The notes below the pieces were generated by a model. The model searched no databases, was not told the DNA's origin, and saw only the letters and a program-made list of their open reading frames with translations. A stretch of DNA of 64,000 nt from a virus: positions 1-64,000 of the IMG/VR virus record IMGVR_UViG_3300009506_000005, one strand, 5' to 3'. The position numbers were made by a program, and so were the translations under genes. Below are positions 1 to 64,000 of this stretch, in pieces. Within the stretch, counting starts at the first letter, position 1. Each line of letters begins with the position of its first letter.

Positions 1-20
1 CGGCAGCTACGGCAGACACG

Positions 21-1307
21 GTGATCAGCCTGGTCAACGGTCCGCTGCCAGGGGACGTGAACATCCCCATCTTCTCTGAGATTCGTACCGAGGAGGTGAC
101 GGACCCGATCAGGGGGCAGATCCAGGAGGCCGCCACCATCCCAGCGGGAAACCTCAGCTCAAGCGATGTGACGTGGGAGCACTCGATCAAGAGGCAGTCC
201 ATCTTCTCCTCGAACGGTCTTGCGGACCAGGAGTTCTTCCTCCCGTTCTCGCCGTACCTCGATGGCTCGCTGGAAATCTCCACCACGAGCTTCCCCACGG
301 GCTGGGAGGAGGTGGACAACTTCCTGGAGAGCGGCCCGAACGATCTCCACTTCACGGTGGAAGTGGACCAGAACGACCACGCCACGGTCACGTTCGGTGA
401 CAACGTGAACGGGAAGATCCCGCCGAACGGAGACACGGTGACCGGGGACCACAAGACCGGAGGTGGAACTGAGGGGAACGTGGAGGCCGGGACGCTCAAG
501 CGCATCATCGGCACCTTCCAGGACACGCTTGGGAACCCGGCATACCTCGTGGCCTCGAACGAGTTCCGGGCGAGCGGAGGCGAGCCACGCGAGACGGTGG
601 CTGCGGCCCGGCTCCAGGCGCCGGCGTCCCTCCGGGTGCTGAACAGGACGGTGGCGCGCGAGGACTTCGAGATCAACGCCCTGCGCGTCGGTGGCGTGGG
701 CCGGGCGCTCATGCTGTCGAGCAACGAGGACACCGGTATCGAGGAGAACAGGGGGCGCCTCTACATCATTCCCTCGTCCGGAAGCGTGCCGAGCTCGGCG
801 CTCAAGTCCGCTGTCCTCACGATGGTGACGGACACCTATCCGAAGACCATCACCTTCCAGGTAGAGGTCTTGGACCCGGCATACCTGGACATCGACGTCA
901 CGGCATCCATCTGGATCCGGGAAGGCTACACGGCTGCCCAGGTGAAGGCCGACATCCAGACGGCTCTGGTCTACTACTTCGAGCCGATCATCACCGATGG
1001 CTCCCCGCTGATCGGCAGGGAGGTCGTGGTGAACGGCGCCACTCTCAAGCTCGCCGCTGGCATGCCGAACCCGAACGTGGACTTCGGATACAACTACAAG
1101 GACGAGGACGGAAACCCAGCTGGGGAGATCGCCTGGTCCGACATCTTCAACGAGGTGCGTGACATCGCCGGCGTCCGGAAGATCGGTGCTGGTCCAGACG
1201 ACTTCTTGCTCAACAACGTGAGTGACGATGTGCCCATAGCCGTCCATCAATTTCCTCAGCTCGGAGACGTGGTGATCAAGGACGGCGAGACCGGGAACCA
1301 GATTTAG
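21..1307 (+). CDS. Baseplate J-like / baseplate wedge protein (5' truncated at window edge)
   Basis: VTFGDNVNGKIPP, TGGGTEGNVEAG, ASGGEPRET..R..AP..LR..NRTVAREDFE motifs typical of baseplate wedge/J proteins; frame is open upstream. Confidence 0.85.
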   Translation: MISLVNGPLPGDVNIPIFSEIRTEEVTDPIRGQIQEAATIPAGNLSSSDVTWEHSIKRQSIFSSNGLADQEFFLPFSPYLDGSLEISTTSFPTGWEEVDNFLESGPNDLHFTVEVDQNDHATVTFGDNVNGKIPPNGDTVTGDHKTGGGTEGNVEAGTLKRIIGTFQDTLGNPAYLVASNEFRASGGEPRETVAAARLQAPASLRVLNRTVAREDFEINALRVGGVGRALMLSSNEDTGIEENRGRLYIIPSSGSVPSSALKSAVLTMVTDTYPKTITFQVEVLDPAYLDIDVTASIWIREGYTAAQVKADIQTALVYYFEPIITDGSPLIGREVVVNGATLKLAAGMPNPNVDFGYNYKDEDGNPAGEIAWSDIFNEVRDIAGVRKIGAGPDDFLLNNVSDDVPIAVHQFPQLGDVVIKDGETGNQI

Positions 1308-1315
1308 GAGAGAGA

Positions 1316-4300
1316 GTGCCCTACCCTTCGCATTGGTGGATGCCAGCTGACAACGCGGACCTCTTCGTGGCGGCCTCCGATCCGAATATCGTCCTTGACT
1401 CGTCAGATCTGGAGAAGTTCAGGCAGGCTCTTTTTGCCTACGGGGCGTTCGACCCGGCCTTGGACCCATCTGTTCAGATGTGCAGGCGCCTCACGTTCGA
1501 GAACCGAGGAGGTGTGCAGCAAGGGGCGAGGCTGGAAGTCCCGGAGAATATGATCCAGGGTTACGCCTACACCGGAGCAGGTCCAAGCGGTCAGCCGGAG
1601 AGTCCTGACTACAGATCCGACGCGCAGAACCGGTTCTATAACTCGTTCGCCTACGGCCTGACCACAAGGGGGTGGATCGGTGGCCCGGCCCTTGGGTTCT
1701 TCCCAGGAATGCGCGTTGCCTGGGCAGATGAGATAGTGAGAGCGGCAAGCGATGCGAGAGGTGGATGGGACGGCGTGGCGATGGCCCTGGTCGACGTATT
1801 CTCCGGGAACGCAGCTCGCTCGTTCTCCACACTTCATGGGAAAGCTTCCACGGACCCGAACTGGATCTACTCCGCCGTAGCCATCGAGAACGTGCAGGAC
1901 ATCGGCGGACCTGCGGTTGTCACGAAGGCGCAGACGAACTGGAACGGAGTTCAGGCCGGGCAGGTGTGGGCCGTGTTGAGTGGAACGTGGCCTGGATCCG
2001 TGCTCGCCATCCTACAGTACTGGGACGGGTTCTCATTTCAGAACCTTGTCATCACACCGAACTTCGATGCGTCCCTCCACTTCCTGGCGCTGCCACCTCC
2101 GCTGGATGGCGGCGTCCTGAACGCCGGGATGCTGGGCCGCGCGTTCGCCGGAGGTACGGAGATCTTCGGATCTGGAGACATCTACACGCACTGGGTGAAT
2201 GAGGTGGAGCTCTCCCAGTTCGAGCCATGGGTGATCGACAGGATGGCCTCTCGGAACGTCATCCCCGTACCGGCAGGAGCGGTGTCTGGATCTGCGGCTG
2301 GAAACATCTGGATCAACCCCTGGGACTTGGCTCACGTGCCGCAGAACGCGAACTTCGGGTCGCCGGTCAACCTGCGGGAGAATGACCTGTTCTGGGGTGC
2401 GTCCGTTGAGCTGGACGAGAACTCTCTGCTCTCTGCCTCCTCGGCCTGGGAGCAGTTCGAGTGGGAGGACTCGCTGAGCAACTCGCGAGCTCGTCTCCGT
2501 ATCGACGGCGACTGGGATGGCTCCGATTCCCCGCTGACAGTGGCCATCCGTGTGAAGATGCGCGATCTGCTCTACTTCCAGGGCCTCGCCCCGGCCGATC
2601 GCTACTGCATGATCTGGGCTCTCGGCACTCAGTACGTTCCCGGTGACCCAGGTGGCGGATCTGGAGTAGACGAGGGAATCGGCTTCTGGTTCGATGCCGA
2701 TACCGAGGAGCTCGTGGCCACCATGTACTCGCCGACGGCCGGTGACTGGGTGGAGGTCCGGGCCCCGTTCTCCATCGGCGAGTTCAACGACCAACGCACT
2801 GAGCTCGCCGTCTCGTGGACTGGGGCAGATGGGACGGACGCCGGGGAGCCGGACTACTCGCTCTCCATCTACGTGAACGGCACGCAGATGGCGCAGACCG
2901 TGATCTCCGATGGCTACGTTGGGGCACAGTCCACGGCTGTCTTGTCTGTAGGATTTTGTAGGCATCAACCTACATTCCCAGGGCGCCAAGGGTTCAGGGG
3001 CCTGTTCTCTGGGCTGGTCATGTACGAGGAGGCGATGACAGCCGAGGATATCGCTTCGGCATTCTCCCCGGATGAGATCGGCGCGCCGTTCTCGAACCCC
3101 TCCTTCGAGGACGCCGGAGAAGGGCCTGGAAACGCCGCGTACTGGGATTGGGTGTCTGAGCAGAAGGTGGCAGCCTGGGCAGAGTTCACGGCGTTTGTAG
3201 GGCGTCTCAGCGCGCCCTGGGAGTCATTCGAGCACCTGGGCTCGCATGCACGGGTGATTTCTCCCGGATCCGAGCCATACGACTTCTCCGTGAGCAAGAC
3301 CCTGACCCTATCCATCGATGACGGTGTGATCCAGAATGTTGTGATCGACCCGGGTGCCTTCACCTTTCAGGACCCGGCGAACGCCACGGCAGAGGAAGCG
3401 GCGGCGGCCATCACCGAGCTGCTCACGGGTGGCAGCGCGGTGGCGTGGCTCGGGACGCATGTCTCGATTGTCTCAGATCGCGACGGCGAGGCGTCCCTGG
3501 TTCAGATCAACATCGCATCTACGGCGGCAATCGAGCTCGGATTCACCGCGGATACCGCCAGCTCGCAAGGTGTCAACGATGTCGGCTGGTACGCACTCCT
3601 CACGGAATACGCCGATGTTGTGGCCGCCATCTTTAACAGTGGTGAGGACCTAGAGGAATCGTTCGAGATCTGGAACGGGCAGCCTTGGAAGGACGCTTTC
3701 ACCTACGTCTCGGCCGAGTGGACGAGCGCGATCGACTACAACGAGGGTTGGGCTCAGGACTGGAAGCTCTCTGCGGACGGGTTCGATGAGGCGTGGAAGG
3801 TGGACCCCTTCTACCAGGGTGGCGGCGGCGACCTCCAATATGTTCCGGGGAATGCCTTGGATGGCTTCCTTCGCTCGCGGCCCCTGACCTTCCCCGTCGT
3901 CGTGCCGGCCACGCGATCCAAGTTCTCGATCTACTGGGTGCGTTCTGGCGGCGCGCCCATCGTCCGCAAGTTCATGGACATGGCACTCACCCCGGGCCAG
4001 TACGATACGCCGGCGGACCTCGTGACCGAGCTCCAGAGCGCCTGGACGACGGCGCTTGCCGGGGAGACAACGTTCCTGGAGTGGGGCTACACGGAGATCG
4101 ACGGCGTGATCCAGCTCTATTTGGGCTGGGACCAGGCCACGGGCAACGGGAAGCGCGAGACTGTGCGCCTCTCCAGCCAGCGCTCTGACGTTTCTTTCGA
4201 GGACGTGAGACAGGATCTCGCGTTTCGCGGTCTTGGCCCGGGTGAACTGGACCAGGACCTCAAGGTGCCGAAGGCGTATGCAGAAGACGAGCAGACCATC

Positions 4301-4645
4301 GGCCCCTGGGACCAGGACCAGCCGTACTACCTCTTCGATGCGTGGTCCTGGTTCACTGTCCAGGTCGAGGAGTTCACGGATGTCCTGCTCCACGTAGTGC
4401 CGTGGGGATGGGACAACGCCCTCTTCGATACATCGGTTGGAAGCGGGTTCAAGTACGACGGGTTCTTCCTCAAGGGATGGACAGATGACGCTGCGGCCGA
4501 GTGGAAGGACAACCTCGGGCTCTACCTGACTACCCAGGCGGAGTTCGATGAGGTGCCACCGAACGATCCGCCGGCTCCGCCCGGCCCGGGCTATCGTTTG
4601 CATGAGGACTTCTATGACGACAAGTGGGCCGAGGAGCTCTACTAG
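1316..4645 (+). CDS. Large virion tail/baseplate-associated protein with LamG/concanavalin-like domain
   Basis: 1109 aa, acidic, Trp-rich; LAVSW..LSIYVNG..FRGLFSGLVMYEEAMTAEDI is LamG-like; sits in tail module. Confidence 0.65.
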   Translation: MPYPSHWWMPADNADLFVAASDPNIVLDSSDLEKFRQALFAYGAFDPALDPSVQMCRRLTFENRGGVQQGARLEVPENMIQGYAYTGAGPSGQPESPDYRSDAQNRFYNSFAYGLTTRGWIGGPALGFFPGMRVAWADEIVRAASDARGGWDGVAMALVDVFSGNAARSFSTLHGKASTDPNWIYSAVAIENVQDIGGPAVVTKAQTNWNGVQAGQVWAVLSGTWPGSVLAILQYWDGFSFQNLVITPNFDASLHFLALPPPLDGGVLNAGMLGRAFAGGTEIFGSGDIYTHWVNEVELSQFEPWVIDRMASRNVIPVPAGAVSGSAAGNIWINPWDLAHVPQNANFGSPVNLRENDLFWGASVELDENSLLSASSAWEQFEWEDSLSNSRARLRIDGDWDGSDSPLTVAIRVKMRDLLYFQGLAPADRYCMIWALGTQYVPGDPGGGSGVDEGIGFWFDADTEELVATMYSPTAGDWVEVRAPFSIGEFNDQRTELAVSWTGADGTDAGEPDYSLSIYVNGTQMAQTVISDGYVGAQSTAVLSVGFCRHQPTFPGRQGFRGLFSGLVMYEEAMTAEDIASAFSPDEIGAPFSNPSFEDAGEGPGNAAYWDWVSEQKVAAWAEFTAFVGRLSAPWESFEHLGSHARVISPGSEPYDFSVSKTLTLSIDDGVIQNVVIDPGAFTFQDPANATAEEAAAAITELLTGGSAVAWLGTHVSIVSDRDGEASLVQINIASTAAIELGFTADTASSQGVNDVGWYALLTEYADVVAAIFNSGEDLEESFEIWNGQPWKDAFTYVSAEWTSAIDYNEGWAQDWKLSADGFDEAWKVDPFYQGGGGDLQYVPGNALDGFLRSRPLTFPVVVPATRSKFSIYWVRSGGAPIVRKFMDMALTPGQYDTPADLVTELQSAWTTALAGETTFLEWGYTEIDGVIQLYLGWDQATGNGKRETVRLSSQRSDVSFEDVRQDLAFRGLGPGELDQDLKVPKAYAEDEQTIGPWDQDQPYYLFDAWSWFTVQVEEFTDVLLHVVPWGWDNALFDTSVGSGFKYDGFFLKGWTDDAAAEWKDNLGLYLTTQAEFDEVPPNDPPAPPGPGYRLHEDFYDDKWAEELY

Positions 4646-4659
4646 GAAAGGGAAGAAAG

Positions 4660-5379
4660 ATGGGAATCGCAGACTGGGCCAACCTTGGGAACGAACTGAC
4701 CTCGGCGGACGTGCGCCGTGGAGTGATCAACGGCGCAGTGGTGACGCCCCCGAACGGAGGCGGCTCGTTTGTCTACGGGTGGAACTCGCTGACGGACGCC
4801 GCAGGCTGCACCGGAAAGTACTGCATCCTGCCGGACTTCGATCCAACGGCGGCTGGCGGCTCGATACGCGCGGCGATCAAGCGCTTGTCGTCCGTCGGGA
4901 ACACAGGCTTCTCACCCCTCTTGTTCTTCGGTGCTCAGGGCGGACCGCCATCTGTGAACGATGAGGCATACATCCTGGGGTTGGAGAACGCTGACCCGTT
5001 CCGGATCGTCCTGAGGAAGGGATCCATCGTGAGCGGGATCCCGCCGACGGACGAGGAGGGATCTACGTACCTGAGACGGTCATCCGGCCAGTTCACGATC
5101 GCCGAGGACAACTGGTTCCATCTCCGGCTCGACGTCTTGGTGCAGCCGAACGGAGACGTCCTGCTCAAGGTGTTCAGAAACGATCTGGACGTCAACCCAG
5201 TCACAGCACCGAACTGGGAGGCGATTACCGGCATGAGTGACTTCGTGGATGATTCGCTGGCCATCGCCTCGGGGAGCGCTCCGCTCCTCGCCGGCAGGAC
5301 GGGCTACGCGTTCGTCACGCAGGAGGCCATCAACAGGCGCGCGGCCGTGGACTTCATCGAGCTGTTCGCCGCGAGCTAG
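4660..5379 (+). CDS. Virion structural protein (beta-sandwich, lectin-like)
   Basis: ATG after GGAAGAAAG; WFHLRLDVLV..DVLLKVF strand pattern; tail module context. Confidence 0.55.
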   Translation: MGIADWANLGNELTSADVRRGVINGAVVTPPNGGGSFVYGWNSLTDAAGCTGKYCILPDFDPTAAGGSIRAAIKRLSSVGNTGFSPLLFFGAQGGPPSVNDEAYILGLENADPFRIVLRKGSIVSGIPPTDEEGSTYLRRSSGQFTIAEDNWFHLRLDVLVQPNGDVLLKVFRNDLDVNPVTAPNWEAITGMSDFVDDSLAIASGSAPLLAGRTGYAFVTQEAINRRAAVDFIELFAAS

Positions 5380-5382
5380 GAG

Positions 5383-6510
5383 ATGAACGTGAGGGCCACC
5401 GACTTCGATCACTATCGCGGAACCTGGCAGGGGAGGATCTCCCCGTCTCTTGTCACGGCACCGGACGGGTCGAAGGTCTTCCTGCTCGGCAGCGAGAACG
5501 ACAGGGAGCGCGCCATCCTCTCTGCGGGAGACTACACGGAGATCTCCCAGGTGGTGGACCTCGATGGGATCGACTTGGTAGGCGCTACCATGGACACCAT
5601 CGGCAGGGTGCTCGATTCGAAGCTTGTAGCGGCTCAGCTCCCAACTGTGGCAGACACGCTCCTCAACTACCCGATGAACCAGCCGCGGTCCGGGGCCCTG
5701 GACGATGCGCTTGGCGAGCACCATCTCCAGGCCCAGGGGGACCTGACGTTTGGCGACTCTTCATACGGCGCCGGAGACGGCCTCTGCCGGGTGATCCCCG
5801 TCAACTCGACGACGGCCAAGCTCATTGGCAGCAACGCTCCGCAGATCCTTCCTCCAACTGGGCTTGGTTCCTACACGCTCGATTTCTGGCTCACGTTCGA
5901 TGCAAATGCTCATCCGGACTCGGCTGGAATCGATCCCATCATCTTCGATCTCTCTGACGGAAACGACGGGCTGAGAGTGTGGCTGTCGGGGGCAACTCCA
6001 TCTCCGGCACATTCCTGGTTCATCGCCATCACCCACTACAACGGAGGCGCGTCAGAGACACGCCTGTTCCCCATACCGCTGACCGTATCGATACCGTGGA
6101 CATTCGTCACCATCGTCTTCCCGGCTGCGGGTGGCGTGGCTGACGGTTACATCAATGGGGCGTTCGTGGCGCCCACCACGGCAATCTTCACGATCGCCCC
6201 GGGACAGCCTTCCGCTGGTACTCCAATCCAAGTTGCGGATCCGGACCTGTGGGGGGAGATTGACTCCGTGCGCCTTTCGAGCTCGGCACACCTGTCAGGT
6301 CAGATTTCTACTGACTACAACACGACTCTGGCGGCGGCAGCCACGAAGGACTACGAGTGGATCATGGAGATATTGGTCGATGACCAGACGTTTGCACGTA
6401 GGATCATCGGCGAGAGCGAGCGCCGCAGATGGACAGAGTTCTTGGCACCTGTTCGCAGGGTGTCAGGCATCCATCGAGTAACTTTCAGGCTCCAGATAAG
6501 AGAGGCATGA
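5383..6510 (+). CDS. Virion protein with LamG-like domain
   Basis: SYTLDFW..WTFVTIVF..GYING..WGEIDSVRLSS LamG signature. Confidence 0.6.
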   Translation: MNVRATDFDHYRGTWQGRISPSLVTAPDGSKVFLLGSENDRERAILSAGDYTEISQVVDLDGIDLVGATMDTIGRVLDSKLVAAQLPTVADTLLNYPMNQPRSGALDDALGEHHLQAQGDLTFGDSSYGAGDGLCRVIPVNSTTAKLIGSNAPQILPPTGLGSYTLDFWLTFDANAHPDSAGIDPIIFDLSDGNDGLRVWLSGATPSPAHSWFIAITHYNGGASETRLFPIPLTVSIPWTFVTIVFPAAGGVADGYINGAFVAPTTAIFTIAPGQPSAGTPIQVADPDLWGEIDSVRLSSSAHLSGQISTDYNTTLAAAATKDYEWIMEILVDDQTFARRIIGESERRRWTEFLAPVRRVSGIHRVTFRLQIREA

Positions 6511-6511
6511 C

Positions 6512-6967
6512 ATGGCCGATCCAGACATCGTAACCACCGCGATACTCGGGCTCAGAAGCCCCAAGGAAAACCTCGATCCTTGGTGGGACAAGTACATCAA
6601 CGCGCAGATGGCCGACCTGGACAAGTGGATCAACAGGGCACTTACGCTCGGCCAGCTGATCGTGGATCTGGACACCGGGGCGCCCTCGATCGTCTGGAAC
6701 GGGTCGTCTGTCACCTTCGATAACTTCTACATCATCTCCCCGGCGTGGGGACAGGGGCGTCTCCGTGTGACGGCGAACTCCCAGGCCATCTCGGACGGCT
6801 ACTCGTTCGTCGGGTCGCTTCCGCAGGAGAAGATCGATGGTGACGTTGACATAACCGGGTACTCGACAACTCAATCGTACCAGGCTGGTCAGATTCCCAT
6901 CTGGAGGCGCTCGGGTTCCATCCTCCACTGGATGCTTCCGATAGCGCAGTCGGTACCGGGAGTGTAG
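6512..6967 (+). CDS. Small tail-associated hypothetical protein
   Basis: Coupled ORF within tail operon; LGLRSP..E..DPW N-terminus resembles fibre-associated proteins. Confidence 0.5.
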   Translation: MADPDIVTTAILGLRSPKENLDPWWDKYINAQMADLDKWINRALTLGQLIVDLDTGAPSIVWNGSSVTFDNFYIISPAWGQGRLRVTANSQAISDGYSFVGSLPQEKIDGDVDITGYSTTQSYQAGQIPIWRRSGSILHWMLPIAQSVPGV

Positions 6968-6976
6968 GAGCAGCGC

Positions 6977-9682
6977 ATGGGATTCGGTAGCGGGCCATTC
7001 GGACACGGACCTTTCGGGCATGCGTATCCGTCCGTTGGTGCGGCTTCCTCGCTGGATCAGCTACTCGCTGCTCTTGGGATTGACCAGGCGCAGGGCATTG
7101 CTGTCAGCGGGCGCCTGGCACTTATCTTCCGCGACCCGCAGCCGGACGAGACCGGGATCGCCATCGATTCCCTCGTGTCACTCAGGATCGTGGATCTAGA
7201 CGGCGACCCGTCATCGCCTCTTCCGATGGACATCACCGTGGAGATCGACCTCGGGAAGGGGCTCGGCTTCCAGGTAGCGTACGATGGCTCGTCTTTCCAG
7301 GCACCGTGGAACGGTCCTGGCAGCGCGGTCACTTCCAGTGGGGGCAGCTCTCCATACGTCTTCCAGGAGATCGACTGTGACCAGTCACCAGAGGTCTTCT
7401 CCTCGGAGCAGGTTGTCGCTGTACGCGTGCAGGTGGCGTTCGCTGGTTCGCCGCCGCCGTCTTCGGATACGCTGGCCGAGACCTACCAGTTCACTGCCCA
7501 GGACCTCACGGCCCCGCGGCTAGTCTCGGCAGAGCCGATCGATCAGGCAACGCTTCGCATCCGGTTCAACGAGGCGATGGAAGAAGACCCGGCTGGAGAG
7601 AACGCCACGGTGATCAGCGCGAACTCCGAGGCCTACGTCTTCTCCGGCGGGGAGACACTGGACGTCCGTATCGATGGCGCCTCTGCTCAGGTGGTCACAT
7701 TCCTCGCCACAAATTTCCTCGATCTCGCCAACGTCAGTGCCGAGGAGGTGGCCAGCGCCATCAACGCCGGGCTCATCGGAGCCCAGGCGGCTGTCTACGA
7801 CGACGGTGGATCGCAGTACGTGGCGATCGCCAGTCTGACGGAGGGAGATGCCTCAAGCATCCAGGTCACCGGAGGCACCGCGAATGTGATCCTCGGCTTT
7901 CCCACCACGGTGGAGATCGGCGAGTCCAAGTCCGTGCTAGCCCCAGAGAACTTCACCGTCGAGCGCCAGAACATCGCCCCGGATGTGGCCGTCAACCTCG
8001 CGGTGGAGAGCGTTGCAGCGTTTGGCACAGATGGCGACACGTTCGATCTCACGTTCAACTGGGAGATGACGCCGAACGCGCCCTACCTCCTGACGGTGGA
8101 TGGAGATGTGGAGGACGTGAGCGGAAACGCGATTGACCCCGCCTGGTCATCTGTCTCCTTCGTTGGATTCCAGCCCCCCGTACCAGCGAACCGCCGCTTT
8201 GATCTGTGGCGCTTCATCCCGCTCATCAACAGGGAGCAGGACAACGCGGGGACCGGGGACCTGCGCAAGTTCATCAACATGCTGCAAGAGGTGCTGAATC
8301 TCCTGCTCTACGATCTGGACACGTTCGCAGATCAATATGATCCAGATCGCGCATCTGACTCGCTCATCCCACTGATCCTCTACGATCAGGGCAACCCGTT
8401 CGCCACGTGGGACGACCTTGATCTGACAGCTCTCCAGCGGAGGAAGCTGAGCAGGATCCTTGTGGCCATCTACAAACTCAAGGGCACCGCCGTAGGCATC
8501 GAGTCCGTCGTCCGCTTCCTCCTTGGCAAGGAGGTGGAGGTGGTGGACTACATCTCAGATGGCTGGATCCTGGGCGAGGACGAGCTCGGTGAGGGCAGCC
8601 AGGCGGAGGTGATCAGCGGCGAGGCAGAGACCTACGACTTCTCTGGCGTGGACCGAGACCTGTGGGTGGCCATCGATGGGGCGAAGCTCATCTCTGACGT
8701 GGACACCGGTGATGACGAATTTGAGATCTACGGGGAGCTCGCCTCGCGGTTCGTTGCGGGCTACGTCTTCCAGGTGGTGGGATCCACGGGGAACGATGGG
8801 ACCTACACCGTCGCGGCGCCTGGCGCCATCGAGGGCGGTGGCCTGACGCGGATTCCCGTGACCACGGCGATCCCCGATGCCACGGTGGACGGCCGTATCG
8901 TGCAGCGCGTCCTGTTCTCGTCCACTGCGGGCGTTGACTTCTCCGATCCAGCAAACGCCACGGCCGAGGAGGTGGCGGATGCTATCGAGGCCCAGCTCAT
9001 CGATGGCGGCGCCTACCACCCGTCCATCGGGACGCGGGCAACCGTCCTGGGAACGATTCCGCAGCCGTTCGTCATCAACCCCGGGGACCAGCTGTTCGTC
9101 GAGGTCAACACGGCGCTGCATACCGTGACGTTCGATGGTACGGAGACGAGTTCCGCGGACGTAGCGGCGGAGATCTCCGATCAGCTACTGTCTCACGGCG
9201 CCGAGGGCTTCGTGGGCCCGGGCAACGAGGTGGGCATCCGCACCCTGGTCTACGGCTCTACGCAGTCGGTGAAGGTGAACGCCGGCGGTATCGAGGCCAC
9301 GTTCGGCCTGTCCACGACGATCCAGTGGGGCACGGATGCAGCCCGTGTGGCGATCACCTCGGACACCGTTGGCATCGGATCGGAGATCGAGATCCTGGGT
9401 GGCACCGCGAACAACGTCCTGGACTACTCGCAGGATTCAACTGGCGGCGCGGGAGGAGCCATCCTCGGGCCTTCGGACTCGTACACGCTCTACAGCTTTG
9501 ACGTGGTGAGCGAGGATCCCCTATCATCTACGGAAGAGGAGATCATCCGGAGGATCGCCAACTACATGCGTTGCTCACATGAACATCTTCGATCCGTAAG
9601 AGGGCCCACGCAGCCCACTCCGATCGAAGGCTGGCAGCTGGGAATCTCGGAACTCGGAATCGATTCGGAGCTCATGGAGTGA
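6977..9682 (+). CDS. Phage tail protein (P2 gpI-like domain) with Ig-like domains and inserted repeat modules
   Basis: YDPDRA..LIPLILYDQG..RRKL..ILVAIYKLKGTAVGIESVVRFLLG = gpI-type signature; DLTAPRLVSA..RIRFNEAM..VEDVSGN Ig-like domain. Confidence 0.8.
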   Translation: MGFGSGPFGHGPFGHAYPSVGAASSLDQLLAALGIDQAQGIAVSGRLALIFRDPQPDETGIAIDSLVSLRIVDLDGDPSSPLPMDITVEIDLGKGLGFQVAYDGSSFQAPWNGPGSAVTSSGGSSPYVFQEIDCDQSPEVFSSEQVVAVRVQVAFAGSPPPSSDTLAETYQFTAQDLTAPRLVSAEPIDQATLRIRFNEAMEEDPAGENATVISANSEAYVFSGGETLDVRIDGASAQVVTFLATNFLDLANVSAEEVASAINAGLIGAQAAVYDDGGSQYVAIASLTEGDASSIQVTGGTANVILGFPTTVEIGESKSVLAPENFTVERQNIAPDVAVNLAVESVAAFGTDGDTFDLTFNWEMTPNAPYLLTVDGDVEDVSGNAIDPAWSSVSFVGFQPPVPANRRFDLWRFIPLINREQDNAGTGDLRKFINMLQEVLNLLLYDLDTFADQYDPDRASDSLIPLILYDQGNPFATWDDLDLTALQRRKLSRILVAIYKLKGTAVGIESVVRFLLGKEVEVVDYISDGWILGEDELGEGSQAEVISGEAETYDFSGVDRDLWVAIDGAKLISDVDTGDDEFEIYGELASRFVAGYVFQVVGSTGNDGTYTVAAPGAIEGGGLTRIPVTTAIPDATVDGRIVQRVLFSSTAGVDFSDPANATAEEVADAIEAQLIDGGAYHPSIGTRATVLGTIPQPFVINPGDQLFVEVNTALHTVTFDGTETSSADVAAEISDQLLSHGAEGFVGPGNEVGIRTLVYGSTQSVKVNAGGIEATFGLSTTIQWGTDAARVAITSDTVGIGSEIEILGGTANNVLDYSQDSTGGAGGAILGPSDSYTLYSFDVVSEDPLSSTEEEIIRRIANYMRCSHEHLRSVRGPTQPTPIEGWQLGISELGIDSELME

Positions 9683-9707
9683 GCTCTGTGAACAAGGGAG
9701 AAGTATC

Positions 9708-12164
9708 GTGAACCTAAAGGATTGGTTTTACAAAGAAGTGGTTTCCGAAGGGTCTATGGATCTCGCCTTCTCCTGGGTCGAGGATGCCGACTGGAACATC
9801 GCCCTGGACAACGTGTTTGAGGGTGTGCACTCCCAGTCAGAGCCACAGCAACACGGCGTTGGAGATCTGACGGTAGATATCCCGGGCCCGATCGTTGCCG
9901 GCGGGAAGGACGGGGAGCGCATCTACCTGTCGGACACGCTGGCGAACCTCGATTGTTCCGAGGACGAGTTCAACGTGTCCACGGCCGTCGTGAACCCGGG
10001 GAACTCAAAGATCTTGTCGCTGTTCATCCGATTCAAGCGCCGCCTGGAAGATCCCCGCACGGACGGTAACGGGCAGACGGTCTACACCAAGCAGTACGAG
10101 GACGCAGAGCTCTTCGTGCGCCAGGGGACAGAGGCAGTGTCACCGACGCCACCGGCCGTGCTGACTGACGCCATCCTCCTCGGTGACGTGACTCTGAGCT
10201 TCGGGCAGACGCAGATCCTGAACACGGATATCGACGTGACCCGGGCGGAGACCTGGCTGCGCTACGTCTCGCCGAACTTCGGGACGATCGCCTACGGGAA
10301 TGCGCGGGACGTGATGCTGGCGGCCCTGGCAATCGTGGACATCTTGTGGAACGCCTTTCCTTTCTCGTTCACCGACACGTGGTACGGCGGCGAGACGGTG
10401 GATGGCAGCGCGCCGCCGGTCACCTCGATCCAGGAGGCGCTCGACGCGATCGTCTATGACCTGGCCCTGGCCACGCTGGACACGGGCTCGGCCGTGCGCG
10501 TGGGCTCCAACTTCATCGGGACCCACGGCCACCAAACGCCGAACACGGCGATCACGTGGGGCACGGCCACCGCGCGATCGGTGCAGTACGTCCTGGAGGT
10601 GATCGCCGACGCCGTGGACGCCCACGTCTTCGGAGCACCCCCCGCGCACCCCGCCAGCGCGATCACGTTCTCGCCCTACTCCTACATCGCGGCCACGGAC
10701 GTGCAGGCGGCGATGCAGGAGCTGATCGATGATCTCGCTGAGAACAGCACGACTCCGGACGGCGCGGAGCGGATCGGCTTCGAGCCCCTCACCTCGGGCC
10801 CCCCCAACTACCGCGAGTACTTCGGGGTCGGCGACACGAACGCGAGGGCGGCGTTCCTCAAGCTCCTGGCCCTGCTCGATGACAAGACGGGCTACGACCA
10901 GAAGGAGGACATCCAGGAGGACTGGTTGCACCATGACAAGGCGCTCATGGTGAAGAACCTCATGGGCGGGGGGAACGCCTACGAGCTCGACATGCCGGAC
11001 GTGGCGGCCGTACCCCAGTTCAAGGCGGGTGCGTCCGAGACCCACATGTACATCCCGAACAAGACCTGGTTCAACTGGGGTGGCGCGCAGTCCTTCCGCG
11101 ACTCGGCGATGGTCTACATCAAGCCCGCGCGTCCGGCGAACCACGTCTGGGCCATGGCCTTCATCGATGACGTTGGCCTGGACGTCTACTTCGTCGATTG
11201 CCGGAACCCCTCGATCGGTGGCGCGGTTGTGCGCTCGATCGACCCGGGTGGTGGCGAGGTCCCGCGGGCCATCTGTTCGAGCGGCTCGCGGATCTACGTG
11301 GTCTACAACTCGGATGACGTCTATGCCTGGGACGTGGACGAGAATTTGAACGTCTCGCTGGCGTGGGGCGGCTCCCCGGCCGTCCTCCCCGCCGGCGCCG
11401 TCGGGCTCACCCCCGGCATCATCATGGCGGACGCCTCCACGCTCTGCACGGCGAACGACGGCATCGCCGGGCCGAACAACTACACCCTGATCAACGCGGG
11501 CACCGGCGCGGTCATCGGCTCGTTCAGTGGCTCGGCGTCGCCGGGCGCGACGGCCACGGGCGCCATCTGCTCGGCCAGGCACCCGGTCACGGGCGCGGCC
11601 ATCATCTACGCGGTCTCGGACAACGCGGGATCGGACGAGCTCAACGAGATGGACATCACCGGGGCGAACCCCGGGTACTTCGGTGGCGCCAACCCCACCC
11701 TGGGCCCGGGGGCGAGCTGGAACCACATCGCCTGCGACGGGCTCTACGTCTACCTCCCCGACCAGTCATCGAACGGCTCGATGTCCCGGTACGGCGTGGC
11801 GAACGCCTCGGCCGCGCCACCTGCCGGTGGGTTCGAGGCAGCGATGTGGGCGTTTGGCGTGGACTACTGGCTGCATGATGTGGTCTTCGATGGGATCCGC
11901 GTCTGGTACGACGTCTACAACCCGGCGGCCGCGCCCCTGGTCAGGAACACGAAGCTGCATGGCTTCGACCCCACGGCGATCCCCACGCTGGGATGGGGCC
12001 TCGGGCTTCCTCCAGAGAAGCTGGCCTACTACTTCTACCCCTACGCTGAGATCGCCAACCCGAACGAACCCGGGCCACTCGCCTTCGATGGTTCGAGTGT
12101 CTGGGCCATCCGTCTCGCTGGGCAGGACGAGATAACACGGCTTACGAACTCTCACCTCAGATAG
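9708..12164 (+). CDS. Tail fibre / receptor-binding protein
   Basis: HPASAITFSP..ATDVQAAMQEL fibre motif with repeated xVQxAL helices; C-terminal beta-propeller-like repeats (AFDGSSVW, VFDGIRVW, IACDGLYVY). Confidence 0.75.
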   Translation: MNLKDWFYKEVVSEGSMDLAFSWVEDADWNIALDNVFEGVHSQSEPQQHGVGDLTVDIPGPIVAGGKDGERIYLSDTLANLDCSEDEFNVSTAVVNPGNSKILSLFIRFKRRLEDPRTDGNGQTVYTKQYEDAELFVRQGTEAVSPTPPAVLTDAILLGDVTLSFGQTQILNTDIDVTRAETWLRYVSPNFGTIAYGNARDVMLAALAIVDILWNAFPFSFTDTWYGGETVDGSAPPVTSIQEALDAIVYDLALATLDTGSAVRVGSNFIGTHGHQTPNTAITWGTATARSVQYVLEVIADAVDAHVFGAPPAHPASAITFSPYSYIAATDVQAAMQELIDDLAENSTTPDGAERIGFEPLTSGPPNYREYFGVGDTNARAAFLKLLALLDDKTGYDQKEDIQEDWLHHDKALMVKNLMGGGNAYELDMPDVAAVPQFKAGASETHMYIPNKTWFNWGGAQSFRDSAMVYIKPARPANHVWAMAFIDDVGLDVYFVDCRNPSIGGAVVRSIDPGGGEVPRAICSSGSRIYVVYNSDDVYAWDVDENLNVSLAWGGSPAVLPAGAVGLTPGIIMADASTLCTANDGIAGPNNYTLINAGTGAVIGSFSGSASPGATATGAICSARHPVTGAAIIYAVSDNAGSDELNEMDITGANPGYFGGANPTLGPGASWNHIACDGLYVYLPDQSSNGSMSRYGVANASAAPPAGGFEAAMWAFGVDYWLHDVVFDGIRVWYDVYNPAAAPLVRNTKLHGFDPTAIPTLGWGLGLPPEKLAYYFYPYAEIANPNEPGPLAFDGSSVWAIRLAGQDEITRLTNSHLR

Positions 12165-12170
12165 TATAAT
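12142..12170 (+). promoter_or_regulatory. sigma70-type promoter TTACGA-N17-TATAAT
   Basis: Perfect -10 with 17-nt spacer at the end of the fibre gene, upstream of two membrane genes. Confidence 0.5.
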
Positions 12171-12178
12171 TGCCGAAG

Positions 12179-12703
12179 ATGTCTACCACCACTGGCGAGA
12201 GGTTGAGGATGGCACCGAGGAATGGCGATGGATCTCCAGACTATGAGGAAGCGTTCAAGCAGATCGGTGACAGGATGTCGGGGTTCAACGAGACCGTGAG
12301 CGGGCTTGCTGGAGACGTGCGCGGTATCGGTGAACGCCTGGCTCGATCTGAGGAGAGCACGAAAGGCCTGTGGAAGGAGATGCGGAGCACGGGTGAGAAG
12401 GTCGATGGGCTCCCGGACAAGATGCGGGAGATCGTCCGCGAGCACAAGACTGACTGCCCCGCAGCCGTCCGCGCGGATGAGAAGATCCGCAGGCGCACGG
12501 ACTCCAGGATCCCGATGCCGGAGCGTGACCCGTTCCGCGAGAGCTCGCAGCTCTTCCCCATAGATGCTGGAACAGGGCGCATGATCCGCAGCGATGGGAA
12601 CGGTGGCTATGTGATACCGAAGGCTGTCCTGTGGATCGGCTGCATCATCGGAATCGCCATCGCCGCCGGCGGCTGGCTACTCGCCACTCTCGGCGTCTTT
12701 TAG
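12179..12703 (+). CDS. Coiled-coil protein with C-terminal TM helix (possible lysis accessory); start uncertain
   Basis: Heptad region then VLWIGCIIGIAIAAGGWLLATLGVF. Confidence 0.55.
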   Translation: MSTTTGERLRMAPRNGDGSPDYEEAFKQIGDRMSGFNETVSGLAGDVRGIGERLARSEESTKGLWKEMRSTGEKVDGLPDKMREIVREHKTDCPAAVRADEKIRRRTDSRIPMPERDPFRESSQLFPIDAGTGRMIRSDGNGGYVIPKAVLWIGCIIGIAIAAGGWLLATLGVF

Positions 12704-12717
12704 AAAGGACTGGAACC

Positions 12718-13029
12718 ATGGAAGCGATGTTGTCCCCCGAGCTCTACACCCGCGTGGCCATCTGCGCGTTCGCCGTGTGGGCGGTCATGGCCGCGGCCAG
12801 GTCCGCGTTCGGTCTCACGCTGAACAGCCCCGCAGCTCGCCGCATCTTCCCCCTGGCCTCGCTCATTCTCGGCGTTCTCCTCATGATGATCCCCGCTGCG
12901 CTGCCAGAAGCATTCGAGGGCGGCTGGTACCATCGCGTGGTGCTCGGTATCATCTCCGGCGCCCTGGCCTCTCACGGCCGCACTTCATTCCGCCGTATCG
13001 CCGGCAAGGGCATCTCAAAGGAAGACTGA
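12718..13029 (+). CDS. Putative holin (3 TM helices, basic C-tail)
   Basis: 103 aa, three hydrophobic segments, RRIAGK tail, SD AAGGA, end of the structural module. Confidence 0.6.
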   Translation: MEAMLSPELYTRVAICAFAVWAVMAAARSAFGLTLNSPAARRIFPLASLILGVLLMMIPAALPEAFEGGWYHRVVLGIISGALASHGRTSFRRIAGKGISKED

Positions 13030-13121
13030 CCGCAGCCAGGTACAGTTGCGCTGCCAGACGCTTTCGCAAAAGTGGCAATGCGTCCTGGAACCGTCACTTC
13101 GCGGTACAGGCCGATCAAGTG

Positions 13122-13480
13122 TTCGCCATAAATTCGCCATAAATTCGCCAGCTGTTCATCTGTCGCTAGGCTCTCGACCAACAATGGCGAGGGTTTCCTT
13201 GACACCATCTCAATTCTCCTCGCTCACGTCCGACGTTTGTTGCCATGCATCTTTTGATATTTCTTATCGGCACCAACTAGCAACAAGACCCTGAGAGCCG
13301 CGTGGTTGCTGGCTCGCAGAGTCATGTGCGCCTTAGATGGACGAGAATGCGATCTGAGGGGTTCCTGTCAGCGAACATAGTCTGAATAGGTGGATAACGC
13401 TCGCGACGACTGAGGGCCATTCTCCGTGCGCTCAGGAGCATCCGATGAACGAGTGGTGAACTTATGGCGAAACCATGGCA
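13122..13480. repeat. Tandem TTCGCCATAAA repeats with an inverted partner ~320 bp away (attP-arm-like)
   Basis: TTCGCCATAAATTCGCCATAAATTCGCCA at 13122-13150; GGTGAACTTATGGCGAAACCATGGCAA at ~13455-13481. Confidence 0.6.
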
Positions 13481-13726
13481 AGAGTATGTCAACGCGTGAC
13501 AGGGTATGTCCGACTGATCGGGACACGGACCCAGGATCGGGTGGTGAATCGCTCGTTTTTCACGAAGTGTGATCGCGCGTTTTGACCCGGAAGAAACCGC
13601 CGAAATGTCGTGTACCTGGGTGGCTGCACGCGCCGCTATTCTAGAGAGGTGGTCATTTGTCTATTGTAAACGACGTGTTAGGGCGCCGTGCTCGCTGTGC
13701 CTGTTTTCAGATCGCGTGTTTTTTTG

Positions 13727-13755
13727 TTGACACGCCCGGCCACAAATGGCAGTGT
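13727..13755 (+). promoter_or_regulatory. Early promoter TTGACA-N17-CAGTGT (TG extended) with T-tract upstream
   Basis: Perfect -35, upstream TTTTTTT, 40 nt before the SD AAGGAG of the first early gene. Confidence 0.5.
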
Positions 13756-13795
13756 GATGTTGTTAGCGGTTCGCGCGATTCTGAAAGGAGACCAC

Positions 13796-14788
13796 ATGGC
13801 TGAGGCAAGCGAGACGATCAGAGACAGGCTCCGCAGGGATCTGAACCAGGCCGATGGTCGGGTCATTGGAGACGTTGTCATGTGGAACAGCCGCGCTATC
13901 CACGCCATGCGCGCGGACGTGGACAAGCTGCTCCACGACCTCGGCCTTGCCGATGACATCAAGCTCAAGAGCCCGGCGCCCGTCACCTGCTTTCGCAGGG
14001 CTGTGATCAGTGCGCGCCGAGGCCCGGAGGCGCGGGACTACGTGCTGGAGAAGCTGGGCGAGGACGATGATGAGATCGCCGTGGCAGTGCTCTCCAAGGA
14101 GACCATCGACAGGATCGAGGGGACCGAGAACTGCGAGAGTGAGCTGGCCCGGACCAAGGACCTCAAGTTCCAGTCCGAGTTCGTGGCCACGTTCAAGAGG
14201 GCCGTGGCCGAGGCCCATCCCCTCGCGTTCTCCAGCGAGCTCCTGGTCATCGACCCGCCCACCGTCCGGCATCCCATCGCGGACAAGATGGTGATGGAGT
14301 TCAGGCGGCTGCGAGACAGGTACACGGCTGTGGACATCTCCCGCGCCTTCATCGAGACGTTCGACAAGAAGTGGAGCGGCATCCGCCTCAAGCTCGATGG
14401 CGGGGCCTGGTTCATTCCCGCGGACCTCTCGGACAAGGTGGCGGCCTGGCGCTATCTCATGGCGAAGATCAAGGCGCATCCCGTGGTGCTCCCGCAGTTC
14501 GATGCTGGCGACACGGTGAGCGGCATCGCCGAGGCTGCGGCCGATGACCTCCTCTCGCAGGTGGACGAGATGCGGCAGGAGATCGAGGAGATGACGGACA
14601 AGACAAGGATCGGCACGATGGAGTCCCTGGCAGAGGTGCACTCCAGGATCAAGGCGAAGGCGAACATGGTCAAGCGGATACTCGGCAAGGAGATCGGCTC
14701 GATCGACAAGCTTCTGGACGAGGCGGACGACGCGCTCATGGAGCGCATGAACGCGAGGCGCAAGCCGGAAAGGAAGGGGACGAAATGA
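13796..14788 (+). CDS. DUF6744/DUF3150-like protein, partner of the AAA+/VWA pair
   Basis: IGDVVMWN N-terminus, IRL..DGGAWFIP motif, coiled-coil C-terminus; directly upstream of a MoxR ATPase. Confidence 0.6.
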   Translation: MAEASETIRDRLRRDLNQADGRVIGDVVMWNSRAIHAMRADVDKLLHDLGLADDIKLKSPAPVTCFRRAVISARRGPEARDYVLEKLGEDDDEIAVAVLSKETIDRIEGTENCESELARTKDLKFQSEFVATFKRAVAEAHPLAFSSELLVIDPPTVRHPIADKMVMEFRRLRDRYTAVDISRAFIETFDKKWSGIRLKLDGGAWFIPADLSDKVAAWRYLMAKIKAHPVVLPQFDAGDTVSGIAEAAADDLLSQVDEMRQEIEEMTDKTRIGTMESLAEVHSRIKAKANMVKRILGKEIGSIDKLLDEADDALMERMNARRKPERKGTK

Positions 14789-16044
14789 GCACCGCAGTGA
14801 AAATGGCTGAGGCAGCGGCGAACATGGCGCAGGCGGCGAAGGCGGGCGGCGTGAGCATGGATGAGATCCACGAGAACCAGCTTCTTGGAAAGGCGCGCAA
14901 GTCCATGCGCCAGCTCAGCGATGAGCTGAACGGAGCCTTCTTCGAGAGAGCGGCCCTGGTCCACGCCCTGATCCTGGGGCTGATCGCGAAGGTCAACGTC
15001 TTCTGCCTGGGGGAGCCTGGCGTGGCGAAGAGCGACCTCATCAACAAGTTCTCCCAGGCCCTCGGGCTCAAGTGCTTCGACATGGTGATCAACGGGGACA
15101 CCACGCCGGCCACCCTCTTCGGACAGCCGAACACGAAGCACCTGGAGGAGACCGGCCGCATCGCGAGGGAGGTGGAGAACACAGTCCTCGACGCGGAGGT
15201 AGTGAACCTGGACGAGTTCTGGAAAGGGAACAAGACCCTCCAGAACTCGTGCCTCCAGGTGTTCAACGAGCGGAAGTACACGGAGGGGTCGTTCCGCGTG
15301 GACTGCCCCATTCAGCTCGGGGTCATCGCCGGCAACGAATACCCGAAGGACCAGGACCTGGACGCCATCTTCGATCGGTTCCCGCTCAGGGTGCGGGTGA
15401 CGGATATCGAGGATGACGACGCCTTCGAGAAGCTGGCCTACATGCGGGGCTCCGGTACCATTGGTATCAATGTTCCCAAGCAGGAGATCGCCGCGTTGCA
15501 GCGCGCGGTGGATGACTTCACCTGGAAGAAGGAGAACGCCGCGAAGCTCCGGGTTATCCGCGCGGCGTGCCGGGAGGAGGGCTTCCACGCGAGCCCCCGC
15601 CGGTGGATGGCGGGGATCCGGCTCGTCATCGCGTCGGCCATCTTCCGGGGTAAGGACACCATCGGCGACGATGACTACCTGATCCTCGCCGCGTCTCTGT
15701 GGGACAACCACAACGACCGGTCCAAGCTCTACGGCCTGATCGGCCAGGCGGTGAACCCGCACGGCGCCCGGATGCGCGAGATCATGGACGGAGCCACGGA
15801 GAGCGTGCGCCGGCTCCCGGACCTCAGCTCGTTGAAGAACGGATCGATCACGAAGGCCGTGGCACAGGAGCAGGTCCTCACCGTGCAGACGGAGCTGGAC
15901 GAGTTCGAGAAGATCCTCCAGGAGATTTCACAGACCGCGGACGAGGGCGAGATGGGCGAGGCTTGGAGCAAGTTCAACGAGCTGCGGGATGTCGCCGACA
16001 ACGTGGCCACCGAGGTGACGAGGCACGGGCGCAGGAGCAGGTGA
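14785..16044 (+). CDS. MoxR/RavA-family AAA+ ATPase
   Basis: Walker A GEPGVAKS, Walker B VNLDEFWK, AGNEYP..LDAIFDRF, SPRRW sensor. Confidence 0.9.
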   Translation: MSTAVKMAEAAANMAQAAKAGGVSMDEIHENQLLGKARKSMRQLSDELNGAFFERAALVHALILGLIAKVNVFCLGEPGVAKSDLINKFSQALGLKCFDMVINGDTTPATLFGQPNTKHLEETGRIAREVENTVLDAEVVNLDEFWKGNKTLQNSCLQVFNERKYTEGSFRVDCPIQLGVIAGNEYPKDQDLDAIFDRFPLRVRVTDIEDDDAFEKLAYMRGSGTIGINVPKQEIAALQRAVDDFTWKKENAAKLRVIRAACREEGFHASPRRWMAGIRLVIASAIFRGKDTIGDDDYLILAASLWDNHNDRSKLYGLIGQAVNPHGARMREIMDGATESVRRLPDLSSLKNGSITKAVAQEQVLTVQTELDEFEKILQEISQTADEGEMGEAWSKFNELRDVADNVATEVTRHGRRSR

Positions 16045-17627
16045 TGATCAAGGACGTCCCGATAGACTTGCATGTGGACTACAGCGGCCAGGTGCGAGAG
16101 GTGACCGTCACGGAGGAGATCTCCAACCGGGCCCGCATCCTCGGCTCGTCAGTTGCCGCGGGTGCCGTGCAGAACGACAGGATCGACCTCTGCTACGAGG
16201 TTGGCTCGTTCGATCGCGCGCTGTGGAACGACCTCCTCGTTGGAGATTCCGTGGCCCGGGAATCGATGCGCGCCGGCCGCCAGCACTACGAGGCGTTCTC
16301 CTCCTTCGGGCGCGAGGTCTTCCACCGGCTCCGGGCCCATGCCCCGCAGAAGCTGGAGGAGCCCAACCCAGGAAGCGGTTGGGCGCAGCGCCTCCATGCA
16401 TCGGGGGAAGAGGACGTCGAGCGCCTGCGACAGAGGACCATGGGCGACAGGATCCGGTCTACCCACGCCACCATCGCCGTCTGCGACACGCTCATCGATC
16501 ACGTGGAGCACCCGAAAGAGCAGGTGCCGGACGCGCGCAAGGAGCAGGAAGCGGAGGAGATGATCCGGCGCATGGTGGAGCGGGCGAAGGATCCGGAGCG
16601 GAAGGAGGAGCTGGAGCAGGAGGCCGAGGCCATGGCCCAGCTTGCCGCTGAGACGGCCCAGAGTGCCGATGAGGCGGCGGAAGACATGGACGGGGTATCC
16701 ATGAGGGGGGCCATGCGGCGCGCCGTCCAGGCGGCGAATGAGAGGCTCGACGACATCGATGCGGTAGAGGACTGCTTCGGATTCGGCACCGGGATAGGAG
16801 ATCGCTCCATCCTCTCGGATCCATCCACCGCGGCGACGCTCGCCAACCTCCTCAAGCAGAACCGTGGCAAGCTGCGCAAGGTCATCGAGCTCGCCGGGCG
16901 CATGAAGCGGGACGCAGCGAACGAGCAGCGCAAGCAGCCGAGGTACGGCGTGGGAGAGCCCGTGGACGTCACGAAGGGAGACGATCTCCTGGACTTGATG
17001 CCGGAGGAGTACGTGAACCGCGCCATGCACCGGCCGCTCTTCTACGCGCGGTATCTGGATCGCGCGCTTCTCGTACGGAAGAGGACGGTGGACGAGCCCA
17101 AGAAGAAGGGGCCGATCGTCATGGCCATCGACTGTTCGGGGAGCATGGGCGGGGATCGGCATGCCTGGGCCATGGCCACGGCCATCGCCTACTTGCAGGT
17201 GGCCAGAGAGCAGCGCCGCTCGTTCGCCGTCTTCTTCTTCGACAGGCAGCTGTACGGCGAACAGCGTTTTCCGGCGAGCTCACCTGTTGATCCCGATAAG
17301 CTGATCGAGCTGCTCTCGTTCTCGCAGCCTGGGGGTGGCACGGACTTCGAGGAGCCTCTGAGCCGGTGCCGTCTGATCATCGATGAGGAGCCGGACTTCG
17401 AGCTGGCCGACATCATCATGATCACGGACGGCGAGTGCGTGGTTGGAGAGGACTGGCTCCAGGACTTCAACCGATGGCGCGAGGACAAGGGCGTGCGTGT
17501 CTTCTCCATCCTCATCGGCGTGAGGGCGGAGGGCAGCACGAACCAGGAATTCAGCAACGAGGTGGTCTCGCTGGACAGAGAACTGCGCAACGACAAGGAG
17601 GCGCTAGGCCTTTTCGGGAAGGTGTGA
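16044..17627 (+). CDS. VWA-domain protein (ViaA/CoxE-like)
   Basis: KGPIVMAIDCSGSM MIDAS, GGGTDF, ADIIMITDGE. Confidence 0.9.
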   Translation: MIKDVPIDLHVDYSGQVREVTVTEEISNRARILGSSVAAGAVQNDRIDLCYEVGSFDRALWNDLLVGDSVARESMRAGRQHYEAFSSFGREVFHRLRAHAPQKLEEPNPGSGWAQRLHASGEEDVERLRQRTMGDRIRSTHATIAVCDTLIDHVEHPKEQVPDARKEQEAEEMIRRMVERAKDPERKEELEQEAEAMAQLAAETAQSADEAAEDMDGVSMRGAMRRAVQAANERLDDIDAVEDCFGFGTGIGDRSILSDPSTAATLANLLKQNRGKLRKVIELAGRMKRDAANEQRKQPRYGVGEPVDVTKGDDLLDLMPEEYVNRAMHRPLFYARYLDRALLVRKRTVDEPKKKGPIVMAIDCSGSMGGDRHAWAMATAIAYLQVAREQRRSFAVFFFDRQLYGEQRFPASSPVDPDKLIELLSFSQPGGGTDFEEPLSRCRLIIDEEPDFELADIIMITDGECVVGEDWLQDFNRWREDKGVRVFSILIGVRAEGSTNQEFSNEVVSLDRELRNDKEALGLFGKV

Positions 17628-17695
17628 TTACCGTCGTGTGCGAACAGAGGAAACCCACGCCACGACTGGGCCACACTGATCCGCTCGGAAAAAAC

Positions 17696-17724
17696 TTGCC
17701 AAGCGGTTTTGGTGGGCGTACTGT
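17696..17724 (+). promoter_or_regulatory. sigma70-type promoter TTGCCA-N17-TACTGT
   Basis: Intergenic, A-tract upstream, 17-nt spacer. Confidence 0.55.
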
Positions 17725-17756
17725 GGATGAATTGAGCTAAGGCTCGCGGGGAAAAA

Positions 17757-18989
17757 ATGAAAGAGAATCGCATCATCACCACCCGGTCAGCCGGCCGTTT
17801 TCTGACTTGCCGCCGGCGCTATCGCATGGAAATACTAGGCAAGCTCTCAAGGAACTCTCGTCCGTTCCGCCGTTCCCGCGACATGGACGATGCCATCCGA
17901 GACATGCTCACCGCTGGGCACCTGGCCGTCTTCCATGGGGACAACCACGAGGTCCGGATGGAGCAGGCGCTCCACCACTGGCTGGAGGGCGTGGCCGGCG
18001 ATGACGAGGAGGCGCGCGAGGCGTTCAAGATCGCGGCCAATATCGCGAAGCGCTACTTCCTCACCATCAACACCGGTGCGATCGTATCGGACTCTGACGG
18101 CCAGCCGGTGATTGCCCGCCAGGTGAGTGCCCCCATCTCTGTGCCGTGCCTCAAGTGCGGCGGCCTGGGCTGTGAGAGCTGCCAGAAGATGTCCGAGCCC
18201 GGCTGGAGACGCGCGTCTCGCTGGGCGTTCGCCACCACCCTGGATCTGGCCGTCGAGAACCGTGGCGAGGCGTGGCTCATTGTGCGGCGCATGACAAGTG
18301 ATTCGGACCGCCGGAAGATCGCCGATGGCCTGGAGCTGCGCTTCAACGACAACGGTCTTGTCTGGGCGCTCTCCGCTATTCTCGGGCGCCCCGTGGCCGG
18401 TATCATGTACGAGGTGATTCGGCGCGCCATACCAAAGGATCCGGCGACTGTCAAGTGCCGCAAATGCGGGGGCAGCGGTACCGTCAAGAAGGGCTGGCAG
18501 GACACCGGTGGTGGCTGGCATGAGATGGAGTGCGATGCCTGCAACGAGTCCGGCGTGGGCGGCATCTCGAAGGCTCCTTGTGATACGGATCTGGAGACGT
18601 GGTGGGCCACGGCCAATAGGTACCCCCACCTCAATCAGGAGAAGCTCAAGGCCGATCACGCCAAGCAGCTCGAAGACCTGCGGAGCAACGGCGAGACCTT
18701 CATCTGGAGGTACGCCCGCCGCGTCTCCACCGAGGATATGGCCAGCTGGAGGAACGAAATCTACCAGGTGGCAAAGGACATCGAGCACGCGCAGCGAGAC
18801 GTCCGGTGGCCGCGGAATCCTGGAGCTTGCAACGCTCCGGGACGCCCGTGCCCCTACCGGATGATCTGCGCGAAGAAGAACCCATCGCAGATGGAGTACT
18901 TCTCCGAGGTCCCGGTGCCCGAGGCCCTTCAACCCTGGCGCCCGGCGTTCGCGCGGCAGGTAGCTGACGTAGCGAAGGCAGCGCCATGA
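17757..18989 (+). CDS. Cas4/RecB-like PD-(D/E)XK-fold protein with Zn-finger inserts, catalytic site degenerate
   Basis: N-terminal FLTCRRRY and C-terminal C-x6-C-x5-C (Fe-S staple); CxxCGGxG inserts; LDLAV..WLIVRRMTS where DxK is expected. Confidence 0.7.
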   Translation: MKENRIITTRSAGRFLTCRRRYRMEILGKLSRNSRPFRRSRDMDDAIRDMLTAGHLAVFHGDNHEVRMEQALHHWLEGVAGDDEEAREAFKIAANIAKRYFLTINTGAIVSDSDGQPVIARQVSAPISVPCLKCGGLGCESCQKMSEPGWRRASRWAFATTLDLAVENRGEAWLIVRRMTSDSDRRKIADGLELRFNDNGLVWALSAILGRPVAGIMYEVIRRAIPKDPATVKCRKCGGSGTVKKGWQDTGGGWHEMECDACNESGVGGISKAPCDTDLETWWATANRYPHLNQEKLKADHAKQLEDLRSNGETFIWRYARRVSTEDMASWRNEIYQVAKDIEHAQRDVRWPRNPGACNAPGRPCPYRMICAKKNPSQMEYFSEVPVPEALQPWRPAFARQVADVAKAAP

Positions 18990-19168
18990 GCGACTTCATC
19001 CAGTGCCCGCCGAAGTTCACTGACCTGTGCTGCAAGGTGTGCCGCGTGCGCCTGCGTGAGAACGAGCTTTCTGCGTCAAGGGCGAAGAGAATTCCGCCGC
19101 AGTGTCCGTACTGTGGATCGGTCCTGTTCAAGATCAAGGAACACGCGAGGAGGAATCATGCCGGATAG
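18986..19168 (+). CDS. Small Zn-ribbon protein
   Basis: CKVC..CPYCGS; ATGA overlap. Confidence 0.6.
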   Translation: MSDFIQCPPKFTDLCCKVCRVRLRENELSASRAKRIPPQCPYCGSVLFKIKEHARRNHAG

Positions 19169-19826
19169 CAAGCCAGCGATCGGGAATCTCGTCAGGTTTA
19201 TCTATCTCAGTGGAGGAGAGAAACAGGAGCACTCCGGGGACATCTTCAAGATCACAAGCAAGCGGCGCGTCATCGCCGAGGCCTCCGGGATCGGCGTCTA
19301 CCAGGGGATATCGTTGAAGCGGATCTTAGAGATGCACTTCACGCCAATCGGCGGGATGGATGGCTGGGTCCTCTTCTGCTTCGAGGAGCAGAGGGCGATC
19401 GGAAAGCGCCTCTTTGACAAGCGGGTGAAGAAGCTGGAGCGGACGTTGGAGAGGAAGAGAGGCATTCGCATCCGCATGGTCAAGCAGCCCCCGGTGACGA
19501 TCGAGGAGATGGCTCCAACATGCAACATCGGGATTGTGGGCAACGCGGAGAAAGGCTCTGTGCAGACGCCCATCCTGTTCCCGGCGCCGAAGATGAGGGT
19601 CAGGATCGGGCGCCTGGGATTCCATACTTCGAAGGATCTGGACCTCCGGGCCTATCGCCAGTTGTGGTGGAGGTTCTACTGGCGGCGCGGTGACTACGAT
19701 CCGGCCGCTGAATTTCGCGAGACCTTCGGAGACAGTCCATGTCTCTGCGAGAAGTCCATGGAGCTGTTCCGCAAGACGGGGAAGCCACTCCATCTCGTCC
19801 CGATGTCAGATGGTGAGACGAAATGA
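19158..19826 (+). CDS. Hypothetical protein
   Basis: SD GAGGAGG; coupled to neighbours. Confidence 0.55.
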   Translation: MPDSKPAIGNLVRFIYLSGGEKQEHSGDIFKITSKRRVIAEASGIGVYQGISLKRILEMHFTPIGGMDGWVLFCFEEQRAIGKRLFDKRVKKLERTLERKRGIRIRMVKQPPVTIEEMAPTCNIGIVGNAEKGSVQTPILFPAPKMRVRIGRLGFHTSKDLDLRAYRQLWWRFYWRRGDYDPAAEFRETFGDSPCLCEKSMELFRKTGKPLHLVPMSDGETK

Positions 19827-20542
19827 ACGAAGAGAAGCTGTCTACATTTCGAGATCCAATAGAGGCTGTGCGCAACGAGGCAATCGACGCGCTGTGCGCC
19901 CGCAATGCAGAACTCCAATTCCAGCTTGACCAGGTGAGCGCACGCCGCGCCGAGGCAGTGGAGAAGATCGAGGAGTACCGCGGGAAGCTCGCAGAGTTGA
20001 GGGAGGAATGCGAGTGTAATAGAGACTACGCCGATGGAGTGCAGGAGGAGCGCCACATCCTATATGATGATCTGAGGGCGCTCAATCGACTCATGGACGG
20101 CGAAGAACTAGATGATGACGTCGATCCGGTTGATGGACTCAGGGAATCCATTGAAGCATGGCAGGCCGATCATCTTGATCTGCGGCGTGAAATAACGTCA
20201 TTGAGCAATCAGCTCGCCACTGCTCGTGGCCATTTGGCTGCGAGAAATTTGAAGATAGCCGCTGTCACAAAACGTGTAGATAAAGCGGAGGCTGAGGCAG
20301 ATCGATTGCTGAAAAACGAGCGGGATGTGTCTTGCGTGATCGATCTGATCAGGGACAGCAAATATGTGGAGCTAGAGGTTGAGGACTGTGGCTACAAAGA
20401 TCATGTAGAGCGCACATACGAGACGGCTGGCCAGGGATCGGAAATGTTCGTCAGATGCCCTGACGGAGGGAACCTGCCCCTCTCCTCATTTCTCTCGAAG
20501 ATCGTTTGCATTCTGCAAGCTGACAAGGAAGGCGCGTTTTGA
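19823..20542 (+). CDS. Coiled-coil hypothetical protein
   Basis: Heptad repeats; ATGA overlap. Confidence 0.55.
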   Translation: MNEEKLSTFRDPIEAVRNEAIDALCARNAELQFQLDQVSARRAEAVEKIEEYRGKLAELREECECNRDYADGVQEERHILYDDLRALNRLMDGEELDDDVDPVDGLRESIEAWQADHLDLRREITSLSNQLATARGHLAARNLKIAAVTKRVDKAEAEADRLLKNERDVSCVIDLIRDSKYVELEVEDCGYKDHVERTYETAGQGSEMFVRCPDGGNLPLSSFLSKIVCILQADKEGAF

Positions 20543-21402
20543 ACCACGAGAACATGACAGCCGAAGAGCGGGCGCGGGAGATGCGCCGCCAATCCCACGA
20601 GCGTCTGGCAGAGATCCTCAAGGAGGCGCAGCGCGAGGCGATCCGTGTCCAGGCGTTTGACGAGGTGCTGGGGGAGGACACGCTGGAGGGGTCCATCGCG
20701 CGCCCTTTCTTGGCCTTCTCGGAATCGCACCCAGCGAGGGCGCTGCCCCCTCCGTCCGAGGACTCGGCGGAACCATCGAGCCCATCACCATCGACATCAC
20801 CGCCGCCTCGAACGAAGAAGACGGTGGCGGGATCGGAGCGCCTGAAAGAGCTGGCGTCAGCGCTCAAGAACTTGGGCTTCAAGACGGGCCAGGTGGCGAA
20901 GGCCATCCGCGAGATCCCGGAGGAGGACATCGAGGACGAGCCCTTCGAGGATCTGGTCAAGAAGGCCCTGTCTCTACTGGGGAAGAAGAATGGGAAGAGC
21001 ACACCGCCTACCAAGAAGAGGCGGGTGGTGGCGCGGAAGAAGGTGGCCGTCAAGAAGAAGAAGGTGGCGGCGAAGAAGAAGCCGGAGAAGAAGGCGAAAC
21101 GACAGCGGACATCCTCCTCCGGCGTCTCCGTAAAAGAGCGCATAAAGATGGTGCTCGAACGCCACGGCGCCGCGTGGCTGACATCGCGCGATATTATCGA
21201 CCTCGCGATGCAGGAGTTCAAAGACCGGATCGCCTACCAGAACGTGGTCAACGCGATCGCCCTGGAAAAGAAGCGGCCGGACACGTGGCTGCGGGTCTAC
21301 TCCCAGGGGCGCGGGAAGCGGGCGTGGTACTCGTTACACCCGAGGAGCGGAGGAACCGCACCGAGCGTGCCGGAAGGCGCGCTGGCCCGGAACAAAGGAT
21401 AG
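20539..21402 (+). CDS. Protein with RuvA C-terminal-like domain, Lys-rich linker and winged HTH
   Basis: ELASALKNLGFK..QVAKAI..FEDLVKKALSLL resembles RuvA domain III; KKVAVKKKKVAAKKK tract. Confidence 0.65.
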   Translation: MNHENMTAEERAREMRRQSHERLAEILKEAQREAIRVQAFDEVLGEDTLEGSIARPFLAFSESHPARALPPPSEDSAEPSSPSPSTSPPPRTKKTVAGSERLKELASALKNLGFKTGQVAKAIREIPEEDIEDEPFEDLVKKALSLLGKKNGKSTPPTKKRRVVARKKVAVKKKKVAAKKKPEKKAKRQRTSSSGVSVKERIKMVLERHGAAWLTSRDIIDLAMQEFKDRIAYQNVVNAIALEKKRPDTWLRVYSQGRGKRAWYSLHPRSGGTAPSVPEGALARNKG

Positions 21403-21830
21403 TCGGGAGGAACTGTTCACGTGGAGTCACGGAGCCGAGCAAGAAGATCACGAAGGCGAAGCTCGAACCAGGGCGTCTTGCCTACCCAGAGAAGATCAGG
21501 CGCCCGCGGTCTCGCGCTGAGTGCGGCCTCGTCCCGCGCCCTTGTGTATTCGTTGGCTGCCCTTTCAACCTGTACCTCGATGTCAACGAAGCCACCGGCG
21601 GTATCAAGTACAACTTCCCGGAGGTCGAGCCTGACGAGATGCAGGATTCCTGCGCCTTGGATCTGGCCGAGGAGGGCGGCCTCACTCTCGAAGATGTGGG
21701 GGCCGTCATGAACCTGACGCGGGAGAGGATCAGGCAGATAGAGATGAGCGGGCTGGCGAAGCTCGCCGAAGACACCGTGATGGAAAAGATGGCTGGAGAG
21801 GCGGCCGAGGAAAGGGGAAAGAAAGAATGA
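21324..21830 (+). CDS. Cys-rich sigma70 region-4 DNA-binding protein (start uncertain)
   Basis: RPRSRAEC..PRPC..VGC..NLYLDV..SCALD followed by LTLEDVGAVMNLTRERIRQIE. Confidence 0.8.
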   Translation: MVLVTPEERRNRTERAGRRAGPEQRIVGRNCSRGVTEPSKKITKAKLEPGRLAYPEKIRRPRSRAECGLVPRPCVFVGCPFNLYLDVNEATGGIKYNFPEVEPDEMQDSCALDLAEEGGLTLEDVGAVMNLTRERIRQIEMSGLAKLAEDTVMEKMAGEAAEERGKKE

Positions 21831-22561
21831 TCAAGCTCAGTGAATACAACACCGGCGACCGGGTGTGGGGGATGGAGCTTCCCCCCGTTTCCGAGGCTCC
21901 GAATCTTGACATCAAGGAAGTCTCGGCCCTGTGCAATCTGAGGCCGCAGGAGTTTATTTTCCTCTCGCCAAACAAGAGCGGCTTCGAAGCGCTCTTGGCG
22001 CACGCAGAAACAGGCGTGGTGAGTTCATGGCCACCGGAGAAGCTCTTCCTTGATCGCCCGAAAGCCATCTCCTCAGTGCAGGAAGAGATCCGCGAGAAGA
22101 TCACCCAGCTGGAGACGGCTCTCGCCCGGAACAGCAAGCTGCTCGGGGAGAAGGAGGATGGTGCCGAGGCAGGCGGCCACAACACGGCGGCCGACATCCA
22201 GGATCTGGAGAAGCGTCTGTCCCACGCCAACGGCGCGCTCGAAGACATCCGGACTCTCGCCACGTCCTGCGTGGGTAAGGACGACCCCGAGCAGTTGCAC
22301 AAGTTCGCCCAGGCTATCCTGGAGCGGATTCTCACGAGCGCCTCATCCGAGTGGTCGGAGCCCGGCTGGTATCGACACGAGTGGGAGGAGGAGCTCTGGG
22401 AGCGCTACCTTTCCGGCGACCTCAAGGCGTGCGCCACTGACGCGCCCTCGATCGAGGTGTCCCGCTCACTGTTCAGCAAGAAGGGTGATCCCGCCGACCT
22501 GCCCAGGAACCAGATCCTGGAGGGGATGGAGAAGGCCGAGCAAGAGAAGGCGTCCGAGTAG
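21827..22561 (+). CDS. Hypothetical protein
   Basis: ATGA overlap, phage-like codon usage. Confidence 0.5.
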   Translation: MIKLSEYNTGDRVWGMELPPVSEAPNLDIKEVSALCNLRPQEFIFLSPNKSGFEALLAHAETGVVSSWPPEKLFLDRPKAISSVQEEIREKITQLETALARNSKLLGEKEDGAEAGGHNTAADIQDLEKRLSHANGALEDIRTLATSCVGKDDPEQLHKFAQAILERILTSASSEWSEPGWYRHEWEEELWERYLSGDLKACATDAPSIEVSRSLFSKKGDPADLPRNQILEGMEKAEQEKASE

Positions 22562-22963
22562 ATGGGCTACGCTGGAGCAAATTGGATCGAGCGCCAGCCG
22601 GATTGTGGTGGCCTGTCCGAGCTTGGGCGCGAGGCAGCTGACCTTCTCGGTGACGTGTTCCTCGGGATCTACCATCTCAACCACCGCTCACTCTCCCGCG
22701 TAGAGTGGGGTGATTCCCGCTGTATCAGGGTGACAATCGGCCGCGAGCTGGCGACGTTTGATGGAGACGAACTCACGCGTCTCGTAGTTCTTGGTCACCA
22801 CCGGATGCTTCGGGTTGCTGTCGATGGCCGGGCCCCTGGTTTTCTCCGGGTGACGATCACGAAGAGGACTGGCCGCACCGGGAGCATGTTCGAGCGCATG
22901 CCCACGCTCGAAGACCACGCCAAGGAACTAGAGAAGCACTACCGGCGCGAGGGTGCGTGGTAA
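22562..22963 (+). CDS. Hypothetical phage protein
   Basis: LATFDGDELTRLVVLGH..LRV motif seen in small phage ORFs. Confidence 0.55.
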   Translation: MGYAGANWIERQPDCGGLSELGREAADLLGDVFLGIYHLNHRSLSRVEWGDSRCIRVTIGRELATFDGDELTRLVVLGHHRMLRVAVDGRAPGFLRVTITKRTGRTGSMFERMPTLEDHAKELEKHYRREGAW

Positions 22964-22972
22964 GGAGGTGCG

Positions 22973-23194
22973 ATGAGCGATCTCATAGCTTTCGCCATGA
23001 AGCAGGCAGCGAGGGATTTCGGAGGCGACGATGGCGTATTTAACGCGGCCGGTTTCTCCGATGCATTCACTCGCCTTTCAAGAACCAAATCCCCACTTGA
23101 TGGGCGCGTCGTCGAGGTGATGTTGTGGGGGCGGCCTGACGTGGATCAGCTTTCTGGCGGCTCACACTACAAGCTAAGGCAGAACGGAGGCTGA
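22973..23194 (+). CDS. Hypothetical protein
   Basis: SD TAAGGAGGT. Confidence 0.55.
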   Translation: MSDLIAFAMKQAARDFGGDDGVFNAAGFSDAFTRLSRTKSPLDGRVVEVMLWGRPDVDQLSGGSHYKLRQNGG

Positions 23195-23197
23195 CCC

Positions 23198-23650
23198 ATG
23201 TCAGAGATCAAGCCGAAGATGATAAATGGCAAGGCGGTGTGCGATCGCAGCTGCCCTTCATGCGAAGAGAAGTCCAACTGGACGACCGTATTCTTGTGCA
23301 GCCACACCGATCAACAGGTTTTGCAGTACGTAGACTATGATGATCCATGCGTGCCCTACTACCACGAACGGTGCGCCGAACTCGAAGCAGGGCGCGACAA
23401 GGCGATAGAGTTGGCAGTGCGCTTTGGCGGGATCGATGGCGACCACCACAAGGCATGGGTGATCGACCAGATGGTTCGAGCACTGACCGGGTGTCCGATG
23501 GTGAAGAAGACGGCGAAAGATTTTGAGGGCAAAGAGTACGAGTACGAGTGCCAGGGAGAGTCAGAAGAGTATGTGGAGCTCGTGCGCGAAGCGAAGAATG
23601 GGGAGGACGGTCCCGAAACGTACAGTTGGAATGAAGGGATAGCGCCATGA
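23198..23650 (+). CDS. Hypothetical phage protein
   Basis: GGIDGDHHKAWVIDQMVRAL..WNEGIAP motif; Cys-rich N-terminus. Confidence 0.6.
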   Translation: MSEIKPKMINGKAVCDRSCPSCEEKSNWTTVFLCSHTDQQVLQYVDYDDPCVPYYHERCAELEAGRDKAIELAVRFGGIDGDHHKAWVIDQMVRALTGCPMVKKTAKDFEGKEYEYECQGESEEYVELVREAKNGEDGPETYSWNEGIAP

Positions 23651-24345
23651 ATGACAACATCAAGCCGAGAATGGAAGATGGTATCCCGATTTGTGACAGC
23701 GATTGCCCGCCGGAGATTGGCTATTATCAGTGCGCGGTAGCCCAGGACGAGTGCCCTGCCTACTACCGATCCGCCTTAGCCGATGAGCGCAAGAAGCGGA
23801 TCGCTCTCAACAAGGGTCTGAATCAGATCCTGAATCTGTTCCCGGAATCGAAGGCAAAGCTGGGACTCAGCGGGGCACCGGCATCGTGCCATCGCGAAGA
23901 AGACTGGATGGATGAGCACGTCCAGGCCGTTGTTGCCGAAGTGGAAGACAATGTGTCCGATGCTCAGGCCGAGATTGAGCGGCTGAAACAAGAGGCATTG
24001 AATGACGCCTCTAGCATAGGTGCATACCAGGGTCGCGGAGATGGGTGGAAGCACCGCGCCGAGGAAGCGGAAGCCTCCCCGGCTAAGGTGCCGCTCATCA
24101 AGGAGATGGCAGGCGAGGAGCTGAATCGGGTTCTCGATGTCTGCGCAAAGATGGCCGAGGAGATATTGGATCGCCGCCACAAGATGCGCGACCTGGATCC
24201 GCGATGGTACATCTCTCAGGACATTGCCGAGGAATACGGTGTCGGCGTTGCCTGTGATCCAGATCGTCTCGGCAGGACGGAAGACTCCCCCGATCTGATT
24301 GATACCCTCCTCGCTACGCCATCCACCAAGAAGGAGAGCGAATGA
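23647..24345 (+). CDS. Hypothetical protein; N-terminus paralogous to preceding gene
   Basis: IKPRMEDGIPICDSDCP vs IKPKMINGKAVCDRSCP. Confidence 0.55.
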   Translation: MNDNIKPRMEDGIPICDSDCPPEIGYYQCAVAQDECPAYYRSALADERKKRIALNKGLNQILNLFPESKAKLGLSGAPASCHREEDWMDEHVQAVVAEVEDNVSDAQAEIERLKQEALNDASSIGAYQGRGDGWKHRAEEAEASPAKVPLIKEMAGEELNRVLDVCAKMAEEILDRRHKMRDLDPRWYISQDIAEEYGVGVACDPDRLGRTEDSPDLIDTLLATPSTKKESE

Positions 24346-25319
24346 TCACCTCCCGCGAAGACTGGTTGGAGGCGCGCCTCAACGGCATCGGCGGCAGCGA
24401 GGCACCCGTCATCTACAACGGCTCCGTCTACGATCGCACGATCATGGACCTGTACCTGGAGAAGCGCCGCATCGTCGAGCCCCCAGATATCAGCCACAAG
24501 CCGGACATCCAGCGAGGCAACTGGTTGGAGTCCATCGTCGCCAAGATCTATGCCAAGGAGCATGGCGTGGACGTGGACGCGCCCTTGGACAAGGTGGACC
24601 AGTGGAACCGCTTCTTCCACTGGAGTGACGAGCACCCATTCATGTTCGCGAACATCGACTTCCGGATCCGGGGCGCGAAGGTCATGGGGGAGATCAAGTG
24701 CCCGCGCGTCCGTGGCTTCATGAAGGTCTCGCGCGAGGGGCTCCACGAGCACTACCTGCTCCAGGTCATGCACGATATGGCAGTGACCGGGGACGAGCGC
24801 TGCGTCTTCCTCGTGTTCTCGGCGGAGATGTGGAAGCTCCACGTGGAGATCATCGAGCGGGACGAAGCCCTCATCTCCAAGATCATCGACGCGAATCGCG
24901 CGTTCTGGGACTGCGTGGAGCGGGGCCAGCCACCGGTGCATGAGGCGCCGGGCTCCAAGGAGAAGGTGACGGCCAAGAGCGAGAAGATGCCGGACGCCGG
25001 CGACTCGGAGATCGTGCGGCTGGAGACCCCGGACTTCTCGTCTGCCGTGAAGCAGTACCAGGAGGCCCAGGATCTGATCGCCGAGGTCACCGAGATCAAG
25101 AACGAGGCCAAGAAGCAGGCCATCGACCTCATGGGGAAAGCGGAGATCGCCGAGGGCGGCGGGTGCCGGGTCTTCCACAAGGAGGTCCCCGGGAGGAAGA
25201 CGCTGGACAAGAAGGCGCTCCAGGCCAACCACCCGGACATCGACCTCAAGAAGTTCGAGAAAGTGGGCAAGCCGTTCCGGCAGTTCAGGATATTCAACAC
25301 CTCGGCCGACGCCGAGTAA
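24342..25319 (+). CDS. YqaJ-like viral recombinase / lambda-Exo-type exonuclease
   Basis: WLEARLNGIGGSEA, GNWLE, HPFMFANID, GEIKC, YLLQVMH. Confidence 0.92.
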   Translation: MITSREDWLEARLNGIGGSEAPVIYNGSVYDRTIMDLYLEKRRIVEPPDISHKPDIQRGNWLESIVAKIYAKEHGVDVDAPLDKVDQWNRFFHWSDEHPFMFANIDFRIRGAKVMGEIKCPRVRGFMKVSREGLHEHYLLQVMHDMAVTGDERCVFLVFSAEMWKLHVEIIERDEALISKIIDANRAFWDCVERGQPPVHEAPGSKEKVTAKSEKMPDAGDSEIVRLETPDFSSAVKQYQEAQDLIAEVTEIKNEAKKQAIDLMGKAEIAEGGGCRVFHKEVPGRKTLDKKALQANHPDIDLKKFEKVGKPFRQFRIFNTSADAE

Positions 25320-25343
25320 CAACGAGAGAAGGAGAGAGATACG

Positions 25344-26309
25344 ATGCCGAAGAAGAAAGACGAACAGGACAAACAGAACCAGGCGCAAGGGAACCAGGGG
25401 CAGGAGCAGGGCCAGAACACGCAGCTCGCCAAGCCGTCTCCCCTCGCGACCATCCGTGACATGATGGTCGCGAAGAAGAACCAGTTCGCTGTGGCGCTGC
25501 CCAAGCTGATCGACCCCGCCCGCTTTATGCGCGTGGTGATGACCACCATCAAGGCCGACGGTAACCTCCTGGACTGCACCCCGGACTCCCTGTTCCGCGC
25601 GGTGCTGGCCTCGGCACAGGTGGGACTGGAGCCGGACCCCGTGCTCGGTCACGCCTACCTCATCCCGTTCTGGAACAACAAACGTGGCGTGCGCGAGGCC
25701 CAGTTCCTGATCGGCTACAAGGGGCTCATCGAGCTCGCCCGCCGCAGCGGCCAGGTCATCTCCATCTCGGCGCAGGTGGTCTACGATGCGGACGAGTTCG
25801 AGTTCAACTACGGCCTGGAGTCCGATACCCTCTCCCACAAGCCGAAGCTCGGGAACGAGGACCGGGGTGCCCCCAAGGCCGTCTGGGCGAAGGCCGTGCT
25901 CAAGGATGGCGGCCGGGCATTCGAGGTCATGTCCGTCGCCGATGTGGAGAAGATCCGCAAGATGTCCAAGGCCGGGGACTTCGGGCCTTGGAAGGACCAC
26001 TGGGATGAGATGGCCAGGAAGACCGCCGTCCGCAAGCTGGCAAAGTACCTGCCCCTCTCGCCCGAGTTCCAGCGGGCGGCCGCCATCGACGAGGCCCTGG
26101 AGCTCGGCCACTCGGCGGACCAGATCTTCGCCGAGCTCGAAGTCCTGGATGATGAGCAATCCGATCAGACCGAGCAAGGCGCTGTCGAGAGCACTGGCAC
26201 CCAGGGCAAGCTCGATGACCTCAAGAACAAGGCCGCGGCCGTGAAGGGCTCTCAGACGCCCGAGGATGGCGCCACGCCCGAGACCGGGCCCGAGGCAGCC
26301 AAGGAGTAG
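25344..26309 (+). CDS. recT: RecT ssDNA annealing protein
   Basis: GLEP..LGHAYLIPF..EAQFLIGYKGLIELARRSG; GPW..HWDEMARKT. Confidence 0.95.
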   Translation: MPKKKDEQDKQNQAQGNQGQEQGQNTQLAKPSPLATIRDMMVAKKNQFAVALPKLIDPARFMRVVMTTIKADGNLLDCTPDSLFRAVLASAQVGLEPDPVLGHAYLIPFWNNKRGVREAQFLIGYKGLIELARRSGQVISISAQVVYDADEFEFNYGLESDTLSHKPKLGNEDRGAPKAVWAKAVLKDGGRAFEVMSVADVEKIRKMSKAGDFGPWKDHWDEMARKTAVRKLAKYLPLSPEFQRAAAIDEALELGHSADQIFAELEVLDDEQSDQTEQGAVESTGTQGKLDDLKNKAAAVKGSQTPEDGATPETGPEAAKE

Positions 26310-26320
26310 GAGCGCCGGCT

Positions 26321-26364
26321 GAGCGGCGCGTGGGAAGCTCCCAGCGGGTTTTCGCGCGCCGCTT
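26321..26364 (+). terminator. GC-rich stem-loop after recT (possible terminator, no clear U-tract)
   Basis: AGCGGCGCG...CGCGCCGCT outer stem with an internal TGGGA/TCCCA hairpin. Confidence 0.4.
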
Positions 26365-26392
26365 GACTCCGGCCACCGAGCGACGGTATGGT
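26363..26392 (+). promoter_or_regulatory. Promoter TTGACT-N18-TATGGT for the replication operon
   Basis: Near-consensus hexamers; predicted TSS ~26398 coincides with the start of the structured RNA. Confidence 0.6.
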
Positions 26393-26397
26393 CGGGG

Positions 26398-26520
26398 TGC
26401 AAGTCTGAGAAAGAGGAGTTGATGACACACGCGAGCAGGAAGCGGGAGCCGAGTGGGATTGTGGCCTACCAGCCTCTTTCTCGACTTGCAGCTCGGCCCC
26501 CGCTTCGTGTCCGTGTGTGT
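26398..26520 (+). ncRNA. Structured cis-regulatory leader RNA (pseudoknot or mutually exclusive helices)
   Basis: 26398-26416 pairs 26473-26490 (18 bp, one bulge); 26425-26453 pairs 26492-26520. Confidence 0.6.
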
Positions 26521-26538
26521 GACGAGGATATCCGATGA
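26422..26538 (+). CDS. 38-aa leader peptide coupled to rep (ATGA overlap)
   Basis: SD AGAGGAG then ATG 26422; MTHASRKREPSGIVAYQPLSRLAARPPLRVRVCDEDIR*; TGA overlaps rep ATG 26535. Confidence 0.5.
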   Translation: MTHASRKREPSGIVAYQPLSRLAARPPLRVRVCDEDIR

Positions 26539-27734
26539 GAGCTCCGTACACCTGTCTCTATCGAGAAATATGGAACGACGATAAATTCACGTCCATGACA
26601 GAGATCGGGAAACTCGTATTCCTCTATGTTCTCTCTTCCCCACTTGGCAACGGCCTCGGCTGCTTCAAGGCTGGCAAGGCTGCAATGGCTGAGGATATGG
26701 AATCATTCCCGGAACGATTCGAGGAAGGATTCGAGGAAGGATTGCGGAAAGGATTGTTCGAATACAACAGCCAACGTCGAGTGCTATTGATCACGAAATA
26801 CTTCGATCGGAACCCACCGATCAATCCAAATGGCATCAAGGCGCTGGCGAAAGACTACTTGACCGTTCCTGAGTGTGATCTTAAATTCAAGTGTTATCAC
26901 ATTGTTAGGGAGTTTTGCGAAAGCAGAAAGGAATCATTCGTTGAAACATTCCTTGAATCATTCCAGGAACCATTAAGCGAATCATTGCCGGAACAACCAG
27001 GATCGATCTCCCCTTCCCCTTCCCCTTCCCCTTCCGTTTCCCCTTCCGGTACTATCTCCGATAGTACGCAGAGGGGAAGGGAACCGCGCGCAAGCGCGCC
27101 CGTCTATTCTAATAATCAAAATGATGGGGAGCAGAGGGAGGATGTTGAGCAATCTTCTCCCCCATCCTTTTCGTTGGCCTTCCCAGGGATGGAGCCTACG
27201 AAGGACCCGAAGAAAATGGGGATGCCGAACCTGGATGAGTACGACCCCGAGAGCAAGGAGTACCTCTTCCTCTTGGAGGTCAAAATCCAGTTCGGTGAAC
27301 GAGTGAACGAGTGCACGACCAGGACCTTGCAACGCTTGGCTCAAGAGTTGTGCGGTGAGCGATACAACCTTATCGATGCCCATGACATCGCCATCGAGGC
27401 GAAGAGCTGGGAGGATGACCACCCGGAAAAGAAGAAGACGGGGCGAGGAATCCCGGCGTTTTTGCGCAGGTGGTGCAAGACCGAGCAGTTCAAGAAAGAG
27501 AAGGAGGAGGCCGAGAAGGAGGCTGCCAGAGAGGGGAGGGCCTCCGAAAAGGAGAAGCCAAAGCCCAAGGGCCCCAGTAGGCACCCGGATCTCCCCTACC
27601 TCGATGAGCTCCCCGAGATGCAGGAGATAGAGCGAGACCGACAGATGCTGCGGAAGAGGGCGCGCGAGGAGGAGGCGAGGAAGCAGGCCGAGGCAGAGGC
27701 CTCGTCTGGCGGGAAGGAGGTGGCCGATGCCTGA
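26535..27734 (+). CDS. Phage replication initiator (replisome organizer-like)
   Basis: IWNDDKF..GKLVFLYVLSSP..NGLGCF N-terminal wHTH, NPPINPN, 4-aa repeats and SPSPSP linker. Confidence 0.75.
   Translation: MRAPYTCLYREIWNDDKFTSMTEIGKLVFLYVLSSPLGNGLGCFKAGKAAMAEDMESFPERFEEGFEEGLRKGLFEYNSQRRVLLITKYFDRNPPINPNGIKALAKDYLTVPECDLKFKCYHIVREFCESRKESFVETFLESFQEPLSESLPEQPGSISPSPSPSPSVSPSGTISDSTQRGREPRASAPVYSNNQNDGEQREDVEQSSPPSFSLAFPGMEPTKDPKKMGMPNLDEYDPESKEYLFLLEVKIQFGERVNECTTRTLQRLAQELCGERYNLIDAHDIAIEAKSWEDDHPEKKKTGRGIPAFLRRWCKTEQFKKEKEEAEKEAAREGRASEKEKPKPKGPSRHPDLPYLDELPEMQEIERDRQMLRKRAREEEARKQAEAEASSGGKEVADA
26700..27049 (+). repeat. 12-bp-period repeats (GGAAxCATTC/GGAAGGATTC) and TCCCCT tandem within rep; candidate iterons/origin
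   Basis: Two clusters at ~26700-26762 and ~26931-26995; (TCCCCT)n at 27009-27047; AT-richer gene. Confidence 0.55.
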
Positions 27735-28152
27735 GAGGTTGATGGAGAGGGGTCATGCCACCGGACTCCGCGACTTGTTCGGCAAGATGATCTGCTTCGG
27801 CGATCGCTTGCGCTTCCGTGGTAATGGTGGAGAGGTCTGGTCCTCGATAGTAATCTTCGAGGACGGCATGTTCACCGTGTCCTACCTGAGCAAGGACGTG
27901 ATCTGCGAGCAGAATCCGCGTGGCTGGGATCGTGAGCATGACTGGACGTCTTGCAGAATGTGGAGCACGAAGGTCGGCTACCCGGAGTACGGTACGGCGA
28001 ACAGCCCGCGCCGTCCGCTGACGCAGATCGCGGACTACTGGCTGGACGGCGAGTGGGAGGACTTCTACCAGAGGTACGGCTACTCTGGTGGCCGCATCAT
28101 CAAGGCTGAGATCGTGGACGAGAACGAGATGAAAGGAGAGGCAAATGGCTGA
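27727..28152 (+). CDS. YopX-like protein fragment
   Basis: TGLRDLFGKMICFGDRL resembles YopX TGLKDKNGKEIYEGDI. Confidence 0.55.
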   Translation: MPERLMERGHATGLRDLFGKMICFGDRLRFRGNGGEVWSSIVIFEDGMFTVSYLSKDVICEQNPRGWDREHDWTSCRMWSTKVGYPEYGTANSPRRPLTQIADYWLDGEWEDFYQRYGYSGGRIIKAEIVDENEMKGEANG

Positions 28153-29140
28153 GAGCGAGAAGGTTCAGAAGTTGGTGCGCCCGGTTCTGGTCACGCCGGA
28201 GAACCACGCCGAGTACGATGCGATCGGACCGGATGACAGGTTCTCGATGCAGTTCCGCGAGGCACTGGACGCGATGTTCAGCTTGAACAAGCATCTGGAT
28301 GATCGCCTGGCGCAGTTCACCAAGGCTCCGAGGGACTGGGGCGGTGGGTACGCCACGTGGCTGGAGTCGTTCGGCATCGCGCACGAGACGGAGAACGGGT
28401 GGTGGTCTCTGGCGGCGATCGACCCGGACAACATCGACGCCTTCGTGGAGATGCGCGAGGACGCGGTGTGGGGGCATCGCTGCGATCTGGCGCAGGACAT
28501 CCTCTCCGATGTGGCGAGGATGGGCGATTTCCGTGCGCGGGTGGATTCGGTGCGGGAGATCGTGAACCGTCTGTGCCCGATGATGAAGGCCGTGAATCCT
28601 GAGGACGTTCGCGAGGAGGACTTCCTGGAGGACGAGGATGACGGCGTCGTTGACGTGCGGCTTGGCCCACGCGAGGAAGACATTGTCGCGATGATTCCGT
28701 TCAAGGGAAACTCCGTGGGCTACATCCACTCCAAGATGGTCTGCTACAAGGACCAAGTCGGCATGGCGTTCGATGCGCTGCGCGATCTCGGGTTCGACAC
28801 GAGCAAGGGCCGTGACAACAACGAGCTGCGCGAGCTGCTCAAGAAGTTCGTGGCGAAGAAGTGCGAGGAGCTACAGGATCTCGACAATGAGGTTCTCAGG
28901 CTCAAGAGGCACAGCGCGTTTCTGGAGCGGCACGGCAAGAACATGTCCATCCTCTGCGACAGGGCCATGGAGTGGTGGGAGAGGATGACCGGAGGATCGC
29001 TAGTTGGGGTGACGTTGGATCCCCACAATCCAGGCGCTTTCCTCTCATGGGAAGCTATCCAGGAGAATGACCAGTTTCCCATCACCGACAAGGCGATCGG
29101 CGAGTGGGATGTGGAGAAGGCGTTGGAGGGACCGGAGTGA
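28145..29140 (+). CDS. Hypothetical protein
   Basis: SD AAAGGAG; coupled ORF. Confidence 0.55.
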   Translation: MAESEKVQKLVRPVLVTPENHAEYDAIGPDDRFSMQFREALDAMFSLNKHLDDRLAQFTKAPRDWGGGYATWLESFGIAHETENGWWSLAAIDPDNIDAFVEMREDAVWGHRCDLAQDILSDVARMGDFRARVDSVREIVNRLCPMMKAVNPEDVREEDFLEDEDDGVVDVRLGPREEDIVAMIPFKGNSVGYIHSKMVCYKDQVGMAFDALRDLGFDTSKGRDNNELRELLKKFVAKKCEELQDLDNEVLRLKRHSAFLERHGKNMSILCDRAMEWWERMTGGSLVGVTLDPHNPGAFLSWEAIQENDQFPITDKAIGEWDVEKALEGPE

Positions 29141-30300
29141 AGTGGGTCAACACAGATCAGTGGGTACCCATCAAGTCATGGTGCGAGGACATCGAAGACG
29201 GCGCGATGGAGCAAGCGAAGGATATGGCCAACCACCCGGCCGCGTTTCGGCATGTGGCAATCATGGCTGACGGACATCGGGGATACGGCGTACCGATCGG
29301 TGGGGTGATGGCCTGCACCGACGCCATCATTCCCTTCGCGGTTGGCTCTGACATCGGCTGCGGGATGGCCGCGGTGAAGACCACGGCCCGGGCCAGCGAT
29401 CTGACACCCGATCGGCTGCGTGAGATCATGGGCCACATCCGGGCGGCTGTGCCGATGGGCGTTGGCAATGCGCACACAGAGGATCAGCCATGGGTTGGGT
29501 TCGAGCGATTCCCGAAGAGTGTCGAGCACCTGATCCCGAACGCGCGCAAGCAGCTTGGCACCCTGGGCGCCGGCAACCACTTCATCGAGATCCAGGCTGA
29601 CGAGGATGATGGAGTGTGGTTGATGCTGCACTCCGGGTCGAGGAACCTTGGCTACAAGATCGCCGAGAGCTGGCACAAGAAGGCGGTCCAGCTCTGCGAG
29701 GCATGGCACTCAAACATCCCCTGCAAGGAGCTTACCTTCTTCCCGCTCCACTCCATAGAGGGTCACGGCTACAAAGAGGCGATGGACTTCGCGCTTGAGT
29801 ACGCCAAGGCAAACCGGCAGCTCATGCTCGGCAGGGTGATGATCGCCACAAGCCGCGTTCTCGACTGCACGTTCGAGGAGGAGATCAATATCCACCACAA
29901 CTACGCCGCGGTGGAGAACCACTATGGCAAGAACGTGGTGGTGCATCGGAAGGGCGCCACGTCCGCACGCAAGGGCGAGCTCGGGATCATCCCCGGCTCG
30001 ATGGGGACGGCGAGCTACATCGTGACCGGCCTCGGGAACCGGGAGTCGTTCGAGTCCTGTTCCCATGGAGCTGGCCGCGTCATGGGCCGGGCGCAGGCGT
30101 GCCGAGAACTCACCATGGAGGAATGCAACAAGACGATGGAGGGCATCATCTTCGGGCGCTGGGGCCAGGACAGGAGGGGGCGTGTGGACCTGTCTGAGGC
30201 GCCACAGGCCTACAAGAACATCGACCAGGTCATCGCCTCCCAGGACGATCTCGTTGAGGTGGTGGTGAAGCTGCGGCCGTTGGCTGCGATGAAGGGGTGA
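29137..30300 (+). CDS. rtcB: RtcB RNA 2',3'-cyclic phosphate/5'-OH ligase
   Basis: GSDIGCGM, GTLGAGNHFIE, HSGSR, HHNY, HRKGAT, IPGSMG, SCSHGAGR, EAPQAYK. Confidence 0.96.
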   Translation: MKWVNTDQWVPIKSWCEDIEDGAMEQAKDMANHPAAFRHVAIMADGHRGYGVPIGGVMACTDAIIPFAVGSDIGCGMAAVKTTARASDLTPDRLREIMGHIRAAVPMGVGNAHTEDQPWVGFERFPKSVEHLIPNARKQLGTLGAGNHFIEIQADEDDGVWLMLHSGSRNLGYKIAESWHKKAVQLCEAWHSNIPCKELTFFPLHSIEGHGYKEAMDFALEYAKANRQLMLGRVMIATSRVLDCTFEEEINIHHNYAAVENHYGKNVVVHRKGATSARKGELGIIPGSMGTASYIVTGLGNRESFESCSHGAGRVMGRAQACRELTMEECNKTMEGIIFGRWGQDRRGRVDLSEAPQAYKNIDQVIASQDDLVEVVVKLRPLAAMKG

Positions 30301-30303
30301 CCA

Positions 30304-30513
30304 ATGGCTGAGAAGGAAAATAAGCAGCGCCTCCAGTTCGACTTCACGGATGAAATGGTGGAGCGCATTGACCGGTGCAAGGACAGGATGGAGGATGGTT
30401 CCAGGGCAGAGGTCGTGCGCCGAGCACTTGCTCTCATGCAGCTCTGTCTCGATGAGGAACTGCTCACCAAGGACCCGGAGGATGGGGTGATCCGCAAGGT
30501 GAAGATGATTTAG
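30304..30513 (+). CDS. Ribbon-helix-helix DNA-binding protein
   Basis: RLQFDF..ERID..SRAEVVRRAL. Confidence 0.75.
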   Translation: MAEKENKQRLQFDFTDEMVERIDRCKDRMEDGSRAEVVRRALALMQLCLDEELLTKDPEDGVIRKVKMI

Positions 30514-30526
30514 AGTGGAGGGTGGC

Positions 30527-30724
30527 ATGATCAAGAAGCTGATCCCATGGATATTCACTGCCAGCCTCGCCGCCCTGGCGTCGTACCCGGCCAGCTACTC
30601 AGAGTCGTTCTTCCGGTGGGTTGCCCTGTGGTGCCTCGTGGTGATCGCCTGGGACACCACCCTGGCCAAGCGCGTTTCCGAGCACGGGAAGAAGGACAGA
30701 ACGGAAGCGGGATCCGGTGGCTAA
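30527..30724 (+). CDS. Small membrane protein
   Basis: Two hydrophobic segments. Confidence 0.45.
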   Translation: MIKKLIPWIFTASLAALASYPASYSESFFRWVALWCLVVIAWDTTLAKRVSEHGKKDRTEAGSGG

Positions 30725-31592
30725 ACCTCTTTCACATGGCGAGCTCAAGGCCTCGCTCCACAACCGCTACAAGGAATCGCACTGGATTCTTCTGGAGGAG
30801 GTGCGGGATGCGTCCGGCTTCGATGGGCTTCGCTCGATCGATGCCGTGGCCTTCGGGCTCTACTCTAGCCGCGGCTATGAGGTTCACGCCTTCGAGTGCA
30901 AGGCGCAGCGCTCGGACTGGTTGAAGGAGCTGCGCTCTCCGCAGAAGGCTGACGAGTTCGCGCGAATCGTGGACAAGTTCTGGATCGTCGCCAACAAGGG
31001 CGTGGTGAAGAAAAAGGAGGTGCCGAGCGAGTGGGGCTTGATCATAGCATCTCGCCATGGCGACGGGTATCGCCTGCATATCAGCGTCCAGGCCATCGCG
31101 CCCCGGGGTGAACGTCCGCTGCCCCGCGCCTTCGTCGCCTCGATGCTCACCCGCATGAAAAAGAAGCTGGAGCTGTATCGCCGCGATGCCATCATGAGAT
31201 CGGAGCTACAAGCGGAGTTCAAGGAGAGGTACGACCGTGGCTACCGTGCCGCCGAGTTGGAGTCTGGCCGCTATGTTGAGCGGTACGAGAAGCTGGAGCA
31301 AGTCGTACAGGAATTCCAGGAGGCGAGCGGAGTCCACATCTCTCAGTACACGGACGGTAAGAAGCTCGGGGCGTTCGTCGCGCTGTGCAAGCGGCTGGAA
31401 TCAGAGAAGGGATGGGACGGATTTCTCGACAGGGTGAAGAAGATGTCAACCGGACTGCGCGAGATCACGGACAAGTATCTTTCCATGGTGAGGGAACTCG
31501 ATGCAGAGAGGGCGGCGTTGCTTCGGCAATTAGAGCCGGACAGTCAGCTGAAAGGAGATTCCGATGAGCAAGCTACTGGGATGGAAGACTGA
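30717..31592 (+). CDS. MmcB-like PD-(D/E)XK protein
   Basis: EEV..RSIDAVA..HAFECKAQRSDWLKEL..PQKA..FWIV..EVPSEWGL. Confidence 0.75.
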   Translation: MAKPLSHGELKASLHNRYKESHWILLEEVRDASGFDGLRSIDAVAFGLYSSRGYEVHAFECKAQRSDWLKELRSPQKADEFARIVDKFWIVANKGVVKKKEVPSEWGLIIASRHGDGYRLHISVQAIAPRGERPLPRAFVASMLTRMKKKLELYRRDAIMRSELQAEFKERYDRGYRAAELESGRYVERYEKLEQVVQEFQEASGVHISQYTDGKKLGAFVALCKRLESEKGWDGFLDRVKKMSTGLREITDKYLSMVRELDAERAALLRQLEPDSQLKGDSDEQATGMED

Positions 31593-31824
31593 GGGATCCG
31601 CGAAGAAGAAGATCCCGTTCTTCGTCGATGTCTACCCGCTGAACAACAGCGAGGACGAGCCGGTGATCTCAGCGTGGCCAATAACGACGCTCACGCAGCA
31701 CGTGCCGGAGTTGAGCAAGGGATGTATCCGCTACAGGGTGGAACTGGAGTTGGACATCCCCCTCGCCACGGAGGAGATCTACGCAGGCGTGGTGGATGGC
31801 AAGCCGGTGGAGGTTGGCGAGTGA
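31564..31824 (+). CDS. Hypothetical protein
   Basis: SD AAAGGAG; coupled. Confidence 0.5.
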   Translation: MSKLLGWKTEGSAKKKIPFFVDVYPLNNSEDEPVISAWPITTLTQHVPELSKGCIRYRVELELDIPLATEEIYAGVVDGKPVEVGE

Positions 31825-32408
31825 AGGACCCCAACGCTGGCCGCTACTCCAAGATCTACGGCGAGGAATTCCGCCTCGCTGCGGACGTCCTGAAGGACGA
31901 GGGTGGTGAGCTTGCTTGGTCCGAGCACGACTGGCAAGCGTTCACCTATAAGGCCGATGATGTGTGCCTCATCTTCTATCCGCACAAGACGAGCGCCGGG
32001 AACTACCACCTTCGGATCAGGGATCAGCACTCCAAGAACAGGGAGCGCGCGATGGCGCTCATCAACAAGCTGGAGACGGCGGCGGGAAACAACTGCACCT
32101 TCCAGGCGAAGCACCACATCGCGAAGGTGGGGCAGCTTCGTCACCAACACGGACGCGGCGAGTATCCGCGTGTTCGCAGGAACGTGCTTGAGCGATTTCG
32201 TGGCGGGCGGCGCCGGCGCGGCAGAAAGACATGCTCTCGATGCGGCGAGAGGACCGAACGCTGGATTCGGATCGAGTTCGGTTGGAGCCGCGGTGATGAC
32301 AAGCGCTTGAAGGTGTGCGGTCCCTGCCAGGACGAGCTCGACGACCCCGAACTGCTCGCGCTCTATGAGGAGGACCGCGAGCGGATACGAGAGGAGCAGG
32401 TGAGATGA
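31821..32408 (+). CDS. Hypothetical protein with C-terminal Zn finger
   Basis: CSRC..CGPC; GTGA overlap. Confidence 0.5.
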   Translation: MKDPNAGRYSKIYGEEFRLAADVLKDEGGELAWSEHDWQAFTYKADDVCLIFYPHKTSAGNYHLRIRDQHSKNRERAMALINKLETAAGNNCTFQAKHHIAKVGQLRHQHGRGEYPRVRRNVLERFRGGRRRRGRKTCSRCGERTERWIRIEFGWSRGDDKRLKVCGPCQDELDDPELLALYEEDRERIREEQVR

Positions 32409-32602
32409 GCGATCGGTGGATCAACGACTGGGAGGAGGGCACTCCCTACGGGTCGCCGAAGGACCAGGCGCTCTGGTTTCTCGGCGCCCTGTTCGCCGTG
32501 ATCTTCGGCGTCCTCGTGATCGGCGGCTCGTTCCTGATCGAGTCCTGCGTTTTCTACAACGTGGGAAAGGCCGTCTCTGAATTCGGCAGCACGGAGGAGT
32601 GA
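32405..32602 (+). CDS. Small membrane protein
   Basis: One TM helix; ATGA overlap. Confidence 0.5.
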   Translation: MSDRWINDWEEGTPYGSPKDQALWFLGALFAVIFGVLVIGGSFLIESCVFYNVGKAVSEFGSTEE

Positions 32603-32700
32603 CAGCTACAACTTGAGGGCGCCCTTCGACATTGGGTCGAGCTGCGGGAAATAACGTAACGCAACCATGGGCGCCCACCTACTGAACCGGCGGTGATAGA

Positions 32701-34095
32701 GTGGGGCAGAGACAACGAGAGGAACGCATCCCTCCGCACAACATGGAAGCCGAGACCGCTGTGCTCGGTGCCGTGCTACTGAGCGAGGATGCCCTTGCGC
32801 AGATCGAGCACTGGATTGGACCAGGTGATTTCTACACCGGTCAGCATCGCGCGATCTTCAAAGCAATGATCGCCGTGCGTGACTCCGGTGCGGCAATCGA
32901 CGTGGTGACTGTGGGGAACCGTCTTCAGTCTGACGGGCAACTGGAGAAGATCGGTGGCGCGATCGCGCTCTCAAAGCTGCTCGACAGCGTGGCCACGATT
33001 GCGAACGCTGAGCACTACGCGAAGATCGTGGCCGAGCTCTCGGCTACGCGCCGTGTCATCTACGCCGCCATGGAGATAGCCGCCCAGGGATTCGCGCAGA
33101 CCTGGGATGCCGAGGACTTCGTCATCGAGGCGCAGAACCAGATCGTCTCGGCGGCCTCGGCGTTTGAGCAACGCGGCGATGGCGTGCAGATGATCGGTGA
33201 CAATATCGATCGCACGGTGGAGATCGCGGTCAATGGCAAAGAGCCAAGAGGGGTTGTGCGCTCGCATATCGCGGCAATCGACCGTCAGTTCGGTGGCCTG
33301 TACCCAGGGGAGCTAACGGTTCTTGGGGCGAGGCCGAGTGTTGGCAAGAGCTGCCTCGCGCTCAACATATCCCTCAACGCTGCGCGGAACGGGAAGCGCG
33401 TGCTCTACTTCACGCTAGAGGATGGGACTGAGAACTTCCGGCAGCGCGCCCTTGCGGCATATTCTCAAATCTCATTTTCCCGGATCAGACACAACGCCGT
33501 TGGCCAGGCGGACAGATTAAAACGCGCGGCAGACAGCCTTCGAAATCTTCCATTCGGGATCGTTGAGACTGCGGGACTGTCGTCATCTCAGATACACGCC
33601 AAGGCCGTCGCCCATCGCGCGAAGATGGGTGGGCTCGACCTGGTTGTCATCGATCACCTGCGCCGCGTGAAGGACAAGGGCCGCGATCGGTATGACAAGA
33701 CCAGTAACGCGGTGGAGCGGTTTGCGGACATGGCGAAGGACATGTGGATACCAGTCCTCCTCCTGGCCCAGTTGAACCGCGGAGTGGAGAACCGCGATGA
33801 CAAGCGTCCGCGCATGTCGGACTTCCGGGAGTCTGGAACCATCGAGGAGGATGCTCGGGCGGTGTGGTTCCTGTACCGAGAGCACTTCTACGACAAGGGT
33901 GCGAACAAGAACGAGGCCGAACTCATCGCATCCAAGGTGAGCCAGGGAGCGCCAGGGGTCGTCCGAATTTGGTGCGAGCTGGAGACCATGCGCTTCGCAG
34001 ACTGGGGAGGCGACGGACAGGCCGATCCATACCACGGAGAAACCCGCGAGCTGTTCGAAAACGAGCAGGGCGATGGGAAAGGGGAAGTATATTGA
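32701..34095 (+). CDS. dnaB: Replicative DnaB-like helicase
   Basis: PPHNMEAE.AVLG N-domain; GARPSVGKS; LAQLNR..RPRMSDFRESGTIE. Confidence 0.93.
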   Translation: MGQRQREERIPPHNMEAETAVLGAVLLSEDALAQIEHWIGPGDFYTGQHRAIFKAMIAVRDSGAAIDVVTVGNRLQSDGQLEKIGGAIALSKLLDSVATIANAEHYAKIVAELSATRRVIYAAMEIAAQGFAQTWDAEDFVIEAQNQIVSAASAFEQRGDGVQMIGDNIDRTVEIAVNGKEPRGVVRSHIAAIDRQFGGLYPGELTVLGARPSVGKSCLALNISLNAARNGKRVLYFTLEDGTENFRQRALAAYSQISFSRIRHNAVGQADRLKRAADSLRNLPFGIVETAGLSSSQIHAKAVAHRAKMGGLDLVVIDHLRRVKDKGRDRYDKTSNAVERFADMAKDMWIPVLLLAQLNRGVENRDDKRPRMSDFRESGTIEEDARAVWFLYREHFYDKGANKNEAELIASKVSQGAPGVVRIWCELETMRFADWGGDGQADPYHGETRELFENEQGDGKGEVY

Positions 34096-35372
34096 GCGCT
34101 CAAAAGAAGGTGAAGGAAGGTGAAGACCGGGCCACAGTCCTGGTCTGCCAGTGCAGATCACTGGAGTTCGAGGTTGCGAAGGTTCGAAAGAAGTCCATCG
34201 ACCTCAAGTGCTCGCAGTGTGGACTACCTGCCAGCGTGAAGGCGGCCGGGGTCAACTCCGCTCCATTCCCTCGCGAGAGTGTGACGGTGACGTCCAGGCG
34301 AGGAGTCACAACCCCAGGGGACCAGAAGGCAGCTACCAAGTCGAAGGCGAAGAAGAGGAAGAATGGTGGCGCTGAGCCGGAGAAGAAGACGCTGGCCGAG
34401 CGCGGCATGAAGACCTTCCGCTTCCTCGTGACAGAGGAGCAGGCCGAGACGGTGAACCGAGCCTTTGAGGCGATCCGCTTGCTGAACCTGCGCGATGAGC
34501 GCTTCCGCGCGCAGACCTACCAGGCTCACGCCATCGAGTACATGGCTGCGGACTTCCTCGGTGGTGTGCCGCCGATCATCCTCTCCATGATTGATGCTTC
34601 CGATGAGCTGATCCAAGAGCAGATCGCGCAAGCGGAGAAGGAGGGCAAGCCGTTCTCCGTCTGGAAGATCCGCAGGCTGCGATCCGAGGCGCGTGACGAT
34701 ATGTTCGAAAAGATCGCCGAGTACAACGAGACCGGGGAGATCGGCGAGGAAGAGGAGCAGGAAGTAGAAGAGACCGAGCCGGTTCAAGACGCAGAGCCGG
34801 ACGAGGATCCTGGCGAGGAGGAAGGTGGGGAAGAGGAAGAGGACGAGGACGACGATGGCACGTTTGCCAGGCCGGTAGAGATAGAGCTGGAGGATGACGC
34901 AGAGGATGATGCCGGCGCCGAAGAGGAGCCAGATGGCGAAAGTGAAGAGGTAGCGCCTGTTGACATCGAAGAATTCGATGGGGTTGCGCAAGTCGATGAG
35001 AAGGACGATGAGGACAGCGGATACATCGACGATGATGGGCGTCTCTACGATGCTGTGGTCTCTGCCTTCCAGGCCGGAGCCATTGGTGGCTACTACGTGC
35101 TCGCTGGGGAGGACGCCTTTGTCAAGGTGCGCGAGCGATGGAACAAGGCCGGTGGGCACTTCCTGAAAGTGATCGGAGATCCATCGACGCTGGACCAGGA
35201 CGGTGAGCGCCCAATCGTTTTCGTCTGGATGGAGGGGGACGAGGACGTGAGTGTTGAGGACAACTACAGGGAGAGGTTCCCTGGACTTGAGGTGACGGTG
35301 ATAGAATTGGTGGACCAGGGAGATCCACCGTGGGAACCGCCGACAATCTCAGACACGAGGATGAAGATATGA
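34092..35372 (+). CDS. Zn-ribbon + RHH-like protein with a long acidic tract
   Basis: CQC..CSQC; KTFRFLVTEEQAETV; ~100-aa D/E-rich segment; TTG start overlapping dnaB stop. Confidence 0.55.
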   Translation: MSAQKKVKEGEDRATVLVCQCRSLEFEVAKVRKKSIDLKCSQCGLPASVKAAGVNSAPFPRESVTVTSRRGVTTPGDQKAATKSKAKKRKNGGAEPEKKTLAERGMKTFRFLVTEEQAETVNRAFEAIRLLNLRDERFRAQTYQAHAIEYMAADFLGGVPPIILSMIDASDELIQEQIAQAEKEGKPFSVWKIRRLRSEARDDMFEKIAEYNETGEIGEEEEQEVEETEPVQDAEPDEDPGEEEGGEEEEDEDDDGTFARPVEIELEDDAEDDAGAEEEPDGESEEVAPVDIEEFDGVAQVDEKDDEDSGYIDDDGRLYDAVVSAFQAGAIGGYYVLAGEDAFVKVRERWNKAGGHFLKVIGDPSTLDQDGERPIVFVWMEGDEDVSVEDNYRERFPGLEVTVIELVDQGDPPWEPPTISDTRMKI

Positions 35373-35743
35373 ACAAGGCCAAAGCAGCGAATCCCGAGCA
35401 GGAGCGGAAGACAGACGGAATCGGCGGTGAGCCGATGCCGATGCCGGAGACTGACAAGATCATCGCCAAGGCCACGCAGAGGGAGCTGGACCGCCTGGAG
35501 AACATGGCCATGGTATCGGATGACCCGCGTGTATCGGCCGCCTGCATCGAGTCCGCAGGGCGTCTCAAGGCGTACTGCGCCGCGCTCGCGGCAGAGACGG
35601 ACATCCGGATCATCGGTGCGATGCGGTCCGTCATGGCCATCGACGCCATGAAGCTGCGTGCCGGGGCTCAGGCCGCACAGACAGTGGCCAAGGCCCGGGC
35701 CGAGCTCGGGCTCGATCAGCCGCCTGAGCCGAGCTCGAAGTAG
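35369..35743 (+). CDS. Hypothetical protein
   Basis: ATGA overlap; helical. Confidence 0.5.
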   Translation: MNKAKAANPEQERKTDGIGGEPMPMPETDKIIAKATQRELDRLENMAMVSDDPRVSAACIESAGRLKAYCAALAAETDIRIIGAMRSVMAIDAMKLRAGAQAAQTVAKARAELGLDQPPEPSSK

Positions 35744-35774
35744 CCCTGTGATACAATCTGCGCGGAGGTGAAAC

Positions 35775-36608
35775 ATGGAAGACAGAGTTTCTCTGACCGG
35801 GAATCCGTTCGAGCAGGACAACGCATTCGTGCTCAACGGAGTTCTCTACGACATCGGGGCCAGATGCGTGAAGTGGAAAGAGGACATCGGGATGAACGCC
35901 TATGACCGCTCGCGCAAAGTGATCGAGGACGAAGACCGCAGGACGGGGAGCGTCTCGAAGCGGGTGATCAAGGGAACCAGGTACTCCAAGAGGCGCGGCG
36001 GGATCTCGGCGATTACCCAGCTCTTCATCCACCATACCGGAGGACCGCTGCCTCGCCGTGCCTTCGATACGCTGCACAACCAGCGCGGGCTCTCCGTGCA
36101 CTTCATCCTCTCGGACAAGGGCGTGCTCTTCCAGACGCTGGACGCGATCGAGAAGGCGTGGCACGCCGGGCGCCACAACAACTGCTCCATCGGCGTGGAG
36201 TGCTGCCTGTACCCCGATGCCGAGCGTCGCCCGAATTACTACTCGCCGGAGAGGTGTGATCGGCTTGACCTCACCCCGCACGTCAAGATGGTGGATGAGA
36301 TCCACGGACGGAAGTGGGAGGTGTACGCGATCACAGAGGTGCAGCTCGATGCATTGTCTCGCCTCTTCGCCGGGCTGTGGCGCGCGCTCAAGTTGCAGGG
36401 GGTAGATGTGCCCCCAGGTCCACCGAAGTTTTTCAGGGGAATCGATGACGCGATTCCACACACCGTGATCGACAACCCGCGCGGCTATGTGGGAATGATC
36501 GGACACCTCCAGGCAACGCGCAGGAAGGTGGACCCCGCAGGCTTCCCGTGGGACGCGTTCGAGGAGCAGGTGGCGGATCGCTTCGCCGAGTTCTTGAGGG
36601 CTGCGTGA
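35775..36608 (+). CDS. N-acetylmuramoyl-L-alanine amidase (endolysin, Amidase_2)
   Basis: FIHHT, LSVHFIL, AWHAG..NNCSIGVE, IGH..KVDP; upstream TGATACAAT and SD GGAGGTG. Confidence 0.9.
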   Translation: MEDRVSLTGNPFEQDNAFVLNGVLYDIGARCVKWKEDIGMNAYDRSRKVIEDEDRRTGSVSKRVIKGTRYSKRRGGISAITQLFIHHTGGPLPRRAFDTLHNQRGLSVHFILSDKGVLFQTLDAIEKAWHAGRHNNCSIGVECCLYPDAERRPNYYSPERCDRLDLTPHVKMVDEIHGRKWEVYAITEVQLDALSRLFAGLWRALKLQGVDVPPGPPKFFRGIDDAIPHTVIDNPRGYVGMIGHLQATRRKVDPAGFPWDAFEEQVADRFAEFLRAA

Positions 36609-37525
36609 TGCGACGCCTGCCTTTCTTCGTGCTCGCGGCCGGCATCCTGATCTTCGCGCTGGGAAGTTCCATGTCCCGCGTGCTCATTGACGAAGGGTCA
36701 GAGCAGGATTTTCCCATCTGCGAGTACGCAGAGCCGCTTGACATCGATCCGCTTCCGGTGACGGAGTTGGACGACTCGGAACTACACGCCAGTGCGCCGA
36801 GGCAAGATGGGTTCCCCAGCATCGAGCAGCTCAAGCTCATCGGCCGCATGGCTCGGGGGGTGATCCGAGTTGCGCACCACAAGGGCGGCGGGAAGTGGTG
36901 GGAGTGCGGAACGGCATACTCCGAGGAAGAGGAGCAGGACGCTGCACTGGATTGGGCGTACAGGATTGTCTTCCTATCCTGGGAGTACTCGGACGTCGGA
37001 ACTGACGGTGGATTCATCATGGAGCCGTGGGGTGTCTTCGGTACCGCGGCGAATGAGTGTGGCTTCGATCGCTGCGCTCTCGGGCTCTACCCGAGGAAGT
37101 GGGCGTACCAGGAGGGCATCATCAAGAAGCGGCGCCGTTGCATATCGCACACGGCTGAGGAGATTTCTCGTGCGGTGATGTCGGAGGATGGTCTTGAGCA
37201 GTGGAGAAGTACGGGAATCGATTCTGGCCCGCTTCATGAGCTCTGGCTGTGCCGGGACTCTGGATGCAAGCCGAAGTACAACATCTCTCTTCCGCGCATC
37301 CCGTTCTCCGAGGTCATGTCGCTAGGAAAGGGATTCGAGTACAACGTGCGCCAGATGCGAAAGCGCGCTGATAGGAATAGTACGAACAGGCCGTGGCGAT
37401 GGTGGAGGGGGAGCGAGACCCATTGGTACGATGAGAAGATCGTCCGCTGGGCGCGCATGGGTGGCGCGTCCCTAGAGGAGATAGGTCCGGCTGGCCCGGG
37501 CCAGAGAAAGGACGGAAGACGATGA
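36608..37525 (+). CDS. Signal-anchored protein with possible lytic transglycosylase (SLT-like) domain
   Basis: N-terminal hydrophobic helix; AANECGFDRCA and DSGPLHE resemble SLT motifs I and II. Confidence 0.45.
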   Translation: MRRLPFFVLAAGILIFALGSSMSRVLIDEGSEQDFPICEYAEPLDIDPLPVTELDDSELHASAPRQDGFPSIEQLKLIGRMARGVIRVAHHKGGGKWWECGTAYSEEEEQDAALDWAYRIVFLSWEYSDVGTDGGFIMEPWGVFGTAANECGFDRCALGLYPRKWAYQEGIIKKRRRCISHTAEEISRAVMSEDGLEQWRSTGIDSGPLHELWLCRDSGCKPKYNISLPRIPFSEVMSLGKGFEYNVRQMRKRADRNSTNRPWRWWRGSETHWYDEKIVRWARMGGASLEEIGPAGPGQRKDGRR

Positions 37526-37908
37526 CGGACTGGACGAAGCAAGAGCAGCTGGTAGTTGGTGTCTACCTCGCGCCGAAGCGCGGGGCGAAGGCGAGGGGCG
37601 GCGCACCGCTCATCGACACGTTCGTGCTGGACCCCAAGGTCAAGGCGCGCAAGAGGTGGGACGATGTGAAGGCCGCGGTGAAAGCCGAGGTAGAGGCGAG
37701 GGGCTATGAGCTCAGGACGGTTTCCATCATCGCGGAGCAGAAGTCCGATATCCACGTCTCGGCCTACGTCCACGATCGCGGCCAGGGCATGAACGCCCTG
37801 CTCCAGAGGTCGAAGCCCGTGCGCAGGGATGGTCCGCACGGTGGCCCGCTCGGGCGCCACGTGAAGAAGAAGACCGCGCAGACCATCGCCCGCAACCGAG
37901 GTCGTTGA
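37522..37908 (+). CDS. Basic hypothetical protein
   Basis: Coupled ORF. Confidence 0.5.
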   Translation: MTDWTKQEQLVVGVYLAPKRGAKARGGAPLIDTFVLDPKVKARKRWDDVKAAVKAEVEARGYELRTVSIIAEQKSDIHVSAYVHDRGQGMNALLQRSKPVRRDGPHGGPLGRHVKKKTAQTIARNRGR

Positions 37909-38318
37909 TGGGCGATCGGAAGTGGGAGGAGCTGATCGCCGATCGCTCTGGTCCATGGCAGATGAGGATCGGCGATGGAGATGCTGGCGCAGTTCTGCCT
38001 GGCAAGGCTCCGTACCCAGATCTCACGGTGCGGAAGGAACTGTTGAGCGAGGTCGATCGCCTCGTCTACCACACGATGGAGGTGGAGGCCTCGGCGGATT
38101 TCACCGAGCGGCGCGAGCGCTACATGATCGGCCGGCTTGTGGCCATCCTCAAGAGTGGCCATGAGGTTGAGTTCGAGCGAGAGGTGCTCCCATCCGCGGC
38201 GATCGAGGGGAACGTAGACACCCGCAGATGCGCTGCTTGTTCCAGGCAGATACCGGCTGGCGAGGCCAAGGTAGTTGACGGCGATGCCTACCACGCCGCC
38301 TGCATCGAGGAGGAGTAG
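37908..38318 (+). CDS. Hypothetical protein with C-terminal CxxC..HxxC Zn finger
   Basis: CAAC..YHAAC. Confidence 0.55.
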   Translation: MGDRKWEELIADRSGPWQMRIGDGDAGAVLPGKAPYPDLTVRKELLSEVDRLVYHTMEVEASADFTERRERYMIGRLVAILKSGHEVEFEREVLPSAAIEGNVDTRRCAACSRQIPAGEAKVVDGDAYHAACIEEE

Positions 38319-38320
38319 CC

Positions 38321-38680
38321 GTGTCAGGCAACATCCGCCACGAGGGTGCGATTGTCAGGGCTCATTACCCGGATTCCGGTGACATCAACGGACGTGCTCC
38401 TCGGCATCGCGTGATCATCGTCCAGGTCAGTGGTGCGCAGCGGGAGATCGTCACGCTCCAGGTACACAACGGGGTTCGCTGGGAGTCCGGCACCTGCGTG
38501 GGACGGTGGCCCGAGGGCTTGGTCAGGAGAGACATCCCGGCGCGTGACCGGATCAACTACCTGCGGGAGAAGTTCGGGGCCATGGTCTGCGTGGGCCCGG
38601 CGGACTTCCGCATCCTCGATCAGCTGTATCGAGATGCACTCAGCGCGATAACAGGAGGGAACTGTGTCAACCAAGACTGA
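38321..38680 (+). CDS. Hypothetical protein
   Basis: SD GAGGAG, GTG start. Confidence 0.45.
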   Translation: MSGNIRHEGAIVRAHYPDSGDINGRAPRHRVIIVQVSGAQREIVTLQVHNGVRWESGTCVGRWPEGLVRRDIPARDRINYLREKFGAMVCVGPADFRILDQLYRDALSAITGGNCVNQD

Positions 38681-38990
38681 GATCATCGAGGCCATCCAGG
38701 CTGCGGCAGACGCCACCGAGAACGACGGGATACGCTCTGCTCTTGGAGAACCTGGCGAGGTGGTGACGATCGAGGGCCTCAAGCGGCGCACTGGCGCTGC
38801 CTGGGAGGACACGCCTACCTCGCTGGAGATCCAGTACGAGGGCCTCGCAAACTGGCTGGACTCCCAGGGCATCGGTGGGTCCTTGAAGAGCAAGATCAAC
38901 GAGCTGATCAGTGGCTATACGCAGCTGAAATCCGATTACAACAACGGGGTTGTTCCAACCACCGCACCGGATATCAGCCCTCTTCCATGA
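38664..38990 (+). CDS. Hypothetical protein
   Basis: SD AGGAGG; coupled. Confidence 0.5.
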   Translation: MSTKTEIIEAIQAAADATENDGIRSALGEPGEVVTIEGLKRRTGAAWEDTPTSLEIQYEGLANWLDSQGIGGSLKSKINELISGYTQLKSDYNNGVVPTTAPDISPLP

Positions 38991-39370
38991 CGGCATTCCC
39001 CAAGAACAAGCCGCACCGCTCCCGCGAGTTCCTGGCCTTCGCCAAGGGCTTGCCCGGGCCGTGCTGCATTTGCTGGCGGGTGAACGGCAGGAAGCGCCCG
39101 GCAGAGGAGCTCCACCACTACGGGGAGAAGGGTGCTGGCCAGAAGTGTTCGGACCATGAGGTGGCCCGGATCTGCGCGGAGCACCACCGCCGCTACCAGG
39201 GGAAGCGGAGGATCGGCTTCATGCGCGCCGGCGAGATCGAAGTGTTGGAGGCGCTGGAGTCGGACAACGTGAAGCTCCTCTCGGCGTGGGCCACGAAGCT
39301 GGAGGGCGATCTCGACTTGCTACGCTCGGCCAATCGTGGCACAATATCCGGCGCGAGAGGGGAACAGTGA
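38987..39370 (+). CDS. DUF968/HNH-like Zn-binding protein
   Basis: RS..FLAF..LPGPCCIC..LHH..GQKCSD..ICAEHH. Confidence 0.7.
   Translation: MTAFPKNKPHRSREFLAFAKGLPGPCCICWRVNGRKRPAEELHHYGEKGAGQKCSDHEVARICAEHHRRYQGKRRIGFMRAGEIEVLEALESDNVKLLSAWATKLEGDLDLLRSANRGTISGARGEQ
39317..39345 (+). promoter_or_regulatory. Promoter TTGCTA-N17-CACAAT (TG extended)
   Basis: Hexamers with 17-nt spacer before a ~150-nt intergenic gap. Confidence 0.4.
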
Positions 39371-39515
39371 AATTAAAACGAGCGGGGAAGGCCAAGGACA
39401 GCTGAGAAAGCCCTGGGAGGCGCGAGAATCGCCTCCAGGCGAAACCGAGGGGGATGCTCACGGAAAGACGAGAAAGCCGCTCAGAAGCTATTCTCGTCAA
39501 CCTCAGGAGGGTCCC

Positions 39516-40175
39516 ATGGCGAGCCTGACATGGTTACAGAGATTCAACGAGCTCCGGCGTGTGCTGGTCCAGGTTGTTCCGGGGCTCGAAATAAAATACA
39601 AAACGGACTCGGTTTTCTGGAGGATTCTTCCCAGGATGTGGAGCCGGGAGACCACCACAACGATGGGGGCGACCATCTGGTTCCCGACCAGGGAGTACGT
39701 AGTGCAGAACCCGCGGGCCGCGTTCTACACCCTGGCCCACGAAGGGGTGCACGTGTTCTCGTTCTACGCGGGGCCGGTGGCTCACGTCCTGGGCTACGCC
39801 TTCCCCCAGATCCTGATCGCTCCACTCGGCGTGGCGGCCATCGTGCTCGGTGCGAGCGGATCGTTGTGGTGGATCCTGCTCGCCGTGCTCGCCCTCACAG
39901 CCTTGGCCCCGTGGCCGGCTCCATTCCGAGCGAACGAGGAGGCGAAGGCCTACACCATGGGCATCGCCATCCAGTACTGGAGAGGGCAGCCGAAGATCGA
40001 CAGATACCGCAGGGCGATGGCCGCCAAGCTCAGAACCTGGATCTACTGGCGCTCGGTATGGAGCAAGCGCCATTCGTTGAAGCTGATCGATTCCTATGCA
40101 GACCGGATCGAAGGCGGTGGGATCTTCCGTGTCTCGCAGGCGTTCCGGTTGGTGCAGTCTATTCTCATGGAGTGA
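39516..40175 (+). CDS. Membrane Zn-metallopeptidase-like protein (HExxH)
   Basis: TTTMGATIWFP..LAHEGVH..two TM..RANEEAKAY. Confidence 0.65.
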   Translation: MASLTWLQRFNELRRVLVQVVPGLEIKYKTDSVFWRILPRMWSRETTTTMGATIWFPTREYVVQNPRAAFYTLAHEGVHVFSFYAGPVAHVLGYAFPQILIAPLGVAAIVLGASGSLWWILLAVLALTALAPWPAPFRANEEAKAYTMGIAIQYWRGQPKIDRYRRAMAAKLRTWIYWRSVWSKRHSLKLIDSYADRIEGGGIFRVSQAFRLVQSILME

Positions 40176-40179
40176 GTTG

Positions 40180-40434
40180 ATGGCAAAGAGGAAGAAGAAG
40201 CGCAAGAAGAAGAGCACGATGTGGCAGGACCGGCTGAGAGCCGAGCGCATCCGATCCGTGCGAGAGGCCATGGAAAAGAGCGAAGGTCTCGTGCCGGAGG
40301 CGGCTGTGATCCTCGGCATCGGAGAGCGCACCCTGCGCCGCTGGCTGAACGAGCTCAAGCTCGGTCACCTCTCGCGCTTTCGGAGAGGTGGTGAGTACTC
40401 GAAGAGATCCAGGATCGAGGAGGCCGCTTCATGA
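40180..40434 (+). CDS. Fis-type HTH protein
   Basis: EAMEKSEGLVPEAAVILGIGERTLRRWL. Confidence 0.8.
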   Translation: MAKRKKKRKKKSTMWQDRLRAERIRSVREAMEKSEGLVPEAAVILGIGERTLRRWLNELKLGHLSRFRRGGEYSKRSRIEEAAS

Positions 40435-41024
40435 GCAAGCGTCCGCCCCCCGCCATCTTCGCCGTGGACCCCGGGGCCAAGTCCGGCTACGCCGTGGTCA
40501 CGTGCGAGCTCTCACCGCGGCTGCTCTACTTCGGGGTGGTGAAGGCCAAAGAGACCAGCGTCACAGGGCTCGTGGAGGGCGTGCTCAAGTGCATGGCCAA
40601 AGACTTCCCCGGGGTGGAGATCGAGCGCGGCGTCATCGAGGATCAGTACCTCGGGGTGGTGAAGCGCAGGAAGAAGGGGGCGAAGGCCGGTGAGGAAGAA
40701 CGGACGATGATCCCTCAGTCCATGAAGAAGGTCGCCCGGGTTGCCGGCCGCTGGCAGGAGGCGTTCCTCCGCAACGGGATCCCCTACCGCGAGGATGATG
40801 ACGACATCCACCCGCAGTCCTGGCAGTCCAAGGAGCTCGGCACTGGATCTCGCAAGGGGCGCGATGTGCTGCGGCAGCAATGCGCCGCGAAGGTGGCCGG
40901 GCTGTATGGTGGTGGGCGGGTGAAGATTCCGGAGAACGCCGACTCCGCAGTCCTCATCGCCCGGTATCGCGCGATCGAGGTAGGCCGCAAGCTCTCGCAG
41001 GGGGTCCTGTTTGGGAGCGCCTGA
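40431..41024 (+). CDS. RuvC-like Holliday junction resolvase
   Basis: IFAVDPGAKSGYA, VIEDQY, PQSWQ, NADSAVLIA. Confidence 0.75.
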   Translation: MSKRPPPAIFAVDPGAKSGYAVVTCELSPRLLYFGVVKAKETSVTGLVEGVLKCMAKDFPGVEIERGVIEDQYLGVVKRRKKGAKAGEEERTMIPQSMKKVARVAGRWQEAFLRNGIPYREDDDDIHPQSWQSKELGTGSRKGRDVLRQQCAAKVAGLYGGGRVKIPENADSAVLIARYRAIEVGRKLSQGVLFGSA

Positions 41025-41049
41025 TCAACCGAGCGAGATTGAGGAGTGG

Positions 41050-41490
41050 ATGGTGAGCGAGCGAGTCATTCCAGTCGAGCGCGATCATGACCTGGCCCAG
41101 GCCAAGGCGATCCAAGACTACTGGGCGATGCGCACGGTGCGCGAGATGGAGAAGGGGCTCATTCCATCGCGGACGTTGAAGCTGAACGTGGGCGGCGTGG
41201 ACTTCTACGTGCACGTGGGCTACCTGGACGGCGTTCCTGTACACATCATGGTCGATGGCTTCAAGGAGGATGACAACCGGCAGAGGGCTCCGCTGGAGCT
41301 GCTCTGCGAGCAGGTGAGCGACGGCATGCGCCGAGGTCTCTTCGGGCTGGAAGAGGTTCTCGCCACGTGGAGGGGGACGAGCTTCGCCCCGTGTGGCCGC
41401 TGCCCTCAGCTTGGCGATCGCTTCGTGGGCTCACCGCTCGATGCGATTGGATGGTACTTGATGAAAGGAGAAGGAGATGGCAGAGGCTGA
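41050..41490 (+). CDS. Stand-alone TSCPD / NrdJ C-terminal-like domain
   Basis: RTLKLNVGGVDFYVHVG..DGVP..I..S..R.G..EE..RGTSFAPCG..SPLDAIG. Confidence 0.7.
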   Translation: MVSERVIPVERDHDLAQAKAIQDYWAMRTVREMEKGLIPSRTLKLNVGGVDFYVHVGYLDGVPVHIMVDGFKEDDNRQRAPLELLCEQVSDGMRRGLFGLEEVLATWRGTSFAPCGRCPQLGDRFVGSPLDAIGWYLMKGEGDGRG

Positions 41491-41971
41491 TCAGCGAATC
41501 ACTGATACCGAGATCGCGGAAGCGGAAAGGCTGTGCAAAAGGCTAAAACAGCCATATGGCTTCCTGGAATCTCACGTTGCGCTTTTTATTCGAACAATGC
41601 TCACGCTAGTCCCTCGCCTCTGTGCGCGGGCGCGGGAGCAGGCGGGGGAGATTGCGTTGCAGGAAATTGCAACCAATGAGGCAGAGGCCAGAGCCACCGT
41701 GCAAAGGGAGCGCGCCGAGGCCGCCGAGTCCGCGCTGGAGGCGGTGAGGGAAGCAAGCGAGTTCGTGGTTGCTACGGCATGGGGAAATACATACGGGTTG
41801 GACATAGAGGATGTGGTCGCCGCCGGACGCCTTGCTGCAAAGGAGATAATCTCAGTGCTCGGAGAAGATTGGGCTCGGAAGCTTCTTGCGAAACAAGGGC
41901 ACTCTGAGGATAAAATTCGCGACATCCTGGCTGGCAAATGGACCGCCATCATGCCGATGACAGGTGGCTGA
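41477..41971 (+). CDS. Hypothetical protein (Ead/Ea22-like coiled coil)
   Basis: FI..VPRL..ERAEAAE pattern. Confidence 0.45.
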   Translation: MAEADQRITDTEIAEAERLCKRLKQPYGFLESHVALFIRTMLTLVPRLCARAREQAGEIALQEIATNEAEARATVQRERAEAAESALEAVREASEFVVATAWGNTYGLDIEDVVAAGRLAAKEIISVLGEDWARKLLAKQGHSEDKIRDILAGKWTAIMPMTGG

Positions 41972-42785
41972 GGTGCAGAATACCAAGATCGACTGGGCTG
42001 ACATGAGCGCGAACCCTACGACGGGATGCAGCACAGGAGGCTGCAAGTTCTGCTACGCTCGCCGCTTTGCCAAGCGCCTCGCGGGCAAGGAGGGCACGGT
42101 CTATCACCGGCTCAGGGAGAAGGGCTTCGACCCGTTCACGCCAGCCATTCATCAAGATGTCCTGCGGAAGCTGGACGCGGACCTGGCCAAGAAGCGGAAG
42201 CCGCAGACCATCTTCCTCGGGAGCATGTCCGACCTTGGCTCGAAGCGATGGCGGGTGACGGACGTCCAGGACGGGGAGCCCATCGTGATGGAGGCGCTGT
42301 CCCGGGCCCTCGTCCAGAGCAAGATCAAGAAGCTGATCCGCAACCACCCGCGCCACACCTTCCTCATCCTGACAAAGAACACCGAGGGGCTCGCCGGCTC
42401 GTGGCCGAAGAACGCCTGGATCGGGGTGAGCACACCGACGTCTGCCGAGGCGCGCGAGCGGGTGCCCGTACTCTTCGAGGAGGTGGAGGAAGCGGGCGGT
42501 CACTTCGTCTCCATCGAGCCCCTCCTTGACACCGGGTTCCAGCCACGCACCCTCGTGCTTCCGATGCGCTCGGGCGGTTTCATCTACACCAAGGAGCCGG
42601 ACTGGGTTGTGATTGGAGCGGAGACAGGAGCAGGGAAGAGGCCGTCCACAGAGGTGCGGGATGCGGCGATCAAGATCTGCGATTGGTGTGCGAACCACAA
42701 TGTACCTGTTTTTGTCAAGGACAACCTTCGCAGTGAATACGAGGACATAGCGTGGCCAATGGCGTTCCCCGAGTGGAGGAGATAA
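41964..42785 (+). CDS. DUF5131 (phage Gp37/Gp68) radical-SAM-like protein
   Basis: TKIDWAD..NPTTGC..GCKFCYA, FLGSMSDL, HTFLILTK, FVSIEPLL, DWVVIGAETG, VPVFVK. Confidence 0.9.
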   Translation: MAEVQNTKIDWADMSANPTTGCSTGGCKFCYARRFAKRLAGKEGTVYHRLREKGFDPFTPAIHQDVLRKLDADLAKKRKPQTIFLGSMSDLGSKRWRVTDVQDGEPIVMEALSRALVQSKIKKLIRNHPRHTFLILTKNTEGLAGSWPKNAWIGVSTPTSAEARERVPVLFEEVEEAGGHFVSIEPLLDTGFQPRTLVLPMRSGGFIYTKEPDWVVIGAETGAGKRPSTEVRDAAIKICDWCANHNVPVFVKDNLRSEYEDIAWPMAFPEWRR

Positions 42786-43792
42786 TGGACTTCAAAAAAA
42801 TGGCTGAGGAGAACAGGATTCTGGAAGTCCGAATAGGCTCCCATCTCTTTGGAACAAATACGCCGGACAGCGATCTCGATCTCTTCGGGGTCTTCATGCC
42901 GTGTGACGAGACCTTGTTCGGATTCCAGAGGTGCGAAGAGGTTGATCTTGGAACGGCGTGCAAGGACGACACGGGGCGCAACACGAAGGACGCCGTTGAT
43001 CGGAAGCTCCACGATTTTAGAAAATTCGTGCGCCTGTTGATGCAGAACAATCCGAACATCCTCCATGTCATCATGGCCGATGAGCGTAATATCGTATTCA
43101 AGGATGAGCATGGCTTCGCCGAGAGACTGTTCGAGATGGGGCCGAAGTTCCCGCACAAGGGAGCGCACCACCGGTTCGTTAAATATGCCGAGGCGCAGGG
43201 CCACAAGATGAGGATCAAGCCTCAGAACTACAGGGCGCTGGAGGAGGGGCTGGAGGTGCTGGAGCAGCTGGACAACAATCAGGTGCTCGCCGATGTGGTT
43301 CGGTTCTGCGATGAGGCTCAGAAGCGGGGGATAGGAGTTGGCGTGCCGTTCAAAGACAGCGGGAAGGGGAAGCACATCCAGTGCGGCGACCTGCACTTTG
43401 AGCGCGGGGTGTTCGTGAAGAAGGCCAAGAAGATGATCCGTGAGCGGCTGTCGAAAGCGACGGGGCGGCACGTGCTATTCACCAAGTTCGGATACGATGT
43501 GAAGTTCGCGTCCAACTTGATCCAGCTACTCAATGAGGGGATTGAGTTGATGGAGACAGGATGGATCCAGATGCCGCTTGCCTATGCCCAGGACATCCTC
43601 GATGTGAAGGCTGGGAAATATACGGCTGAGCAGATCGCTGAGTGGTCAGAGCAGCTGGTTGAGGAAGCTCGGCGCGCCTACGAGCGCACGGATCTCCCGG
43701 CGCACCCTCCGGCTGCGGAGATAGAAGAGTTCTTGATGCTTGAGGTTTGGCGGTGGGCGAGTGATAGGACTCGCTTCTGGGGGAAGGTATGA
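42785..43792 (+). CDS. RlaP/YcgL-like nucleotidyltransferase (Pol-beta superfamily)
   Basis: GSHLFGTNTPDSDLDLFGVF; NNPNIL; GYDVKFAS..L; ILDVKAG. Confidence 0.88.
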   Translation: MDFKKMAEENRILEVRIGSHLFGTNTPDSDLDLFGVFMPCDETLFGFQRCEEVDLGTACKDDTGRNTKDAVDRKLHDFRKFVRLLMQNNPNILHVIMADERNIVFKDEHGFAERLFEMGPKFPHKGAHHRFVKYAEAQGHKMRIKPQNYRALEEGLEVLEQLDNNQVLADVVRFCDEAQKRGIGVGVPFKDSGKGKHIQCGDLHFERGVFVKKAKKMIRERLSKATGRHVLFTKFGYDVKFASNLIQLLNEGIELMETGWIQMPLAYAQDILDVKAGKYTAEQIAEWSEQLVEEARRAYERTDLPAHPPAAEIEEFLMLEVWRWASDRTRFWGKV

Positions 43793-44013
43793 CCCGTGAG
43801 GACCGGATCCACTGGGAGATCGAGCAGTGGGAGGCGAACCTCCGTGGTGTCCGGGAGATGGCCGTGGAGATGGGTGACCCCATGCTTGGCGCGCTGACAA
43901 TCGGCGGCCAGGAGGAGCGCGCGATCGAGAGCCTGCGCGATGAGCTGAAACAGATCGAACTGCAACGACTGCGAGAGGAAGCGTGGGAAGACCACTGGCT
44001 TCTGGAGCTGTGA
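43789..44013 (+). CDS. Hypothetical protein
   Basis: ATGA overlap. Confidence 0.5.
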   Translation: MTREDRIHWEIEQWEANLRGVREMAVEMGDPMLGALTIGGQEERAIESLRDELKQIELQRLREEAWEDHWLLEL

Positions 44014-44014
44014 T

Positions 44015-44539
44015 ATGACTGGATCTGGACAACTTTCTCTCCAGATAGATTCCGTAATAGGGAGCAGTTCAGGCGCTGTGTTATCAGATTGTGAGAGCTA
44101 TCGATATCTTCTCTGGCGCAGGTGGAACGATAGCTTTCCAATAATTTCATGGATTATGCTGAACCCATCTACCGCAGATGCGAGCATCGATGATCCTACC
44201 ATTCGTAGAGTCATCAACTTCTCGAAACGGTGGGGATTCGGATCGTGCTACATCGCCAATCTCTTTGCATTGCGGGCGACGGATCCACGTGAATTACTCA
44301 AGCATTCGGATCCTATTGGACCGGAATGCAATAAGCATATAGTCGAAGCGGTTCGCATTAGCAGCAAATTGATTTGTGGGTGGGGGGTTCACGGGTCCCT
44401 TCAAGGCAGGGATTCCGACGTCCTTTCGATCTTGGAATGCGGGGCGGTACCTTACCATCTTGGTCTCACAAAGGGAGGGTATCCAAGGCATCCGCTGTAT
44501 CTGGCGTCTGATACGGAACCAGTCGCATGGGAGAGATAG
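44015..44539 (+). CDS. DUF1643 protein
   Basis: YRYLLWRRW, IMLNPSTAD..DDPTIRR, NLFALRATDP, TKGGYPRHPLY. Confidence 0.92.
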   Translation: MTGSGQLSLQIDSVIGSSSGAVLSDCESYRYLLWRRWNDSFPIISWIMLNPSTADASIDDPTIRRVINFSKRWGFGSCYIANLFALRATDPRELLKHSDPIGPECNKHIVEAVRISSKLICGWGVHGSLQGRDSDVLSILECGAVPYHLGLTKGGYPRHPLYLASDTEPVAWER

Positions 44540-44541
44540 CT

Positions 44542-44739
44542 ATGGAAGACGGCATCGCGACAACAGATGAGAAGATCGAGTGGCTCGCCGAGCTCCTCGA
44601 TGAGGACCCGTGCCCTTTGTCCGTCAGGGAGCAGGAGTTCATTGCGGACATGAGCGAGAACGTGAGCGAGTTCTGGCACGCCACCGAGAAGCAGGAGGCG
44701 TGGATCGACAGGCTGTACGAGAAACACATTGAAGGTTGA
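44542..44739 (+). CDS. Hypothetical protein
   Basis: LS.REQEFI..TEKQ..WI..LYEKH small phage motif. Confidence 0.55.
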   Translation: MEDGIATTDEKIEWLAELLDEDPCPLSVREQEFIADMSENVSEFWHATEKQEAWIDRLYEKHIEG

Positions 44740-45349
44740 GGACATCAAGCATTCGATCGAGCTGAGCGGAGCGGAGGCCTGGGCCATCGTCACGGGGGTC
44801 CCCTCGTTCCCGCTCTGCGCCTCGGAGGATGAGCCATTCATCGTGACTGCCGAGGGCGTCAAGGTCTGCATCGCCACCATCCGCGAGGGGAGCGCTGCCC
44901 TCTTGGCGTTGGCCTGTGCCCATGCTTCTCACGGGGCGCACCCCAAGGTGGCAGGGGTGATGGGGGAATTGCGGGAGCAGGTGAAGGCAGCCGGTCTGGA
45001 CAAGTGGATTCGCTTCCAGGACTCCAGCATCTGTCCCGTGTGCGGGGGTGCCGAGTGGTTGCCGCCAGATAGCGAGCAAGCGCGCGGACTTGTCGTCATG
45101 GCTCATTCCTTTGGGATCTTCCGAGGTATCAAGATTCCGAAGGCCGCAGAAGGTTTGACCGACATAGATCAACTAAGTATGATCAGGGAGCTTTTCGCAG
45201 GTATCACGCTTCCCCGCGAGACCGCCCGCGAAGCTCAAGGCGCCTCGGCTTCTCTGTTCCCCCTCGGAGGAGGCCGGGGCGTCGGTTTCTCTGCACAACA
45301 AAAAGGACAAGGTGAAGAACATGATGGAAGAGACTCCGCAGACGATTGA
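44729..45349 (+). CDS. Hypothetical protein
   Basis: Coupled ORF, TTG start. Confidence 0.45.
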   Translation: MKVEDIKHSIELSGAEAWAIVTGVPSFPLCASEDEPFIVTAEGVKVCIATIREGSAALLALACAHASHGAHPKVAGVMGELREQVKAAGLDKWIRFQDSSICPVCGGAEWLPPDSEQARGLVVMAHSFGIFRGIKIPKAAEGLTDIDQLSMIRELFAGITLPRETAREAQGASASLFPLGGGRGVGFSAQQKGQGEEHDGRDSADD

Positions 45350-45665
45350 GATCCAGGTGTACTGCGCTCAGGAGCGTGAGGTGGTGGGGACTATCAACGC
45401 CGTGCCGAGCCCAAGGGACGGCCGCGTGGTCATAGACGCTGGCCTGGTCTGGCGCTCGTTCATCCCCACGCAGGAGAAGTTCAAGCTCACCAAGCAGCCG
45501 AACGACGGTGACTTCCTAGCCTGCCCAAACTGCACCGGCCATCTCTCGCTGAGGGGAGAGGTGATGGTGACGAAGCCAAGGCAGCGCGGCGCGGAGAAGG
45601 AGCGTGGATCGATCCCGGAGCAGGTTGTTCCCATCGTCCTCGCGGCCACAGCCGTTGAGGGCTGA
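45321..45665 (+). CDS. Hypothetical protein (CxxC)
   Basis: CPNC; coupled. Confidence 0.45.
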   Translation: MMEETPQTIEIQVYCAQEREVVGTINAVPSPRDGRVVIDAGLVWRSFIPTQEKFKLTKQPNDGDFLACPNCTGHLSLRGEVMVTKPRQRGAEKERGSIPEQVVPIVLAATAVEG

Positions 45666-45666
45666 C

Positions 45667-46062
45667 ATGCTGGACACGCTCAAGAGCCTGACCGGCCAGT
45701 GGAGCGGGGCGCCGATCTGGAAGAAGGTGCTCCTGGCCATCGGCATCGTGCTCGTGGCCGTGCTCGTGGCAGTGACCTTCTGGCTGTACCTCAGGCCGAA
45801 GGATGACGATGACTCACCGGCCTTCAAGGTGGCCGAGGACCGGGGCGAGGTGATCGATGGGATCGTCGCCCGGAACGAGGAGCGTGATCGGGAGCTCGCC
45901 GCGGATGGCGAGAAGTTGCGCACCGAGCGCGAGGACATCGAGAAAGAAATCGCCGAGTCAGGCGAGGGAAGGGAGGCGTTCCATGAGGAAGTGGATCGCG
46001 CCGCTGCTCGTGGTGACATCGCTGGCATTGACGCTGCCCGCGATCGCAGACGACAACGATAG
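45667..46062 (+). CDS. Membrane-anchored coiled-coil protein (i-spanin-like)
   Basis: N-terminal TM followed by charged coiled coil. Confidence 0.45.
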   Translation: MLDTLKSLTGQWSGAPIWKKVLLAIGIVLVAVLVAVTFWLYLRPKDDDDSPAFKVAEDRGEVIDGIVARNEERDRELAADGEKLRTEREDIEKEIAESGEGREAFHEEVDRAAARGDIAGIDAARDRRRQR

Positions 46063-46459
46063 CGGACCACCATCCACCCGCAGGCAGCTTCCTGCGGGGA
46101 GGGAGGTGGAGGTGGACGGCGTGAAGCTCAAGGCGTTCACCGCCGAAGAATACGCCGAGATCGTGAAGCTTGAGGATGACTACCTCTGGTTCTTCGGGAA
46201 CTGGCCCAAGCTCCAGCTCGCCCTGGAGAAGAGCAAGGGCGAGACGCTTGTGGGGCAGGAGCGCTTGCACCTATGCCGCGAGGACCTCGGCCTGGTCAGG
46301 ACGGACAGGGAGATCCTGCGCAAGGCATGGAAGGAAGAGCGGCGCCTGCGCCTGGATGAGAGGAACGCAACGAAGGCCCGGGAGTGGATCCCCTGGGGAC
46401 TTGTAATCGTGCAGTCGATAGGATTCGGCGTCGTTGGCATCTACGCCGCGAGCCAGTAA
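45983..46459 (+). CDS. Signal-peptide coiled-coil protein with C-terminal TM (spanin-like partner)
   Basis: MRKWIAPLLVVTSLALTLPAIA signal; overlaps previous gene by 80 nt. Confidence 0.45.
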   Translation: MRKWIAPLLVVTSLALTLPAIADDNDSGPPSTRRQLPAGREVEVDGVKLKAFTAEEYAEIVKLEDDYLWFFGNWPKLQLALEKSKGETLVGQERLHLCREDLGLVRTDREILRKAWKEERRLRLDERNATKAREWIPWGLVIVQSIGFGVVGIYAASQ

Positions 46460-46486
46460 CGCGCGATAGCGCAGACGAGGTAAAGA

Positions 46487-46972
46487 ATGTTCAGAGAGAA
46501 GTTCCAAAGTAAGGTGAAGAAGCTCAACCTCAAGCGGGGAGAAGACGAGCCCGGCATCCTCACGGAGATGACCCTCCAGGGGGAGATCACGGACTCGCAG
46601 CTCGTGGACCTGGGCTCCGAGGTCCTGGCCATGGTGGAAGCGCGGAGCGCGGGAGACACCCGGGTGCTGCCCTTCAAGACGGCGGAACTCGACCAGGACT
46701 ACTCGGACCTCTCGCTCTATGTCTACGCCACGCCGGGCATGGACCCCGAGCCTCGGGGCAAGTTCCAGACGGAGGGTGTGAGCGTCAACAAGATCAAGCT
46801 CGTGAAGAGCGAGGAACAACCCACCCGTCCAGACCTCCAGATGTGCGTGAAGATCCCTCCGCTCAAGGCGGACGATCTGATCTGGCTCATCCAGCAACTG
46901 GGCCACTCGATCTCGCTCAAGCTGACCAGCTCGCAGACCGAGCTCCCTCTCGATGGGGACGACGACGATTGA
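46487..46972 (+). CDS. Hypothetical protein
   Basis: SD GAGGT; QTELPL tail. Confidence 0.55.
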   Translation: MFREKFQSKVKKLNLKRGEDEPGILTEMTLQGEITDSQLVDLGSEVLAMVEARSAGDTRVLPFKTAELDQDYSDLSLYVYATPGMDPEPRGKFQTEGVSVNKIKLVKSEEQPTRPDLQMCVKIPPLKADDLIWLIQQLGHSISLKLTSSQTELPLDGDDDD

Positions 46973-47098
46973 GCAAGAAGAGCCACAGGAAGAAGCGCCG
47001 TCGCAAGGAACGGAAGCGGGTTGAGCAAGAGGAGCGCGAAACACGATCGCGCGATCAGGCTGAGGAGCCGGAAACCCGCACCACGACTGGCGATTCCC

Positions 47099-47127
47099 TT
47101 GACTCGCGTGATCGTAGATCGTAAGAT
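47099..47127 (+). promoter_or_regulatory. Strong sigma70-type promoter TTGACT-N17-TAAGAT
   Basis: Near-consensus hexamers with 17-nt spacer. Confidence 0.65.
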
Positions 47128-47154
47128 CTAAAGACGTTCTTGAGAGGGGGAACG

Positions 47155-47364
47155 ATGCCTGAAAAACCGATCCGTCTGGAGCTGCCAAGCTGGAAGATTT
47201 CTGTCTTCGTCCCATCCGATTACCGCCAGGATCTGACCGCCTACTACCGCACCGGTGGGGAGATCGCCGTGGGGTTCGAGCAGGATGTGGCCCGGCCACT
47301 TCCAGTTCCAGAGCAGTCTCCTGATTTCGCTGGTTCGCAGCTTGTTCGAGGACGCCCGCGATGA
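47155..47364 (+). CDS. Hypothetical protein
   Basis: SD GAGGGGG, downstream of promoter. Confidence 0.45.
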   Translation: MPEKPIRLELPSWKISVFVPSDYRQDLTAYYRTGGEIAVGFEQDVARPLPVPEQSPDFAGSQLVRGRPR

Positions 47365-47939
47365 GCAGGAAGCTCCCGGAGAAGATGCGGGCGATCACGC
47401 TGTATCCAGAATGGTGTGAGGCAATTCTCACCATGGGCAAACGCGTCGAGAACCGCACCTGGGTTCCACCCTTCGAGAAGCGCGAGCTCATTGCCATCCA
47501 CGCCGGAAAGCGGAAGCCGAGCGCCCGGGACATGCGGCTCATGATCGAGACAGCGCAGGCCATGGGATGCAACGTGGCCACCCGCGGCTCGAAGGTCCCC
47601 ACATGGAGCGAGAAAGACATGGGCATGACCCGGTGGATCTCGCCGTCTGAGATTGTGCGCGGTGCGATCGTATCAGTCGCCGAGTACGGCGGCTGCTACA
47701 CGAACAACGAGTGGCCCTGGGCAGCCGATGGAATGAGGCACTGGAGGCTCTCGCTCGTGGTGCCGCTGCCCACGCCGGTCCCATGCCGCGGGCGCCAGGG
47801 CGTCTGGCACGTGCCGTCGGAAATTCTGTGTCAGATGGAGGAGCAGTTTCCCGAGCCCCCCTACAGGGACATCCACTCGCTCAAGGTGCTGACGGAGCAG
47901 GAGCGGCAGTACCTACGAGGAAAGGCGGCGCAGCCATGA
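47361..47939 (+). CDS. ASCH domain protein
   Basis: MRAITL.P.W..AI..GKRVENRTW..IAIHAG; GAIV; PVPCRGRQGVW. Confidence 0.9.
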   Translation: MSRKLPEKMRAITLYPEWCEAILTMGKRVENRTWVPPFEKRELIAIHAGKRKPSARDMRLMIETAQAMGCNVATRGSKVPTWSEKDMGMTRWISPSEIVRGAIVSVAEYGGCYTNNEWPWAADGMRHWRLSLVVPLPTPVPCRGRQGVWHVPSEILCQMEEQFPEPPYRDIHSLKVLTEQERQYLRGKAAQP

Positions 47940-48448
47940 ACAATAGCGGACGCGAGACACGGACGAAGGTGGGCAAGGGCGCGGCGTGGGTCGGCGGTGT
48001 ACTCGGTGCGCTCGCGACCGTCATCGTCGCGGTCACCGGGCTCATCAAGGCGATGGACACCGAGACGAAGCATGGCGCCAGCTATGAGGCCACGGCGATC
48101 CGTGTTGAGTTCCTGGCGGCCGAGCTGGAGGATCACGGCGAGCAGATCGAGAAGAACCGCGAGAAGCTCGGGGACGCGACCACGGCTGCGAAAGTACTGG
48201 CCGAGCGCCTTGAGTACCTGATCCGGGAATCACGGCGAGCAGATCGGCGCGCTGCTATGTCTCACGGAGGTGGAGCGGGTGGCGGTGCAACCGCTGGGAC
48301 GGAGTCCGGCGATGTTGCCAAGGAGATTGACGAGCTTCTCGATGAGGGTCGGCCCAAACCAGCGGCGATGCCGAGGCCCAAGGCGAAGGCGCGTGGCGAG
48401 GAGAAGCTGCCTGCGAGCCTCGATGCTCTCGTTCAGAAGGCGCTGTGA
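47936..48448 (+). CDS. Membrane-anchored coiled-coil protein
   Basis: N-terminal TM then heptads. Confidence 0.5.
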   Translation: MNNSGRETRTKVGKGAAWVGGVLGALATVIVAVTGLIKAMDTETKHGASYEATAIRVEFLAAELEDHGEQIEKNREKLGDATTAAKVLAERLEYLIRESRRADRRAAMSHGGGAGGGATAGTESGDVAKEIDELLDEGRPKPAAMPRPKAKARGEEKLPASLDALVQKAL

Positions 48449-48630
48449 TGGAGATGGAGCGGCCAATGCCTGAGTACTCCGTCGGGACGTGGGTCACGGT
48501 GAAGGCCGTGAGTAACAAGTTCCAGAACCGCAAGCGCATCCGTGGTGTGCGATGGATAGAGGAGCGTGACCGCTGGGAGTACGATGTGGGTCTGCTCTCC
48601 ACTGTCCCGGCCGAGGCGCTGGAAAGGTAA
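48448..48630 (+). CDS. Small SH3-like hypothetical protein
   Basis: PEYSVGTWVTV..I.GV.W..WEY. Confidence 0.4.
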   Translation: MEMERPMPEYSVGTWVTVKAVSNKFQNRKRIRGVRWIEERDRWEYDVGLLSTVPAEALER

Positions 48631-48634
48631 AGAG

Positions 48635-49156
48635 ATGGAGAAGCAATTGGTCTACCTGGCATGTCCCTACTCCCATGACGAGGCGCGTGTTCGCCTCCAG
48701 CGCTTTCGCGCTGTGAACGTGGCCGCGGCGACGTTGATGGCTGAGGGTGTCTACGTCTACTCCCCTATCTCGCACACTCATCCAATCGCCGAGGCAGGCG
48801 GCTTGCCCCTCGGTTTCGACTTCTGGGAAGGGTATGACCGCGCCATTATCTCTGCGTGCAGAGCGCTCGTCGTCCTCAAGCTCGATGGATGGGAGGAGTC
48901 GACTGGCGTGCAGTCTGAGATTGAGATCGCCGGCGAGCTAGGAATCCCTGTCGAATACATGGAGCCGCTCCCCGTGGAGGGCGAGCAGGGGCTGTCTTTC
49001 TCCTACACCCCGGAGACGGACGTGATAATGATCGAGGGGATCAAGTACTCTGGCGTCCTGTTCCGCATGTTCAGTAGCAGTACCTTTGCGCCGGGGACCA
49101 AGCTGGAGATCGTGAAGCGGGAGAACGACTTGGTGACCGTGAGGAGGTTACGATGA
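48635..49156 (+). CDS. DUF1937 (nucleoside 2-deoxyribosyltransferase-like fold)
   Basis: VYLACPYSH..VYSPISHTH..GWEESTGVQSEI. Confidence 0.88.
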   Translation: MEKQLVYLACPYSHDEARVRLQRFRAVNVAAATLMAEGVYVYSPISHTHPIAEAGGLPLGFDFWEGYDRAIISACRALVVLKLDGWEESTGVQSEIEIAGELGIPVEYMEPLPVEGEQGLSFSYTPETDVIMIEGIKYSGVLFRMFSSSTFAPGTKLEIVKRENDLVTVRRLR

Positions 49157-49303
49157 AGACACCTGGAACTTATGATGGTGAGCGCGCCATCCTCGTAGAG
49201 GAAGGCGGTGGCACCTGGATCGTCGCGCTGCGTGGCGTGGCCTACGTGGTGCTGAGCAACGACCCTGACGACCCGCTGTGGACTCCTGACGAGTAGGACG
49301 ACG

Positions 49304-49936
49304 ATGGCTGGACTCTCTGACAGGGTGGACAAGCTGAGCAAGGCGAACCGCAGGCTCTCCGAGGTGGAGCTTGGCGCTGCCACGGAAATCCAGGAGGGAC
49401 TGGAGCGCATCGAGGCTGGATTGGAGGACGTGAAGGTCCAGCCCGCCATCGACCAGGAGGTCTCGTGGTGGGATGACGAGGACCTGTTCCGCTCGGAGGT
49501 TGCCCAGGGCCATGCCTGGGAACGGTGGGTGGCCACGTGGCTCAAGCTCAACGGCCTGTCCGTGGAGGTCCAGGAGCAGACGGTGCGCGATGGGATCGAG
49601 GACCGAGATCGCTACAGCGGGACCACGGACCTGATCGTTGAGGGCAAGCACATCGAGGTGAAGAGCAGGCGCTTCGCTTTCTCCAGTGCCCCCGACCCCG
49701 TGTTCGTGATGCCGGTTCGCGACTGGGAACTGTACCGGGAGAAGCCCTGGGCGGTGGTGATCGTCTTCCGCTTCTGCGGGACGATGAAGGCGGTGCCCGG
49801 CGTGGAGGTTCCGAGGCTGGAGACGAGGACGGCCTTCGACAAGATAGTCCGCCAGGAGCGCGATAGCTACGCGGTGAGGAAGGCGCACATGCGCTCGATG
49901 AACACCCTGGCCGACGCCCTGAGGAACCCGAGGTGA
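49304..49936 (+). CDS. PD-(D/E)XK endonuclease-like protein
   Basis: GHAWE..TDLIVEGKHIEVKSR. Confidence 0.65.
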   Translation: MAGLSDRVDKLSKANRRLSEVELGAATEIQEGLERIEAGLEDVKVQPAIDQEVSWWDDEDLFRSEVAQGHAWERWVATWLKLNGLSVEVQEQTVRDGIEDRDRYSGTTDLIVEGKHIEVKSRRFAFSSAPDPVFVMPVRDWELYREKPWAVVIVFRFCGTMKAVPGVEVPRLETRTAFDKIVRQERDSYAVRKAHMRSMNTLADALRNPR

Positions 49937-49943
49937 TGGAGCG

Positions 49944-50234
49944 ATGGAGGAGAGTCAGGCAGCGGTTCGAGAAGGTGGTGAGGGCGATGCTCTCCGTGGC
50001 CCTTGGCCATGTCCGAATTGTGGTGACGAACTGGGCATCTCGACTGTGGAAAAACGCGCGAAGGTGCTTCGCCCTGGGGACAAGGACTTCGTCACTGTCG
50101 TTTATGCTTTCGCCCGGTGCACCGCGTGCAGGACGCGGATTGACGCAGCGGGAATCGGCCGCGAGGATGCGGCGCAAGACCTCGCGCGAATCATACGTGC
50201 GAGGGGAGAGGTAAGGAACGATGGCAAAGGATAA
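49944..50234 (+). CDS. Zn-ribbon protein
   Basis: CPNC..CTAC. Confidence 0.5.
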   Translation: MEESQAAVREGGEGDALRGPWPCPNCGDELGISTVEKRAKVLRPGDKDFVTVVYAFARCTACRTRIDAAGIGREDAAQDLARIIRARGEVRNDGKG

Positions 50235-50448
50235 GAAGAAGACCGCGAAGGGAAAGACCGTTGAGACGCCGAAGACTCCGGCGCGCTGGTTCAACGCCAT
50301 GCAGCGAGACAAGGCGCTCGCGCACGGGAAGGACAACTCGCTCGACGTCTACGAGGTCACGCACGGGAAGCACAAGGCCGGCTTCTTCGTTGGCGACAAG
50401 CTCCCGAAGACGGCTACGGGTTCCACTGTCAAGAAGATCACCGAGTAA
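50221..50448 (+). CDS. Small basic protein
   Basis: SD TAAGGA; Lys-rich. Confidence 0.55.
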   Translation: MAKDKKKTAKGKTVETPKTPARWFNAMQRDKALAHGKDNSLDVYEVTHGKHKAGFFVGDKLPKTATGSTVKKITE

Positions 50449-50482
50449 GGTGCTCGGCAAAGGTAAAGAAAAGAGGTAAAGG

Positions 50483-50914
50483 ATGAGACTCGAATTCACG
50501 GGACACAGTGACGACGCCGTCCAGATCGAGCGCTACCGCTCGGGGAATGTGGACGAGGAGCCGGAGACGGACGAGGCTTCGGCAATGGGCGAGGGCGCGT
50601 TCCAAGCGTCCTTCAACGTGCTCGGTCCGGGGAAGGTGTGCGGCGAGTGCGGACACGAGAGCGACGCGGAGACGCTCGCGATCGTCTTCGCCCACTTCCT
50701 CCCGACCGGGTGTTGGTCTTTCTCGATCTCGCCCGTCGAGGAAGACAAGGCGCTTCCCGCGGACTGGAAGGTCACGACGATCCAGGGTCACGGCTACTCG
50801 ACCGCGCTTGTGATCAACTCGGAGCACGCGCTCGGAGTGAGCAGCGGCAAGGGAGGGAAGAAGATCTTCTCGGTGCCGACCCCGAAAAGCGAGGCCGAAG
50901 AGGTGACCGAATGA
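50483..50914 (+). CDS. Hypothetical protein
   Basis: F.GHSDD N-terminal motif, GCWSF. Confidence 0.55.
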   Translation: MRLEFTGHSDDAVQIERYRSGNVDEEPETDEASAMGEGAFQASFNVLGPGKVCGECGHESDAETLAIVFAHFLPTGCWSFSISPVEEDKALPADWKVTTIQGHGYSTALVINSEHALGVSSGKGGKKIFSVPTPKSEAEEVTE

Positions 50915-51363
50915 AGGCCGCCGAATTCCTCCGCTCGTTCAAGTTCCGCGTGACCATTGACGGGCGCTTCGTCGGGATCTCTCGCGTCTCCGAAATCGAA
51001 TATCTGATCGCGCGCAGCGGGAACGGCTACTGCAAACCGATCACGATCGAGTCCGCGCCGAAGGCGGGGACGGGTGGACTCGCGGAGGCGCTCGGCTCTC
51101 GGCCGTGGGCGCGGCGTGACGTGACGCTCACCGAGAGCACGCGAGAGGGCGAGACCGGCCGCGTGATCCGTCTCCGCTCTTGCAAGCTCAAGGGCTACAC
51201 GATCGCGGAGCATGACGCGATGGCGGACGGCGTGGTGATCGATCGCGTGAAGCTCCACCCGAAGCGGATCGATATCGTGGCGGGGCCGGCGAAGTCCTAC
51301 GTGAAGCCGCGGCCCGTCGCGAAGATCGAGCCGGGCCTCCCGCCTTCGGAGGTGTCGCCATGA
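50911..51363 (+). CDS. Orphan T4 gp19-like tail tube-like protein
   Basis: FKFRVTIDG..G.SRVS..PITI..RRDVTL..DAMADGVVID..L resembles contractile tail tube family. Confidence 0.6.
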   Translation: MKAAEFLRSFKFRVTIDGRFVGISRVSEIEYLIARSGNGYCKPITIESAPKAGTGGLAEALGSRPWARRDVTLTESTREGETGRVIRLRSCKLKGYTIAEHDAMADGVVIDRVKLHPKRIDIVAGPAKSYVKPRPVAKIEPGLPPSEVSP

Positions 51364-51656
51364 ACCCGGAGACCAATCGGTTCGAGCAGCTCCGCGAGTC
51401 AACCGAGGAAGAGACGGCGGAGATCAACAAGCGCATGGTGGAGAGCCTCAAGAACTTGGCGAAGGTTGCGTCCGGCTCCTTCCTCTTGCGCCCGGACGGC
51501 TCGCCCGTCCCCGGCCACTGGCCGATCCTTTCGGTGGGAACGAAGGTTGAGATCGAGGGGTACACGTTCCGGGTCGGCTACATCGGGGAGAGCGTGGTTC
51601 TCTTGGAGCCGATCGGGATCGTGGAGATCGGGAAGGGCGAAGAGGTGACGCCGTGA
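51360..51656 (+). CDS. Hypothetical protein
   Basis: ATGA overlap; ends EEVTP. Confidence 0.55.
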   Translation: MNPETNRFEQLRESTEEETAEINKRMVESLKNLAKVASGSFLLRPDGSPVPGHWPILSVGTKVEIEGYTFRVGYIGESVVLLEPIGIVEIGKGEEVTP

Positions 51657-51862
51657 TCGATCACGATTGCAGCGGAGAGGGTTGTCTCGTGTGCGCGTGG
51701 GTCGAAATGTTCAAGTGCATCCGAGACTCCGTCTTCGATTTCGTGGACTGGTTTTTCGAGGCGCTCGGAGGCTCGAACGGTTGCCGGTGTCTCTATGCCG
51801 CGGCGATGGACGAGCGCGCGGAGGGCGTGGACGTGCGGCCGATCGTGGAGGTGCGCGAGTGA
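51653..51862 (+). CDS. Small Cys-rich hypothetical protein
   Basis: GTGA overlap with SD. Confidence 0.45.
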   Translation: MIDHDCSGEGCLVCAWVEMFKCIRDSVFDFVDWFFEALGGSNGCRCLYAAAMDERAEGVDVRPIVEVRE

Positions 51863-52230
51863 GCGGCGTTCACATCGAAGAGGCGCGCCCGGTGCGCTCG
51901 TGGGGATCGCGCATGGTCTACCGCGTCTCGTGGTCTTGCTCTTGGTGCGAGAGGCCGGTTGAGATCGAACTCGACACGGAGATCGGATCGCGCGAAGCCT
52001 ACCGCCGGGCGGAGGCCGTCAAGGATCTCCCGTGCCTCTTCTGTCTCGTTGGCGTTCCCCATCGGACCTACTCGGAGACCGAGGGAGGCGAGACGGTTTG
52101 CACGGAGCACCGCGCCGCGCCGCTCGTGACCGTCGAGGAGTCCTACCTCGAAGCGCTCGAAGAGTACCAGCGGAGCAAGGGAGAGAGCGGCGGCGTGCTC
52201 ACCTTGCGAGACGAAGGGGGGATCGAGTGA
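51859..52230 (+). CDS. Zn-finger hypothetical protein
   Basis: CSWC..CLFC..CTEH. Confidence 0.5.
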   Translation: MSGVHIEEARPVRSWGSRMVYRVSWSCSWCERPVEIELDTEIGSREAYRRAEAVKDLPCLFCLVGVPHRTYSETEGGETVCTEHRAAPLVTVEESYLEALEEYQRSKGESGGVLTLRDEGGIE

Positions 52231-53345
52231 GCGCACGCGAGCCGGCCTTTGACGCGGGAGCAACCGCGGCCGATTACGCGCGAGCTGCTCACGCTTTGAT
52301 CCGTGGTCACTTCACGACGCGCGAGGCTTGGGTCGAGATGCTGGACAAGGTGAGCGGCCCGGAGATTTCCGCGGACGTGGACGCCATGCTTCGCGAGTGC
52401 CTCGATCGGTTCGGCTACGTTCCCACGCTGGCGGCCCTCGTTCGCGAGAGCGCGAAGAGGGAGGCGGCGAGGAACCATCCGACCGTCAAGGACTTCGCCC
52501 CCTCGGATCTCAAGGCCCTCTACCCCGCGAAGGTGATCGAGGTGGAAGCCTACGAGATCGGAGCGGCGCAGATCAACGCACCGCGGATCGCCTACGAGAT
52601 CCCGTCCAGCATTGCGGATCGCGTCTCCGGCCCGTTGACGGGATGGGCCGACCCGCTCTACCAGTGTTACGCGCCGGACGTCCAGATCCCGATGGCGGGG
52701 GACGCGGTGTTGATCTCGTTCGTTGAGGGCCTCTCATACGGACGCGCGATCTGGCACCTCGGGCTGCCGGTCTCCGTATCGAGCGCGCTCACGAAGGACA
52801 TGATCGAGCAAGCGATCGAGGACTTCCAACAAGTCCCCCCGCCGGCCGGTGGCGATCGCTACTCCGAGGCCATGCTCCGAAGAGAGGCGAAGCGGTTCTC
52901 CGATCGCGCGCTCAAGGACTACACGGACGATATCGCGAGCATGACGATCGCGGTCAACGGCGTTCCGCATCCAGCTCTCGCCGGCTCCGGCTCGGACGCC
53001 AACTACGCGACGGCGAAGGCGCAGCTCGATCAGTTCGAGAACAATTTCTACGAGTGGGCAATGGGGAGAGAGACCTCCGCTATCGCGAAACAAGTGGACG
53101 CGGAGATCATGGCGCACTATGAGGGCGACGCCTCGCGCGTGACCGCGCAAGAGGTCGCGGACTCGATCTCAAAGGTTCCCGGGGTTGCGGCTGTGGTGAC
53201 GCCGGATGGCGGCGAGGTGAGGGTGAGCAGCTCGAAGGAAGAGGCGAGGACGGAGATCGAGATCATGGCGCGCGCGGTGTGCGAGGACATCGATTCCTCG
53301 GAGGTTGGCCGCGAGTGGGACGCGGCGAAGAAAGGGGGCGCATGA
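52227..53345 (+). CDS. Mosaic protein with short virion-protein-like segments
   Basis: Spike-, portal- and capsid-like motifs seen by eye (see findings). Confidence 0.5.
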   Translation: MSAREPAFDAGATAADYARAAHALIRGHFTTREAWVEMLDKVSGPEISADVDAMLRECLDRFGYVPTLAALVRESAKREAARNHPTVKDFAPSDLKALYPAKVIEVEAYEIGAAQINAPRIAYEIPSSIADRVSGPLTGWADPLYQCYAPDVQIPMAGDAVLISFVEGLSYGRAIWHLGLPVSVSSALTKDMIEQAIEDFQQVPPPAGGDRYSEAMLRREAKRFSDRALKDYTDDIASMTIAVNGVPHPALAGSGSDANYATAKAQLDQFENNFYEWAMGRETSAIAKQVDAEIMAHYEGDASRVTAQEVADSISKVPGVAAVVTPDGGEVRVSSSKEEARTEIEIMARAVCEDIDSSEVGREWDAAKKGGA

Positions 53346-53560
53346 TGGCGAAGCTCGACTTCTCGCTACCGATCGAGATCGTCGTCTCCGCGGAGGTTCC
53401 CGAGGACGGGATCTATCTCGCGAGCGGGTTGAAGTTCGAGCCGAACCCGGAGGGGCCGGACACTCCGCCAGCGTTCGAGGTGCGGACCGAGGGCGAGCGC
53501 GTCGAGCTGATCAGCCGTGGCCGCGTGCGCTTCACTGGCGCGGCGAAGGTGAAGCTATGA
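53342..53560 (+). CDS. Hypothetical protein (capsid-like short motif)
   Basis: IEIVVSAEVPEDGIYL. Confidence 0.45.
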   Translation: MMAKLDFSLPIEIVVSAEVPEDGIYLASGLKFEPNPEGPDTPPAFEVRTEGERVELISRGRVRFTGAAKVKL

Positions 53561-54108
53561 AGATGGCGATCCCCGAGCCGGGCCACTTCACGGCCAAGCA
53601 ACGCGAGCGCCGCCTCGACGGTTGCCGCCGGTGCGGGTTGTGTTGTGTCCTCTTCGCGATCTCGAAGTGCTCACGCGCCGACCGGGATCGACTCGGCCCG
53701 GAGTTCTTCGTCGAGCGCGAGGACGGCGGGATCGAGTTGCGGAGCGCGCCGCGTTCGTTCGTCCCGTCCGAGGTAGGCGGGACCGCTTGCGTCTTCTTGG
53801 AGTTCGACGGGGAGCGCGCGCGCTGCGCGGTCAACGAAGAGAAGCCGGGACTCTGCGCGCGTTGGAGTTGCGGCAAGCCGCAAGCCGCGGCGCTGATCGA
53901 TTGGGCGCTCGCGAACCGTCTCGGCCGCCTCTCCGCGGAGGCCGAGCGCACGCACGATCTAACGTGCCGATGGATCGACGCATGGGAAGAAGACCGGCGG
54001 AGCCGGACGCCAGCTCGACACGAGCGAGAGCGCCAGCTATGCGCGGATCTTTGGGAGAGCTATCGCGCGTTGCCGGGACATCCCGAGCACGCGGAAGGGA
54101 GAGCATGA
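53557..54108 (+). CDS. YkgJ-family cysteine-cluster (CxxCxxCC) protein
   Basis: CRRCGLCC..ACVFL..CAV.EEKPGLCARWSC. Confidence 0.85.
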   Translation: MKMAIPEPGHFTAKQRERRLDGCRRCGLCCVLFAISKCSRADRDRLGPEFFVEREDGGIELRSAPRSFVPSEVGGTACVFLEFDGERARCAVNEEKPGLCARWSCGKPQAAALIDWALANRLGRLSAEAERTHDLTCRWIDAWEEDRRSRTPARHERERQLCADLWESYRALPGHPEHAEGRA

Positions 54109-54524
54109 TGGGCGAGTCAAGTTTCTCGGTTGAGATTTTCGACAAGGACGGGAACTACCGGAGGACGCTCCGGGTCGTCATGGCCGGCGCGGTGATCTAC
54201 GTCTTCGCGGACGGGGACAACGATCGCGAGCTGGCGCGCGGAGAGTTGAAGGCCGCCGGGTTCGTGAAGTGGGAGCACCAAAACGGGATCTACAATTCCG
54301 AGGTTCAGACGATCGAAGAGGCGGCCCTCGCGTTCGATCCCGAGGCGGAGCCGGAGGTCACCGAGGAAGAGCCGAAGCCTTCGACGATCCGCGAGACCGG
54401 CTACACGCTCGAAGACATGGCCGCCGCGTGGAGCGCTGGCCGCGCGAACTTCAAGAGCTACGGCGAGGCGACGGGAGACGCGCCGGACTTCCTATCGTGG
54501 ATCAAGGAGCGCAACGACGGATGA
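54105..54524 (+). CDS. Hypothetical protein
   Basis: ATGA overlap. Confidence 0.5.
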   Translation: MMGESSFSVEIFDKDGNYRRTLRVVMAGAVIYVFADGDNDRELARGELKAAGFVKWEHQNGIYNSEVQTIEEAALAFDPEAEPEVTEEEPKPSTIRETGYTLEDMAAAWSAGRANFKSYGEATGDAPDFLSWIKERNDG

Positions 54525-54733
54525 GCCGCGCTCGTGATCACCTCGCCGGTCCCTTCGTTGTGGACCGTGCCGCGCTCGACTTCTTGACGCCGGAGAGCGT
54601 CCGGTCTATTATGGCCGTCCGGGGGAAAAGGCCCCCGCAAGGTGAAGAACAAGAGGAGCCGCGCAAGGCTCCAACGCTGCGAGCTTCGATCGCTGATCAG
54701 CTCGCGGCCAAGGTAAAGAGAGGGGAACCATGA
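54521..54733 (+). CDS. Hypothetical protein
   Basis: ATGA overlaps at both ends. Confidence 0.45.
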   Translation: MSRARDHLAGPFVVDRAALDFLTPESVRSIMAVRGKRPPQGEEQEEPRKAPTLRASIADQLAAKVKRGEP

Positions 54734-55161
54734 ACGAGTCGAGAGTGGAGGACGCGGCGCAAGTGATCCGCGATTTGCGCCGCGAGTTGAGGGAGGCGAG
54801 GAAGGTGATCAAGCTACAGGGCGAGATCACGGATAACCTCCGATCTTCCTCGATTGTGCGCGCGGAGTGTGAACTCTTCCGCGAGCTGCTACGCGCGCTC
54901 GTGGATGAGTGCTCGCCAAAGAGGATACCGGGGGACAAGAAGTTCCACGGGACCAAGGCACCGTCGAAGCACTTGCTCGAACTAGCGCGCAAGCAGATCG
55001 GCCAGCCGCTAGAGAAAGTAGACGCGGGAATCCCGGTCCAGTGTTCCGATTGTGGGCGCGAGGGGTTCGTCCGCTTCCGTCCCGACTTGCTACAGATCCC
55101 ACAACTTGCGGAGGGGCCGTTCGTCACCATCGAAGAGCTGGATCGAGAGGTGACGCCGTGA
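54730..55161 (+). CDS. Hypothetical protein
   Basis: Coiled coil, CSDC; ends EVTP. Confidence 0.5.
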   Translation: MNESRVEDAAQVIRDLRRELREARKVIKLQGEITDNLRSSSIVRAECELFRELLRALVDECSPKRIPGDKKFHGTKAPSKHLLELARKQIGQPLEKVDAGIPVQCSDCGREGFVRFRPDLLQIPQLAEGPFVTIEELDREVTP

Positions 55162-55565
55162 GCGCGCGCGTAGAGATCACCGAGAGACTCGGGGCGCTGC
55201 GCGCGGTGGCGCTCGACGCGACGCCCGGACCGTGGACGATTTCCTCGGACGGGAACGGGAATGTCTCCGGCGTGATGCCGGAGCCGGAGGTTCTACACGA
55301 CGGGGAGATCTTCTTCGCGCACAACCGAGAGCGCGAGAACTTCGAGGCGGACGCGGAGTTCATCGCGGCGCTCGATCCGCCAACGGTGATCGGCTTACTC
55401 GACGCGCTCGACGAAGTGATCGCAGCGCTTCACCCGGAAGAGGGATCGAAGTCAGTGGGTCACGCTTCGTTGATCTCGGTCGGCAAGGCGCGCCACGCTC
55501 TCGCGATTCACGGGATCGCCTTCATGGACGGTCTACCGCCGGATCCGGAAGAGGTGACGCCATGA
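55158..55565 (+). CDS. Ead/Ea22-like protein
   Basis: ATPGPW..ADAEFIAALDPPTVIGLLD. Confidence 0.75.
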   Translation: MSARVEITERLGALRAVALDATPGPWTISSDGNGNVSGVMPEPEVLHDGEIFFAHNRERENFEADAEFIAALDPPTVIGLLDALDEVIAALHPEEGSKSVGHASLISVGKARHALAIHGIAFMDGLPPDPEEVTP

Positions 55566-58021
55566 GCGAGCGAATTCCTATCACCGAGAGGCTCCACGCC
55601 TTGCGCGCCGTCGCCATCGGCGCGAACGCCGGCATAGTGTGGGAAACATTCCTCGCGGACAAGGAAGTCTTCCGCGTCGTGACGGAAGAGATCTCCCACC
55701 ATCCGAGCGTGACTGTCGCGGAGTGCAAATGGGGCAGTTCACCGAAGGAGAATGCGCGGCACATTGCCACGTTCGATCCCCCCACCTGCATCGAACTGCT
55801 CGACCTGATCATATCGTTGCAGCGGCGCATAGAGGATCCGGACACGGAGCTTTGTGACAAGAAGGCGCCTGAGTACGAGGTGGTCACTCTCGATGATCGT
55901 CTTGAATCCGCCATCGGGCATCTCTCGTCGCATCTCGGGGTCATCAACGTAGACCTCGCCGCGCTGATCGATGCGGCAATCGCCGAGCTCGTTCGCCAGC
56001 GTGAGCGCGGTGATGCCCTCGTCCTCACCGTGGAGATCCTGTCCAAGGCCGTCGAGTCCGCGCGATCGGAGTTTGTGAAGAGCGCCTCCGAGGGTGCTGC
56101 GATTCGTAAGCTCATGGACAAGGTCGGCGAGCTGGAGTCCGAACTGGATTCCGCCAAGGATCCCATCCCAATGGACAACGCCGAGCGCGAGATCAGGCGA
56201 GCGCGCGAGCAGCGGGACAGCATCTCCGATCAGTACGCACGCCTCTTGGCCGAGCTCAACCCGGGGCGCGAGGACCCGATCCTGGTTGTGAAGAAGCTCA
56301 AGGAGGCGTCCTCCGGTCCGGGCGAGAAGCAGCTTGAGCACATGAAGGACAAGGCGCGCATTCAGGCGAGTTCCCTCCAGCGCTTCAAGCGGGACGTCAC
56401 TGCCGAGCTCGGGCTTGGGGAGGACGCCAGCGTGCCCGTCATCCTCTCCGCGATCGGCCGACTCGATGGAGATGGTGGTGCCGCGGCAAAGCTCTACTCC
56501 GAGCTGTGCGAGCGCATCAAGCGGTCCCACAAGGAGAACGGCGGCCGCGAGGACGAGGGCTTCTTCTCGTTCGTCGACCGCATCTGTGGCGAACTCACAC
56601 TCACAAACGAGACCCTGGGGCGTGTGCGGCGGGAGAGGGACACAGCCCGGGCGAGGCGAGACGAGCTGCGCTCTCAGCTCATCAACTCCAAGGCCGAGCG
56701 AGGCGCCGAGGCCGAGGCTCTCCGGGTCGCGTTTGAGCAGATGTCCGAGCGCAGCGACCTGGACAACATCTCCGTCTGCGATGAGATCGTGGCCGTCCTG
56801 GAGCGCGTGGACGCCGAGGAGTCCCTGGCCTACATGGAGAGGCTCAAGTCGATGGGAGCGCAGCGGGACAGTGCCATGTCAGCTCTGGAGGAGTTGGAAG
56901 CCACGGTCAGTCTCATCGGGGACATGATCCAGCGGTATCAGGAGCACGGCATCCCCTCGCCGGCGAAGCTCGTCTCGCAGCTGGCCGAGGTCATGGAGAA
57001 CCCCGAGGAGGGCCCGCCTCTGGACCACGACGCGATGAAGCCAGAGAAGATGCTGGCTGCGGACCTCAACGAGGAGATCGCCGTCGCGGACTTCCTGCGC
57101 CGGAAGGTGGACGCCTTCGGCCGCTGGTTCAAGGCGAACTGCGTGATGACAAAGACAGACGAGAACGGCACGCTGGAGCTGGACGGCATCGCCCCGGGTG
57201 CGGAGCCGGCCGAGGAGTTCGAGCGCCTGCTCTCGGACAACGAGTACTTCGGAGAGGAGCCGCGCAGTGGATACTGGAAGTGCAACAACTGCGGCGACAT
57301 CCAGGACAAGGAAGAGGAGGTCAAGTGCTGGGCCTGCGGCAAGGGAGAGATGATCTATCACGAGGGCGTACCAGGCCACACCGAGAATCCCGATGTCCTG
57401 TACGACAAGTGGATCAAGGACATCATGTCCCAGACCGCAGAGCCCACACCCCATGATGTCTTTGCCTACGCCTTGGGCGCGAACGGATGGGTCGCTGTTG
57501 AGGAGGAGGATGGGAAGTGGTTCTGGGTTCTCGATGAGACCGGGTTCCCAGGGTTCAAGGGGCGTGTGCAAGCCTCGGACGCGGATGTCTTGGACGCCCT
57601 GGACAGGGACGACTACGAACACATGGTCAAGCTCCTCGGCGGAGGATGGAGCGAGGAGGCGCGCCAGTCGATTACCAAGAACATCATCGATCCCGCCAGT
57701 GATGTCTGGGAGCAGTTCGAGAAGTGGGCAGATCCCACCCGCGCCGGCGTCCGTCCCCAGCTCATCGGCGAGCCCAAGGAATGGGAGTGCGTGTACTGCT
57801 CAACCATCAACCAAGGGCGCTTCTCTTGCCGAGTGTGCGGCTCAGGCATGGGCTTCGAGGCGGCCGTTGCCACCAAGGCGAACCGCTGCGGTGACTGTGC
57901 CCTCTTCGATGGCGGTGGTCCGGATGACCGCTACGAGGAGTGTGTGGAGGGCCACGCCGAGGACATCACCGCGGACTCGCCGGCCTGCGATGAGTTCGAG
58001 GAGAGGGAGGTGGAGGAGTGA
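55562..58021 (+). CDS. Large Ead/Ea22-like N-domain + coiled coil + multiple Zn fingers
   Basis: NARHIATFDPPTCIELLD; WKCNNC..CWAC; WECVYC..N..CRVC; CGDC. Confidence 0.65.
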   Translation: MSERIPITERLHALRAVAIGANAGIVWETFLADKEVFRVVTEEISHHPSVTVAECKWGSSPKENARHIATFDPPTCIELLDLIISLQRRIEDPDTELCDKKAPEYEVVTLDDRLESAIGHLSSHLGVINVDLAALIDAAIAELVRQRERGDALVLTVEILSKAVESARSEFVKSASEGAAIRKLMDKVGELESELDSAKDPIPMDNAEREIRRAREQRDSISDQYARLLAELNPGREDPILVVKKLKEASSGPGEKQLEHMKDKARIQASSLQRFKRDVTAELGLGEDASVPVILSAIGRLDGDGGAAAKLYSELCERIKRSHKENGGREDEGFFSFVDRICGELTLTNETLGRVRRERDTARARRDELRSQLINSKAERGAEAEALRVAFEQMSERSDLDNISVCDEIVAVLERVDAEESLAYMERLKSMGAQRDSAMSALEELEATVSLIGDMIQRYQEHGIPSPAKLVSQLAEVMENPEEGPPLDHDAMKPEKMLAADLNEEIAVADFLRRKVDAFGRWFKANCVMTKTDENGTLELDGIAPGAEPAEEFERLLSDNEYFGEEPRSGYWKCNNCGDIQDKEEEVKCWACGKGEMIYHEGVPGHTENPDVLYDKWIKDIMSQTAEPTPHDVFAYALGANGWVAVEEEDGKWFWVLDETGFPGFKGRVQASDADVLDALDRDDYEHMVKLLGGGWSEEARQSITKNIIDPASDVWEQFEKWADPTRAGVRPQLIGEPKEWECVYCSTINQGRFSCRVCGSGMGFEAAVATKANRCGDCALFDGGGPDDRYEECVEGHAEDITADSPACDEFEEREVEE

Positions 58022-59232
58022 CTGATTCCAAATGCGTCACCCATCACCACGCTTGCGATTGCCGAGAGGCAAAGTTCGCGGAGCAGGAGTCCAGGTTGCG
58101 ATCGATTCAGAACGCCATCCGCGCATTCGACCGCATCGGAGAGCCTGCCGGCGAGCAGGTGGCGTCACTTCTTTCCTCCATCCGAGATCTCTCCGGTGCA
58201 AGACCGCCCGGGCCAGTACTGTCTGAGGTGGAGAATCTCCAGGCTCGTTCCCGCACACTGGAGGTAATCGAGACCACGATGCGCATGTCCAGGTCCTGGC
58301 CGGACGGTCTATCGCTATCGGAGGCTATCGCCCAGGGACTGGATGAGCGGGATCGCGCGATCGCAAAACTGGAGAGAGAACGGGAGAGACTGCGCAAGCT
58401 GCTCAGGGACAAGGCCGAGGGAGACCCCACCAACTACGCGGCCAAGGAGGCGGTAGTCCTCGCCGATCCAGACGCCGCCCACGCCGCGGTGATCAACGAC
58501 CTCAGGCGGGAACTGGCCCGGGCCAACGAGGCGAACCGTGAGCTCGTTCAGGCCGCGGTGGACAACGAGACGCTGATCCAGGGGATGAAGGCCGACCTCA
58601 AGCGCCAGGGTGAGTGCATCTCCGAGGTGGTGAAGTGGGGGAGGGGCGTGGATCTCTGGGGCAAGTCCCCGGACGTGCCTGCGGCCGAGGGTCTCAAGGA
58701 CGCTCTTGCCATCGCCCTGACCCTGGACGGTGACCCTGTGGTCATGGCTGCTCTGAGTCCGGCCCGGTCCCTGGTCAATGACATCCTCCTGAGCGAGCGC
58801 AACCACTGGAAGGACCAGGCCGAGGCTCACAAGGACGGCGTGGACATCGAGCTGGATGCGCTCAACGAGCTCGGGCTGCGGACGCGGACCCACCACGTGG
58901 ACGAGAGCGGCGGGTTCGTCTCCATCCTCCTGGACAACGCTGAGGTGGAGATCCGGACGGTGGACGAGAGGGACGCGGACCGGACGCGCTACAACGGGAA
59001 GCGTGAGGTGCTTATCACATGGTGGAACGAAGCGATCGGATCGAACGATGATCCCGAGCAGACCTACTGGTTCGGCGGCGACCCGAGCAACCCGAAGGAT
59101 CACGAGTACAGGAGGGTGCCGCGTGCCGATGGAGACAAGTGCGATCGCTTCGTCTGCATCCACTGCGGGGCCGTGGCCTGGCACCATACCGCGGCGAGGC
59201 CATGTACGCGCCAGATGGAGGCAACACAATAA
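58018..59232 (+). CDS. Coiled-coil hypothetical protein
   Basis: CVTHHHACDCRE N-terminal motif; C-terminal CIHC. Confidence 0.6.
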   Translation: MTDSKCVTHHHACDCREAKFAEQESRLRSIQNAIRAFDRIGEPAGEQVASLLSSIRDLSGARPPGPVLSEVENLQARSRTLEVIETTMRMSRSWPDGLSLSEAIAQGLDERDRAIAKLERERERLRKLLRDKAEGDPTNYAAKEAVVLADPDAAHAAVINDLRRELARANEANRELVQAAVDNETLIQGMKADLKRQGECISEVVKWGRGVDLWGKSPDVPAAEGLKDALAIALTLDGDPVVMAALSPARSLVNDILLSERNHWKDQAEAHKDGVDIELDALNELGLRTRTHHVDESGGFVSILLDNAEVEIRTVDERDADRTRYNGKREVLITWWNEAIGSNDDPEQTYWFGGDPSNPKDHEYRRVPRADGDKCDRFVCIHCGAVAWHHTAARPCTRQMEATQ

Positions 59233-59504
59233 TCACGGGTATCATCGTCATCGGAATTCTCTCCGGCGCCATGCTCTTCCTCGTGGCCGAGAGCGAGCTC
59301 AGTATCGGGATGCGCCTCTTTGCCCTTGTCCTCATCGCCTGCTTCGCCTTGGCTGGGTCGTGGCTATCCTGGCGCTTCCTCCGCCCGGGCGCCGCCACCT
59401 ACTCCTCAGCGACCCCCGATACCCCTCCCAGAGTCCCCCCTCCCTCCCAGTGCTGCCCATGCCCTGTCACTGACACTCGCCCGCAGGGCGGGGGTTCCCC
59501 GTGA
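59202..59504 (+). CDS. Small 2-TM membrane protein
   Basis: Two hydrophobic helices, Pro-rich tail. Confidence 0.45.
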   Translation: MYAPDGGNTIITGIIVIGILSGAMLFLVAESELSIGMRLFALVLIACFALAGSWLSWRFLRPGAATYSSATPDTPPRVPPPSQCCPCPVTDTRPQGGGSP

Positions 59505-59686
59505 CGCCTTCCCTCATCGCCGCGGTGGTCTTCTGGACCTGCGCCGTCTTCTGTGGCTCGATGGCCCTGGTACGCGGTGGAGAGAAGCTCGCCCCGTTCG
59601 ATCGCGCCCTGATCCCCACGTCCCTCGCCATCCTCAGCGCCGTCCTCTGGTATGTCATCGGGACGAAGGGCATCCCCCTGGAGTAG
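59501..59686 (+). CDS. Small 2-TM membrane protein
   Basis: GTGA overlap; hydrophobic. Confidence 0.45.
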   Translation: MTPSLIAAVVFWTCAVFCGSMALVRGGEKLAPFDRALIPTSLAILSAVLWYVIGTKGIPLE

Positions 59687-59835
59687 CACGTACCGAATCA
59701 GATTGACGTCCCTACGCTCCCTCACCTTCCCCTCCAATCCCACTCCAACCAACGAACCTGTCGATATTCCTAGCCTTGTCATCCTGTCACCATGTCTTGC
59801 CATCTTGTCGCAGGTGTCTTGCCACTCTGGCGTCC

Positions 59836-59864
59836 TTGACACGACAGCCCCACATCGCTACCAT
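59836..59864 (+). promoter_or_regulatory. Promoter TTGACA-N17-TACCAT (leaderless transcript)
   Basis: Perfect -35, 17-nt spacer; ATG begins 8 nt after the -10; no SD. Confidence 0.7.
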
Positions 59865-59871
59865 CCTTCCC

Positions 59872-60678
59872 ATGGCAGGCAAGCGCAAACCACTGAAAAC
59901 TCAACGCCGTAAGTGCGGACCCAAACCACCCGGCGAGGAGATCAACTACAAGTACATCGACCGACTCATCGTCCATGGCGAAACCAGAGTAGACCCAACT
60001 ACCAAAGAAAAAATGGTCACTTACCCCACATACAGGGAACTCGCCGCACGATTCGGAGTCTCGCATACCACCATCTCCAACTACGCCAGACGACATAACT
60101 GTATAGAAAGACGCAAGAAAGCCATCCAGCGGGAGCACGAGAAGATTGACCAGACACTCGCTGAACTGAGGTCGGATGCCCGCGCCCTCTCGATCGAGGA
60201 TGAGCTTCGCATGGTTGACAGTGCCCTCCTCGATGCCTGGACCCGGATCAAGGAGGGGGGGCTGAGAGTCGACTCCATCTCTGACCTCAACGTTGCGATA
60301 AGACTCAAGAAGTTCCTCATGGGTGACGTGGAGAGCCGCGTCGCCGTCCAGCATGGGATCGCCATCGAGGACATCCAGAAGCGGCACCAAGCTGCGGTGA
60401 AGCTGGCGAACACGGTCGCGGACGAGGCCGAGCAGGAGCGGGCCCGCCTCCTGGCTGGCGAGGTGGATGACGCCCCCATCGACGTGGAGTTCACCGCAGA
60501 GGACAAGAAGCCCGAGGAGAGCTCGCCGGCCGAGGAGCCCGCAGGACCCCAGGAGAGCCACGAGGATGCGCCTGAGGAGCCGAATGAGGACGATCCCTTG
60601 GCCACCATCATGCGGCTGGAGAACGAGAGCACAGAGCAAGAGAGCGGCCCGAGGCCTCCTCTGGTAGCTGGGGCCTGA
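59872..60678 (+). CDS. HTH protein, probable terminase small subunit
   Basis: PTYRELAARFGVSHTTISNYA HTH, helical oligomerisation-like core, acidic disordered tail. Confidence 0.55.
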   Translation: MAGKRKPLKTQRRKCGPKPPGEEINYKYIDRLIVHGETRVDPTTKEKMVTYPTYRELAARFGVSHTTISNYARRHNCIERRKKAIQREHEKIDQTLAELRSDARALSIEDELRMVDSALLDAWTRIKEGGLRVDSISDLNVAIRLKKFLMGDVESRVAVQHGIAIEDIQKRHQAAVKLANTVADEAEQERARLLAGEVDDAPIDVEFTAEDKKPEESSPAEEPAGPQESHEDAPEEPNEDDPLATIMRLENESTEQESGPRPPLVAGA

Positions 60679-61341
60679 ATTATATTAGGGCTCCTTAGGC
60701 CCTCACACCATCCGGTCATCGCATCAATCTGCCGAACGCTGAACAAGCTGGTCTCATCAAACCGCCGGCTGAGACCTGACCCGCCTGTGGATCGTTCGGC
60801 TGACCCCCCTCGCCAGCCTGGCCGATTGCCTACTTCACGTAATAGTGGCAATGGTTTCGGGGTGTGCTCGTATGATTCCGCGTAGTTACGAGAGAGCGTG
60901 GCCCCTGGATGCCAGGTACCCGTTGCCACTTTCGCTAGCTGGACCAGGGGCCGACGCCTACCGCAGAGGGCGACGACCCGTAAGATCCTGTAACCATTAA
61001 TAAAACCCAAAATTTCAAAAATACTGTAATTCAGGGTAGGCGCATCCCCCTCCACACACTGGGTGGGATCTGGTTCCTTTCCAGGGAAAGGCTAATGATA
61101 GTGGGTAGTTAGTGGGTTTACAGGGGGAGTGGGCGGTTTCTGGAACCTTTCCACGTTAGTCTAATGAAAACGTGGAGTTATGAGAATTCGCAAGGTTTCC
61201 AGTGGATTGTTGTTGGATGTGGGAGATGGTAGCGGAGAGTATCGATGTAAAGGAATGGGGCCGATGGAGGCTGTATTGTCAATCGAGGATGGTGTGTGAT
61301 GGCGGTTTGTTGCTCACGTATGAGCGGCGAGGGCGGTTGTT

Positions 61342-61442
61342 GTTCATGGATCGGGGTTTGATTTCACGAAAGGGCCTTTCTGTTTCACGGATCGGGGTTT
61401 CGTTTCAGGAATGGGGCTAGAATTTCACGGATCGAGGATTCT
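61342..61442 (+). repeat. Five tandem ~20-bp repeats, consensus TTTCACGGATCGGGGTTT
   Basis: Units start at 61342, 61362, 61383, 61403, 61423. Confidence 0.75.
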
Positions 61443-62023
61443 GAAAATCCGGGATCTTGGGGGTGGTGGGGATTTGAAGCTTGACGGAAAGAAAGTGGTG
61501 TGGATAGTGTCGGGGGTGAGCCGGTCTCCGGCGGGGTGCTTGGTCTTGGAGCTGCGATGCCCCCCCCCACATCCACGCGAGACCATGTGCTGGAGGCCGG
61601 CGTTTTTTCTTGGTCCTGTTCCTCCTTCATTCAGTGGACTAGATCGCGGGATTCTTGGGTGGAGTAGTCCAGGGGCTTCGTGAGGCTGCGGAGAATGGGC
61701 GTGAGGGGGCGTTTGGGAGTGGACTAGTTGATGGGTAGGTAGTGCGTAGGTAGTCCACTGAATGCGATTGTGGGGAGGCTGGGAGGGGAACGGGGGCCCC
61801 GCCCGCGGGGCGGGCTCCTGGGGCTGGGAGCAGAGGGCTTGGTGGCCGGGCCCGGGGGGAGTGGATCCGCTTGGTGGCGGCGCCCGGAGCATGGGAGATC
61901 ATCTGCTTCCGCTGGTCTTCGATCGCGCGCACGCGACTTGACCCCGCCCAGCTGTCGTGCGAGGATGGATCCAGATGCCGGGATTGAGCATCGAGACAAC
62001 CGAAAGGAGAAGGAGATGAAACG

Positions 62024-62404
62024 ATGAGAATCACTGCAAGGGCCCTCGCTGTGGTTGTGCTCCTGGCCGCGCTCGCGTTCTGCGTCGTGGCCTCCGCCGA
62101 CCAGATCGAGATCACCAACCACGAGACGGAGATCGCCGCGGTGGACACCGACAACGTCAGCACCGCCCCGATCGAGGTCTTCAACGGAGGACATCCCCTC
62201 GTCTCCCACGTGGACGACGCCGGGCTGAGCGTGATCGTCTGCCATACGGACGGCCGAGCCGTGGCCACGGCACACGTAAGCGCGACCACTGAGGATGACT
62301 ACTTGAAGGAACAAACATCAACACGGAAGTGGGTGAACGCTTGCTCTGGCGCTACTCTGCCACCGCGGCGTATCCCATTCATCGCTGGATTCGTGGGTGA
62401 GTGA
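62024..62404 (+). CDS. Secreted hypothetical protein
   Basis: Signal peptide ending ASA; SD AAGGAG. Confidence 0.55.
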   Translation: MRITARALAVVVLLAALAFCVVASADQIEITNHETEIAAVDTDNVSTAPIEVFNGGHPLVSHVDDAGLSVIVCHTDGRAVATAHVSATTEDDYLKEQTSTRKWVNACSGATLPPRRIPFIAGFVGE

Positions 62405-62451
62405 ACTCGTTCTTTCCTAGATTGATGCCCTGACCAGTCAGTACGATCCGA

Positions 62452-63018
62452 TCAATCCGAAAGACGTTTTTCAATGGCAAGGTCCAAAGTGGACAGGGCC
62501 CGGATCCGGTTGCGGAGAGACCGTTTCTTCTCGCGATCGTCCGTGGCCTCCAGCTCGGTGGAGAGATCGCTGATCACCGCGTTGAGCCAAGTGCACGCCC
62601 GCTCCCACTCCAGGCGGGGCATGGCGACGGAGATCAGCTGGGTGCGGCGCTCCTCGTCGTACACATCATCCGCGCGATCCTTACCAATGTCCTGGCGCAT
62701 GGCGAGTACCTCGCGGCCGAGGTCGGTGATCGCGTAGCCGTCTCCAGCCTGTGGAACGTGAACCAGGTTCCTCGTGATGAGCAGCGTCGAAACAGATGGC
62801 AGCTTGTTCCCCTCGGACATGGTGAGGAGATCCCCAATCATCTTGGCGTTGATCGTCTCGGCGAGCATGGCCACCTCCTGAGCGTGCTCCCCGTAGGCGG
62901 TCAGATTCCCGTCTCTCTTCGCCAGGCCGCGTCGCACGAGCTGAGACACTGCATCCGGGCTCGGCTTGATGGTGGGATCCGTGAGACACTCGCGCTCCTC
63001 CTTCGTGAGCTTGATCAT
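62452..63018 (-). CDS. Tandem winged-helix-like protein
   Basis: QLVRRGLA..LTAYG and LITRNLV..YAITDLG. Confidence 0.55.
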   Translation of the reverse strand: MIKLTKEERECLTDPTIKPSPDAVSQLVRRGLAKRDGNLTAYGEHAQEVAMLAETINAKMIGDLLTMSEGNKLPSVSTLLITRNLVHVPQAGDGYAITDLGREVLAMRQDIGKDRADDVYDEERRTQLISVAMPRLEWERACTWLNAVISDLSTELEATDDREKKRSLRNRIRALSTLDLAIEKRLSD

Positions 63019-63674
63019 CGCCCCACCTTCTCGCGGAAGACGGCGACCTTCTTCCTGAGCTTGGCCTCGTACCGCGAAAGCTGCTCGATGGCCTTGCGAA
63101 TTGGAGCGCGCTCCTCCCGCGGAACCAGCACGAGCTTCTCGGAGAAGAGGACCACGGCGCCGGCAAGCGCATCGGCCAGGGCACCCGCATCATCGATCCT
63201 CGGAGGTTCGAGGAGCTGGACGCGGCCGCGTTCCTCCATCTTTGGAACCTCTCCTGGTTCGTCGACAAGCAGCCCACGATCCACGGCCTCCCAGTACGTG
63301 ACCAGGCCACGATCGCTGATCACGTTGCGCTTCTGGTTCCTGTCATACTTGATCAGCCGGTAGCCGCGGAGGATCATCCAGATGTCCGTCTTGACGAAAC
63401 GCCTGGCCCATGTTTTCTCATCATCTGCGAGTATCTTGATAGCCTCGACAATCTTCTCACGGTTCTTCTTTTTTTCGAGCTCGTCCATGGCGCGGATCGC
63501 CTCGGTGCGCAGTTGCCCGGCAGATGTCCGATTCCATGATCGTCCATCTCCTTCCGGAGCCGATTCGAGCAGACCGAGATCGCGCAATTCGATCGCCGTA
63601 TCCGCGCTTCCGGTGATGTCCCCGCGCAGCATGTCCCGCTGCTCGTCCGTGAGCTTGAGGGGCAGGCCGGTCAT
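63015..63674 (-). CDS. Tandem winged-helix-like protein (paralog of neighbour)
   Basis: KLTDEQRDML; LRDLGLL..RTSAG; LRGYRLI..ISDRG. Confidence 0.55.
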   Translation of the reverse strand: MTGLPLKLTDEQRDMLRGDITGSADTAIELRDLGLLESAPEGDGRSWNRTSAGQLRTEAIRAMDELEKKKNREKIVEAIKILADDEKTWARRFVKTDIWMILRGYRLIKYDRNQKRNVISDRGLVTYWEAVDRGLLVDEPGEVPKMEERGRVQLLEPPRIDDAGALADALAGAVVLFSEKLVLVPREERAPIRKAIEQLSRYEAKLRKKVAVFREKVGR

Positions 63675-63913
63675 CTGGCCTTCCTCTTGGCCAGGGCCGC
63701 GGAAACTGTCTCCGCGATCCCCAGCGCCGTGAGCAGACGGTAGAGCCGCGGACGGTGGATGCCGAGCTCCTGGGCCAAGGCAACCAAGGTCGGCTGCTCG
63801 ATGGACTCCACGGCTGCGAGAACCTCTTCCAGGGCCCGGGCCGCTACCCGGCGATCGAACTTGCTGCGGTTGTCCGTGAAGACGGAGATGGAGTTGGAGT
63901 TGGGGCCGGTCAT
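63671..63913 (-). CDS. HTH DNA-binding protein
   Basis: LVALAQELGIHRPRLYRLLTALGI; SD AAGGAGG. Confidence 0.7.
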   Translation of the reverse strand: MTGPNSNSISVFTDNRSKFDRRVAARALEEVLAAVESIEQPTLVALAQELGIHRPRLYRLLTALGIAETVSAALAKRKAR

Positions 63914-64000
63914 GATGTGCCCTCCTTGTCCAGGTGCTCGCGGAGGAGCTTGTTGATGCGGCGGGCCATCCTGATCTTCCCCGTCTCGTAGGGATCCCGA

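Follow-up and report, generated by a model that had tools for sequence, protein, structure and literature searches.

The gene for the initiator-like protein Rep, within the 64,000-nt stretch of phage DNA analysed here (the window; IMG/VR record IMGVR_UViG_3300009506_000005), is preceded by a leader in which two long helices, A:C and B:D, interleave in the order A<B<C<D, and comparison of related sequences indicates that both of these alternative folds are conserved and covary. We put at roughly even odds the proposal that this leader is a new cis-acting two-state translational gate, equipped with a coupled leader open reading frame (ORF) and operating on the initiator. A preliminary description of this DNA had suggested an RNA-based switch on the initiator; the structured RNA, on the + strand and at the 5' end of the transcript, is real, and a translational gate is the form of switch that we favour, while the accompanying label of 'copy-number or immunity switch' is speculation.

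Directly after the recT stop codon, folding identified a GC-rich hairpin (26322-26363, + strand; arms 26322-26330 and 26355-26363), which may mark where the upstream transcription unit ends and whose 3' arm touches the -35 element of the promoter that follows. This sigma-70-like promoter (26363-26392, + strand), previously read as TTGACT-N18-TATGGT, was recovered by a consensus scan for which 0.4 sites are expected in shuffled sequence, and consists of TTGACT (26363-26368), an 18-nt spacer and TATGGT (26387-26392). Transcription is predicted to start at ~26398-26400, at the first nucleotides of segment A (26398-26416, + strand), which joins a 5'-terminal module, TGCAAGTC, to a module carrying the Shine-Dalgarno sequence (SD) of the leader ORF, GAGAAAGAGG, and has segment C as its partner. 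The leader ORF (26422-26538, + strand) has 38 codons, or 39 when read from an in-frame TTG at 26419; its ATG at 26422 is preceded by the SD GAGGAG (26413-18), and it traverses B, the loop, C and D before ending in a TGA (26536-38) that overlaps the rep ATG (26535) to form ATGA, as had been claimed. Segment B (26425-26453, + strand) forms the 5' arm of a long hairpin, with a lower stem at ~26425-26437 and an upper stem at ~26439-26453, followed on the same strand by the 5' part of the apical loop (L; 26454-26472), which is unpaired in this phage. Segment C (26473-26490) combines an anti-SD module, CCTCTTTCTC, with an anti-5'-end module, GACTTGCA, and ends 1 nt before segment D (26492-26520), the 3' arm of the long hairpin. 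Next come the rep SD and start (26524-26537; SD GAGGA at 26524-28, start codon at 26535-37) and rep itself (26535-27734, + strand), encoding a 399-aa replication organizer or initiator-like protein with a conserved N-terminal region of ~150 aa, a PHROG assignment as a DnaD-like helicase loader, and ~30% identity to proteins annotated 'replication protein O' or 'primosomal protein' in cultured phages. The element is located in the replication module, with no antirepressor adjoining.

Both helices put forward in the preliminary description were confirmed, as was every other sequence feature listed there, each at the position given. Helix A:C (26398-26416 with 26473-26490) consists of 18 pairs and one bulged T, contains the leader-ORF SD, and has a duplex energy of -29.9 kcal/mol that was matched by 0-1 of 1000 shuffles. 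Helix B:D (26425-26453 with 26492-26520) pairs at 26 of 29 ungapped positions (-48.4 kcal/mol) and, rated by ungapped pair count (a seeded duplex-energy scan being too permissive in 62% GC DNA), represents the sole inverted repeat of such quality on either strand of the whole 113.8-kb phage genome. Folding of the leader region was also more stable than that of shuffled sequences (z = -4.2 to -4.5). On the + strand B:D includes 19 G-U pairs, and in the related loci L005, L011 and L020 its - strand version is weaker by 15-16 kcal/mol; the G-U pairs assign the structure to the + strand, and therefore to RNA. In contrast to the G-U-rich B:D, A:C is nearly pure Watson-Crick (5 G-U among 96 pairs) and is equally good on either strand.

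The two helices have zero nucleotides in common, yet on geometric grounds alone they can presumably not both be fully formed at once, because a stack of 47 base pairs is too long for the 8-nt linker to bridge. Coexistence of A:C and the lower B:D stem in a partial pseudoknot looks feasible. Of the large pseudoknot or competing folds suggested earlier, the data support two interleaved, conserved and covarying helices that would not be complete simultaneously. In the window phage the upper B:D stem and A:C have similar energies (-27.0 and -29.9 kcal/mol, respectively).

The interleaved layout was also found 5' of rep homologues in L005, L007 (=L008), L011, L013 and L020, and upstream of a rep homologue in a truncated locus, L015. 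The window phage and the first five relatives provide six full examples, all from metagenomes, in which the layout is kept while the sequence is unrelated: when the six leaders are aligned, 2 of 148 columns are invariant, and loops and linkers vary. Across these leaders both helices covary. Since a MAFFT alignment of all six leaders was not structure-consistent, fixed-register column counts were used instead, those for A:C being made by script. For A:C, the cognate combination beats every non-cognate one in 6/6 rows and columns (-20 to -30 versus -5 to -19 kcal/mol); its outer 8 pairs are 97.9% paired in cognate and 47% in non-cognate combinations, with at least 2 pair types in 7/8 columns. 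Similarly, over the 17 pairs of the upper part of B:D, pairing reaches 95.8% in cognate and 48% in non-cognate combinations, with 2-4 pair types in 17/17 columns. In a further alignment (A4), restricted to B:D and to four alignable rows, changes on both sides were seen in 15 of 29 pairs; the observed values were reached by 0/500 shuffles, and slid controls were 33-42% paired.

The dimensions of the element are likewise maintained. Across the six loci the B:D arms measure 18-29 nt with 0-3 single mismatches, these 1x1 mismatches lying at a conserved depth (one column is unpaired in 4/4 rows of A4), and C is separated from D by 0-1 nt in every case. The linker from A to B is 7-8 nt in four of the six, and the first paired base of A follows a -10-like hexamer by 4-6 nt in 5/6. 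A promoter-like site of the form TTGAC(A/T)/TTTACT - 17 nt - TAnnn(T/A) precedes A by 4-6 nt in L007, L011, L013 and L020, with a weaker version in L005; these sites were recovered by a relaxed positional search, a strict promoter scan of the relatives having returned none because their -10 hexamers are TAnnnT-like. The element is absent from more distant rep relatives (~77 loci sharing 31-36% identity). L025 and L032 have long hairpins, but these are terminator-like. When IMG/VR was scanned for the conserved loop motif, 65 matches were returned, of which only that in the already known L013 contig has the flanking helix.

An anti-SD segment is always present in the loop, and its target differs among loci: it pairs with the leader-ORF SD inside A in the window phage and L007, and with the SD of the next gene in L011, L013 and L020 (1-4 of 500 shuffles as good). 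The 5' part of the loop, L, serves as the anti-SD for the next gene in L011, L013, L015 and L020. A leader ORF spans the whole element in 6/6 loci; in the window phage, L005 and L007 its end forms ATGA with the rep start (joint shuffle probability 7e-4). The leader peptides are dissimilar among loci, three relatives have a leader ATG without an SD, and rep is ATGA-coupled to whichever ORF precedes it, also in homologues without the element. Pairing of D with the rep SD, as in a classical three-segment switch, was rejected, being no better than in shuffles in the window phage, L005 and L007.

The gate that we propose would comprise the 5'-terminal ~125 nt of the initiator transcript. In its closed state, A, which holds the RNA 5' end and the leader SD, would be paired with C, preventing a start on the leader ORF; in its open state, B:D would be formed with C unpaired in the loop and A single-stranded, such that ribosomes could load the leader ORF. 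Translating ribosomes would then melt B:D, stop at the TGA over the rep ATG and be handed to rep, with the closed state probably re-forming behind each passing ribosome; the more stable B:D hairpin would then have to displace A:C. Initiator synthesis would thereby be delayed or limited in rate. The closed state is expected first on each new chain because C is synthesized before D. Modelling folding order as the equilibrium minimum free energy (MFE) structures of growing chains, we found in 6/6 loci that A:C is complete once C has emerged and gives way to B:D when the chain includes 12-16 nt of D. We infer that ribosomes use the leader ORF, and likewise the direction and trigger of the switch and its effect on Rep level. 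Full B:D puts the foot of the hairpin 0 nt from the leader ATG, and initiation should be hindered by the hairpin itself. As a counterpoint to the gate, rep has a good SD of its own (GAGGA, 26524-28), which in the window phage has no significant pairing in either fold, nor with D or the loop. With this SD unpaired in both states, Rep synthesis could bypass the leader ORF and might escape control by A:C.

A more specific version of the proposal, which we hold to be unlikely, is a kinetic gate that resets itself. Passage of RNA polymerase or a ribosome would release the RNA 5' to 3' and re-form A:C, and only a slow takeover by B:D would re-open the leader ribosome site. The amount of initiator made per unit time would thereby be metered regardless of how much mRNA is present, with helices that share no nucleotide excluding one another purely by topology. 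In a variant, the loop of one molecule would clamp the 5' end and SD flanking the hairpin foot of another, and the RNA would sense its own concentration.

Among explanations other than a gate, we examined whether the leader might be a processing or stability element, in which RNase III cleaves B:D (26-29 bp), A:C guards the 5' triphosphate end against 5'-end-dependent decay by enclosing it in a helix, and the cut in B:D separates the anti-SD loop from the message. RNase III hairpins are known from phage early transcripts, for example the T7 R sites and the lambda N leader, and B:D resembles them as a long, near-perfect stem with small mismatches, in an early-gene leader and beside a ribosome site. 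Such hairpins have a stem of at least ~20 bp with few or no interruptions; B:D is near-perfect double-stranded RNA over 2.5 turns, and the depth at which its 1x1 mismatches lie is conserved. Also in keeping with processing, A:C begins at the predicted first nucleotides of the RNA in all loci, and loop removal would free the SD of the next gene in L011, L013 and L020. However, cutting B:D in the window phage would detach the leader ORF from its SD and start codon, leaving a conserved ATGA-coupled ORF pointless, and neither the energy balance between A:C and upper B:D nor the abutment of C and D is explained. The T7 and lambda hairpins are not known to have either a conserved loop-to-5'-end pairing or an ORF running through the hairpin. 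We give processing a low probability.

The preliminary description had also likened the leader to the target-antisense-target layout of the P1/P7 c4 and P4 CI immunity RNAs (Citron and Schuster 1990, as relayed in PMC8198154; Rfam C4). In an explanation of this kind, B-loop-D would be excised as a stable small RNA whose loop binds the 5' end of further operon transcripts, producing dose-dependent initiator shut-off that could provide copy-number control or immunity to related phages. As in c4/CI, the complementary segment and its target reside in one same-strand RNA and the target covers a ribosome site; antisense C and target A belong to the same strand and transcript, and the almost pure Watson-Crick composition of A:C, set against G-U-rich B:D, also fits. 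The loops of L011, L013 and L020 have L before C, an order that appears antiparallel to the SD and A, which would flank the hairpin foot on a second molecule, and the phage genome encodes a tyrosine recombinase, making temperate life possible. Against this, Rfam covariance models yielded no family match, C4 included: a search of 24000-29000 at E <= 10 returned only a plant miRNA-model artefact on the hairpin, far below gathering score, and a search of five relatives at E <= 1 returned none. The second target proposed for the loop in rep, the 8-nt TCGAGAAA (26561-68), is present in the window phage, but it is not conserved and is compatible with chance: 3% of random 87-nt genome stretches match the loop as long as TCGAGAAA does, loop-rep energies are no better for cognate than for non-cognate combinations, and no relative has a TCGAGAAA-like match. 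Elsewhere in the 113.8-kb genome, a search for loop targets gave just A and an unremarkable 10-mer at 45938. The replication setting, as opposed to an antirepressor operon, and the absence of ParA/ParB plasmid partition genes among those found in the phage, also speak against an antisense RNA of this type, which we regard as distinctly unlikely; membership of the c4/CI family is not supported.

A third explanation is a static folded RNA, namely the partial pseudoknot of A:C and lower B:D formed by 5'-end threading, serving in autoregulation as the binding site of a protein, for instance Rep itself or one from the host. A is situated at a free 5' end, as threading through the loop would need, and the linkers appear to suit an H-type knot (A and B are 7-8 nt apart in four of the six loci, and upper D provides ~15-17 nt). 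The upper B:D stem, on the other hand, covaries as strongly as the rest and must consequently form at some time, and the six leaders lack conserved unpaired nucleotides from which a pocket for a protein, or for a ligand as in riboswitches, could be built; a static RNA is very improbable. Least probable is a DNA-level element (an origin, operator pair or recombination site made of two interleaved inverted repeats), which would agree with the proximity of the initiator gene, a frequent place of phage origins, with the overlap of A and the transcription start, a usual operator position, and with A:C being equally good on both strands, but is contradicted by B:D G-U pairs that turn into A-C mismatches on the other strand, by repeats that covary freely despite Rep N-terminal domains 50-69% identical among the compared loci, and by boundaries that follow RNA features (transcription start, SD, and stop/start overlap).

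The proposed gate has partial counterparts in plasmid replication control. The repY-repZ systems of IncI-alpha, IncB and IncL/M plasmids reportedly couple a leader peptide to the initiator by way of a pseudoknot, and R1 tap-repA is also said to use leader-peptide coupling. Work on these plasmid leaders (Asano and Mizobuchi 1998; Athanasopoulos 1999; Blomberg 1992) is listed in PMC10724649. The IncI pseudoknot adjoins the rep ribosome-binding site, activates, and is built from helices of 4-8 bp. As in these systems, the stop of a short leader ORF overlaps or abuts the initiator start, so that initiator translation can depend on the leader, leader RNA structure decides whether the leader is read, and pairing joins a hairpin loop to a remote single-stranded segment. 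The earlier analogy with IncI repYZ holds for the leader ORF stop/start overlap with the initiator, but not for the position and expected sign of the long helix. Here, unlike in the IncI type, the partner of the loop is the 5' end with the leader SD (A), 120 nt upstream of rep, and the resulting 18 bp would close off a ribosome site; helix lengths are 11-29 bp rather than 4-8 bp; and the rep ribosome-binding site of the window phage is not locked in a local stem-loop. No counter-transcribed antisense RNA is seen, a consensus scan of 25800-27200, which could miss an unusual promoter, having found no promoter-like site for one on the - strand. The initiator is also a phage O/DnaD-like protein, with no sequence or Rfam relationship to the plasmid systems.

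Parallels in folding order are offered by the MS2 maturation gene, which is controlled by delayed folding (review PMC4615214), and by the metastable SD-sequestering hairpins of type I toxin mRNAs (PMC6733600). These share with the phage leader an SD held in a long-distance helix with a complement at or near the 5' end, and a conserved, mutually exclusive alternative hairpin, the order of synthesis picking the first fold (as judged here from equilibrium folding). The MS2 leader, in contrast, is open first and closed in its final state, whereas here closed A:C would form first and the open hairpin would be the stable end state. Unlike in either system, the anti-SD here is downstream of the SD, in the loop of the competing hairpin, and the two folds share no nucleotides.

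To our knowledge, the regulation of phage initiators is poorly understood outside lambda-type transcription control. The leader described here adds a structured motif that is not in Rfam. Covariation backs each of its two alternative folds, and such backing is uncommon where structures are transient. It also presents an unusual switch design, with interleaved helices that have no common bases, one of them using the RNA 5' end, and that are energy-balanced in distant relatives. As a compact element with well-defined mutation targets, it may facilitate the study of how folding order and ribosome transit affect translation rate. Finally, the loop anti-SD, aimed upstream at the leader ORF in some relatives and downstream at the next gene in others, suggests that the logic of such a gate may have been rewired among related phages.

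The 113,769-bp IMG/VR phage record, of which the window is the first 64 kb, has direct terminal repeats and ~62% G+C, and the element under study occupies the 225-nt gap between recT (25344-26309), preceded by a RecE/YqaJ-like exonuclease gene (24342-25319), and a gene for a 399-aa protein (26535-27734), 3' of which lies RtcB (29104-30300). As the N-terminal ~150 residues of this protein match DnaD-like helicase loaders/replisome organizers in PHROG and are ~30% identical to a “DNA replication protein O” and a “primosomal protein” of two cultured phages, replication initiator/organizer is a fair name for it, and the gene is here termed rep. A GC-rich hairpin directly after the recT stop (26322-26363) has 9-bp arms and a 24-nt loop that itself contains a mini-hairpin; it lacks a T-run, and its 3' arm reaches the -35 hexamer of the promoter for the leader. 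Its role may be to terminate the upstream unit or to modulate this promoter. A 728-aa open frame antisense to recE/recT and extending into segment A (24216-26402, - strand) was dismissed as a shadow ORF arising from GC-rich coding sequence, not a gene. Outside the window, the second half of the phage carries a tyrosine recombinase gene (locus L167, G000:C1:76942-77433, - strand; Pfam Phage_integrase, 71.6 bits), and searches of the phage returned no match to ParB_N or ParA-like AAA_31, nor a serine recombinase. A temperate life is possible; a plasmid-like or plasmid-prophage life is not indicated.

Every feature that the preliminary description had placed in this gap and at the start of rep was recovered in position. 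A promoter scan retrieved the promoter-like sequence TTGACT-18-TATGGT (26363-26392). Segment A (26398-26416) pairs with C (26473-26490) through 18 pairs and one bulge (-29.9 kcal/mol; equalled by 0-1 of 1000 shuffles), and B (26425-26453) pairs with D (26492-26520) through 26 of 29 ungapped pairs (-48.4 kcal/mol). An ungapped search of both strands of the whole phage genome found no second inverted repeat of B:D quality, and the fold stability of the region relative to shuffles corresponds to z = -4.2 to -4.5. The 38-codon leader ORF begins at an ATG at 26422, which the foot of B:D directly adjoins in the window phage, behind the Shine-Dalgarno (SD) sequence GAGGAG (26413-18), and its terminal TGA overlaps the rep ATG (ATGA). 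Given that rep has its own SD, unpaired in the window phage, leader translation is perhaps dispensable, and Rep synthesis may proceed without it.

No close DNA relatives were found among cultured phages. Protein searches identified 17 homologues sharing the rep N-terminal domain, and pattern-based scans with the alignment of these homologues yielded 16 metagenomic loci, three viral loci (the same contigs as three of the 16) and one MAG locus. The order A<B<C<D recurs upstream of rep, in unrelated sequence, in five of these relative loci (L005, L007, which equals L008, L011, L013 and L020), and also in L015, where it is cut by the contig end; full examples, including the window, number only six. 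Among the remaining homologues fetched, no such leader precedes rep, and the stop codon of a preceding protein ORF again overlaps its start. The ORFs whose TGA overlaps the rep ATG in these element-free loci, in the ~200-450 nt upstream of rep, are HTH/excisionase-like (57-66 aa; L006, L014), HNH-like (L009, L017) or other (L018, L021), and ATGA coupling of rep to any preceding ORF seems to be a family habit. The element is absent from ~77 more distant rep relatives (31-36% identity). One subgroup carries a small conserved ORF (56-99 aa, starting MxxSQAEIQAQLEAAN...) between the RNA element and rep (L011:185-355; L013:2825-2992; L015, about 100-357), which L012 keeps (2825-2992) with an 86-aa ORF replacing the RNA element. 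Upstream of a more distant homologue (38% identity; L016:2870-3000), a promoter is followed by a single long nested hairpin of ~30 bp, the loop of which contains CCCCCG, complementary to the 5'-terminal 6 nt, CGGGGG; it is possibly a degenerate form of the element or an alternative to it. Two distant relatives (L025:1170-1290; L032:1390-1470) have long, large-looped hairpins and then T-runs ahead of rep; these resemble terminators or unrelated small RNAs and were not accepted as the element.

Both helices covary among the six full loci. When 5' flanks and loops were combined across loci, each row and each column of the six had its best pairing within a locus (-20 to -30 vs -5 to -19 kcal/mol). 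With pair columns counted in a fixed register anchored at the C-D junction, A:C was 97.9% paired over its outer eight pairs in cognate combinations, as opposed to 47% in non-cognate ones, and seven of the eight columns held two to four pair types; for the upper 17 pairs of B:D the corresponding values were 95.8% and 48%, with two to four pair types in every column. Across four relatives well aligned by MAFFT, B:D was 92.7% paired, with both sides changed in 15 of 29 pairs, values matched by none of 500 shuffles (slid controls, 33-42%). Between the close relatives L013 and L015, which have identical loops, stem changes run from G-C to A-U and to or from G-U, with all pairs kept.

The loop of the B:D hairpin always joins an anti-SD segment to an anti-5'-end segment, in two wirings. 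In the window and L007, the 5' half of C serves as the anti-SD, and the leader-ORF SD paired with it lies in A's 3' half; a bulge in the window and an internal loop in L007 separate the two A:C modules. In L005, what the inner half of A:C spans is not SD-like but the in-frame ATG of the leader. In L011, L013, L015 and L020, A comprises the 5'-end module alone, and the 5' portion of the loop supplies the anti-SD, whose partner is the SD of the next downstream gene (reached by 1-4 of 500 shuffles in L011, L013 and L020; the L015 loop is the same as that of L013). An ORF traverses the whole element in every locus: it stops in an ATGA overlap with rep in the three loci that are of the window's type (joint shuffle chance 7e-4), and in the others it has its ATG within A and its stop 20-31 nt beyond the next start. 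The leader peptides are unrelated between loci; should these ORFs be read, their effect can come only from translation itself. At five of six loci, a -35 hexamer (TTGAC(A/T)/TTTACT), a 17-18-nt spacer and a -10 hexamer (TAnnn(T/A)) precede A, the last ending 4-6 nt ahead of its first paired base, and A would thus start at the predicted first transcript nucleotides; a strict consensus promoter scan of the relatives misses these weak -10 hexamers.

A:C and B:D have no base in common. Sterically, they probably cannot both be complete, because C runs directly into D (gap of 0-1 nt in all six loci) and, if the helices stack, ~47 bp (roughly 130 Å) would separate A's 3' end from B's 5' end; the A-B linker is 8 nt in the window and 7 nt in three relatives. 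A partial knot that combines A:C with the lower third of B:D seems feasible. In equilibrium folding of growing chains, A:C was complete in all six loci once C emerged and stayed until 10-14 nt of D had been made, and at 12-16 nt the best fold flipped wholly to B:D. A:C differs little in energy from the upper B:D stem (-29.9 vs -27.0 kcal/mol in the window; -27.9 vs -29.6 in L007), and the full hairpin fold beats the best A:C-keeping fold by 8-20 kcal/mol. We propose that the element would act as a two-state gate, in which the first ORF's ribosome site is shut by A:C and opened by B:D, with the loop-SD helix assisting closure in relatives of the other wiring. Leader translation might then pass ribosomes to rep via the ATGA overlap. 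Because RNA emerges 5' to 3' from both polymerase and ribosomes, each passage should be followed by a return of the closed fold, and the gate could thereby serve as a delay or rate limiter. The length and near-perfection of the B:D hairpin also suit cleavage by RNase III, either as a rival to such a gate or as an added layer.

Three groups of known systems come closest to a gate of this kind in their logic. The MS2 maturation-gene leader, with delayed folding (PMC4615214), and the metastable toxin-mRNA hairpins that hide SDs (PMC6733600) likewise have two conserved, exclusive folds in an order set by synthesis; the open fold forms first in MS2 (PMC4615214), whereas the element folds the closed A:C first. 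A coupled leader ORF is shared with the plasmid initiators IncI-alpha repY/repZ, which has a pseudoknot, and R1 tap/repA (references listed in PMC10724649). The preliminary description had the kind of element right (RNA switch or pseudoknot plus coupled leader peptide), but its details, namely the second target and antisense control of c4/CI or IncI type, were not supported. Unlike in IncI-alpha, neither an activating pseudoknot next to the rep ribosome binding site nor a locked site was found, and a consensus scan of the - strand (25800-27200), which an unusual promoter may escape, detected no promoter-like site for an antisense counter-transcript. Likeness to P1 c4 and P4 CI (PMC8198154) is limited to target and complement in one transcript: the 8-nt second target proposed within rep is not conserved in relatives, the loop has no other target in the phage genome, and neither the Rfam C4 model nor another family model matched window positions 24000-29000 (E <= 10) or the five relatives (E <= 1), the sole exception being a plant miRNA model that hit the hairpin well under its gathering score.

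A role of the repeats in DNA is unlikely given the G-U asymmetry between strands: B:D contains 19 G-U pairs on the + strand and is weaker by 15-16 kcal/mol on the - strand in L005, L011 and L020, which together indicate that the structure is one of + strand RNA, not duplex DNA. The 5' leader RNA that precedes this phage replication initiator/organizer gene is thus real, structured and conserved, and Rfam does not contain it.
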